Below the pieces are notes generated by a model, which had not been told where the DNA came from, ran no database searches, and saw nothing but the letters and a program-made list of their open reading frames with translations. Of a stretch of 64,000 bases of DNA, positions 1-64,000 are shown in pieces (the first letter of the stretch is position 1; each line of letters begins with the position of its first letter). Source of the DNA: Octopus sinensis (taxonomy: Eukaryota); contig NC_043000.1 in assembly GCF_006345805.1 (NCBI RefSeq), positions 123,566,001 to 123,630,000 on the forward strand. Direction: 5' to 3'. Position numbers and translations under genes: made by a program.

Positions 1-356
1 GAGAGGTTTCCTCTAGCAAGACTTGGTGACTTCACCAGTGCTGATGCCACAAAAAAAGCAATCTGTACATTCTATGAAATAGAAAGCCATCCAGCAATAT
101 AAACCATGCCAAAACAGACATTGTAAGTTAAAGTCAAACTGTCCAACCCATGCTAACATTGAAAAAGGAACATTAAATGATGGTGATGATACATTGTGTA
201 AAAAAAAAAAAAATGACCAAATGGTCAATGAAATGCATGTCATATCTGTTTTATCAGAAATGACCTAGGGCTAAACAGCTATCTAAGAGTTGGATGTCAA
301 ATTACAATCAGCATCACTTTAGCCGTTAAATATAAAACCCTCAGCTAACAACTTAC

Positions 357-496
357 ATTTTCCATTTCGGCTCATTTTGAAACTGAACTGTCAACAGGTC
401 TTCATCTTGGTCAGTCCCCAACCTATGGTAATATAGCTTATTATACAGATTGGTGGTTGTTTCTGTGCCATCTGATTTGCCTTCAACAGGATATCT
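357..496 (-). CDS. PREP: PREP exon 6 ([46 protein letters not shown]); gene continues beyond window start
   Basis: [22 protein letters not shown] motif; ctgcag| acceptor and AT|gtaagt donor; 140 nt. Absent from the ORF track. Confidence 0.95.
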
Positions 497-730
497 CTGC
501 AGAAACGAAAGAGAACAACTGATGAATGTAACAAGAACAGGTCGGTTTTAATAAGAGAATGCATCTATATGTAAATGACAAATTTTAACCAAGGTTCAAG
601 GAATTGTTGTAGAGACATTGTCAGAAATGCTAACCCCAAACACCAAATAAACCTGAGATGAAGATCATTAGATTCTTTATGAAAAAAAACTATTAGAAAA
701 AAAACAAAAAAAAGAAACAATAATACTTAC

Positions 731-832
731 GTTGTAAAACATTCCTTTGTTATCATGAGTCCATGCCATGCTTGAGAATTTCACATGCTTTAGTGTATCA
801 GGAAGATCCTCACCAGATGGAGCTTTTTTGAA
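731..832 (-). CDS. PREP: PREP exon 5 ([34 protein letters not shown])
   Basis: VKFSxMAWTHDxKGMFYN motif; ttcag| acceptor and AAC|gtaagt donor; 102 nt. Confidence 0.96.
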
Positions 833-1224
833 CTGAAAGAAATAAAAATTCATATACACTTTTTTAATGATTTTAAGCAAATTAATGTATGCAAACTTTT
901 CACTTAGTAATTTGAAATTCATAATATGGCCATTTTCATAAACCAAATTCAAAGTTAAATCAATGCAACAAAAATAATTTTCAACTTATATCAAAATTTC
1001 ATCTTAAAAATTTCACAAGAAAAATAAATCATGTTTGTCTACATTATTTGTATTATAAATTTACGGTAAAAATATTTCTTTATCTTCACCCGTTTAATAC
1101 AATAAATGAGTATTGCAGTTAAAAACATTTATGTATTAAGAATCTGGGTACTTTACCAACAGTATATTGGATAAATACTATCCCATAGTGGGTTACACCC
1201 ATAACCCCTATCTTACTTTGTATT

Positions 1225-1480
1225 ATATATACATATATATACATACACACACACGCATATATACACACACACACATGCATATATATATATATACACACAC
1301 GCATATATATATATATACACACACGCATATATATATATATACATACACACACGCATATATATATATATACACACACGCATATATATATATATACACACAC
1401 GCATATACATATATACACACACACGCACATACATATATACACACACACGCACATACATATATATACATACATACATACAT

Positions 1481-1515
<35 letters not shown>
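1225..1515. repeat. Compound purine-pyrimidine repeat with about 20-22-nt higher-order unit (TA)n(CA)nCGCA, in PREP intron 4
   Basis: Directly visible; source of the spurious HTHT/VCVC ORFs. Confidence 0.95.
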
Positions 1516-1518
<3 letters not shown>

Positions 1519-2189
1519 GAACTGCCTTAAAGCCTTGAAACTCTACTCTCTCCAGTGCCGTTGCGAGTGGTACATTATTTGCACGATATGGAGAATGTAC
1601 TGCCAGCATTGTCCAAACCTGACCATTAGCTTCAAGGTTCATCCAAAACTGGGACCATGGGCCATACGTCCCCTGCCCAATTCAGGATCACAACATATAG
1701 GTACACTGCGACAATTTCTTTTCCTCAACAGGCCCTCCCCAGTTTAACATTGTCCCAAAAGGCAATAAAAAACAATGTTGACCATAAGCAATACTTAAAT
1801 TTTCTGGGCAAGTACCTGTGACATGTTTCAGTATTATTCTGAACTCGGTGAAGTACAACCTCCCAGTACTTAAATACCCAAATATTCTTCATTGAAGCTA
1901 TACACCACTAAGGAGGTCAGAATAATATCAAAATGTAGGATTTAATAATACCAAAATATAGGAACATCTGTCTTGGACTAACATTTTCTTTCTTTTTCTC
2001 AGTTTTCTTGTAATCTTCTTAATGTTCCATGTAACAATAATTTTATACTAACTTAACTATTCAAATTACAGTCTGTAATTGTCTGTTAAGCTTTCTCCAA
2101 TTCATGTCTTGCAAGATAAGAAATTACAGAACAAGATTGTTACTAATGTTTGTTCTTCATAAATCCAGGTAAACTTTTCGGATACCAAC

Positions 2190-2358
2190 CTGTATTGTGA
2201 TCCAGTCTGAACCACATTTACTGAGTCCATAAGCAAAATAGGAACCATCCTCAGAGAAGGCTGTGCCACTGATTGACAGGGTGCCATCTTCAGACAATGA
2301 GTTGGGGTCTAGAAACACACGGGGTTCACTTTTCAAGTTATCCTGAACATACAAAACA
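2190..2358 (-). CDS. PREP: PREP exon 4 ([26 protein letters not shown]...[23 protein letters not shown])
   Basis: Beta-propeller motifs FLDPN, FSEDG, AYGLS, GSDW; tttag| acceptor and CAG|gttggt donor; 169 nt. Confidence 0.96.
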
Positions 2359-3695
2359 CTAAAAAAGAAAAAAACAAAACAAGAAAATACTAACACCCAA
2401 TCCTTCATTTTACTTTGATGCACAGTTTTTATGCACAGCTGTGGCTGTATGGTAAGAAGTTTGCCTCCCTAATCCCTTGGTTTTGGGTTCAGTCCCACTG
2501 CATAGCACCTTGAGCAAGTGTCTTCTACAATAGAGCCAAGCCAATCAAAAGCCTTGTGAGTAGATTTGGTAGATGAAAACTGAAAGAAGCCTTTTGTGAG
2601 TATACGTGTGCATATGTGTGTGTGCATGCATATTACTGTCTCCTTGCCTTGACATCATATGATACAAGTAAACAAATTTATTATCATCATTTCCAATCTT
2701 CCATGAAACATGTCTAGTCAAGGGGAAATATTACCTTCCTGGAAAGGATTAGTAACAGGAAGAGCATCTGGCCATAAAAAATCTGCCTCAATAAATTCCA
2801 TCAAATCCATGCAAGCATGGAAAAGAGGACATTAAACTGATGATGATGATGATGAATTACTTGAATGAGAAAACATTTGTGACAATGTATTACTAGAGAG
2901 AAACCACAGACCAATTGACTGAATAGTTATTGTCTATATTCTGTTACCAGTGGCAAACTACATGCATGGTTAAGATACATAAGTGATTTTGGCTCAGTAT
3001 ACAGTCTCCATAGCTGTAAATAAATACCATCACAAGTACTTCTCTCTAAAAATACATAATGCATTCCAGAAGTTTTGAAACTTTAAGGAATGACATTTAT
3101 CAATTTGAAGTACAAAACTCTGATCTCCTTCAAAGTAGGATCCTCTGACATCAATGCACTTTATGAAGTGGCTGGAGCACAAGACTCCACTTATTGGTTA
3201 CATACAAAATGTAATTCTAATAGCATTCCAGTCCTCACTGTCAAATACTGTACACCTGAGTTGGCCTTCATAAACACCACCAGAATACAATCTTTCTCAC
3301 CATCAGTTCAGTCCCACTTAACTTTTATATAGTTATATAAGAAGGGGAAGATTACAACCTAAATTCTAATGGTTTTAAAAATTGCATACTTGATGGCATA
3401 TATGACAGTTTTTCTCCCAAGAAAAAAAAAATCTCCCTGGGTCCTATATGCAAAGTTAAGCCCACAAGGCATGCTTTAATGCACTAAAAATTCTTGCCCA
3501 AGGTGTCATGCAATGGGACTAAACTCAAGTCCACATGATTGAAAAGCAAGCTTTTCGACCAGCAGCCACTCCTGCACCTATATATCAAATAGTAGAAAAA
3601 GAAAAAATATAAGCAGCAGCAAATTTATCTTAAATTCAGTGAAAATACAAATATATTCTAAGAAAAATCTCAACTAAAAAGCTGCAAGTACTGAC

Positions 3696-3791
3696 CTCTG
3701 ATTCTGTAAGCCAGAATTGCAATAGTAATAATAGGATCCTCCATGCTCGGCAGGTGAGCTGTATTTAGCAAAGTTCCATTTTTCTGTCAAG
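3696..3791 (-). CDS. PREP: PREP exon 3 (LTEKWNFAKYSSPAEHGGSYYYYCNSGLQNQ)
   Basis: NxGLQNQ motif; ttcag| acceptor and AG|gtcagt donor; 96 nt, phases 2/2. Confidence 0.95.
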
Positions 3792-5299
3792 CTGAAAGAA
3801 ATAATAAAATCAATGAAGGAAAAAAAATCTATTACATATTTAAATAATATGTATAAACTATTCATAAAGCAAATGTTTATAGGATCGGGTGGATCAGCTT
3901 CAGTTCAATGCTAGGTATACAGAATTTGGCCTAAAGAGATGGAAGACAAAATCAATAATCCAAGAGGAATTTGAACTTATAAAGGAATGTTTCTAGCTTC
4001 AGAGCTAATTCTGAAAGACTTTATATAATGGTGCAACTCAGTACATGACTGGCACTTAGTGAAACGCTAAGTCACAGATCATAAGTTACAGAATGTAAAA
4101 GGACTTGAAAATATTCTTTTCTACTCTAGGCACAAGGGCCGAAATTTTGGGTGAGGGGCCCAGTCACATAGATCGACCCAGTAGGCAACTGGTACTTAAT
4201 TTATCGACCCCGAAAGGCAGAAAGTCAAAGTCAACCTCAGCGGAATTTGAACTCAGAGCCTAACAGCAGACGAAATACCTATTTCTTTACTACACACAAG
4301 GGGCTAAACACAGAGAGGACAAACAAAGACAGACACACAGATTAAGTCGATTAGACCGACCCCAGTGCATAACTGGTACTTATTTAATCGACCCCAAAAA
4401 GGATGAAAGGCAAAGTCAACCTCAGCGGAATTTGAACTCAGAACGTAAAGACAGACAAAATACCACTAAGCATTTCGCCTGGCATGCTAACATTTCTGCA
4501 AGGACTTTAAAATATTTCTTTTACCCAACAACTTTGTTTCTTCCTGCCATTGATTTTTTTTCCATTAGCACAAAATCACAAACTAAGTTAAAAAAAGAGC
4601 CATTGTTGACTACATTGACCACTACACATTCCAAATGCATTCTAGGCATAAGTATTTTAAACAAATAATCAAAATCGAAATCAAATTTAATGACTGGCAT
4701 CCATGCTAGTGGAGCGCTAAGAGAACCATCCAAGTGTGATTGTTGCCAGAACAGCTAACTGGCTTCTGTGCCGGTGGTACGTAAAAAGTGTGATTGTTAC
4801 CAGCGTCGCCTTACTGGCACTTGTACCAGTAGCATGTGAAAAAACATTTGAGCGAGATCGTTGCCAGTGCTGCTGGACTGGCTCCTGTGCAGGTGGCACG
4901 TAATAAACACCATTTGAGCATGGCCATTGCCAGTGCTGCCAGATTGGCCATCATGCCGGTGGCACGTAAAAGCACCCACTACACTCTTGGAGTGGTTGGC
5001 ATTAGGAAGGGCATCCAGCTGTAGAAACTCTGCCAGATCAAGATTGGAGCTTGGTGCAGCCATCTGGTTTGCCAGTCCTCAGTCAAACCGTCCAACCCAT
5101 GCTAGCATGGAAAACGGACGTTAAACAATGATGATGAATTATTTCTTACAAAGCACCATCATTAGGCATAAGGTCTCAGATCTCAGGGGAAGGGACAGTC
5201 GATTGTATTGACGCAATACCTGACAGGTATTTTATGGACCCAGGAGGAATAAAAGGTAAAGGTAAAGAGGATCAGAATGGAAATCGATCAATGGAAATT

Positions 5300-5662
5300 G
5301 CAGATGTGTTACCAGTGCCGGTGGCATGTAAGAGAACCTTCCGTTTCGCGACCGTTGCCAGCACCGCCCCGTTTCGTGTCCGTTGCCAGCCTCGCCTGGC
5401 CCTCGTGCTGGTGGCACATAAAAAGCTCCATCCGTTCGTGGCCGTTTGCCAGCTCAGTCTGGCACCTGTGCGGGTGGCACGTAAAAAGCACCCACTACAC
5501 TCACGGAGTGGTTGGCGTTAGGAAGGGCATCCAGCCGTAGAAACACTGCCAGATTTGACTGGGCCTGATGAAGCCTTCTGGCTTCACAGACCCCAGTAGA
5601 ACCGTCCAACCCATGCTAGCATGGAAAACGGACGCTAAACGACAATGATGACGATGATGATG
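5300..5662 (+). mobile_element. SINE/LINE-tail family D ending in (GAT)n. Others at 4715-5135, 7340-7503 (+), 9180-9490, 14830-15085 (-)
   Basis: Shared GGAAGGGCATCCAGC...CCCATGCTAGCATGGAAAACGGACG.TAAAC(GAT)n 3' end. Confidence 0.75.
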
Positions 5663-6677
5663 ACAGGCATTTTATCTAACACTAACGATTCTGACAATTT
5701 GCCATTTCCTTCCTTCCTGAAAAGGTTTCATATTTTGGCACAAAGTCAACAATTTTCAGGACGGGCTAAGTCAATTACATTGAGCCCAGGGCTCAACTAG
5801 TACTTATCTTATCGACCTTGAAAGGATGAAAAACAAAGTCAACCTCAAAGCAATTTGAACATAAAACCAAAAGAGAAGCTGATAAGCATTTTGTCTGGTA
5901 TGCTAATGAATCGACCAGTTTTCCATCTTTCTTCCTGACTCAATCATAAAGGCTTCGACATTATTGGTACCACTTTTCCCTGGTCCATCCACCCAAACAT
6001 TTTCTCCACTTATTCCTGGGAGGCTTGTGGGAATAGAGTCTTCAGACACCTCCTTTGTAGGATCCTATCAAAAGCACCATCATTACACTTTCTCCCAATC
6101 ATTAACAGCTGTTCCTTCCTGGACCCACTTCAGGGTCCCAGGACATGCAACCATTGTGCTTCCACCCTACACTTCCCAGAACAAGTCGCATGTTTATTGC
6201 TGATTGTACCAACATTGGATGGAGACCAAAAAGTATTTTTCAAACCGATTCTTCTACCTAAAATCCAAATGCATCCCTTAACACAGGCAATGGACAATGT
6301 TGTATGGTCATCTTTTCTAACCATTTTTATATTATAGCATTTGGTCATCTTATACCAGGCACCAAGCCAGTATTTTTTATTAGACCCACAAATTTTCCTT
6401 GGTCGTTCCCTCTTAAACTGCATCCAGGTGGAAAACACAACTGACGATTCCAGTTTCAAACTCAATCCACAATAATTTAAATCAACCATTAACTGAACTA
6501 ATATCACCTAATTATCTCAACGCCCTAATACTGGAGAACTTTAAAAGAAAAACAAAAATTATGGGCACTACTTACCTGCTCTGCAAAATTAATAATTAAA
6601 AAAGAAATTGAATTAATAAAACAGTAATATGAACGGTATTTTAAAATGTAGCTCTCAAAGAAGATATTTCAACAAAC

Positions 6678-6805
6678 CTTTCTTGTATCTTCTGACGATG
6701 AGGACACTGCTCAATAAATGGGTGGCTAATAGAATTCTGAGCATCAACAAATGCAATGGTTTCTTTAGCGTCAGGATCTTCTAACCATCGGTAAGGATCT
6801 GAAAT
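6678..6805 (-). CDS. PREP: PREP exon 2 (ISDPYRWLEDPDAKETIAFVDAQNSISHPFIEQCPHRQKIQE)
   Basis: DPYxWLEDPD motif of the POP family; tctag|ATT acceptor and AG|gtttgt donor; 128 nt. Absent from the ORF track. Confidence 0.95.
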
Positions 6806-9800
6806 CTAGACAATTATAATTGGGTTAATAAGGATTTAAAATTTTGGCACAAAGCCAGCAAGTTTGTATGGTGGGGAAATCAATCAATCCCAGTGCTTGA
6901 CTGGTGTTCATCAACCCAAAAGGGATGAAAGGGAAAGGTGATTTCAATGGAATTTGAACACTGAACGTAAAAACAGATGAAATACTTGTTTATTACCCAC
7001 AAAGGGCTAAACATAGAGGGGACAAACAAGGACAGACAAACGGATTAAGTCAATTATATCGACCCCAGTGCATAACTGGTACTTAATTTATCGACCCCGA
7101 AAGGACGAAAAGCAAAGTTGACCTCAGTGGAATTTGAACTCAGAACGTAGCAGCAGACAAAATACCTATTTCTTTACTACACACAAGGGGCTAAATACAG
7201 AGAGGACAAACAAGGACAGATATCTCTACCTTTTCCTCGTAAAGAATACATTCATTTGTGTCATTTGTTAGGATCAAAAACCTTCATATGTTTTTTGTTC
7301 ATGTGCTTTTGCTACCTCTCCTATGCTTGTGCCACATAAAAAGCACTAAGGTCACTCTGCTGAGTGGTTGGTGTTAGGAAGGGCATCCAGCTGTAAAAAT
7401 CCTGCCAAAACAGTCACAGAAGTCTGGTGCAGGCTTCTGCCTGGCTGGCTCTTGTGAAACCGTCCCACCCATGCTAGCATGGAAGGTGGACGTTAAACGA
7501 TGAACAATGGTCTCATATTGATGGGCACAAGTACATAAAATCCATATAAAAGATACACGACCTTGCAGTAATGTCATGTAAATGCAAGTGATAGTGCTCT
7601 CTGGATAGCTGAGCATTGTGGAGTTTTTGTGGTACAAACACTGATCACCAGCCTCTGTTATCACAGATCAATCCATAAAAGGCATAACATGGTTCACAAT
7701 TGAAAACACACCATGCTATCCCAGATCAACGATGATTGAATCTGTGATAAATTAGGATACATGTAACAACCTTTATTGAACTACGAGGTATTAGCAAAAA
7801 GGTTTTTTTAAAAAAAAATTGGTCAATTCCAATGTCATACGACTAAAAAGAAATCTATAATGATTACATTTGATATAAGCCACTACAGTGGCGTGTTGAA
7901 AAAAAGGAGGAACTAGATTAACAAGCAAGCATTTAATTTTTAATTAGCGAAAATTTACTAATTAACTAATTCCATAAGATGAAAGAATTTCTCATGCACT
8001 TTTATATGGTTGATTGGCTTCACTAATCAGATTATGTAATCTGCAACAAACCATGACCAACAGAAAAAAAATTAAAAAAAAAGAATCAGATGTGTGGACT
8101 AGCTGTTATCCAAACTAATCTAACTGAACTTAATCTGAAAGGTTGGCTGTAAAGTGGTTATAAAGATTAGGTTATACAAGTCATTAGGAAATAAAACAAT
8201 TTCCTCCTGTGTGTTTATCAGCTCAAGTACATAGAAACTGAGAGGTATTAGCCACACCAATTCATTGATTAGATCGTACACGTTTTTCCTAAATAAAAAA
8301 AAACAAATAAATCTGATTATTAGATAATTTCAAGACCTAATTAGCAAATAAATTAATGGTACAAGCTCAAAATTTTGACACGTGAACTACTTAGAAACAA
8401 GAGTACTCTACTAATCGTGATGAAACTATATGCATTTACAGAAAGATTTATTGAAATATTTGTGTCAAGTGAGTTCATAATGACTTCTGCAGGTTTGAAG
8501 TTAAGCAATAGATTCATACAAAACAGACGTTTGGTTACTGCAAAGTAAACAAATACAGTTATTTAGGATATTAATGGCCCTATGGATTTCATAGAAGAGG
8601 GGTTCAGATTTATATTATATGAGGAAAAGGTGAATGCTAAGCAGAGAAGAGGCAGTAACCAAAAGCTGCCTACAGAGAGAGAGAGTAGGATTAACTGTTG
8701 TTCCATTAGCTGTTTGAACTGAATAACATAACAGAAAATCGGGGAGGAAGATGTGGATACAAATTTGTTGATTATTTCTTTTATTTCACCAAAAATTTAT
8801 TTTAATTGTAATTTTGTTTTACTCTATTTATATAAATACTAAATAATCAACATATTAAAAATCTGAAAATATCAATGGCCTTCATCAGAAATCCCTCTTA
8901 AATTTAATATAGTTAAATAAGAAGGGGAAGATTACAACCTAAATTCTAATGGTCTTAAAAAGCCAGTCATTTAGAGAGAACCAAGGAAAAGCAATAATAG
9001 GTCAATGTTATCAACAAATTTGAAATACGATTGGCCTTTCAGTATAGGTCATATACTGCATCAATAGATTTTACAACAAAGTGCTGCTGACATCTAGTAA
9101 AGATTATTAGAGATGATATAACCATATTGACCTTTAGTGATTCAATAAATCAATAATCACCAATCCTTTTTATGATATCATCATCATCGTTTAACGTCCG
9201 TTTTCCATGCTAGCATGAGTTGGACAGTTCGACCAGGGTCTGGGAAGCCAGGAGGCTGTACCAGGCTCCAGTCTGATCTGGCAGTGTTTCTACAGCTGGA
9301 TACCCTTCCTAACACCAACCACTGTGAGTGTAGTGGGTGCTTTTTACATGCCACCGGCACAGGGGCCAGAGGAGGCTGGCAGACGGCCACAATCGGTTGG
9401 TGCTTTTACGTGTCACTGACACGGACGCCAGTCAGGCAGCACTGGCATCTGCCACGTTCGGACGGTGCTTTTTACGTGTCACCGGCAAGTGCATCTTAAC
9501 TACAATTTCCATTTGATTTTTATTTTGATGTTGGTGTTGACGTACTTGACTCAATAGGTCTCCTCAAGAACTCTTTAAAGAAATACACTGTCAATAAATT
9601 TTGATGGTCTTGGATTCAGTCCTGCTGTAGGCACTGTGTGGAAGCATGTGTGTGTGTGTTCATGTTTTATTGCTGTCCCACTGCTTGAATGGGCATCAGC
9701 TCCTTTACATATCCATTACTTAACAGTTCAGCAAATGAAACTAACAGAATAAGTACCACACTTTAAAAAATAAGTACTGGGGCTAATTTGTTCAACAAAA

Positions 9801-11814
9801 CCCTTCATGGTAGCGTCACAGCATAGCCACAGTCCCACAACTGGACCCAAGTGAAAGAGGAGAGATTTGGGATGAAGGGATTTATCAAAATAATTAACAA
9901 ATTTCATTAATTATCTAGCACAGTGCTTCTCAAGATTTTGTAGCTTGTTGCACCTTTTCTCCAAATGGTGGGGTTTTTTTTATACAAATGTTTCCACCAA
10001 CCAAATTATTCCAATCATAAAAAAGCTGACTCTGTGCTGCAGTTTATTATATATAAATTCTTGTCCTATTCCATCCAATGCATGCCTCCATTTAGATGTT
10101 TGCATGAATTAGTATCCCTACATTAAATTTTTCATGGAAATTACTAAAAGAGGGAAAGGTTTATATAATGATATTACATTGGACCTTGGTATACCATTAG
10201 TTGTGTTTTTTGCTCATTGATAACACAATCATCATTTAACATACATTTTCTATGCTGGCATGGCTTGGACAGTTTGACTGAGGGCTGGAAAGCTGGAGAA
10301 TAGCACCAGGCTCCAACAGTTTTTTTTTTTTTTAGCCTGGTTTCTATGGCTATGTGCCATAGAAACCATTTTACAGAGTGTACAGGGTGATTTTTACTTG
10401 GCACCAACAAATTCCTATTCATATTCTCATACCAACAAAGAACTTTTTGAAAAGGTGTTTAACACACTGGCTCCCACACCATCTACCAAGAGGACATGAC
10501 AGTATGTTTGCAAGACCCACATGTGTATGTGTGTCGTTATCCCCACCTCCATCACTCCAACAAACCTCCAGTGTTGGTTTGTTCATGTCCCTGTAACTTG
10601 GCAGTTTTGCATAAGAGACAGATAGAATTAGAATAAGTAGCAGACATAAAAATAAGTAATGGGGGTGATTCCTTTGGCTAAACCCTTTCAAGGTAGTGTC
10701 CCCACCCACCATGATTGCAGTTCAATCACTAAAGTAAAAGATAAGCTCCATGCAAAATCTAAATTTCAGAACTATTCTTTTATTTGCTTCGGTCATTTGA
10801 TTGCGGCCATGCTGGAGCACCACCTTTTTTAGTTGAGCAAATTCTTTGTAAACCTAGTACTTATTCTATTAGTCTTGATTGCTGAACTTCTAAGTTACGG
10901 GGTCCTAAACACACCAACATCAGTTGTCAAGCACTGGTAGGAGGACAAACAGATACACAAACATATACATATATATATTTATATATATATGTATATATAT
11001 ATATATATATACATACTACGGGCTTCTTTCAGTTTCTGTCCACCAAATCCACTCACAAGACTTTGGTTGGCCCGAGGCTATAGAAGACACTTGCCCAAGG
11101 TGCCATGCAGTGAGACTGAACCCGGAACCATGTGGTTGGTAAGCAAGCTACTTACCAAACAGCCACAATCAATTCTAGAATAGAAAATTGGATGTTAAAC
11201 TAGGAATAGAATACAAATTCTTACAAATAACAACAGGCCAAAATATTGTTAAATCTATTTTAGATTCACGCACAACCTATATAGAAGTTGACCATCAGTA
11301 ACAGGAAAAAGATGCCTTCATCAAATTCACAACCAGAGATTTTTCTTTGGTTCCAACACATTCATATGTACATATTCTGGTTTATTGCCAAACACACCTC
11401 AACCAATTTTTGTTGAATCATTCTACTTGCCATTCCTCAAATCCAGAAGGTTCAGTTAGCAGAATATTTGCTTCTTTCTACCCTCCAAACCTATCTTACC
11501 ACTTACCTATAATTTTGGTCATTGTGTTATAGGTTCTCCACTTACTGGTTACATACAAAATGTAATTCTAATAGCATTCCACTCCTCACCATCAAATACT
11601 GTACACCTGAGTTGGCTTTCATAAACACCATCAGTATACAATCTTCCTCACCATCAACTTCAAAATGTAAAAGTAAGTATATACCATTTCCTAAAAAAAC
11701 TTATGACTTCATATATATATAATGCTTAACATAATTTGCAGAGGTTGGGCAGTAGAAACAGAATGGGTAGAGCACTGGCCAAAATCTCATAATTTTGAGA
11801 TGAATAACATTAAC

Positions 11815-12005
<191 letters not shown>

Positions 12006-13535
12006 GTTTGTTTTATATATATATCTCAATCATTTAACAACCCTGATCGATGTATGGTGTACTAAATGCATTTTCTGTGACACCAGCTGCTGCTGCTATG
12101 CTCCCATCAAGATCAGTTACCTCAATCCTGCATATTTCGGCTAAGTTTGCTAATTACTTTCAAAGTGTGCTGCGTGCATTTTATCGTGGCATCAACAGTT
12201 GTAAAATCATCTTAATTTACAAGACTGAAGAGTCTCCAAGACAGAGAGGGAGAGAATTTGAAGTACAATAGAAAGTGGCAGTAGAGAGACATGCAGACTT
12301 TTTTTTTTCTACTCTAGGCACAAGGCCTGAAATTTTTGGGGAGATGGGGCCAGTCGATTAGATTGACCCCAGTACGCAACTGGTACTTATTTTATCGACC
12401 CTGAAAGGATGAAAGGCAATGTCAACCTCGGCAGAATTTGAACTCAGAACGTAAAGACAGACGAAATACTGCTAAGCATTTTACCCAGTGTGCTGTTTCT
12501 GCCAGCTCATCACCTAAATGCAGACAGAATTGAAGAAGGGAGCAGTAAAATGGAAAAGAGGTCAGGGATTAGTGATGGGCGTGGTGGGATGGGTTGAGTA
12601 GACGGAAAATCGGTGTAACTCCAGTGTGTGAAGGAGAGACAAAGTTGATGGTGACAAGGAACCAAAATGTATCCTCAAAGTAACATATCCAAGAAGGTGA
12701 ATAGAAAAGAACATAGTAACAGAAGACAGAGAAAGAGAGGTGGGGAGCATTGCACTGTGGCCATACTAGGACACCATCTTGAAGAGCTTTAATTGAACAA
12801 AATGGTAGGGCTCCAGCATGACCACAGCTCGCAAGCAGAAACTAGAAGAAATGAAAAAAAAAAATCAACTGCATTATTTTTTAAAACTTTGCACCTATAC
12901 TATTGGTCTCTGTAGATGAAACGCTAAGTTATGGAGACACAAACAAACCAACACCATTTGTCAAGTGATGGAAAGAGAGAAACACATGACAGGCTTCCAC
13001 ACAGTTTCCATCTACCAAATTTACTCACAAGGCATTGGTCAACCTAAAACTATAAAAGACACTTGTCCAAGGTGCCGAGCAGTGGGACTGAACTCAAAAC
13101 CACATGGTTGCAAAGCAAACTTCTTAACCACACAGCCATGCCTGTGCCTAATGCCAAACCAAACTGCACAAAAAGAAGACTTGGCAAGAGTTAGACATAT
13201 GCAAAAATTATTAGAATGGCAGTAATGATGCCTTGCAGAAATAGCTGCAGCAAGAACAACACTTTCACTACATTTTTCTTCCCCCTGTATACCTACATGT
13301 GCATACATATGCACAAAGCTATTCATCCAGTTGTTTAACATCTGTTTTCTTATGCTTGCATGTGATGGAGATTATATATATAGGTGGAGGCATGGCTGTG
13401 TGATAAGTAGTTTGCCTCCCATTCACATGGTTCTGGGTGCATCTTGGGTTAGTGTCTTCTACTGTAGTTCCAGGCTGATCATAGCCTGGTGAATGGACTT
13501 AGAAGATGGAAACTGAAAGGAGCCCATTATGTGTG

Positions 13536-13569
<34 letters not shown>

Positions 13570-13874
13570 GTTAATCAAAACAAGAAAACAAAAAAAACAC
13601 AGCAACGCGAGGACGTGGAACAAAAAGTATTATTGGATGCTCAGGAAAGAAGGGAAGGTAGGTAGGTAGGTAGGTAGGTAGGTAGGTGTGTGTGTGTGTG
13701 CATTATATATATTCATAATTAATAATAGAAGGGTAAAATTTATTAATTAAATTAATTAATAAATCAATTAATTAACAATTTCACCAGGTAGATCGGTACG
13801 TTAAAATAACCTTTATAGGTAAAATTATCCACATAATTATAATTATAAGCAGTTAGCTGAACCCTAATTATAAC

Positions 13875-13943
<69 letters not shown>

Positions 13944-13946
13944 ATA

Positions 13947-13986
<40 letters not shown>

Positions 13987-14122
13987 TTTATTTAAAGCAG
14001 CAGAAAATTCAACAAAACCTGTTGCTCTGAGTTTCCCGTTGCCGTTCAAATAAAGCATATTACTCTACCACTGGTATTTGAGTACTCTTTTTTCCACCTT
14101 GTTTCACATTTGTGTTTACTCC

Positions 14123-14162
<40 letters not shown>

Positions 14163-16885
14163 GGCAAAGTTGTGGCTGTGTGCTAAGACGTTCAGTTCCC
14201 AACGAGATGGTTCCAAGTTCAATCTCATTGCATAACACCTTAGGCTACATCCTCAATCCAACCAAAGACTTGAGAGTGGATTTGGTAAGCCAAAAGAAGC
14301 CTTTTGGTAAGCCTGAAAGAAGTCTAACCTAACCTAACACACACATATAGACGTGTGTATTTGTTTACATTCCTGTAGCTTAGTGCTTCAGCAAAAAGAG
14401 ACCAATAGAACAAGTACTAGGCTTTAAAAAATGTAAAGTACTGGAGTTGATTTGTTTGACTAAACCCTTCAATGCAGTGCCCTAGCATGGCAGCAGTCTG
14501 ATGACTGAAACAAACAAAAGTCTAAATATGGAGTCATAGTTGTAAATGAATGTTACTGTCGCAATATCATCATTGATTTCCAATATTCTACAAGAACATG
14601 TCTGACCATGGGAAATTATTACCTTGTTTAGAGACAGGTAGAAATTGGTGACAGGAAGGGCATTTGGCTATAGAAAACCTCCCTCCAATAAACTCCATCT
14701 GATTCATGCAAGCTTCAAAAAGGGGATGTTAAAATGAGGATGATATTTATATATATGAAAGGTACAGGATATCTTGGGGTTGAACTGGACAAAAGTCCAG
14801 AGTCCATGAATGAAAATTGTGTAATCATCATCATTTAGCGTCTGCTTTCCACGTTGCCATAGATTAGACAGACTGAAACTGGTAAGCTGGAGAGCTGTAC
14901 CACGTTCCAATCTGATTTGGCATGGTTTCTACAGCTGGATGCCCTTCTTAACACCAACCATTCCAAGAGTGTTATAGGTGCCTTTCGTGTGACACTGGCA
15001 CAAGTGCCTGTTATGTGACACCGGCAACAGCCACAACTACGATTTCACTTGGCTTGACGGGTCTTCTCAAGCACAGCATATAGCCAAAGGTCTCAGTTAC
15101 TTGTGTAGTGGATTTAATTTCATTATTTTGGAAACTAGAAGTGTAGTGGGTTTCAAGATACCACGAGATCATGACAACTCCTGTCAGGTATGATGTGGTG
15201 GGTAGCAGAATCAGTATAGCACTGTATTATTCAGATCTATTTTGCCCTTTGTTCCTTCTCAGGTTGAAATCTAAATACCAGTCAGATATAACCGACTATA
15301 CCCTTAAAGGTTCAGCATGCTCATAGCTCAATAAATAAAACATTGAAAAGATCCTCATCGATCAAAGCAAAAAAATTGCTCAGGAGATAAAAAAGAACAG
15401 AGAAGAAGGACAAGAGACAGAAGAGGCAACTGATTTTAAAGGAACACCTATATGGTGCTTCCGTTTTATGAAGAGGAATGGTTTTTCCTACACAAAAATG
15501 AAATGCAATACAGGTGCACTTATTCAAATTTACCTAATCCCTTACAAAACCTTTTTTCCAAATTTTAAGCGCAAAAAATTAAGGGGTTCCTTATACACGT
15601 TAAAATACAGTATCTCTTTGCAGTTCCTACTGATAATTCTCATCCTCTCTTCTAATTGTGAGTAGCTATGTAGCTTACAAGAACCTGCTCTGCACCCACT
15701 CCCATATTTTAACCCTTCACTTCCTAACTAAACCTTACCCCCAACATCCTCAAGGTTCATAGTTTTGCGAGCCCATAGCAACCTCAGTAATACTGGTAGC
15801 ATGAAAAAATGCAGACAAAAATCACTATAGCATTTGAAAGGGTCTCCAGCAATACCAAAGCAGACATTGGAGCAGGATGCAATCGTGGTGCCTCTCGAGC
15901 CTTGCTAGTTACAAAGTGACCTAATTAGAGCAGGTGTTAAAAAAAGAAATTTAAAAATACCCAGTACACTATGCAAACAGGTTGCTATATTGTGCAGTGA
16001 CACTGAGATTAGTAGTTCAAATGTGACCAGACTTTTAGAAGTTGCCATGCAACTACATAAACGTTCTCACATTGTTTTCTTATCTGCTTAAAACAAAGCC
16101 AGAAGGATTTTACTTGTGAAGTCATTTGCATGGATCATAGCACTTTTTAAGTGTTTACTCACTCCACTGCATAAAGACTGGTAATGTATAACCCAGGTGA
16201 AGGCACATGGCTCAGTGTTTAGAGCGTCGAGCTTATGATTGCAAGGTTGTGAGTTCGTATCCTGGACCGGGCTGCATGTTGCGTTCTTGAGCAAGACACT
16301 TTATTTCACGTTGCTCCAGTTCACTCAGCTGTAGAAATGAGTTGTGACGTCACAGGTGCCAAGCTATATCTGCCCCTTTGCCTTTCCTTTGGATAACACT
16401 GGTGGCGTGGAGAGGGGAGGCTTGTATGCATGGGCGACTGCTGGTCTTCCAATAAACAACCTTGCCCAGACTTGTGCCTGGGAGGGTAACTCCTATGGTC
16501 AGTCCTATGTGCAATCCTATGGTCAGTCATGACCGAAGGGGGTCTTAGCAGCATAGCCCAGGGAATGAAAGTTAACTAATGAACACAGCCTGGACCAATC
16601 AGCACCGGTTCATAACATTCAACAATTTTCTACTAATATATAATCTCATTCATTTCACTTTTGGTGGACAACCTATCTCGTTCTAATTTTACTGAAAGTT
16701 GTCCTATAAAAGATAAAGCAGACATGTATGTTAAGTATAGAACAATCAAGTCTTCGGTTCAATTCCAAAGTAGGCACCGTGTTGTTTATTTAAACAGAAC
16801 ATTTTATACTACACATCTTAGTTCAAATACCTGTTAGAAATAAGTTATTCAGGAAACACCATTTATGATAATACTATTCTAGAAA

Positions 16886-17265
16886 TCTTTATATATAAAG
16901 CTGAAGTTGTCTCTGTATGGCAGGTTTGTAGCCTTCAACTAACACTATCTCCACCGAGACCCTGTGGCACAAGTTGACCAAAATTGAGAGTATGGTAGAA
17001 GAAGGCATGCTCTTCATTCCGTAGAAGAAAAAATTCAAATCCAACCATGTTAAGACCAAAAACTTTTTACATCAAAAAGGTGCTTTTTCTTCTATGAAAA
17101 TCCTTATTTTTTACAATTTTTTGACTGCTGTGTCGCCATTTTTCGGTGTATTTCAACCAGAAAAATGTTCACTTAATGTTACATAATGCAAAATTTTTTA
17201 CTTTTCAAAAATTTCAATTCTAAAGGGTCGAAACAAACCCGAGCAACGCCGGGCAATACTGCTAG
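16886..17265 (+). mobile_element. Non-autonomous Helitron, copy 1 (in PREP intron 1)
   Basis: A|TC 5' end, CTAG|T 3' end, CCCG-N8-CGGG hairpin just upstream of the end, no TSD; three copies in the window. Confidence 0.8.
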
Positions 17266-17874
17266 TAGTAGTTAAATCTCTTATTATGCAGTAAATGGCA
17301 GCCAAAGATAAGTTAATCTCTCCTAATAGAGAGCCGGGGGATATGGGCCAATCTCTTTCAAATTACATTGTAGTGTCTTTAAACATTAGCCTCTGTAGTT
17401 CTTAAGGGCTCTTGGAAATATCTACATTCTTTCTAAATTATTTGTTTTATTAAATAAAATTACTGATATGTCAGCTGTGTTTGTTACTCATACTAAACCT
17501 AATATAAGGATAAAGTCATAGATATTAGCTACAATAAATATATTTATAGATATCCCAGATATTAAATTCCAAAGTAGGAAAGAAGTTAATCAACTCCTTT
17601 GCACGTGCAAAACTATAAGCTATAAGTTATGATGAAACAAAGTCCAAGATGTGAGAGAGAAAACTAAAGTGTAATAATGCCTAAAAAAAGAACCAAAAAG
17701 AAACAGGATGGTCACAGTTGGAAAGCTTTTAAGTAATAAAAGAAACAGTGTATCATCTGATATTTAAAACATTCAAAGTTATGAAACAGCAGCTAAATCT
17801 CTATTTGAAATAGAAAATTTAATTTATAATTTAAGAAAAAATTATTGAATTTCATAATCCATCCATTTGCTCTG

Positions 17875-18125
17875 CTCATTATTCCTGGGAGCGTCACAGG
17901 GATAGAGTCCTAAGGCACCTCTTCCATAGGGTCTTGTCAGAATAATTGTCATTACATTTTCCAGCTGAATTCCTAAGCATGACCAACTGAGATTATGGAC
18001 ATTATCCAACCATCTCATTTTTGGTCTGCACCAAAGTCTCCTCCTGCCAGTTGGATCAGCTTGAAGAATCCATCTTGTGATTCTTTCCTGTGATATTCCA
18101 ATCCCATGTCCATAGTCTTCATAAT
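17875..18125 (-). mobile_element. LINE (RTE-like) 3' end relic; homologous fragment at about 5990-6150
   Basis: Frameshifted ILQADPTGRR...MRWLDNVHNLSW; nucleotide similarity to 6010-6130. Confidence 0.55.
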
Positions 18126-20326
18126 CATTGTAACCCTAAATCTGTGTTTGTCCCCACCATCGCTTGATAACTAGTGGTGATGTATTTATGTCCCCATAAC
18201 TTAGCACCTCAGCAAAAAGAGACCGATAAAATAAGTATTAGGCTTCAAAAAGTAAGTCCTGAGGTTGATTTGTTTGACTAATTCCCTTTAAGGCAGTGCC
18301 CCAGCATGGCCACAGTCAAATGACAAACAATTAAGAGATAAAAGTGGAATGTGATTTGAGTTTTTACTGCTATGTCTAGTGAGTGAAGCAACTATATGGA
18401 GTAGTCCTGGTCAAACTGTGGCCTGTGGGTTTTTCGGAATGGCACACATAATGTAAAATTTATTTTGAAATTTTTGTAGTAGGAGCACGGCACACCTGAC
18501 GATGAGCCATGCCTCATGCAGCCCTCTTCTCAAAAATGGTTTTCCATGTCTAATGTTGAAGTTCTCTCTTTGACTCATCATTGGGATAAGTAATGGTGTG
18601 TTGGTTGATTAGATTTTTTTTTGTTTAGTGTTTTTTTTTATCCTATAACTTGCTCAGTCTGGAGGAAGTACTAGTGTCCATAGTCAAACAAATCAACCTT
18701 AGGACTTACTTTTTGAAGCCTAATACTTATTTTATCGGTCTCTTTTTACTGAGGTGCTAAGTTATGGGGACATTAATACATTACCACTAGTTATCAAGTG
18801 ATGGTGGGGGACAAACACAGACACACATATCAAGCTGGCATGAGTTGGACGGTTTGACAGGAGTTAGCCAAGCAGAAGCCTGCACCACGCTTCTGTGTCA
18901 GTATATACATGTATATGTGCATATATATACAATGGGCTTCTTTCAGTTTCCATCTACCAAATCCACTCACAAGACTTTGGTTGGCCTGAGGATATAGAAA
19001 ACACTTGCCCAAGGTGCCATGCAGTGGGACTGAACCCGGAACCATGTGGCTGAGAAGCAAGCTTATTACCACACAGCCACACCCGTTTAAAAAGAAAACT
19101 GATGTATTGCTTAATGTTACCCTGAATTCCCTGTTAACAGGTAGAAGACAAGATGGTCACAGCTGGAATGAGTATATACAAACATCTGCTTGATCAATGC
19201 TGTCTTGAGTTTGGTGTTTTGAACTGCCTGGTCATACAAGGGAGGAGGCTCTTAAATAATCACTCGACTCGCTAGAAATAACAGCCAAATCTCCAATAAA
19301 TCAAATCCCTTAAATTCAGTAAGATGCTCTATATGTTTTTGATCATGTGTTATATAACAAAATTGCCCTCGGGCTTAAAAAGAATCCTACCATCCTAAAA
19401 AAGGAAAGGACACCCTGGATACATCACTATTTCTGTTCTAAAAAGAACCCTTATTTCTTTGGATGTATTTTAAACATCCACAGAGGCAAATATGTAAAAA
19501 AAAGAATTAAAAAAAAAAAAAGGAGACTGGGATTGTTTGCCTCACTCTTCCATAAATTTTCAGTTACTTTTTTAGTTTTTTATCTTTTACTTGACATTGG
19601 ACTGTGACCATGTTGGGGCACTGTCTTGAATTGTTTTAGTTGAACAAATCAAGCCCAATTTTTTTTATTTCTGAAAACTAGTACTTATTCTATCAGTCTC
19701 CTTTTACCGAATCGCGAGGTTACAGGGACGTAAACAAACCAACACCGGTTGTCAAATTCACTCACAAGCTTTGGTCAAGCCAGGTCTAGAGTAGAAGACA
19801 CTTGCATAATGTGCCACGCAGTGAGATTGAACTCTGAACTATGTGGTTGGGCAGTAAACATCTTTTCATATCGCCACGCCTGAGCCTATGAACATTTTTC
19901 GAAAAAAATTTCAGATGTTATAAAATGTGGGTCCCCGCCCCGATTCGGTTGCATCATAAACTTCCACAAAAACGAATATTATTCAATGAAATGTTTTACA
20001 AATACGATTCAGAGGATGGAGATTTCGATTCTATCAGAATTTCTGACGAATTTTTTTATTTATTTATTTTTTTTTTTTGCGGAAATGGAGAGAGAAGTTT
20101 AGTAAAATTCATACGATGCGGCTTTGTTTCCTCATAACTTTTAGAAAAATGGGTAATTATTAAATGGAATTTCCTACAAATACCTTTCAGAGTGTAAAGA
20201 TTACGTTTCTATCGGAACTTAAGAAAAGAAATTTGGTGAGATCGTACATATACATAGTGACACACATCATATATATCTACAAAATGTAAACTTGAAATTT
20301 AGAAAATACATTGTGATACGTGTCAG

Positions 20327-20362
<36 letters not shown>

Positions 20363-22060
20363 AGTCCAGTTTTTTTCATATTAAATTCCGATATAATCAC
20401 ATTTTAATAACATTCTAAAATGTATTTGTAGAAATTTCATTAAAAAAATGCTAATTTTTCTGAAAGACAAAGCCGACTCGTGTGAATTTTCCAAAACTCC
20501 CCACCCCAACCTTGGAAAAATCTTTGTCCGATATAGTCTTAATCTGCACCCTCTGAGGAGATTTGTAGAAAATTTCATGACAAAATATTCATTTTCTGGG
20601 AGTTGTGAGGAAACAAAGTCGGCGGGGAGCGCACTTGTGTAGGTCAGACTAAAATGGTGAGGTATATGTTTAAAGAATTAAAATTTCAGATGTTTAAAAC
20701 ATATACATGAAGAAATCTTGCAAAGTCAAAGAAAGATTACGGGAAAAGAAAGGGGCAACATCCCTAGCTTCCCCGCGGCTGAAAACACATCCGAAGAAAT
20801 TGGGTATTTTGGCGCACTAGATAATTTTCGACTCTAATTCTATAGGAAAGCCTCTGGAGTTTCTTGGATAAAGGTCTGTTCGGGGAGGACTGACTTGAGG
20901 TTGAACAACAAAGTCCCTTAAAAAGTGCGTATCATATCGCTACTAATTTAGTTTCAAGTCTTATTTCTTCATATTACCGAATAAAATTTTCTATATATAT
21001 GATGCATCTTGAATGCTAAATATAAACAAAATTAATACAAGGCTAATTAAAGAAAAAAATATTTTAAACTTTGTATTATAGCGGCAGGTTGCATCTCCGA
21101 GTAGTAATTACAATAAACGATGAATAAGGCATTTTTATGAACAAGGCTGCCTGTATCAGGAATCTCATATTTACCGTTAATAAAAGAGTAACAGCATTTT
21201 TAGTGAAAATGTTCGTTCTTTTATATAAATAAAACATTTGGGAAGAGAGAAATTAAATTAAGGGAAATAAGTTTCTCTATACTGTTCGGTCCACTCAGTT
21301 TCTCTATAATTATAGTCGAAAGGGGGGGGGGGACAGCAGACAGTTGAATGCCGGTTCGATAATTTAAAGCACTGCAGAGTGACATTACCATTCATTAGGA
21401 TCCAAAGTGGTTACTATATTACTAATTAACGCGCGTAAAGCATGGCAAAGAACTACTCGGTGCTACTACAAACGAAATATTGCCTAAATGTTAATAAAAT
21501 AATTAGAACGTTAGCAATAAGGAAATACAATTACTTATCGGGAAAAATTACAGCCTTCAGCTTATTCGACTTCATCCTAGTTGCGGAAAGGAAGAATATG
21601 AAGCTCATTGAAGACAAGATTATAATGGATTAGAACATCTATTAAAAGATATCAAATTTCTTATTGTCTGTAAGAGATTAATTAAATAATTAAATAAAAC
21701 TTTCGCCGAGGAAAAGCCTTCATTCTTGCACAAAGTAAACAATTTTTACGTTTATGCTGCTGGAAAAAAAATAGCGCCAACTTAAAGAAAGTGTATACTC
21801 GTGAGGAGTGGATGTGTGCATGCAGAACAGAGAAAAACATGAAATAACGGACTAAGAAACTAGGAACTACTTTAAGACATTTGAAGTACCACGAAAATAT
21901 ATATATATCAATAGGGAATGTAAGAGATTAATTATTAACGGGTTTCTTGTGAATGAAAGAGCGACCGGCATTTATGAAGCACCGACCCGGAAACCTAATT
22001 AGCAGCAGAGTAATGCACAATGGAAAAATGTGATTACATTTATTCACTTATGATACTCAC

Positions 22061-22126
22061 TTTGTGTCCGTGGTAATCATCAACTACTGATTCGTCACGA
22101 CGAGCTTTAGGATAAGAAAACTCCAT
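22061..22126 (-). CDS. PREP: Prolyl endopeptidase coding exon 1 (MEFSYPKARRDESVVDDYHGHK)
   Basis: Manual minus-strand translation. Matches the POP N-terminus (YP..RDE..V.DYHGHK). ATG context gatATGG; donor AAA|gtgagt; 66 nt, phase 0. Confidence 0.93.
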
Positions 22127-22430
22127 ATCGTAGCGGCAGGTTGGTTGCAGATGACACAAGAAAATGAAGACAATGCAGCTTAAATAATCCAGTGGAGTGC
22201 GCATTCGCTCTCAATCACTTCCGCTTGTTAAGCCATTCATTTTCTACATCTTCGTTGTAAAACGTCACTACTACACGTGCAGTGTGTTTTTGATACATAT
22301 GTATACATACACTGTGTGTATAGGTCAGGTATTAGTAGGTCTGACGCCGAGTTATTAACGTTGGTCAAAGAGGATTTGTGATGCAGATATTATCTTTTAG
22401 GCCACCACGTGACGTTGATGAATTTAAACC
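22127..22430 (-). promoter_or_regulatory. PREP promoter / 5' UTR region, CpG-retaining
   Basis: ETS-type GCGGAAGTG (22216-22224), E-box CACGTG (22274-22279), CRE half-site (22262-22267), overlapping CACGTGACGT (22406-22415), directly upstream of exon 1. TSS not determinable. Confidence 0.6.
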
Positions 22431-22781
22431 TGTATAACGACTTCTTACACTGGGTCACTCATTGTTTGTTCATAACCTTCTTTCGGACTGTGATTTAACA
22501 GCGCTTGTATTGATTTATTACATAAATATAACACGGTTTTTCGTCTGCTGTTACGTTCTGAGTTCAAATTCCGCCGAGGTTGACTTTGCCTTTCATCCTT
22601 TCGGGGTCGATTAAATAAGTACCAGTTACGCACTAGGGTCGATATAATCGACTTAACCCGTTTGTCTGTTCTTGTTTGTCCCCTCTATGTTTAGCCCCTT
22701 GTGGGTAGTAAAGAAATATTATTACATAAATATAATACTTCGCCTTTTTACGAGACAGTATGTGGTTTTCTATCAATTCTT

Positions 22782-23522
22782 AGCATATCCACACAAATGT
22801 GACTTCTGCCCCCACTCCCTTTGTTACTGCATAACTTTCAGAAATTTTTTTTTAAATAAAATCTACAAATACGCTTCCGATGGCGTAAATTTCAGTTATA
22901 TTTGCTGTCAATAAATTTTTCCCTTGTAGGGAGAGGAATTTCGGAAAATTCACATGAGTCGATTTTGTTACTCCATAACTTTCGGGAATTTTAAAATGAA
23001 ATTTTCTATAAATATTTTTCAGAATGTATAGATACCGATCAAATCGGAATTTAATGTGAAAAAAAAATTGGTGGGTACGCACACATACATACTAGCACAC
23101 ATCATATGTATATCTACAAAATGAAACTAGAAATCTCGATAGAAATAGTGACACGTCAGTATGATGTGTGCGTTCTCAGCGTTTTGGGTTTTTTTCATAT
23201 GAAATTCCAATATAAATAATGTTTCTCGGCCTTATAGACCAAGCTTAATATATCTAAATTCCAATATAATTGTAATCTACACTATTTCTATTTGTAGAGA
23301 ATTTCATCAAAAAATAACCCTTTTTCTGAAAGTTATGAGAAAACAAAGTTTTCAAATAGTCCTCTCTCCAGCCCTTAAAAATTTTTCACCACAAATACCG
23401 ATATAATCAGAACCTATACCATCGAAGCGCAAAAAATTGTAGAAAATTTCATTTAAAAATATTTATTTTTCAGAAAGTTATGACGAAATAAAATCGTGGG
23501 GGCACATTTGTGTAGGTATGCC
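22782..23522. mobile_element. Non-autonomous DNA transposon with nested inverted subrepeats; related copy at about 19900-20650
   Basis: TIR (A/G)GCATAYCYACACAAATGTG; 8-bp TSD CAATTCTT / CAATTCTC; shared internal blocks with 19900-20650. Confidence 0.65.
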
Positions 23523-23592
23523 CAATTCTCAAATGCATTAATTAGTAACGTTTACTATATGATAACCGAAGTTATCATATAGTAGTTATTTT

Positions 23593-24011
23593 AGATCTTT
23601 TCGGGTTGAACGGCAGTTTTTAACATAATTTCTAGGTAACTAAAAAAATTTTAAACTTCGTATACTGGAAGAATGTGTTTATAAAACATCTATTTCTCTT
23701 GGCTTTATTGAGAAAATTCTACAGTTTGTAAGATATTTGTTGTTTTTTTTCTTCAATTTCTGCAATTTCAACCAATCACTGCCATCTATTGAGGTAAAAA
23801 AAACATTCTGTGCCGTATGAATATGTCCCTCGTTTAAGAAACAGATTGGATTTATTTACATTTGTGAAGAATAAAAGATACCCTTCCCCTACCCCTAACC
23901 CTAACCCTAAAACAGATTGAAATGCAATAGATCGATACTAGGGTCATAATTATGGGTGACAATTTCATATGACACCGCTAGAAAAAACTGCCGTTCAAAC
24001 CGAAAAGATCC
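23593..24011. mobile_element. Merlin-type MITE, family 1, full length
   Basis: Reverse-orientation homologue of 56684-57105 with both TIRs and CCCTAA repeats; TSD not recognisable. Confidence 0.85.
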
Positions 24012-27000
24012 GATTGTGTACCCCCGGTTACATTGTTCGAAAAAAAATCTAAGGTGGGGTTGATTATAGGTAGAATCAGAGCAGACATGAATGCTGTTGA
24101 AACACTCTTAAAAGAACTGAATGGCTCTGTTAGGGTGCTTAAAAAGACGAGTCGATCATGTTTGAAATGTTTTTAATGGTAAGAAGAGATGATTACGGTT
24201 GAAAGGGCCACGCCATTGACAGGAAGGAGAATTAGGCTTTTTAAGCACCCTAACATACTGACACCAAAATTAATGGCCAGCTTCTTGATGATGTCATCAA
24301 TCAGTTCGAAGAGTCCTGATGTTCATCGAAAACTTCCTAATTTGAAATAACGAGTCCTTTGTCAAATTTTAGGTTGACACCTACTACACGGAATTCAGTT
24401 CTCCTTAGTTAATCAATAAAAATCTAGGAATCACTTGAATTCACTTGCGGATTGCAATCAATAAAATTTCCACTTTTTGGCAAAGTCACGGATGAGAAGC
24501 AAGAATAAAAAAGGAATTATATTTTATGATACAATAATGATTGAGTTGACTGTTTACACTTTGCTTTTCTAATTGCTCTAATTGCTTATATTTTAAATTC
24601 AGTTTGTTCACCCATAATTCTATATGTGTAGTTCAATTAAAAATATTCTTTCTACAGTTGGCACAAGGTCTGAAATTTTAGGTGGGGGTCAAGTCAGTAA
24701 GATCTACCTCAGTGCTCAAATGGTACTTATTTTATTGACCCGGAAAAGATGAAAGGCAAAGTTGACCTTGGTGGAATTTGAACTCAGAACGTAAAGCAGA
24801 AAATATAAAGGTTAGTTATAAGAAAACTGTATTTTCTCCCCATTATTATTTGTGAAATTATTTTTGTGGGGAATGCGGAACTCAAACATCCTAGTAGTTC
24901 GAGGCATAGGAAAGGTTGGGAAACACTGAATTAGCTGAAACTGACAAGCGAGATGGTCCTATGAAGAGGGATTTGATATTGAAGCAATTATACTGCTTGT
25001 GTTTCCGGGCAGAACATTTTCTTGTACATAGCCCCACTTCAACTATTTGTCAGGAATGCATATATTATGCCAGATAAACTGATAAGCAAAATTATCCACT
25101 GTAAAGTAAATTTGCTTTCAGTTTGCCATATACTTGGTCTTTCAATTGTTCGTATTCAACCCCACATTTTTTTTTACTTGCCCTATTTATTTGGTTTAAT
25201 CATCCTTCTAATTTCTTAACAGTATTTGTGTTGATAGCTGTGTCACCTTCAACCTTGAAGTTTGTTGAGTACTCTCCATCAATTATTATTCACCTTGTTA
25301 AAGGCAGCAAGTGATTAGCACCAGACAAAATTCTTAGCAGCACCTAATCCAACTATACGTTCTGAGATTAAGTACTACCGAGGTCGACTTTGCCTGTCAT
25401 CCTTCGAGATCGATAAAATAAGTACTAGTTGGATACTTGGATCGTTGTAATCGATTTACTCCCTAATCTAAAATTGGTGGGTTTGTGTCAAACATTTGAA
25501 ACCATCATTTCATCTTGCCCCAAAACTTATTTTTTGAATACTCGCGAGGAAAGAGTGAGCAAGAGAAAATCTTTAAGCCGGCATTAAAAAGTAAAATTCA
25601 TACCACAAGAGAAATACATTAACTTGTTAATGTTTCTCTTACTTCCTCCAGTAGCATATCATTTTGTCAGTTGGAAATGGTCCAGAATATCTTTTTGCAG
25701 TTCTTTTACCATGTTATTTCGTAATATTTTGACTACTTGCAGCTTGCAGCCGATGGTGTATGAGTGCCAGCTTAACTGAGGAGTGGGGGAACAAGGGTGT
25801 AGGACCGCTCTGGGTGACGCTTTTATGTGGGGCGCCACTTTTGAACTTGTATATGTTTATATATTTCTTTACTACCCACAAAGGGGCTAAGCACAGAAGG
25901 GACAAACAAGGACAGACAAACGGATTAAGTCGATTATATCGCCCCCAGTGCGTAACTGGTACTTATTTAATCGACTCTGAAAGGATGAAAGGCAAAGTCG
26001 ACCTCGGCGGAATTTGAACTCAGAACGTAACGGCAGACGAAATACGGCTACGCATTTCGCCCGGCGTGCTAACGTTTCTGCCAGCTCACCGCCTTCTTGT
26101 TGTATATGCTTATACCCCGGGTGGAGTAAACTCGAAAGCTTCCCCGGACAATACACACCCAAGCTGCACCACTGTTTTTAAGTCAGAAGAAAAGGCAGCG
26201 TTCACGATGCGTTACACGGCTTCCGTGACTGTTTGGTGGGAAGGTGTCCTAAAGACTGAGACTTAGTCTAAATGCCTGCAACAGAGTGAACTCCGCTAAA
26301 GACACTGGAAGTACTAAATGGTGGTATTAAATTGGGAAACGGATTAAGTCTACCACCCTTGAAGGCCATAATGGGATTTAAACTCAGAATACAAACACCT
26401 TGAACAAATACCTATTTCTTTATTACCCACAAGGGGCTAAACACAGAGGGGACAAACAAGGACAGACATAGGTATTAAGTCGATTGCATCGACCCCAGTG
26501 CGTAACTGGTACTTAATTTATCGACCCCGAAAGGATGAAAGGCAAAGTCGACCTCGGCGGAATTTGAACTCACAACGTAACGACAGACGAAATACGGCTA
26601 CGCATTTCGTCCAGCGTGCTAGCGTTTCTGGTAGCTCGCCGCCTTCAACAAATACCATATAGCATCCAGGCTGATGTTGTTACAGGTTCCTCAGCCCACC
26701 ACCATCTTAGATTAGTTCGTTTTTATCTACTTCGAAAGAATGGTTGGCAAAATTGACTTCACCAAAATTTGAACTCAACGTGTAGAGAGGAGAAACAAAT
26801 ACTACGATGCATTCAGTCCGGCGCACTAATGACGCTTCAACCTTGCCTCCCAGCCTAAAGAGATTCAAGTTTGAACTGGTTATGGCCTTCAGAGGTCAAG
26901 GGGAAAGCCAATGTTGCCAAAATGTAATAAGTAGTACTTATGTGTTTTCTTTTACCAGCAAGCAACTGAACCTGTCTAGATGAGGAAGCATTGTCAAGTA

Positions 27001-28079
27001 GCTTTTAACAGCAGTAACATATAGATGTATCAGTAAAAGATTTTGCAAAAAATATAGTTGTAACATATGTTGATCTATAACTGCAGCTGTCTGATAAACT
27101 TGTTAATTGGTGATAAGAGTAAATTATCGTAACTTGAGTCACCATGACTTGTAATTGGCTACTACGTCATGACAGGGCAGAAACGCAACCATATTCGTGA
27201 TAAAGTGGTGCAACGGTACCTTTACACATAATTCAGAGATAGCATTACAAAAACGCAAACAGATAATGAAACAACATGTAAATTTTGTAAAATTTTTTGT
27301 GAAAAATGCAAAGTAATTTTTGATAACTAAAACCATCAAAGCTTTTGAGTTATTTCATGGGTACGTTGAAGTGGAAGGCCTTTTTACAAATCACAATACT
27401 GTTTCCTCAAAAAAGAAAAGGTTCCGCTTTTAGGTTCAGGAAACTCTTTAAATGACATTTAGATCAGTTGAAATATCTCTGGAACATATTTGACTGGTAA
27501 AAAGGCCGTTCTTACTGTGGTTTGCCGCCTAGAAAAATTCTCGCTTTAATTATTTCAGAATTGTCTCTTTTGCGGTGCATGGTGAAGGTGATAGCTAAAT
27601 TAGCAAGAAATGCATTGACTGTTCCGCTAGGGGTGCCATGAAATGATTGATGGTGTTAGTAACACTTTTTGCCAAAAGTGAGAATTTTTTTCATCGCCAA
27701 ATCCCACCGAAAACGGCTTTTTTTTTGGTCGAATATGCCCCGAACATATTTGAACAGATCTGAACGTTTGATTAATCACAACGCTGCTTCCACATGCAAA
27801 CTACAATATTTTCTTTAAATAAAATAATTTTCGATTATTTATAGGATCACACAGTCGTTGCAGGTTCAATCTCAAATCCATAACCACTGACTCACAACTC
27901 ATGCACATTATGAGATAAATGCACTCATAGAGACATAAATAAATGGATCTCCGGCGGTATCGACGAAGAGTACTTACTTGTTGTTGATGAATATGATCTG
28001 TGAAAGATTATTGGAATGCTCATAATGAAGCTTTCGAAATACCACTAACTTTATTTATTTTGCTTATTTCACTTTTCTC

Positions 28080-34330
<6,251 letters not shown>

Positions 34331-35028
34331 AGTTACGTGTCACCATTCTCGTCAGCGTAGAAAGAATTAAGGAAAACATAAAAAAAACACGTATTAATAA
34401 AAGAATCTAGAAGGAAAAACAAATGACCGGAAATTTGCAAATAACTGACGAGAATGGTGATACATAACTTTAATTATCATTATTATTATTATTAATGTTT
34501 TTTCTTACATATTTGTATTTCCCTTTGAAACGGTCGTATGTAGATATTAAATTCTATTTTGAACTTTTAACATCTCTTCTCCATTTATATTATTGTTTGT
34601 AGTGTTTTATATAAGATTTTATCTTATACATGCCTTTAACGAACTTTTTACTTGGTATTCTCATAGTTTATAGCTTGCTCTAGCAGGCTATCTTTTGGAT
34701 ATGATGAATATTTATTACAGATATTCCCTCTTTTTGGACTCCTCAAAAAGTTTGAATTGTTATACTTGAACTTATTTTTTCTCATATATATATATATATA
34801 TATATTTACACACACACACACACGAGTAAGCACATAGATGCAAAACAAGGTGGAAAAAATAGTACTCGTATACCTAAAGTAGAGTAATAGGATTTTTATT
34901 AAAGCTGCAAAATCTTTAGAAAGCTGATACTAAAACTCTACTTATCACAACTGTCCGACGAACGGGAACGTGAAACTCTGAGGAACAGTTTTTGAAGAAT
35001 TTGCGGCTTAAATAAAAGTTAGTGAGTG

Positions 35029-35064
<36 letters not shown>

Positions 35065-37416
35065 CGTGCAATAATGATACTGGTGTAATAAAATTTTGAA
35101 GTTGTTTTACACTCTTTATAGAAAAATACAGTTATATTAAGATATAAACACAGCGGTATGTGATTACAAAAGCGTAATGCAATGACTAATTCCAGGTAGT
35201 CTGATCTAAATATGACAAGAGGCAAACTTGTGTAAACACCTTATTCGTTGTACTTTAGGAGTGCAGTAAAGCTTATGCAGGCCCAACTTTGCATATTGGA
35301 TCCGGGGTGATTTCTTGAGAGAGTTTTGAAGAAAAAAAAGTTCATCTTATATGCCATCAAATACGGTATTTATATTATAAAAAAAAAATGCAGTAGAAAA
35401 GCGTCGAGCTGGCAGAATCGTTAGAGCGTCAGACAAAATGCTTTGCTGCATTTTTTCCGTCTCTTTTTTTTCTTTCGCCCTTCCGGAACCAATAAAATAA
35501 AGTTAAGTACTAAGGTCAATGTAATCAACCTTCCCCTCCCCTCTAAATTGTGGGCCTTGTGTCAAAATTTGAAACCATATTATACAAAGCAGCAATAAGC
35601 TTAATTTGCCGATGAATGAAGTTTTCTGAGGGGTGGAGGCCGCGAAATTTCTAACAAACCCATCAAAATCAATTTCCTTGATGGTGCTTTGGTTCTCAAT
35701 TGCTGGTAAGGCAACAGTATTTCGTCTTGAAACTGTAATATACTATATTTCAAGTCAGTATTGTATCTTACTGTGTGTTAGCAGTGCCATACTTTTTCTT
35801 TTACTTTTAAGATTATCTCCATCGATTTTCTACAGAATTCAGAACCAATACTGCAAGTTAAGACGTTTCGTAAATGAGTGCGTCAACATAAACAATGCAA
35901 TCGAAGACAGAAAAATAGGTAAGGTTACGCCCGTCGCTAAGGAGGTGCACAGGACGGCACTACCCACTCATTATTGAAAGGTGCACCCTCAGATTTACTT
36001 CACTTTAGTGACTCCACTTTAGTATTATTACAAATTAGTGCCCACCCAGAATATTCTGAAGCACCCATAGGTCCTAACGTCTGGCGATGGGCCTGGGTAT
36101 GATAAATCAAAATAGGTTTACATAGAAGTATTCGTTTCCGAAATGTCGTAACTTGCAGTGCTGGGTCTGGGTTTTGTTGAAACTCTTTAGAGATAAACTT
36201 AAGCTTGCTTCATTCTTTACTCGATGCTACTTTAGCGTGTGATCTACAACCTTAAGAGCGATTACTTTAGGTTACCTTCTAATTCACTTTTCGATTTCTA
36301 AAAACACTTAACATGTTGGCTAAAGATGTTTTATAATAAATTCTTTTGTACATACTTAGCATTGTAAATGTATTTTCTCAAAATTCTCACTATTTTAATA
36401 ATAATAACACCATATTTCATTTATGTCTTAGTAAACAATAAGAAAAAACAAGAATAAACAATATAATAGTTAGGATAAGCAATTAGATCACACAAGTTTG
36501 GCAGCCGCGGGTTTTTTTGAAGTTGTAGATCACATGCCAATGTGATGCCATTTGCTTGATCTTGCTAAATCAAGTAGGTGGACCTTAAAATTTTTTTTAT
36601 ATATTTGAGTTTGCTCTGGGCACTGTCATTATTTTCAAAAATCAATGTTTTATTCTATTCATGACAATGGTGAGCAGCATTTGAGTCACTGGCTTCTATA
36701 CAGCCCATGAAAGGGTGCAGTTTATTGCTTTCACTGTAATTTGATGTCAAGCCCGAGTGACAAGTTTTCCAACAAGGATAGTTTTAACGATCGGAAAAAA
36801 AGCAGAGGGGAAAAATGATTACATGTGCAAAAGCTAATGCAACAGAGATTCTGTGCTGAAGTTTAATATTTTATATAAGGAATTTTCTCATGTTTACAGG
36901 GAATTGACAAAAGACAAGTGTAGAGAAACAAGAAATACTGGACTGAAGCTATCGTAGCTTGAACTGATCAGTTATTGAGACCCCCTTCGGTCATGACTGA
37001 CCGTGGGATTGCACCGAGAAAGTTACCCCCTACCAGGCACAAGTCCGGGCAAGGTTGTTTATGGAAGACCAGCAGTTGCCCATGCATACCGGCCTCCCAT
37101 CTCCACGCCACCAGTGTTATCCAAGGGAAAGGCAAGGGCCGATACAGCTTGGCATCTGTGACGTTGCAACTCATTTCTACAGCTGAGTGAACTGGAACAA
37201 CGTGAAATAAAGTGTCTTGCTCAAGAGCACAACACGCAGCCCGGTCCGGGATTCGAACTCTCAACCTCACGATCGTAAGCTCGACGCTCTAACCACTGAG
37301 CCATGCTCCTTCACAAAAGAGACGCAACGCAGCTATGTATTTCACCTGCCGTGCTAACGATTCTGCCAGCTCGCCGCCGTCAAACTAACATTTAGAAATA
37401 TCTCACGAAGTTTGTA

Positions 37417-37928
37417 CAGTAAATCCTCGAGTATAATCCGTATTTTTTCCCCAAAATTTAAAGGTCAAAATCCCTAGTGCGTACTATATACGAGGTTAAA
37501 GATGAAAAATATTTTCTAAGCAATGTCCGAGTTTCTATTTGCTGTCCGGCAATGTTTATTCAGACGCATTTTGTGATGTTGGGCGCGAAAATACCTTAAG
37601 CTAAGCCTGAAAGCAATGAAGCCATAAAAGAATCATCCATAACTTGCAGTGAGCAACATTTATTAAACGTTATAACTGTTATTTCTTTATTTTCTGCCAA
37701 CAAAATGCACAAAAAAGCTACACGTTTGCATTATGTTATATATACAATAATAATAAAGGACGTTACCGTATACATTTTTACAAACCAAGGACGTTATATA
37801 GACCTCCTTGACTCAAGTTAGAGAAGGGGTACGTATTATACACAAGGTTTAGGTTTTTCGGAAGTACAGCCCCCCAAAAATCCCCTGCGTGTTATACTCA
37901 AGGGCGGAGTATACTCGAGGATTTACGG
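37417..37928. mobile_element. Tc1/mariner-pogo (Tigger-like) MITE
   Basis: TA TSD; TIR CAGTAAATCCTCGAGTATAATCCG / CGGAGTATACTCGAGGATTTACGG. Confidence 0.85.
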
Positions 37929-38234
37929 TAATCAGTTAATCGACTTAATAATTCTGAAGACTTCAGTTCCTGATTCTCAAAAGTCGGTTTTTGCATTGGC
38001 GGTAAATGTTGCCTTTCTGTTACAAAATCTTCACAGCTAAGATCAATATGATACTGGTATGCTAACAGTGCAAGCATGGCTGTGTGTTTAAGAAGCTCGC
38101 TTTGCAATCATATGGTTTGGGGTTCGGTCCTATTGTGCGGCACCTGGGGCGTCTTCTACTATAGCCCAGGGCTGTTCAATACCGTGAGAGTGGATTTGGT
38201 ACAGAAACTGCGTGGAAGTCTGTCGTGTGTGTGA

Positions 38235-38315
<81 letters not shown>

Positions 38316-39776
38316 AGTATGCGTGAGTGTTTCTCCACCGCTACCACACTGCTTGACAACTGGTGTTGGTTTGTTTACGTCCCCGTAACCAAGTGGTTCA
38401 GCAAAAAAAAAACCAAAAGAAAAGCAAAAAACGAATAAGAACCAAACCTTAAAAAATAAAGAACTGGGGCCGAATATTTCAACTAAACCCTTCGAAGTGG
38501 TGCTCCAGCATGGCTGCGGTCCAATGAATGAAATAAATAGAGGATAGAAGAAAAGACAAGAAATCGAAATGTTCTATCAACCGTTTAACCGCATTAAATC
38601 GTAGTTAATCCAATAATGATAATGTCAATCAAAACACAACACAAATTTTCCCAAAGTTAGCCTTTTCTGGCAAATCATCAATTAGAGTCAATCATTTATA
38701 TAATGTTCTTTTCTACTCTAGGCACGAGGCCCGAAATTTTGGGGGAGGGAGCCAGTCGGTTACATGGACTCCAGTACAAAACTGGTACTTAATTTATCGA
38801 TCCCGAAAGGGTGAAAGACAAAGTCGACATCGGTGGAAATTGAACTCAGAACGTAAAGACAGACGAAATACCTATTTCTCTACTATCCACAAGGGGCTAA
38901 ACACAGAGAGGACAAACAAGGACAGACAAACGGATTAAGTCGATTATATCGACCCTAGTGCGTAACTGGTACTTATTTAAAGCAAAGTCGACCTCGGCAG
39001 AATTTGAACTCAGAACGTAGCGGCAGACGAAATACCGCTAAGCATCTAACCCGGCGTGCTAACGTTTCTGCCAGCTCGCCGTATTTCATTTGTATAATGT
39101 TGCCTTTTATCCTTTCGGGGTCGAGTAAATAAGTACCAGTTACGCACTGCGATCGATATACTCGACTTATCCGTTTGTCTGTCCTTTGTTTGTCCTCTCT
39201 GTGTTTAGCCCCTTGTGGGTAGTAAAGAAATTGATATTTCGTCTGCCGTTACGTTCTGAGTTCAAATTCCGCCGAGGTCGATTTTGCCTTTCATCCTTTC
39301 GGGGTCGATAAATTAAGTACCAGTTGTGTACTGGGATCGATGTAATCGACTTAAGCCCTTTGTCTGTCCTTGTTTGTCCCCTTTATGTTTAGCCCCTTGC
39401 AGGCAATAAAGAAATAAATATATTAATGGCAATTCATTCTTCATAGAACATAGTTAGTTGAAGATGAATAATATCAGGCATTTAGTCTAGGTCGCAACTA
39501 TTCCTATTAGGTCTTATTTTTATCACGTGCTTTAACTGCACTACTGATGTTAATTTATGAGCAAACGTGGTACAGTGTACCAAATACACCGAACTGCGAC
39601 TTGCGTGGATATTTAAGATTGATAAATCATGTATCTGAGTCCAAATGTTTCAAGGTTGATTCGATGAGGTAAAAAAAAACAACAAAGAAATAAACAGCAA
39701 TCATCAAATTTTATGAAACATGGCAAGGCATGAAAAGCACATTTGAACTATCTATTATTCTTTCGACTTGATAACA

Positions 39777-40381
39777 GTATTCTTTTCTACTCTAGACACA
39801 AGGTCCGAAATTTTGGGGGAGGAGGATAGTCGATTAGATCGACCCCAGTACGCAACTGGTACTTAGTTTATCGACCCCGAAAGAATGAAAGGCAAAGCCG
39901 ACTTCGGCGGAATTTCAAATCAGAACGTAAAGGACTTAATAACAATATTATTTTTACTCTAGACACAAGGTCCAAAATTTTGGGGGAGGGGGATAGTCGA
40001 TTACATCAACCCCAGTGTTTCACTGGTTCTTAATTTATCGACCCCGAAAGAATGAAAGCCAAAGTCGACCTCGGCAGAATTTGAACTCAGAACGTAAAGG
40101 ACTTAGCAAATATTCTTTTCTACTCTAGGCACAAGGTCCGAAATATTGAGGGAGGAGGATAGTCGATTAGATCGACCCCAGTACGCAATTGGTACTTAGT
40201 TTATCGACCTCAAAAGGATGAAGGGCAAAGTCGACTTTGACGGAATTTCAAACCAGAACGTAAAGGACTTATGAATGGTAAAGTCGACGTCGGTGGAATA
40301 TGAACTCAGAACGTAACGGCAGGCGAACTACCGCTAAGCATTTCGCCCGGCATGCTAACGTTTCTGCCAGCTCGCCGCCTT
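39777..40381 (-). repeat. Tandem array of three approximately 170-bp SINE-A monomers plus a head
   Basis: Three head-to-tail units each ending CAGAACGTAAAGGACTT. Confidence 0.85.
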
Positions 40382-40869
40382 GCGTCCGATGTTGAGTTTC
40401 CTAATAAAAGGGAAGTAACTCTTAATAGCAGCAATATCTAAGAGAGATAACTCCAAGGGTAACGTAATGTTAAATTTTATAGTTATCTCTATTGCAAAAG
40501 AAACAAGATTGGAGTTGTAATTGACAGTCTCGTTAAAATATAAAAATAGAGAAAAACATGTTAAATTAATCAGTGGTAACATGAATAATAGAATGCGTGG
40601 GAAAAAATAGGTTTCGTTCCAAGACTCGAGCTGTTCTGAATATTGCGGAAGTTTGTTGGGGCGCGTTTTCTTCCTTCCTTTCCTTATTTATTTGTTTTTT
40701 TTTTTTTGCGGTTCGAGAGATGAAATTGTGATAAGTGTAATCCCCTCCCCCGAAAATGGACGTGACGCCAGTCCATCGCAGTGTTACTCGAGAAACAGGA
40801 AGAAAGAGTGAGAGAAAGTTGGGGCGAAAGAGTACAGCAGGGGTCGCCACCACCTTTTCTAAAGTTATA

Positions 40870-41408
40870 GCTCTTCAAAAAGTTATAGTGACTGTTTGGT
40901 AGTGTACTGCTGGACTCATCCACTATAACAACTTAAAACCCGAAAAAAAAAAACATTACTGCAGAAACATACTGCCATGAAATTGCCAAAATGAACGAAA
41001 AACTGCTACTCCTCCGTCCCAGACTGCTCAACAGAGCAGGCCAATCATTCTTCATGACAATGCTCGACCACATGTTTCACTAATGACGCTACAGCAGTTG
41101 AGGGAACTTGGCTACGAAGTTCTTCTCCACCCACCTTATTCCCCAGACCTTTCTCCTACCGAATATCACTTTTTCAAGCACCTTGATGATTTCCTGTGAG
41201 AGAAGGAGTTCGAAAATTAAACCAATGTTGAAAGTGTTTTTCAAAGAGTTCATCAGCTCTAAAACTCCAGATGTTTATGTTACCGGAATAAACAAAAATG
41301 TGTTGATTATAATGGTACTTACTTGATGGATAAAATTTCCACATTGTTGAAATATATTGCAATGAATTTCATGATTCAAAACGTTGCTTACTTTTACTCA
41401 ACCTAATA
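40870..41408 (+). mobile_element. Mariner transposase 3' relic (DD34D, Hsmar1/cecropia-like)
   Basis: ILHDNARPHV and HPPYSPDLSPTEYHFF motifs with stops; right end TTACTTTTACTCAACCTAA followed by TA. Confidence 0.9.
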
Positions 41409-41461
41409 CATAACATTTCAATATACTCTTTATGTGTGTGTGTGTGTGTGTGTGTGTTTAC

Positions 41462-41504
<43 letters not shown>

Positions 41505-41738
41505 TATTTGAGACAAAACCACTATTTTGCAAAACAAACAAGGAAAGACTTAATCAATACATAAAATTTAATAGTTGACTATTTATTAAATTTTATGTAT
41601 TGATTAAGTCTTTCCTTGTTTGTTTTGCAAAATAGTGGTTTTGTCTCAAATATATTTTATATTTTACTATAAAATTGGATTTAATCCTAAATCTGATTTT
41701 TTTTTCCCTGTAAATTTGGATATATTCCCTAATATTTA

Positions 41739-41822
<84 letters not shown>

Positions 41823-41937
41823 CACACACATATATAAACACACACGCACACACACACACGCACACACACACGCACACATGCACACAGACACAAGCATATG
41901 AATATATATTTAGATAGATATATATGGGCGCTAGTAG

Positions 41938-43036
41938 AGTATGCAGTCTACCACGTTGTCAAACAGTATATATAGCCAGGGTTATCTACTTTAAACTTTA
42001 AGTTAATAAAGGAATCCAATTTTTCCATTATACGAACATTAACAGCAAATTAAACTGCAAGCTGAGCCTGAGTGAGATTTTATAACGGATATTTTTCTTT
42101 GTTATGGATCTACCCATGACCAGTGACTCTAGCAGGAAAATCTAAAAATACAATAACTGACTGGTACAAAATGTGCCACGAGGTGTGTGGAACCATAGTT
42201 TATCATGAACGACGAAGGAAGATGGTAAGAACAAACGATAACCCCATTCAGATCGACGAAGAAAGATTTGTTGGTCGACGAAAATACAATAGAGGAAGAA
42301 AGCTGAATGGCGACAACGCTTCTCTCTTCGAAGACAGAGATGCAGAACAACGACCACAACAGAAATCGTGGACGTAGAATTGATCGGCCGTGGGTTTATG
42401 GTCTCAAACAAAGCTCAGACTGTCGATACGTTTGTGTGGAACGGCGTGACGGGAACAGTCTGATCCTAATTATTGAAAGAGAATGTGAAAAATGTTCACT
42501 AATCCATTCAGAGTGGAGGCGCAATGGTCCAGTGGTTAGGGCAGCGGACTCGCGGTCGGAGGATCGCGGTTTCGATTCCCAGACCGAGCGTTGTGTGTGT
42601 TTATTGAACGAAAACACCTAAAAGTTCCACGAGGCTCCGGCAGGGGGTGGTGGTGACCCCTGTTGTACTCTTTCGCCACAACTTTCTCTCACTCTCTCTT
42701 CCTGTTTGTTCCAGCTGGGGGGAACACATACGCCACAGAAACCGGGAAACCGGCCCCATGAACCTGGTTAGAATTGAAAAGGGTGGATATTCATATTCAA
42801 TTCATTCAGACGAGTGGCCCGCTTATAATAATTTAAATGCCATAAGTTATCACCATCTGACAGTAAACCATCAACGACATTATGTGGAACCAGTCACTCA
42901 GGCCATTAAGTGATCATGGTTAGATGCTAAAACTATGATTTTGAAATAAAAAACAAAAACTGATCACTGAAATATCTGGGAATATCTGAAAGATAAGGTA
43001 AATAATCCTGTTTGACACAGTGGTGGACTGCATACC
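41938..43036 (+). mobile_element. Degenerate Merlin (IS1595/IS1016-like, ISXO2 DDE) DNA transposon
   Basis: Broken-frame peptides DWYKMC.EVC, IQIDE.RFVGRRKYNRGR, PWVYG, IHSDEWPAYNNL, HLTVNH, SWLDAK. About 29-bp TIRs (AGTATGCAGTCTACCAC...GTGGTGGACTGCATACC). Frameshifts, stops and a SINE insertion; no TSD seen. Confidence 0.85.
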
Positions 43037-43208
43037 ATACCAGCACCTATGTATGTATATGTATAGATGTATGTACGTACGTATATATTACAAATGTGTG
43101 TGTACTTTAACCTTTCGCTCATCTAGCTTCGATGTCTTTTACATAATATTTATCTGTGATGTGATGACGTAATAAACAATATATGTTCTCATAGCAACAA
43201 AACAAAAT

Positions 43209-43417
43209 GGCGATCTTTCGGTACTAGATACATAGCTGTCACTTATAAACCCACGTGGGTTTATTTAGAAGAAAAAAGAAACCGTTCCCCCCACCCCTAA
43301 CCCCAACCCCACATATATATAAAAAAAATTTACGGAAAGTGACGATCTTCTTAAAATGTAAACAAAACCCTTAGGGTTTATAAGTGACAGCTATGTATCT
43401 AGTACCGAAAGATCGCC
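43209..43417. mobile_element. Merlin-type MITE, family 2
   Basis: Perfect 44-bp TIR starting GGCGATCTTTCGG; perfect 8-bp TSD AACAAAAT (43201-43208 / 43418-43425); internal CCCCTAACCCCAACCCC. Confidence 0.9.
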
Positions 43418-43697
43418 AACAAAATACTTCTCAAATACACTGGTAAATGAGAATTCTATGTCAGTTGTCGCGGCTCTACTCTGATAAAGCGTACAGGCTA
43501 AAGGGTAAATCACTTGCATTCCTGAGGTACCAGTTGACGATACGGAAAAGTTTTCAGCATTGCAATGGATTTAGAAAAACTTGCAACACCTCTGAGTAGC
43601 TCTTGCAGTTTCTGTGTGGGGCAAAGCATCTCTGATATTTATTTCACCTCTGTTCTATACTATTGTTATTTTTGTGAATCTTTCTACGAGATTAGAA

Positions 43698-44734
43698 TGT
43701 AGCATACGTTCGTGTGAAATTCCCCTCTCCTCTTTATTACATATACGTGCATTCGAACGTAGTAGGTAAGAGCTCGCCTTTGGCCACTGTTTGGAATCCG
43801 TTGTGTCCACTACTCTGATTGGTTGGTATTGGCTCAATTTGTTTCTTATTCTGTCGCGCCAATTTGCAGCGTATAACCAATCGGAGCCTCTAAATAAATC
43901 ACATGAGACAGCCTGTTCTCAACCCAGTTTTGAGCCTACGGCCCCTTATAAAAACCCAGTTTCCCATCGTCTCAAGATCTTTGGTTTCAGACCTTTTAAG
44001 GTCTAACCACTGACCACACAAAACACAGCCAGTTCCAGCGACAACACAACAGCAGCCACGTTGAGACTTACCAATTTCGTCCAACAGCATTACGGCAATC
44101 TCTTTCTTCGCCGCCACCATTATCTTCTTAGCGACGTGAACATCATCTCTCTACGTACACAGCTCAACCAGCAACTCGCCCAGGTCCAACACTCCACTGT
44201 TCGTGAATTACTTCACAATGGATCAACAGCGAATATACAACCAGCGAGAACTCCTGTACCAAGTGACCCAGGCAGCAGCATTACAGCTACAACTTCACGT
44301 ATGACATGTACCGCAACCGGCTCAGCATCATGGCCGCAACCTCCTGACACAGTATTTCAACTACCGCGTACAATTGACTACGAGCTGGTATTCTCATTCT
44401 TGTGTCTATGAACATTCTTCTAACTTCTCAATAGACTCTTTCATTGTCTTCTTCATTGCTATTCTTATATGTACTTAATACACACGCATACATCCATGCC
44501 TATACACACATACACTTTGTTCTCATGACAGCATATCTATTCTGTGTACATGACGCACACACACACAGATACGTGTTAACATATCAATAAATCTTCTCTT
44601 AAGCATTCTACTCTGTTGTGTCTCTCCTTTTCACTCTGGCATATATATGTATCATTCCTTTTATATTTATTGTAAGGGCTGTGTGATGTACTAAAGACAA
44701 ACTTCTCGTCACCTCGCATCGCACGGTCCTTACA
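43698..44734 (+). mobile_element. Probable solo LTR; diverged partial U3 copy at about 47900-48200
   Basis: TGTA...TACA termini, CCAAT boxes, TATAAAA near 43947, AATAAA near 44587; flanks AGAA/AGAG (imperfect 4-bp TSD). Confidence 0.6.
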
Positions 44735-46529
44735 AGAGAATGAATAATGAATATATAAACGAAGATATAACGGGTGAAATATTTTCTTTTCGTCGGTACA
44801 CGTACCGAGTTTTTTATACTACCAACCTTTCTTCGTGTCACCGATTTCACGTCGGTTGCGACGACGAGGGTCCCAGCTGATACGATCAACGGAACAGCTT
44901 GCTCGTAAAATTAACGTGCAAGTGGCTGAGCGCTCCACACACACGTGTACCCTTAACGCAGTTCTCGGGGAGATTCAGCGTGACACAGAGTGTGACAAGG
45001 TTGGCCCTTTGAAATACAGGTACTACTCACTTTTTGTCAGCTGAGTGGACTGGAGCAACGTGAAATAAAGTGTCTTGCTCAAGGACACAACACGCCGCCG
45101 GGAATTGAACTTACGACTCTAGGGTCATGAGCCGAATGCGTTTCTTGCAATTTCTTCTTAACGTTCATTTTGCATGCGTTCGTGTTCCGGAGATATTTTC
45201 TTGGTTCATTTGGAATGTAACTAATTTTGGATTGCCTTGAAAACGTTGTTTTAACATGTATTTTCGAATATATCAATTTGAATGATATTTTCTGTTTCTA
45301 AATGTATGTTGCTACAACAGATATATATATATATATCTGTTGTAGCAACATACATTTAGAAACAGAAAATATCATTCAAATGATATATTCGAAAATACAT
45401 GTTAAAACACGTTTTCAAGGCAATCCAAAATAGTTACATTCCAACAGATATATATATATATATATCTGTTGTAGCAACATACATTTAGAAACAGAAAATA
45501 TCATTCAAATGATATATTCGAAAATACATGTTAAAACAACGTTTTCAAGGCAATCCAAAATTAGTTACATTCCAAATGAACCAAGAAAATATCTCCAGAA
45601 CACGAATGCATGCAAAATGAACGTTAAGAAGAAATTGCAAGAAACGTTAGTTTAGTATTCAACTTTTAGTGGCGTCAGTGGATGACAAAAGAATAAACGA
45701 TAATTACAATAATCAGAAACATAGCGATTCCAGGTCACGACAATTAGTTAGCTATCTAGAACTAATAGACCTGGTTATTTCGTCATTACTAGAGTATGAA
45801 AGACAAAGTCGACCCCAACAGCGTTTGAATTCAGATCGTAAAGTCAGAAGAAATGCAATGACACAAAGCATTTCGTCCGGTGTGGTAACGATCCTGCCGG
45901 CTCGCCGCCTTACCTATTTCTTTACTACCCACAAGGGGCTAAACACAGAGAGGACAAACAAGTACAGACACATGGATTATATCGACTCCAGTGCCTAACT
46001 GGTACTTATTTAATCGACCCCGAAAAGATGAAAGGCAAAGTCGACCTCGGCGGAATTTGAACTCAGAACGTAACGGTAGACGAAATACCTATTTCTTTAC
46101 TACCCATAAGGGGCTAAACACAGAGGAGACAAACAAGGACAGACAGACGGATTAAGTCGATTATATCGACCCCAGTGCGTATCTGGTACTTATTTAATCG
46201 ACCCCGAAAGGATGAAAAGCAAAGTCGACCTCGGCGGAATTTGAACTCAGAACGTAGTGGCAGACGAAATACAGCTAAGCATTTCGCCCGGCGTGCTAGG
46301 GTTTCTGCCAGCTTGCCGCCTTACCTGGCTCCGTAATAATATTTACTGAAACATTGAAGATGATTAAATGTTTTGTCGCTGTATTTTAGTTTATGTTCAA
46401 CTGTAGTGAAGCTTGCTTAATATAAAACGTTTTTCTGCTTTGATTTTTCTTGCATGTTTTATTATTGTAATCATATAGAGTATTTTCACTATCGCGATCT
46501 CCAACTCTATGCTCAAGCTATGTTATTAA

Positions 46530-46838
46530 TCTCTATATATAAAGCTGAAGTTGTCTATGTATGGCAGGTTTGGCAGCCTTCAACTAACACTATTTCCTCC
46601 GAGACCCTGCGGCGCAAGTTGACCAAAATTATTTACATCAAAAAGGTGCTTTTTTTCTATGATATCCCTATTTTTTACGATTTTTTGACTGCTGTGTCGC
46701 CATTTTTCGGTGTATTTCAACCAGAAAAATGTTCACTTAAAGAGAATAACAAGCTACATAATGCAAAATTTTTACTTATCAAAATTTCCAATATAAAGGG
46801 TCGAAACAAACTCTAGCAATGCCGGGCGATACGGCTAG
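46530..46838 (+). mobile_element. Non-autonomous Helitron, copy 2 (internal deletion)
   Basis: Same termini (A|TCTCTATATATAAAG...GCTAG|T) as copies 1 and 3. Confidence 0.8.
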
Positions 46839-47159
46839 TTTTTATATACAATAATATTCTTTGCTATAGCGAAGTTACTTTAGTAATATTTTATAATGTG
46901 CTAGATTGCTTTAAATATTACGTGCTTTAATGCACAGAAAAACTTGTTTTCTGAATATATGCTGTTTAAATTGGGGTGTGCCTAATATATCCGAGCGTTT
47001 TTTTATGTCATATAATTTTTATTACACATATAACACGTATGTGTATGCTATATGAATAATACAAAACCATATTAAAATACAAATTCTAAACAATAGTCAT
47101 GATTCTTCCATAATATGAGTTTTTCAAAAATGAAATCAAAGCCGACAAATTTTGCTGTA

Positions 47160-47194
<35 letters not shown>

Positions 47195-47344
47195 TGTTAC
47201 AGTTAAATCGCGGCCATATCACATCTATGCTCGATCAAGTCTAACCTTGTATTAAGCAACAACATTTTTATGGCTGAAACCAAACAGAAAAGTTTGTATA
47301 CCAACGCTCGACGTATTAAAAACACCCGCTTAATTTCCATTCTG

Positions 47345-47679
47345 TGAAGGCGCATGGCTCGGTGGTTTGAGCGTAGAGTTCACAATCGTGAGGTTGTGAG
47401 TTCGATTCCTGGACCGAGCTGTGTGTTGTGTTCTTGAGCAAGACACTTTATTTCACGTTGCTCCAGTTCACTCAGCTGTAGAAATGAGTTGCAATGTCAC
47501 TGGTGCCAAGCTGTATCAGCCTTTGCATTTCCCTTGGATAACATCAGTGGCGTGGAGAGGCGGGGGCTGGTATGCATGGGCGATTGCTAGCCTTCCACAA
47601 ACAATCTTGCCCTGACTTGTGCCTCGGAGGGTAACTTTCTAGGTGCAATCCTACGGTCATTCATGACCGAAGGGGGTCC
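47345..47679 (+). mobile_element. SINE family B (tRNA head + CORE-like domain). Other copies: 16198-16545 (+), 36978-37313 (-), 57720-58053 (-), partial 45000-45137 (-)
   Basis: A-box TGGCTCRGTGG, B-box GAGTTCGA, CORE-like CTTGAGCAAGACACTT; four near-full-length copies of about 335-350 bp. Confidence 0.88.
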
Positions 47680-49873
47680 CCTCCAATGTCCATTCTACTG
47701 CATCTCGCCGTTTTAACCAAAGCAATAAGAATATGTCGCCTCAAATATAACTAAGTAGACACGTCTGCTTGTCATGGTTGAACTAGAACTAAACAACAAT
47801 AACAAAACTTGGCCATTGCTTTATGGATGGACACACTAACATTTTTTAACTTTATTTCCATAAATTGCCTATTTCAAGCTGACATGTTTTAAATGAATGT
47901 GTAGCGAGCGCTTGAGGGAAATTTCTCTTTGTTATATATACATAAATACGGACGTAGTAGATAACAGCTAGCCTTCGGCCGCCCTTTTGGACCCTGTTCT
48001 GTCCACTACTCTGATTAGTTGGTGTTGGCGTCACTTGTCTCTTGCTCTATTGCGCGCCTGTATGCAACCCAACCAATCGCAGCCTTCTGATAAGGTCACA
48101 TGAGACAGTCTCTTCTAAACCTTCTGTGAGCCGACTGTACCCTATAAAACTCTAGCTTCACATCGAGTCGAAGTCTTTCGGTTCAAGACCTTTTAATCCC
48201 TTGCCGCCACATTAACTCGATTTTTTAGTGGGGAGATGACCCAATTTTTGAATGGGGGTGAGATAATCAAAAAGGACCGCTACGTTTTATGCTAGTTATT
48301 CTGTTTTATTATTATTATTATTCGTTTATCCACTTAAATTTGGTGGATAGCTTTTAATGTATATTAGCAGCTTTATAGCAATACCAGTTTCCGTGACATT
48401 CCAGTCAATAATTATAAAATATATTTATTAATAAATCAACAAAAAATATTGCTTTATTGTCTATAATAATGTTGATTCAAAGATAATTAAATTAGATTTT
48501 AAAATACTAACTTGATTTCCTCAATAAATGTTTCACAGACACTACAACCAGAAATTCTGTTAGAAAGTTTGAGTTACATGTATATTTATTAACCTATTTC
48601 TTTATTACCCACAAGGGGCCAAACATAGAGGGGACAAACAAGGACAGACAAACGGATTAAGTCGATTATATCGACCCCAGTGCGTAACTGGTATTTAATT
48701 TATCGACCCCGAAAGGATGAAAGGCAAAGTCGACCTCGGCGGAATTTGAACTCAGAACGTAACGGTAGACGAAATATGGCTACGCATTTCGCCTGGCATG
48801 CTAACGTTTCTTCCGGCTTACAATCTTAAGTTTATTTAGTTATCATTATGAAACAAATAAGTGTTGTAAATAAAAACGATTTGTCAAAATGTTCCTTTAT
48901 TCTTCAATAAAGGGCAAAATATTGAAGATAATGATAGGGATAATGACTTCAAATTTAAATTCACGGTTTTTAGGTATTTCTGATGTTTTCTTTGGTAGTT
49001 TTATATATTAGAAATGTCTTTAATATTCATAGATTGATCAAATGCACATCGTAAAGAGAATAACTTCCCTTAAAGTTTGCTTGAGAAGGCTTAATACTGG
49101 AACATGTATATAAGTGATCTTGTGTTTTTTCAAGTGAAACCTGGATAAACATATTGTCATCAATGCGTCTGTAACTTTGCTTTTTCTTTCTCCTGCATTA
49201 GGTTGTTGGTCCTAGGCAAACCCATTTTTACCTTTGGGAGCAGATAGTCTATTTTAGTCTGGCCTCTGTCATTTGACTTGCCCAGCACGGGAGGTCCAGC
49301 CAAGAGCTTGAATTCTGCTGGCGTCCCTCTCAGACTCATTGAGGCATACAACCCACTATATTGCAATAAGGGCTGGGCCTTTTGGTGGACCTACATTTAA
49401 GGTATTTAATAAAATGTGGTCTGAGATTCTATTCAGAAATACAACCAAATATTTTCAATCGATTTTGACAGATCATCTCTGAGAAAATACGACAGAACCC
49501 AATCGTCGTTTTCGTCCGCTTTCTACATTCATTAAGTTCGATTTGTGATATGATGACGTCATAAGTGAACAATATTTCCATGGCAACGAAAATAAAATTT
49601 CATTAAACTACATGAATTTCATGTAAGATATGACTGTTTTAACGCGTCCAGATGAGGAATATATCAATGGGGATTTAACGGCTGAAAACCGAAATTCTTT
49701 TCTCTGCACATGTAATTCGTTTTTGAAATTATTTTATTATTTTGTTTCGAATCACTGTTTTCATTTTTTCGTATTACCTGTAGCTCACTCGCTTTTCATT
49801 TCTTTCTTTTTCTTTTTGTTAAGTTTAGTGCAGTAACGTGTAAGCTTTGAGAATGATGTTGAGGTGAAATATG

Positions 49874-50117
49874 GGATCTTTTCGGTTTGAACGACAGTTT
49901 TTTTAAATAATTTCCACGTAACTAAACACTTTTAAACTTCGTATACTGGTAGAATGCGTTTATAAAACATCTTTTTCTCTTGACCCTAACTAACCCTAAC
50001 TCTGACCCTAACCCTAAAATAGATTGAAATGCAATAGATCGATACTACGGTCATAATTATGGGTGACAATTTCATATGACACCGCTAGAAAAAACTGCCG
50101 TTCAAACCGAAAAATAC
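49874..50117. mobile_element. Merlin-type MITE, family 1, internally deleted
   Basis: Same TIR as 56684; perfect 8-bp TSD GAAATATG (49866-49873 / 50118-50125); degenerate CCCTAA repeats. Confidence 0.88.
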
Positions 50118-50530
50118 GAAATATGAACGAGGATTTACTGAAGATATAAACCTCACAGTCGAAGGGATAATGTAATAAAAATGACCATAATTGGTGAGGG
50201 GGAAGTGCAAAAGTTTCGTGTCAGATACACTTCTTAGAAATAGCACCCATGGCTACTATTTCTAGGAAGTATATTGACTATGTAGATTCTCTTTCATTGA
50301 CCATTGACTCTTTCTGAGTTATATTGAGGTGCATCATACAGGAAGCTGAAAAGACATCGACTGAATAATATCGTACAATATGGTATTATGAAAGTGCCCA
50401 CTGCTGTTTATAGCCAGCAACAGATTCTTCCCATATTGTCACGCTCACATTAGACGCACCCCCTATTTCAACTGCGCATACTTAGTGACACGGATGAAAT
50501 TATCTTATGGGGGGGGGAACCAACTTTGCA

Positions 50531-50684
50531 GGCGGAAGTAAAGAATACGTACACCATCCGTTTTCAGTGTAACAAAAACCCTAACCCTAATCCTAACCCT
50601 AAACCCTAATCCTAAACTCTAACCTTAAGCCCTAACCCTAGCCCTAACCCTAAACATCGGGCGTACATATTCTTTACTTTCGCC
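50531..50684. mobile_element. Merlin-type MITE, family 3, mostly telomere-like repeat
   Basis: About 25-bp imperfect TIR GGCG(G/A)AAGTAAAGAATA(C/T)GTAC; 9-bp TSD AACTTTGCA / AACTTCGCA; about 12 degenerate CCCTAA units (50578-50652). Confidence 0.8.
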
Positions 50685-51469
50685 AACTTCGCATTTAAAA
50701 CCCGGCTTGTTTTTTGTTTGTTTTTTGAGACATTTCTTTGGGGTGGGTGGGGAATGTGCGTTTTCTATGCCATCAAATATAGTTTTCCGTACAGATGCTG
50801 ACCATCAGTCCCGCCCAAGCCTGAAGGCACGAGTACTGATATAAGATATTAAAGACAGGTTAACGTACGTTGAATGCGGTGATGGTTTGCAGAGTAACAA
50901 AGAAAATGGCCGTCGTTCAAGGACAAACCGTGAATACCCATCCCATCTAAAGTATTCTTTTCTACTCTAGGCACAAGGCCCGAAATTTTGGGTGGGGGAG
51001 ACCAGTCGATTAATTCGACCCTAGTACGCAACTGGTACTTAATTTACCGACCCTGAAAAGATGAAAGGCAAAGTCGATCTCGGCGGGATTTGAACTTAGA
51101 AACTAAAGACAGACGAAATACCTATTTCTTTACTATCCACAAGGGGCTAAACACAGAGAGGACAAACAAGGACGGACAAACGGATTAAGTCGATTACATC
51201 GACCCCAGTGCGTGACTGGTACTTATTTAATCGACCCCGAGAGGATGAAAGGCAAAGTCGACCTCAGCGGAATTTGAACTCAGAACGTAACGGCAGACGA
51301 AAAACCGCTAAGCATTTCGCCCGACGTGCTTAACGTTTCTGCCAGCTCGCCGCCTTCTTCCCATCCAAATTAACAGACTGACATGAAATTGGTTGGCACA
51401 TTGCTGCCTCTAATACATTGATGGACGCCGATGTGGAAGTCGTCATTGTTAAGGGAATTACCCAAAGGA

Positions 51470-51660
51470 GCAATCAGAAACGAATGCAACCATGCACAGT
51501 AATTAAGTAATGAAGAGGCCACCAGATGTCCTCTATCCTACAGATCTGTCCAAACAATAACGGAAGCAGAGAATGTTTACTTTTAATATCGCTCCAAATG
51601 CTCAAAATTGCCCAACCAGTACCATTTTCAGCCTTTCGCTTATCAGCATTCGTCATCCTC
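51470..51660 (-). mobile_element. Decayed RTE-like LINE C-terminal fragment
   Basis: MTNADKRK...ILSIWSD...FGQICR resembles the RTE C-terminus; heavily decayed. Confidence 0.45.
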
Positions 51661-52316
51661 CAACAGATATTTATCTAAAGCAGCTTGGCAGTGGTTTCAA
51701 TGAGAAATCAGTTGATTGTTTCAGAAAATTTTCATTGTAATTGCTCGTAAATTACATCAGTATTATGATTTATTTCAAGTACAGAAATCTCCTTCCTAAC
51801 CGGCATCACAGGGACTAGAGGGTTGCCAGATGACTAAATTTTCCGGATATCTGTTGATCAGATATCTGGAAATTATCTTAAGACCTTACAAAACACATTA
51901 AAACTCTATTTATACGTAAGTATTATCGGTAATTTTCCAAATATAATAGAAATGAGAGAAACAGGAAGTATAATTCAAGAACAAGTTTTATTAATAAAAT
52001 ATAGGTATTCTTAATACAGTAAAATAAGTTACAATCGAAACCTTTTAATGACAATTAACACAAGTTAGCACAAATTGTCCTGACTCTATTTAGCAACACA
52101 TTTCCTGGGCGTAGGTTGCTTGAAAATTTCCGGTTGAGTATCGGATAGGAGGGGGTTTATTGTGTTACTAACGCTATTACAACAAGTAAGCAAATGCCTT
52201 TAGAATCTCTTTTGGTCGATTTATCGGTAAAACGTAATGAGGGATCCATATTGCAACCATAAATAAGAATTTGTAGTTGCAATATTAATTAAACGTTGAT
52301 ACCTTCATTCTGCAAA

Positions 52317-52686
52317 TCTCTATATATAAAGCTGAAGTTGTCTGTGTATTGCAGGTTTGGTAGCCTTCAACTAACACTATCTCCTCTGAGACCCTGCGGC
52401 GCAAGTTGACCAAAATTGAGAGTATGATAGAAGAAGGCTTGCTCTTCCTTCCGTAGAAAAAAATTTTTTTTTTAATTATTTACATCAAAAAGGTGCTTTT
52501 TTTCTATGAAAATCCCTATTTTTTACGATTTTTTGACTGCTGTGTCGCCATTTTTCGGTGTATTTCAACTAGAAAAATGTTCACTTAAAGAGAATAACAA
52601 GCTACATTATGCAAAATTTTTACTTTTAAAAATTCCAATTCTAAAGGGTTGAAACAAACCCTAGCAACGCCGGGCGATACTGCTAG
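52317..52686 (+). mobile_element. Non-autonomous Helitron, copy 3
   Basis: A|TC...CTAG|T insertion; homologous to 16886-17265 along its length. Confidence 0.8.
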
Positions 52687-53092
52687 TTAAAATAAAAAGA
52701 AAAATCGTTGGTCGAACGTATGCTGTGTAATAAAATAGTGGCTGACTACCGTTTAATTTATGTAGGCAAGTTAGTTAATAATAGATTATAAATCAGACAG
52801 GCTGTCAACAATTTTTATTGCCTCAGGACTGCAATTTAACAACTGTTACATAATACTGGTTTCACATCTTAGTACAAGGCTAGCATTTTCTGGGGAAGGT
52901 TATGTCGATTACATCGACCCGAGCGTTTAACTGATACTTAATTCCAACATTCTCGAAAGGATGAAAGGCAAAGTCAGTATCGGCGGAATTTAAACTCAGA
53001 ACACAAAGACGGACAAAATGCCACGAAGCATTTTTCCCGGTGTGCTAACGATTCTACTAGCTCGCCGCCTTTTCAACTGTTACATAATATTG

Positions 53093-53485
53093 GCGATCTG
53101 GCAGAATCGTTAGCACGCCGGGCAAAATGCGTAGCCGTATTTCGTCTGCCGTTACGTTCTGAGTTCAAATTCCGCCGAGGTCGACTTTGCCTTTCATCTT
53201 TCGGGGTCGATTAAATAAGTACCAGTTACGCACTGGGGTCGATATAATCGACTTAATCCGTTTGTCTGTCCCTGTTTGTTCTCTCTGTGTTTAGCCCCTT
53301 GTGGGTAGTAAAGAAATAGGTATTTCGTCTGCCGCTACATTCTGAGTTCAAATTCCACCGAGGTCGACTTTGCCTTTCATCCTTTCGAGGTCGATAAATT
53401 AAGTACCAGTTGCGAACTGGGATCGATCTAATCGACTGGACCTCTCCCCCAAAATTTCGGGCCTTGTGCTTAGAGTAGAAAAGAA
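53093..53485 (+). mobile_element. SINE family A, dimeric tRNA-derived, representative copy. Others at about 4113-4500, 6845-7221, 12305-12512, 22535-22716, 25862-26093, 26410-26645, 38707-39415, 45912-46321, 48594-48815, 50953-51355, 58662-58778
   Basis: A-box TGGCAGAATCGTTAGC, B-box GAGTTCAAATTCC, body GCCTTTCATCCTTTCGGGGTCGAT repeated twice per element; more than 12 copies. Confidence 0.88.
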
Positions 53486-53714
53486 CCGTTAGCACATCGG
53501 ACAAAATGTTTAGTGACAGTTGGCCAGTCTTTATGTTCTGTGTTCAAATACCGCCGGGATTGACTTTGCCTTTCATCCTTTCAGGGTCGATAAAATAAGT
53601 ACCAGCTGAGCATTGAAGTCGATGTAATCGAGTTGGCCCCACACCCGAAATTTATGGCCTTGTGCCAAAATATGAAACCAATATTAATCGTGACTTCTTT
53701 TACTATTTATTTAG

Positions 53715-54118
53715 TATCACTATAACAGCCAACTACAAGAAGATCCAGACCTTCATCAACAAATGTCTCCGGCAGATCCTCCATCTGAAGTGGTTCGACA
53801 GAGTGTGGGAAAGGGCCAACCAGGAATCCATACATGTTCAGATTAGACGAAGGAAATGGAGATGGATCGGACACACTGCAGAAAGAACCCTCAAATGTGA
53901 CACGACAAGCACTTGACTGGAACCCGCAGGGGAAAAGGAAGCGAGGACGCCCGAAGCAGACATGGAAGCGGAGCATTTTGGACGAGCTCAGGTCCACCAG
54001 CCTGACATGGGAAGCACCCAAGAAACACACCAATGACCACAAAAAGTGGAAAACAACTGTTAGGCCCTATGCTCCACAAGGGGAAAAAAGGATTAAGAGA
54101 GAGAGAGAGAGAGAGAGA
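53715..54118 (+). mobile_element. 5'-truncated RTE-clade LINE 3' end with (GA)n tail
   Basis: IQTFINKCLRQIL, IRRRKWRWIGHT, RQALDWNPQGKRKRGRPKQTW; frameshifted. Confidence 0.85.
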
Positions 54119-56683
54119 TAACAGCCATTATTTATAAGTTGGCTACATTCATCGTATATATTTATTACATCACCACCTTACAAACCGCAACCATTGAAAA
54201 ATTGCACGATGGCTCTATACTAATTATTTTAGTTGCCTATATAGTCTCGGGCAGACACCGACACTCATTCGAACCTCTCACCGTCCCTGATCTAACGACA
54301 CATCTAGAGTGTGACAATTTGAGATAGAGCCTGTTCCACCGGCATTCGGTTTGTCTTCATTTCTCAGCTGAGGAAACTGATGCAGATGAAGTGTCTTGCA
54401 AAAGGAAAACAACTCGTCAGCCGCTAGCCCACGCGCCGTTACTCAGTTTTCTAAAACTTAAGGCATTAAATCAACCCTAGATTTTACTAGTAAATCAAAG
54501 TCCCTTTAGTCGGCTCTTCACCGGAGAGATGCTATCGTACTAATTTTTTTCCATAGTTTTATTGTGGCTGTTCACTTTTTCGAGAAGTCTCGGAATAGCT
54601 AACTTTTTGGGAGCTTTCTTTTTAAAAACATTACACTCTGTCATACGTTTGAAATTACTTTTTCTAGTAACAAATTTTTTTCAATAAAGTACCATGTTTT
54701 TCCCATTGACCCCCCCACACACACACACACCCCTTTCTTTTCTCTTTTGGTCTTTCAGTCATTGGACTGCGACCATGCTGGTGCACCACTTTGAGGGGTT
54801 TAGTCGAACAATTCAACCTGAGGACTTATATTTTTAAGTCTATGAGGAGTATTCCAAAGAGTGGAATACTATAAAATTGACGTCTTTACGTTCTGAATTC
54901 TAATTCCGCCAAGGTCGATTTTGCCTTTCATCCTTTCAGGATCGATAAAATCAGCGACCAGGTGAGCACTGGAGTCGATATAATCGACTTACCCTCCCCA
55001 CCGGAATTGCAGGCCTTTGACCAAAAATTTCAAACCCATATTAAATTTTTACCCGTGAATATAAGTATTTACCAACATGTTTCTTTATTTCTTTGTAAAG
55101 TGCGAGGTTGGGAAGAGAATAATGGGAAAAGTCATTTAAAACTTACCAAGTAGGCTTAGGAGTGACTGTGTGGTAAGTAGCTTGCTTACCAACCACATGG
55201 TTCCGGGTTCAGTCCCACTGCGTGGCACCTTGCGCGTTCTTTAAAACATGGGTAGTTAACAAACATGCTTTGCTCGTGTTTATTAGGAAAGTAAGCAAAA
55301 TATTTGATGAATCTAAAGTTACACTTTCTGTTTTTTAATATCCAAAAATAATTTCAGCATGAAAGATATGTGTGGAAATACTTCGATCATATGAATTGAA
55401 AGAAGAAATCAAAATTTTAAAAAACCTCTGGAGAATCCAGCTGGAAAGTTTAATGGCGGTAACATCTGATAGTATCCTATGGAGCAAGCTGCCTCAGATA
55501 TCTCGAAAAAAAAGAGCTAATTTGATGACACAAAGAAGTTTCATTTTCCATAGAGTTAGAATTTATATGTTTCAGGAAAAAATAAGAATTCTCTGCGGTC
55601 ATATTGCATAATTTTGCATACCCGTTCATGTGTCACCACTTCGTTTTTCCCGCTAATCCGCTTATTTCAATCTTCTTTTTATTCGTGAACGATAAGCTAC
55701 GACACTATCTGTGGAAAGTGTGGTGGTAGGATTGACGAAAATATTTTGCTTGACTTACTGTCTCGTGAATGTATCCAAGTTGATCCAGAAGTTGGCAACT
55801 GGCCATTAATCTATGAATATTGTCTAACCTGATTAGACTTTCTACCTTACAATACTTTCTAAAGTGCCTGCACTCTTGTGTAATGTTTGCCGTAGAAACC
55901 CTTTCTTTGCGATGTTATCATACGACATGATGATCCACCTTTGCTGGACAATTCTACTGACATTGTCTTTCTCGGGAATAGAAAACTTTCATCAACTCTT
56001 ACTTCATGATTGCAGCCACCAACACGAATTTTATCCTTTAACTACTTTGGAAAATAAATCTCTGCAATATTCGCACCAAAGAATGGCCACTTTATTGTCT
56101 ACATTATTCAGTGGAGATGCGGAGCTCATGTGGACTAAGTAAGCCTCTAATGTTTGCCTCAGGCAAAACGTCAATCCAATTTTCCAGAAAAACCAGCTCT
56201 ATGTCTCCATCGTGCTCAGAGCCAGAGTTGACATATGTGAGGAAATGAAATGTGGTTGAGACAAAACTTCGATTCGAAAGGTTTTCAGAATTTGCCATGT
56301 CAACTGAATGCCGATCTCTTTGGTACGTCACAGAGAGATAAACCTAATCATTAAGTGAGCCCTAGTCATGGTAAATATCTTTTCAATTCACTGAAGCCAG
56401 TCAGATTGTCCAGTGACGATGGGAAGATGCCTGACAAACTTACTCTTTGCCTCTGAGTTAGAGGCAACTGCCTCATACGGGACGTGATCGTAAGCGGCTC
56501 TGCACCACATGTCCTTAATGTTGTGGAGGAGGTGGAGAAGGGGGTCACTATATCTGCAGGTGAACGGAATGATCCGTTGGTCAATCATATTTTTCAACCT
56601 GAGGACTTTTGAGACGCTGGAGGTGCTGGTCTGTTGATGTTTTTGACTTCGTTAACATCCCTCCTTACGGAAATATTAAACGG

Positions 56684-57105
56684 GGATCTTTTCGGTTTGA
56701 ACGGCAGTTTTTTCTAGCGGTGTCATATGAAATTGTCACCCATAATTATGACCCTAGTATCGATCTATTGCATTTCAATCTGTTTTAGGGTTAGGGTTAG
56801 GGGTGGGGGGAAGGGTATCTTTTTCTCATCACAAATGTAAATAAACCCAATCTGTTTCTTAAACGAGGGACATATTCATACGGCACAGAATGTTTTTTTT
56901 TACCTCAATAGACGTCATTGATTGGTTGAAATTTCAGAAATCGAAGGAAAAAAAACAACAAATATCTTACAAACTATAGAATTTTCTCAATAAAGCCAAG
57001 AGAAAAAGATGTTTTATAAACACATTTTACCAGTATACGAAGTTTAAAAGTGTTTAGTTACGTGGAAATTATTTTTAAAAACTGCCGTTCAAACCGAAAA
57101 GATCC
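56684..57105. mobile_element. Merlin-type MITE, family 1, full length
   Basis: TIR GGATCTTTTCGGTTTGAACGGCAGTTTTT; perfect 8-bp TSD TTAAACGG; internal (TTAGGG)3. Confidence 0.9.
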
Positions 57106-57503
57106 TTAAACGGTACCCGAGAGGATACTTGGTTATTCCAGCGCTCAACCATGCCATCATTTGTTTTAATGTTGTAAGCATTTGGGGTTGTCCCAAAAAT
57201 TTCTAGACAGGAACACTGAAGTCACTTGGCACAACATTTCTAGTGTGTACGACTATTTTATTTAATTAATTTGGAATCTTCAGTTTTTTTCTTGCCTTTT
57301 TTTCCGACGCTTTCTCAGTCTTTACGTTTAAAAGTTGTATTCTTTTTCGCAGAATTGTATTTTTGTTGCTCTGCATTTTTATTATAACATTGTCAAATGA
57401 AATAAAATACTTCTGCCACTGTAGGTAATATCAGATAACACTTTGTAAGTACAATCATTACAATATTCTGATAATGGAGACACACACACACTCACCCACA
57501 CAC

Positions 57504-57546
<43 letters not shown>

Positions 57547-58563
57547 CATACATGTATGTGTTTGTGTCTCTCTGTGTGTGTAGGTATGAATGTAAATATA
57601 TACGCTAACATCGAACAGCGAGAATGAGTGCTCAACACCGCATTGGTGGCTACATATTCTGCATTTGTGGATTAACAACGCTACCGCTGGTTTCATATAT
57701 TTATATACACAAAGGGTAAAGACCCCCTTCGGTCATGAATGACCATGGGATTGCACCTAGAAAGTTACCCTCCTAGACACAAGTCCGGGCAAGGTTGTTT
57801 ATGGAAGACCAGCAGTCGCCCATGCATACCAGCCTCCCCCCTGCACGTCACCAGTGTTATCCAAGGGAAAGACAAAGGTTGATACAGCTTGGCACCAGTG
57901 ACGTCGCAACTCATTTCTACAGCTGAGTGAACTGGAGCAACGTGAAATAAAGTGCCTTGCTCAAGAACACAACACGCAGCCCGGTCCGGGATTCGAGCTC
58001 ACAACCTCACGATCGTAATCTCGACGCTCTAACCACTGAGCCATGCGCCTTCACAAAGATCATACTGATAACCGATGTTCATGCTTCTGAGTTTCGTGTA
58101 AAGCTATCCGTTCCACATTCATCAGATGTACAAATTATAGATATAAGTCAAACACTTCCCCCGATGGCTGCTGCAGAAGCCGGCACACAAACCTTTGGAG
58201 AAAGTAAATAAAACCTTTTTATTCTAAAAAAATTGTCACCCCGACAGTAATGGGGCTCAAGCGGTAAGTCAGGGTCAACGCTTAAAGCAATTAACCCTTA
58301 AAAACAACAGTTTCTTTATAAAAATATCCTTTTTAGTTTCCTGCAAGGCCTTGCGAGCAGGAATTCCGCAGCAGCCACCTTTGGCAGTATTCAACATAAA
58401 TCCATAATGTATATATATGAGTGTGCGTGTATGCATGTGTGTGTGTGTGCGGTTCGCATATCGCGGTGTATTAATTAAGATTAAGTCTATTCCTCTGTGG
58501 TGTTGTTTTACATTTATAATAAAATACATATATATACAAATCATAAAATAATGAAAAAATCTA

Positions 58564-58646
58564 CAGTACACTACTGTCTCTACTTCGCGGATTTTCACCT
58601 ATCGCGGGTTTGGAACGTAACGCCCGCAATAGTCGCGAGATTACTG
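58564..58646. mobile_element. Short Tigger-like MITE
   Basis: TA|CAGTA...TACTG|TA ends with internal CGCGG/CCCGC subrepeats. Confidence 0.65.
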
Positions 58647-58905
58647 TATATATATTATATGTATTTCTTTACTACCCACAAGGGGCTAAACACAGAGGGG
58701 ACAAACAAGGACAGACAAACGGATTAAGTCGATTACATCGATCTCAGTGCGTAACTGGTACTTAATTTATCGACCCATAATATATACCTATTGGTTTAGG
58801 GAGATTTTATTTCCCCAAAATATTAGGTATTGAACCAGTGTTTTCTTAGATGTAATCATCCTTTTAAGAGATTAATATATCCTCTAATTAGGTTACACAC
58901 GCGCG

Positions 58906-58937
<32 letters not shown>

Positions 58938-59044
58938 CCACACACACACACACACGCACACATACGCGCGCGCACACATACATATATTTATGTATGTATG
59001 TATGTGTGTATGCATATATGTGTACATATACGTATTCTTTTATT

Positions 59045-59282
59045 TTTTTAGTCATTTGACTGCGACCATGCTGGAACACTGTCTTTTAGTCGAACAAATC
59101 AACCACACAGGACTTATTCCTTGTAAGCCTAGTACTTATTCTATCGGTCTATTTTGCCGAACCGCTAAGTTACGGGGACGTAAACACAACAGCATCGGTT
59201 GTCAAACGATGGTGGACACACACACACACACACACGCATACATACATACATACATACATACATACATACATACATACATACA

Positions 59283-59314
<32 letters not shown>

Positions 59315-59460
59315 CACACACACACATGCACGACGGGCTTCTTCCAGTTTCCGTCAACCAAATCCACTCAGAAGGTTTTGGTCGGCCCGAAGCTATAACA
59401 GAAGACACTTGCCCAAGGTGCCACGCAGTGGGACTGAACCTGGAACCATGTGGTTGGTAA
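59045..59460 (-). mobile_element. SINE family C (tRNA/CORE with internal microsatellite). Others at about 2437-2855, 10782-11168, 12960-13150, 14160-14745, 18830-19080, 19600-19880, 38070-38530, 62040-62400, 63505-63815
   Basis: Head GGTTCAGTCCCACTGCGTGGCACCTTGGGCAAGTGTC, internal (TACA)n/(CA)n, conserved 3' body. Confidence 0.85.
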
Positions 59461-59527
59461 GCAGTATGTATGTAGGTATATATGTACACACACACGGTCA
59501 TACATATGTATATATAGACAGACAGGC

Positions 59528-59529
<2 letters not shown>

Positions 59530-59612
<83 letters not shown>
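59530..59612. repeat. (GATA)n microsatellite
   Basis: About 20 perfect GATA units. Confidence 0.98.
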
Positions 59613-61320
59613 CGCAAATTTGAATATGAGCACAATCAGATTGTTTATGTGACTAATCACTACGTTATAGCGTAGAGTATTATTGCTTAATGGGGAAATA
59701 AAATTCATCAACGATATTCTCTGCTATTAGATGTAGCAATTACTTATAATGTGTTCGTTGTTGTTTGTCGGATACTATTGTCTAGTGGACTTTTATCACA
59801 ACGTTAACTATCAATCACGCACCGGTGGAACTACAGTCGGTTTTCTTATTAACTCATTCACAAAGATTCAATTAAAATTATGTCAGATTTACAAGCAAAA
59901 TACCAGCGGCTTGCGTCCGAGTATTCTAAGGTAAATAATGATTTAATAATACCCAGTAGTTGTTCAGTGCATGATCTGTGTTTGCTTTTGTCGAAGCTAC
60001 AAGCTGCGGAACATATGACAAAACAACTCTCAACAGTTAATAACAAAATCTTGATATGACCAACTGTTCATCTCGTGTCCGCCCTCTTCTCTGATACCTA
60101 ATATCAACAACGTTCTTTTTTCTATATACTCTCAGCACTTACTCTGACCTCATATTTGTAAATACCTCTACAGATACTCATATACTTACATATATGTATA
60201 TATACATATATATGTGTGTGTATATATATATGCATATATGAGTGTATATATTTATATATATACTTTTCTTATTCAACCTGCATGTTTGTGTGTGTATGTG
60301 ATATATATATATATGTGTGTGTGTGTGTATGTGATATATATATGTGTATTGGGGGGTGTTCCAGGATATAGTTTTTGTTCTTTATTTTTCTCTTATTTAT
60401 ATTAAGAAATTTCCAAAATTAATTCTAGACAAACGTGAGCTCAGAATTGATTTGAATGCGTACAATTGTTTGTAATTTAAAATAATGTATTTTTGTAATT
60501 GCATTTCGCACTAATTTTCAACGATCGATTTTGTATGATAGCTTTCTCTTTTATTCACTTAGAGACCTTCAGTCATACCTGAAAAGAACTTTGATGTTCT
60601 GTTATCAGTTTAACAATTGACATAGGTGGACGGCGTACTTACAATGTTTACATATGCCTTACTACATATCTCTGAATTAATAGTAAAAAGAAAAAGGATT
60701 TATAATTCTCACATTCTAAACCTTATTATTTCTAACGTTTTTGTGTGATTCCTCTATAACCTAAAATTAAATATAAGCCGGATTTAATTATTACTTTTGT
60801 TTAGATCTTTTGATATTTCATCCCAGGAGTACCGTTGTATATTATGTTGGTAGAGTCGGTAAAGCGTCGGACGAAATGCCTTGCGGTGTTCAGTTACGTC
60901 CCTTTACGTTCTCAGTTCGAATCCCGTCCAAGTATAGGTCGATAACGTAAATACTAATCAATTAATTGATATAATTAACTATTTCCTACCTAAAGTGAGT
61001 AACCTTCTACATATGTTTAGGAAATGTTATTTGAATTTGTATTCAATAACAAAACAATAAACATCATCTTTTGTAAAAGGCTAAAATATATTTCAGCAGA
61101 GTAAAAATTTTCGATCACTTTTCAAGATTTAGTTCCTTTTTCTTTTGCTACAGTAAAAAATCTCGGCATATTTTCATACATGAAAAATATATTAAAAGGA
61201 ATGCAGTGCCTGTGTTTTGAACCTCGTCGTGTTATATATTAAAAGAGATGGGAGGATTGTTTGTGTTATGGATCTTAGCAATTTTTCAAATGTAAAATCA
61301 CTATATTTTTTAAAATTCTG

Positions 61321-61379
<59 letters not shown>

Positions 61380-61528
61380 AAGCATATAATTATAAATATG
61401 TAATTATAATTAAGGACACTGGTTGGACAATGCCAATATGCTAGAAGTAGATGTCAAATGTCTACAAATCACTCTAAATTTACATTATTTACATTCAACG
61501 AATATTTGTGCTCATCTTGTTTGTTGTT

Positions 61529-61574
61529 AACACAACGTTTCGGCCAATATACCCTCCAGCTTTCTTCAGGTGTC
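61529..61574 (-). ncRNA. Second, partly decayed hammerhead copy in inverted orientation
   Basis: GACAC-CTGAAGA-A-AGCTG...TGGCC-GAAACGTT-GTGTT; stem II weakened. Confidence 0.5.
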
Positions 61575-61819
61575 GTGGGGAAATTTTGAACCTGGGTTAT
61601 CATTCCTATGGTATTTTTCAATGTTGTTGTTGTTGTTGTTATTATTATTATTATTGTTATTGTTTAGGTGACTGCTTGGAATCGAACTCGGAATCTTGGG
61701 GTTAAGAGCATGGGCTACTTACCCCGATTCCCAGCAGTGATCTGAACAATAATAATAATAATAATAACAACATCGGAAAATACCTTAGGAATGTGAACCT
61801 AGGTTCGAAATTTCCCCAA

Positions 61820-61865
61820 GACACCTGATGAAGGCTGGAGTGTATATCAGCCGAAACGTTGTGTC
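61820..61865 (+). ncRNA. Minimal type-I hammerhead ribozyme motif (Penelope terminal-repeat type)
   Basis: Stem I GACAC/GTGTC; core CTGATGA(+A); stem II GGCTG/CAGCC; GAAA; loopless palindromic stem III ACGT; predicted GUU cleavage after 61860. Confidence 0.7.
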
Positions 61866-62412
61866 AACAACAAACAAGATGAGGACAAATATCCGTCAAA
61901 TGTAAATAATGTACATAATTCTTCATCTCTTAAAGATAGAACTGTACCACTCTAAATTTGTTCTCCTTTATTGCACAAGGCTGAATGCAAGGAAATGGAC
62001 AAGAAGATTTATAAAATTTCGGATGTTTTATCTTTTGTTTCAGTCCTTAGACTGTGGCCATGCTGGGGCATTGCCTTGAAGAACTTTTAGTCCAATGAAT
62101 TGATCCTAGTACTTATTTCTTTTGTTAAGCCTGGTACTTACTCTCTTGCTCTCTATTGCTGTACTGCTAGGTTAAGAGATGATAACACACCAATGCCAGT
62201 TGTCAAGCAGTGGGTAGAGGACAAACACAGACACAAAGACACACATACATATACATGATGGGCTTCTTTCAGTTTCCATCTACCAAATCCACTCACAAGG
62301 CATTGGCTGGAAGACACTTGCCCAAGGTGTCAAGCAGTGGGACTGTACCTGGAACCACGTGGTTGGGAAGCAAGCTTCTTACCACTTAGCCACACCTGTG
62401 CCACACTGCACA

Positions 62413-62725
62413 TATATAACCGTGATCACCGTGACCGACCAGGCTATCAGATGTTGCTACACCTCGCTGGTCACAATGTGCTTCGCATTGTTTTAGCCTT
62501 CAATGACGCCACCCCACTGGCTAAGCGAGCAGGCCAACAGACGAAAGAGTGAGAGAAAGTTGTGGCGAAAGAGTACAGCAGGGATCACCACCACCCCCTG
62601 CCGGACCCTCGTGGAGCTCTAGGTGTTTTCGCTCAATAAACACTCACAACGCCCAGTCTAGGAATCGAAACCGCGATCCTGCAACCGTGAATCCGCTGCC
62701 CTTACCACTGGGCCATTGCACCTCC
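62413..62725 (-). mobile_element. SINE family E (tRNA head). Also 42512-42770 (+, inside Merlin) and 40790-40856 (-)
   Basis: A-box TGGYCCAGTGG, B-box GGTTTCGATTCC; shared CTGTACTCTTTCGCCACAACTTTCTCTCAC body. Confidence 0.8.
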
Positions 62726-64000
62726 ACACATTATATAGATTCCTGTATATATATTTATGTATGTAGTTGAATAGATTTCTTTTTTACAGGCAGTATTAGT
62801 AGAGCATTGGGGAAAAAAAATGCCCTGTACTGTTTCTTCTGACTCTTTACATTCTGGCTTCAAATCCTTTCATGGTCATCTTTGTTTTTCATCCCTCAAG
62901 GGTTGTGGAAGCAATGTAATCAGCTAATTCCCCCTCCCCTCAAAATTACTAGCTTCGCATCTAAATCAGAAACGATTACAAAGGTATATACACAAGTTGA
63001 GAGATATTGAGATAATGAATCAAAATGGTAAATATCAGTCCATGGACTTAGCTGGAGTGTGTGCCATCCAGAGTAGCCCTCAAGTTTGCACCCCCACCCT
63101 CTCCCCAGTGTCCCAAACCTATAACAGTTTATATAGCAGACCCAAATTTACTTCCTCCATAAAAGCACCACTCAGGGTTGACCACCTTTTCCCCCACCCC
63201 CACACCACTGATATCTGTGTCCTTTGTTATTTAGAGATCATTGTAATTATTCTCCAGTTACATTATGTTAGTTGTTTCTTAATGTTAATACTTAAAGGCA
63301 ATTACAAGAAAAAAGGAATCTCGTTATAATAATCACATCACTTTCTGAAGGAAATTGAATAAATTAACCAGACAGGGGTTAGCTTCTTATCCAAGGAGAA
63401 GACTGTTTCACTTCTTTGAGAAAAAGCAGTTCTATAAGTCTTATTCACAAAGAAAGCAGGATAACAGGACTAGGTTTATCGTTATCTTTTACTTGTTTCA
63501 CTTAATGGACTGTAGCCATGCTGGGGCATCACCTTTATGGCTTAGTTGAACAAATTACCCCCAGTACTATTTGTAAGTCTGATACTTATTCTATCAGTCT
63601 CTTTTTGCCAAACTGTTACGTTACAGGGACATAAACAAACTAACACCCGGTCTCAAGCAATAGTAGTGAGACAAACAGAAAGACACACACACATGTATAT
63701 GTAAAAAGCTTCCACACAGTTTCCATCTATCACATTGATTCACAAGGCATTGGTTGAGCCTGGGGCTATAGTAGAAGACGCTTGCCTAAGATGCTGCTAA
63801 GTGAGACTGAACCCAAACCATTTTCCATGTTTACTTTTGTGGTCTATATTCTCTTCCTACTGCTAATCTCTTAATTAAAAAAGGAAAATGAAGTCTGTTC
63901 TTTTTGTTCAGTCATTTAAACTGAAATGAGAGTAATTAGATGTCTTAGTCAGGACATGCCTAAAGATTAGTTAATTATTGACATTTAATTTGAACTGCCA

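What the first reader, a model, noticed from the sequence alone, without database searches (positions are those of the whole stretch)
22127..22204. In-frame upstream ATG gives PREP a signal-peptide-like 26-aa leader (possible secreted isoform)
Seen: an ATG at 22204 lies exactly 78 nt upstream of, and in frame with, the conserved start, with no stop between. It encodes MRTPLDYLSCIVFIFLCHLQPTCRYD-MEFSYPK, with a basic residue near the start and a 10-residue hydrophobic core (LSCIVFIFLC). An in-frame TGA lies two codons further up. The upstream ATG has weak context (cgaATGC) and the downstream one strong context (gatATGG). Established: animal S9A prolyl oligopeptidases are classically cytosolic and lack signal peptides. 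Inference: leaky scanning or alternative TSSs could give both a cytosolic and a secreted or membrane form, for example for neuropeptide, salivary or digestive processing. Caveats: the cleavage site is ambiguous (Pro at -3 if cut after Cys23), and the ATG sits among promoter motifs.
Basis: partly seen in the sequence, partly recalled or inferred. Interest (0 to 1): 0.72.

Follow-up and report, generated by a model that had tools for sequence, protein, structure and literature searches.

The report
Hydrophobic upstream-start leader on octopus PREP
An extra in-frame start codon would add 26 greasy residues to the front of an octopus peptide-cutting enzyme; it is real, already in public gene models and conserved among octopods, but nothing yet shows that it is made or sends the enzyme out of the cell.

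Summary
On the minus strand an ATG at 22204 lies 78 nt upstream of, and in frame with, the canonical PREP start at 22126. There is no stop between them, and a TGA lies two codons further up.

It is not new as an ORF. Public models for Octopus bimaculoides, O. sinensis, O. vulgaris (734 aa) and Argonauta hians (731 aa) already start there.

The ATG, the frame and a hydrophobic core (CIV[F/L]I[F/S]LC) are shared by Octopus and Argonauta. The substitution pattern looks weakly coding: omega about 0.4-0.5, lowest in the PREP frame, with third positions at the neutral rate. A cuttlefish PREP mRNA has no leader.

As a signal peptide the leader is poor. The n-region has net charge 0, the apolar core is 8-11 residues, no (-3,-1) cleavage site exists, and it is far too short for a membrane anchor. 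AlphaFold2 leaves residues 1-26 unstructured. A conserved ETS-type promoter motif ends 10 nt upstream of the ATG, so the ATG may lie outside most transcripts. I could obtain no TSS, Ribo-seq or peptide evidence.

Hydrophobic or TM-like leaders recur on PREP in Lingula and gastropods, two of them on transcript contigs.

Verdict: a real, octopod-conserved extension. Translation is plausible; secretion is unproven.

The parts
22202..22204 (-). Upstream in-frame ATG, in weak context (cgaATGc). It is the annotated start of XP_029635473.1 and its homologues.
22127..22204 (-). 78-nt leader encoding MRTPLDYLSCIVFIFLCHLQPTCRYD. The apolar core is YLSCIVFIFLC.
   Evidence: AF2 pLDDT below 50 for residues 1-26
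22124..22126 (-). Canonical PREP ATG in strong context (gatATGg). It aligns with the start of PREPs from other animals.
22061..22126 (-). Canonical coding part of exon 1 (MEFSYPKARRDESVVDDYHGHK). The GT donor is at 22060..22059.
22211..22213 (-). In-frame TGA that closes the frame two codons upstream of the leader ATG.
22215..22229 (-). ETS-type motif AACAAGCGGAAGTGA. It is the 5' edge of the only non-exonic block conserved between Octopus and Argonauta, and a probable core-promoter element.
22211..22240 (-). Short upstream ORF MNGLTSGSD*, in the PREP frame, ending at the TGA. It matters only if transcription starts further upstream. Argonauta has an analogous ORF, MWSCYAEGNKRK*.
6678..6805 (-). 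PREP exon 2
3696..3791 (-). PREP exon 3
2190..2358 (-). PREP exon 4
731..832 (-). PREP exon 5
357..496 (-). PREP exon 6. The gene continues beyond the window.

Best explanation
The 78 nt are the 5' end of PREP exon 1 in octopods. They form an in-frame upstream AUG plus open frame that arose in the octopod lineage after its split from cuttlefish-type cephalopods, and selection has kept it.

Shown:
- The ORF, its position, and its use as the annotated start in public models.
- Its conservation in Octopus and Argonauta.
- Its absence from a Sepia mRNA.
- Its lack of predicted structure.

Inferred:
- At least some transcripts include the upstream AUG.
- That AUG sits in a poor context and a strong-context AUG follows 78 nt later. 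Most ribosomes therefore scan past and make the ordinary cytosolic 708-aa enzyme.
- A minority start upstream and make a 734-aa proteoform with an unstructured, hydrophobic N-terminal extension.
- The extension resembles only the h-region of a signal peptide. If it targets at all, it most likely acts as an uncleaved ER signal or a weak membrane tether, not as a classical cleaved signal peptide. Secretion of a soluble enzyme is not implied.
For: 1. Public models from different annotation projects start at this ATG: XP_014785500.1 (= UniProt A0A0L8G0N4), XP_029635473.1, CAI9720929.1 and GAB1597703.1.

2. Between Octopus and Argonauta only exons and one block, window 22229..22048, can be aligned. 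Everything else that matches is repeats.

3. The leader ATGs align. The net indel between the leader ATG and the canonical ATG is 9 nt, while a 1-nt indel lies just upstream of the ATG.

4. Substitution pattern:
- Leader dS is 0.91 against 0.88 for the mature CDS; leader dN is 0.35, so omega is 0.38.
- Differences by codon position are 6/6/11.
- Over the ungapped 19 codons, pN/pS is 0.48 in the PREP frame against 0.79 and 1.19 in the other two frames.
- When the 17 substitutions are placed at random, the frame stays open in 54% of trials, pN/pS is this low in 9% of those, and the frame is both open and as hydrophobic in 6%.

5. The hydrophobic core is retained: CIVFIFLC in Octopus, CIVLISLC in Argonauta.

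6. Start contexts in Octopus are weak then strong.

7. Hydrophobic leaders contiguous with exon 1 also occur in Lingula and Lymnaea. TM-like leaders sit on transcript contigs L007, which has a 227-nt 5'UTR with an in-frame stop, and L012.

8. The conservation is not explained by RNA structure: folding z-scores are +1.3 and +0.5.
Against: - There are no transcript-end, ribosome or peptide data. The collection holds no octopus PREP products other than these genome models.
- Gene predictors take the longest ORF, so the annotations are not independent evidence of use.
- The ETS-type motif ends 10 nt upstream of the ATG. To my knowledge, such motifs usually sit at or just upstream of the TSS. If so, many transcripts may start inside the leader.
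- The statistical support is marginal: 23 codons, p about 0.05-0.09.
- In Argonauta the upstream ATG has A at -3, so the weak-then-strong context pattern is not conserved. An out-of-frame ATG also follows it by 7 nt.
- The leader has n-region net charge 0 and no cleavage site, and only 8 apolar residues in O. bimaculoides and Argonauta.
- The mature enzyme has the same single NXS/T sequon and about 11 Cys as leaderless Sepia PREP.
- Tenebrio molitor POP is a cautionary case: TargetP predicts a signal peptide, yet the enzyme is cytoplasmic by experiment (PMC9820350).
Confidence: 0.4

Rival explanations
1. Incidental ORF. The 78 nt are core promoter and 5'UTR, conserved for transcriptional or scanning reasons. 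The upstream ATG lies outside most or all mRNAs, or is ignored. The 734-aa models are over-extensions by longest-ORF gene prediction.
For: - In this DNA about 10% of random anchors have such an in-frame upstream ATG, and T-rich sequence often encodes hydrophobic peptides.
- About 12% of the PREP clusters listed carry extensions of 20 aa or more, of mixed character.
- The conserved block begins exactly at an ETS-type motif 10 nt upstream of the ATG.
- Signal-peptide features are poor.
- AlphaFold2 gives pLDDT of about 30 for residues 1-26.
- Sepia mRNA has a 66-nt 5'UTR with an in-frame stop and no upstream ATG.
- There is no proteomic support.
Against: - The ATG, the frame and the hydrophobic core all survive dS of about 0.9 between Octopus and Argonauta.
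- Third codon positions evolve at the neutral rate while first and second positions do not.
- The indel inside the ORF is a multiple of 3, while the one just outside is not.
- Hydrophobic leaders recur on PREP in other phyla.
Confidence: 0.35
2. Translated but without a targeting role. The upstream AUG is used at a low level, and the extension is neutral, rapidly degraded, or serves only to tune how much canonical enzyme is made, like an in-frame uORF.
For: - The first AUG is in weak context and the extension is unstructured.
- Constraint is relaxed, with omega about 0.4-0.5 against 0.06 for the enzyme.
- Short uORFs end just before the leader ATG in both genera.
- A general survey argues that most translated N-terminal extensions are non-functional (PMC11623489, abstract).
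Against: Hydrophobicity is retained through the F-to-L and F-to-S changes in Argonauta. The parallel hydrophobic leaders in Lingula and gastropods point to a property of the peptide rather than of the act of translation.
Confidence: 0.15
3. One reading: a classical cleaved ER signal peptide that yields a soluble secreted PREP for neuropeptide, salivary or digestive processing.
For: The apolar core of 8-11 residues near the N-terminus falls within the h-region range. PREP was listed in an Octopus vulgaris ink proteome (PMC10142993).
Against: - No residue pair satisfies the (-3,-1) rule: Pro is at -3 or -2 for the Thr22 and Cys23 sites, and Phe is at -3 for Cys17.
- The n-region net charge is 0 in all four species.
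- The ink identification rests on 1 peptide and 2 PSMs, in a sample full of cytosolic proteins. The leader peptide there is only an in-silico digest product.
Confidence: 0.08

Closest known systems
Annotated octopod PREP models: XP_014785500.1 / A0A0L8G0N4 (O. bimaculoides), XP_029635473.1 (O. sinensis isoform X2), CAI9720929.1 (O. vulgaris), GAB1597703.1 (Argonauta hians)
   Same: The same gene and the same leader. The window's exons 1-6 are identical to XP_029635473.1 residues 1-259.
   Different: None as sequence. These are predictions only, and no record or paper that I found comments on the leader's nature.
Lingula anatina PREP isoforms X2/X3 (P0142, P0141)
   Same: - A 32-aa leader from an in-frame upstream ATG that is contiguous with exon 1.
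- A hydrophobic core, LCIVFFLVFL.
- 'CIVF' lies 21 residues before YPKARRDES, exactly as in octopus.
- The local DNA match is 15/17, shuffle p about 0.0035.
   Different: - The Lingula n-region is strongly positive (+3), so it is a much better signal-peptide candidate.
- Cuttlefish, chiton, scallop and Owenia lack any leader, so common descent is doubtful.
Gastropod and plankton PREPs with TM-like leaders: Lymnaea P0168, Plakobranchus P0225, Logan transcript P0169 (L007), JGI metatranscriptome P0147 (L012), P0153, P0158
   Same: An N-terminal hydrophobic extension placed directly in front of the canonical PREP start. Two of them sit on transcript contigs.
   Different: - P0225, P0147, P0153, P0158 and P0169 have 16-22 apolar residues and a negative simple-sum insertion energy (-1.0 to -3.8), so they are plausible type II anchors.
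- Lymnaea P0168 has 16 apolar residues but a best 19-mer of +4.8.
- The octopod leader has 8-11 apolar residues and +7 to +11.
- There is no sequence similarity to the octopus leader.
Canonical cytosolic PREP/POP (human P48147; porcine enzyme, P0179)
   Same: The mature enzyme is about 62% identical, with both Pfam domains and the catalytic Ser motif.
   Different: About 710 aa with no leader. It is cytoplasmic (PMC9820350).
S9B relatives DPP4 and FAP (type II membrane ectopeptidases)
   Same: What a membrane-tethered PREP would work like: a prolyl-specific S9 peptidase held by an uncleaved N-terminal hydrophobic segment. DPP4 has a TM helix at residues 7-27 (PMC9820350).
   Different: A different subfamily. 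They have a genuine 20-residue TM helix, which the octopod leader lacks.
Proteoforms with different localisation made by alternative in-frame initiation (e.g. neuronal pentraxin receptor, 10.1101/2024.02.16.580719; Arabidopsis JASON, PMC5853252)
   Same: The proposed mechanism: two in-frame starts on one mRNA, one of which adds a hydrophobic targeting segment (abstracts).
   Different: Those cases have experimental support. This one has none.

Membership tests
S9A prolyl oligopeptidase (PREP) | Peptidase_S9_N propeller plus Peptidase_S9 catalytic domain, with the GxSxGG catalytic Ser motif | tested here: met
   The window's exons equal XP_029635473.1 residues 1-259. That protein's cluster carries PF02897 and PF00326. 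The motif is HGQSNGG. AF2 gives pTM 0.86.
Cleaved Sec-type ER signal peptide | Positively charged n-region | tested here: not met
   Net charge is 0 in O. sinensis, O. bimaculoides and Argonauta. R2 is offset by D6, and Argonauta's MQNALN has no charged residue.
Cleaved Sec-type ER signal peptide | h-region of about 7-15 apolar residues | tested here: met
   11 residues (YLSCIVFIFLC) in O. sinensis and O. vulgaris; 8 (CIVFIFLC, CIVLISLC) in O. bimaculoides and Argonauta. The 10-residue KD mean is 3.06, within the top 2-3% of random open 26-codon ORFs in the window.
Cleaved Sec-type ER signal peptide | c-region with small uncharged residues at -3 and -1, and no Pro from -3 to +1 | tested here: not met
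   Read directly from the sequence HLQPTCRYDMEFS. Cleavage after T22 puts Q at -3 and P at -2. After C23, P is at -3. After C17, F is at -3. After S30, E is at -3.
Cleaved Sec-type ER signal peptide | Positive call by a trained predictor (SignalP, TargetP, DeepTMHMM) | not testable with these tools
Type II signal anchor / transmembrane helix | About 18-25 apolar residues with favourable membrane-insertion energy | tested here: not met
   The best 19-mer by simple sum of the Hessa scale (values from memory) is +7.4, +8.7 and +10.8 kcal/mol in the octopods. The five TM-like gastropod and plankton leaders give -1.0 to -3.8.
Alternative in-frame initiation giving two proteoforms | In-frame upstream AUG, open frame, with a weaker context than the downstream AUG | tested here: inconclusive
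   Met in Octopus: cgaAUGc against gatAUGg. In Argonauta both AUGs have A at -3, and an out-of-frame AUG lies 7 nt after the first.
Alternative in-frame initiation giving two proteoforms | Upstream AUG present in the mature mRNA and used by ribosomes | not testable with these tools
   No octopus transcript contigs or Ribo-seq data could be reached. A conserved ETS-type motif 10 nt upstream makes the TSS position critical.
Alternative in-frame initiation giving two proteoforms | AUG and frame conserved in related species, with a coding-type substitution pattern | tested here: met
   Found in Octopus x3 and Argonauta. Omega is 0.38-0.48, lowest in the PREP frame. Support is marginal (p about 0.05-0.09). 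Absent in Sepia.
Mitochondrial presequence | Arg-rich amphipathic N-terminus without acidic residues | tested here: not met
   By composition only: the first 20 residues hold one Arg and one Asp plus a contiguous apolar core. The extended Xenopus, Bombina and Centruroides models look different, being Arg-rich.

The most novel reading that the evidence does not exclude
PREP, the textbook cytosolic prolyl oligopeptidase, has genetically encoded ER-targeted or membrane-tethered proteoforms in lophotrochozoans. They are made from an in-frame upstream start in exon 1: short signal-like leaders in octopods and Lingula, full type II anchors in gastropods. In octopods one gene would then supply both a cytosolic and an extracytosolic or ecto-PREP, for example for neuropeptide turnover. 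That would give a sequence-level explanation for 'membrane-bound PREP' activity in at least these animals.
Probability: 0.2. Interest if true: 0.6.

Novelty: new member of a known kind. Interest (0 to 1): 0.35.

Why it matters
PREP is studied as a cytosolic neuropeptide-degrading enzyme and drug target, and how it meets extracellular peptides is an old puzzle. A leader that puts part of the enzyme into the secretory pathway or onto membranes would change how PREP is read in cephalopod nervous and glandular tissue. Together with the gastropod forms, it would show that membrane anchoring of S9A enzymes evolved repeatedly.

If the leader is only an over-extended gene model, four public protein records and the work built on them carry 23-26 spurious residues. 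One example is the 'bioactive peptide' TPLDYLNCIVFIFLCHLQPTCR listed in PMC10142993.

Tried and rejected
1. A protein search with the 48-aa leader plus exon 1 found nothing, and a 259-aa query returned only partial proteins. The search appears to keep only hits up to about 1.75 times the query length. That is my inference from the hit lengths, so these two results say nothing about octopus. A 446-aa chimeric query solved the problem.

2. I looked for octopus transcripts. P0240 is not on record as a gene product, which implies a longer isoform X1 that I never saw. The 708-aa canonical-start versions of all four octopod proteins are absent from the collection. So there is no transcript-end evidence.

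3. By eye the Sepia 5'UTR resembled the 3' half of the leader. Local alignment against shuffles gives p = 0.8, so I rejected this.

4. The leader peptide in the octopus ink proteome paper looked like MS evidence. It is an in-silico tryptic digest, and PREP itself rests on 1 peptide and 2 PSMs.

5. RNA structure as the cause of conservation: z-scores are +1.3 and +0.5, so rejected.

6. A TATA-like TATTTAAG and an Inr-like TTCATT lie inside the leader. The TATA-like element is not conserved in Argonauta or O. bimaculoides, and one Inr match is expected by chance in 78 nt. I give them no weight.

7. A splice acceptor at ...tttaag|CTGC is not conserved (AAA in O. bimaculoides), so rejected.

8. 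A head-to-head IBR-domain gene, as in Lingula and Owenia, would have defined a bidirectional promoter. tblastn found no match in the window.

9. Pfam on the ten longest ORFs and Rfam on the whole window found nothing.

10. Sequon and cysteine counts are the same in octopods and leaderless Sepia, so they are uninformative.

Full report
**What is there**

On the minus strand the window carries the first six exons of a prolyl endopeptidase (PREP, family S9A) gene. Their coordinates are 22204/22126..22061, 6805..6678, 3791..3696, 2358..2190, 832..731 and 496..357. Intron 1 is about 15 kb.

- ATG at 22204..22202 and canonical ATG at 22126..22124, 78 nt apart, in frame, with no stop between.
- TGA at 22213..22211, two codons upstream.
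- Contexts cgaATGc and gatATGg.
- Encoded leader MRTPLDYLSCIVFIFLCHLQPTCRYD.

Spliced, the window's exons equal residues 1-259 of XP_029635473.1, O. sinensis PREP isoform X2. The O. vulgaris model differs at one residue in that stretch.

**The ORF is already public**

The 734-aa models of O. bimaculoides (XP_014785500.1, the same sequence as UniProt A0A0L8G0N4), O. sinensis and O. vulgaris all begin at this upstream ATG. So does the 731-aa model of Argonauta hians. The ORF is therefore not a new observation.

What nobody seems to have discussed is what the extension is. Four literature searches found no such discussion. One paper lists the leader's tryptic peptide as a predicted 'bioactive peptide' (PMC10142993). 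Its methods show this is an in-silico digest, and PREP itself was identified in ink by 1 peptide and 2 PSMs. That is no evidence for translation of the leader or for secretion.

**Is it more than chance in one genome?**

In the window's own DNA, 9.8% of random anchors have an open in-frame ATG 15-40 codons upstream. Only 0.3% also reach the leader's hydrophobicity: the leader's 10-residue Kyte-Doolittle mean is 3.06, and the threshold used was 3.0. That is uncommon for one gene. Across a whole genome it would still arise by chance several dozen times.

**Comparative evidence within cephalopods**

Between Octopus and Argonauta synonymous divergence in PREP is high, with dS 0.88. Nothing aligns outside exons and repeats except one block, window 22229..22048. 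That block begins at an ETS-type motif (AACAAGCGGAAGTGA) and runs through the leader and exon 1.

In the gapped alignment:
- The two leader ATGs align.
- The net length difference between the leader ATG and the canonical ATG is 9 nt.
- A 1-nt indel sits just upstream of the ATG.

Substitution pattern:
- For the leader, dS is 0.91, dN 0.35 and omega 0.38. The mature enzyme has omega 0.057.
- Differences by codon position in the leader are 6/6/11.
- Over the ungapped 19 codons, pN/pS is 0.48 in the PREP frame and 0.79 and 1.19 in the other two frames.
- When the 17 substitutions are placed at random, the frame stays open in 54% of trials. pN/pS is this low in 9% of those. The frame is both open and as hydrophobic in 6%.

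The apolar core survives as CIVLISLC in Argonauta. These results all point the same way, but they rest on 23 codons and one deep comparison. The three Octopus species differ at only 2 of 78 nt, against 6-8% in the intron.

A Sepia esculenta mRNA contig encodes a 708-aa PREP that is 81% identical. The run is SRR19578112, identified through PMC10141105. Its 66-nt 5'UTR has an in-frame TGA, no upstream ATG, and no detectable similarity to the leader. The leader is therefore octopod-specific among the cephalopods I could reach.

**How good a targeting signal is it?**

| Criterion | Result |
|---|---|
| Apolar core | 11 residues in O. sinensis and O. vulgaris; 8 in O. bimaculoides and Argonauta. 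Within the h-region range. |
| n-region charge | Net 0 in all octopods. |
| (-3,-1) cleavage site | None: Pro or Gln at -3 or -2 for Thr22 and Cys23; Phe at -3 for Cys17. |
| Membrane insertion energy, best 19-mer | +7 to +11 kcal/mol by a simple sum of the Hessa scale (scale values from memory), so not a membrane anchor. |
| AlphaFold2 | Confident for the enzyme (pTM 0.86). Residues 1-26 have pLDDT of about 30 and no secondary structure. |

The AlphaFold2 result fits a targeting peptide and a non-protein equally well. I could not run SignalP, TargetP or DeepTMHMM.

A published cautionary case is Tenebrio molitor POP. TargetP predicts a signal peptide for it, yet the enzyme is cytoplasmic by experiment (PMC9820350).

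**The promoter problem**

The only CGGAAGTG in the 64 kb sits at 22223..22216 and is conserved in Argonauta. It ends 10 nt upstream of the leader ATG. To my knowledge, such motifs typically lie at or just upstream of transcription start sites in TATA-less promoters. The ATG could therefore be at the very 5' end of the mRNA or outside it.

If transcription starts further upstream, the mRNA also carries short uORFs. One of them is in the PREP frame and ends at the TGA two codons before the leader ATG: MNGLTSGSD* in Octopus and, analogously, MWSCYAEGNKRK* in Argonauta.

I could not obtain any octopus transcript 5' end. This is the decisive gap.

**Context outside cephalopods**

Among the PREP clusters returned, most start about 23-25 residues before the conserved DPYxWLE motif. 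A minority carry extensions.
- **Lingula (isoforms X2 and X3):** a 32-aa leader, contiguous with exon 1. It has a +3 n-region and the core LCIVFFLVFL.
- **Lymnaea:** a 32-aa leader, also contiguous with exon 1.
- **Plakobranchus, one Logan transcript (L007) and three JGI metatranscriptome proteins:** 16-22 apolar residues with negative insertion energy, so these are plausible type II anchors. L007 has a 227-nt 5'UTR with an in-frame stop, so the extended ORF sits on a real mRNA.
- **Owenia, a chiton and a scallop:** no leader.
- **Extended vertebrate and arthropod models:** Arg-rich rather than hydrophobic.

Hydrophobic leaders in at least three lophotrochozoan lineages are more than the 0.3% per-gene chance rate predicts. 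This raises the prior that the octopod leader means something.

One oddity remains. 'CIVF' in Lingula lies exactly 21 residues before YPKARRDES, as in octopus, and the DNA matches 15/17 (shuffle p about 0.0035). Because cuttlefish, chiton, scallop and annelid lack a leader, I treat this as probable coincidence and leave it unexplained.

**Judgement**

The extension is a real feature conserved among octopods. I put about 0.4 on the reading that it is translated from a subset of initiation events and acts as a short hydrophobic, probably uncleaved, ER or membrane-association signal. I put about 0.35 on it being promoter or 5'UTR sequence with an incidental ORF that gene predictors over-extended. 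Translated but functionless or merely regulatory gets 0.15.

It is a new member of a known kind, an in-frame alternative-start N-terminal extension, on an enzyme where such a thing would be of some interest. Interest is moderate to low until a TSS map or a peptide exists.

Noticed in passing
window 22215-22229 (minus strand); L001 2977-2991: ETS-type motif AACAAGCGGAAGTGA. It holds the only CGGAAGTG in the 64 kb, is identical in Argonauta, and marks the 5' edge of the only conserved non-exonic block. It is probably the core promoter element of PREP.
   Followed up: partly
window 22211-22240 (minus strand); L001 about 2953-2991: Short uORFs in the PREP frame that stop 2-3 codons before the leader ATG: MNGLTSGSD* in Octopus and MWSCYAEGNKRK* in Argonauta. 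If they are transcribed, reinitiation after them could influence which AUG is used.
   Followed up: no
L004 1242-1337 (Lingula) against window 22127-22177: The Lingula PREP leader shares 'CIVF', and 15/17 nt (TGCATTGTYTTCWTTTT), with the octopus leader at exactly the same distance from the YP codon (shuffle p about 0.0035). The same region is unrelated in Sepia, chiton, scallop and Owenia. Unexplained; possibly coincidence.
   Followed up: partly
L007 228-395; L012 13-; proteins P0147, P0153, P0158, P0169, P0225, P0168: Gastropod and marine-plankton PREPs carry 32-56-aa N-terminal leaders. In five of the six the leader is a 16-22-residue TM-like segment. Two sit on transcript contigs. I found no literature on a possible type II membrane-anchored S9A PREP subgroup.
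   Followed up: partly
window about 22560-22700 (minus strand); also 26414-26553, 46080-46216, 48588-48735, 51113-51279, 58663-58773: A tRNA-derived SINE-like element lies about 350-500 nt upstream of PREP. It cannot be aligned at that position in O. bimaculoides. The other listed coordinates are copies of a repeat family also found in Argonauta PREP introns and flanks. I did not check whether these copies and the upstream element belong to the same family.
   Followed up: no
proteins P0240, P0121, P0242 (octopods) and P0128 (Sepia), catalytic Ser motif: Cephalopod PREPs read HG[Q/H]SNGG where 114 of 121 other PREPs in the set read GGSNGG. Q occurs only in the four octopods and H only in Sepia.
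   Followed up: no
L004 1-720, L005 1-3479, L008 1-900: An IBR-domain (RBR-type) gene lies head-to-head within about 500-600 bp of PREP in both Lingula and Owenia, which is conserved microsynteny. tblastn found no match in the octopus window.
   Followed up: partly
L001 about 2500-2900: About three tandem copies of a roughly 130-150-nt unit lie immediately upstream of the Argonauta PREP promoter block. Octopus has unrelated sequence there, with CACGTG and TGACGT motifs at window about 22260-22420.
   Followed up: no
O. sinensis PREP gene (this window and beyond): Isoform X2 (734 aa) is not the product on record for the gene, so isoform X1 must be longer. It never appeared in the searches and its extra sequence is unknown. 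tblastn on the O. vulgaris locus shows no duplicated PREP exons.
   Followed up: partly
proteins P0182, P0202, P0204, P0212, P0229, P0230, P0006: Several vertebrate and arthropod PREP models carry 30-60-aa Arg-rich N-terminal extensions that look like mitochondrial presequences or translated GC-rich 5'UTRs. It is unclear whether they are real.
   Followed up: no
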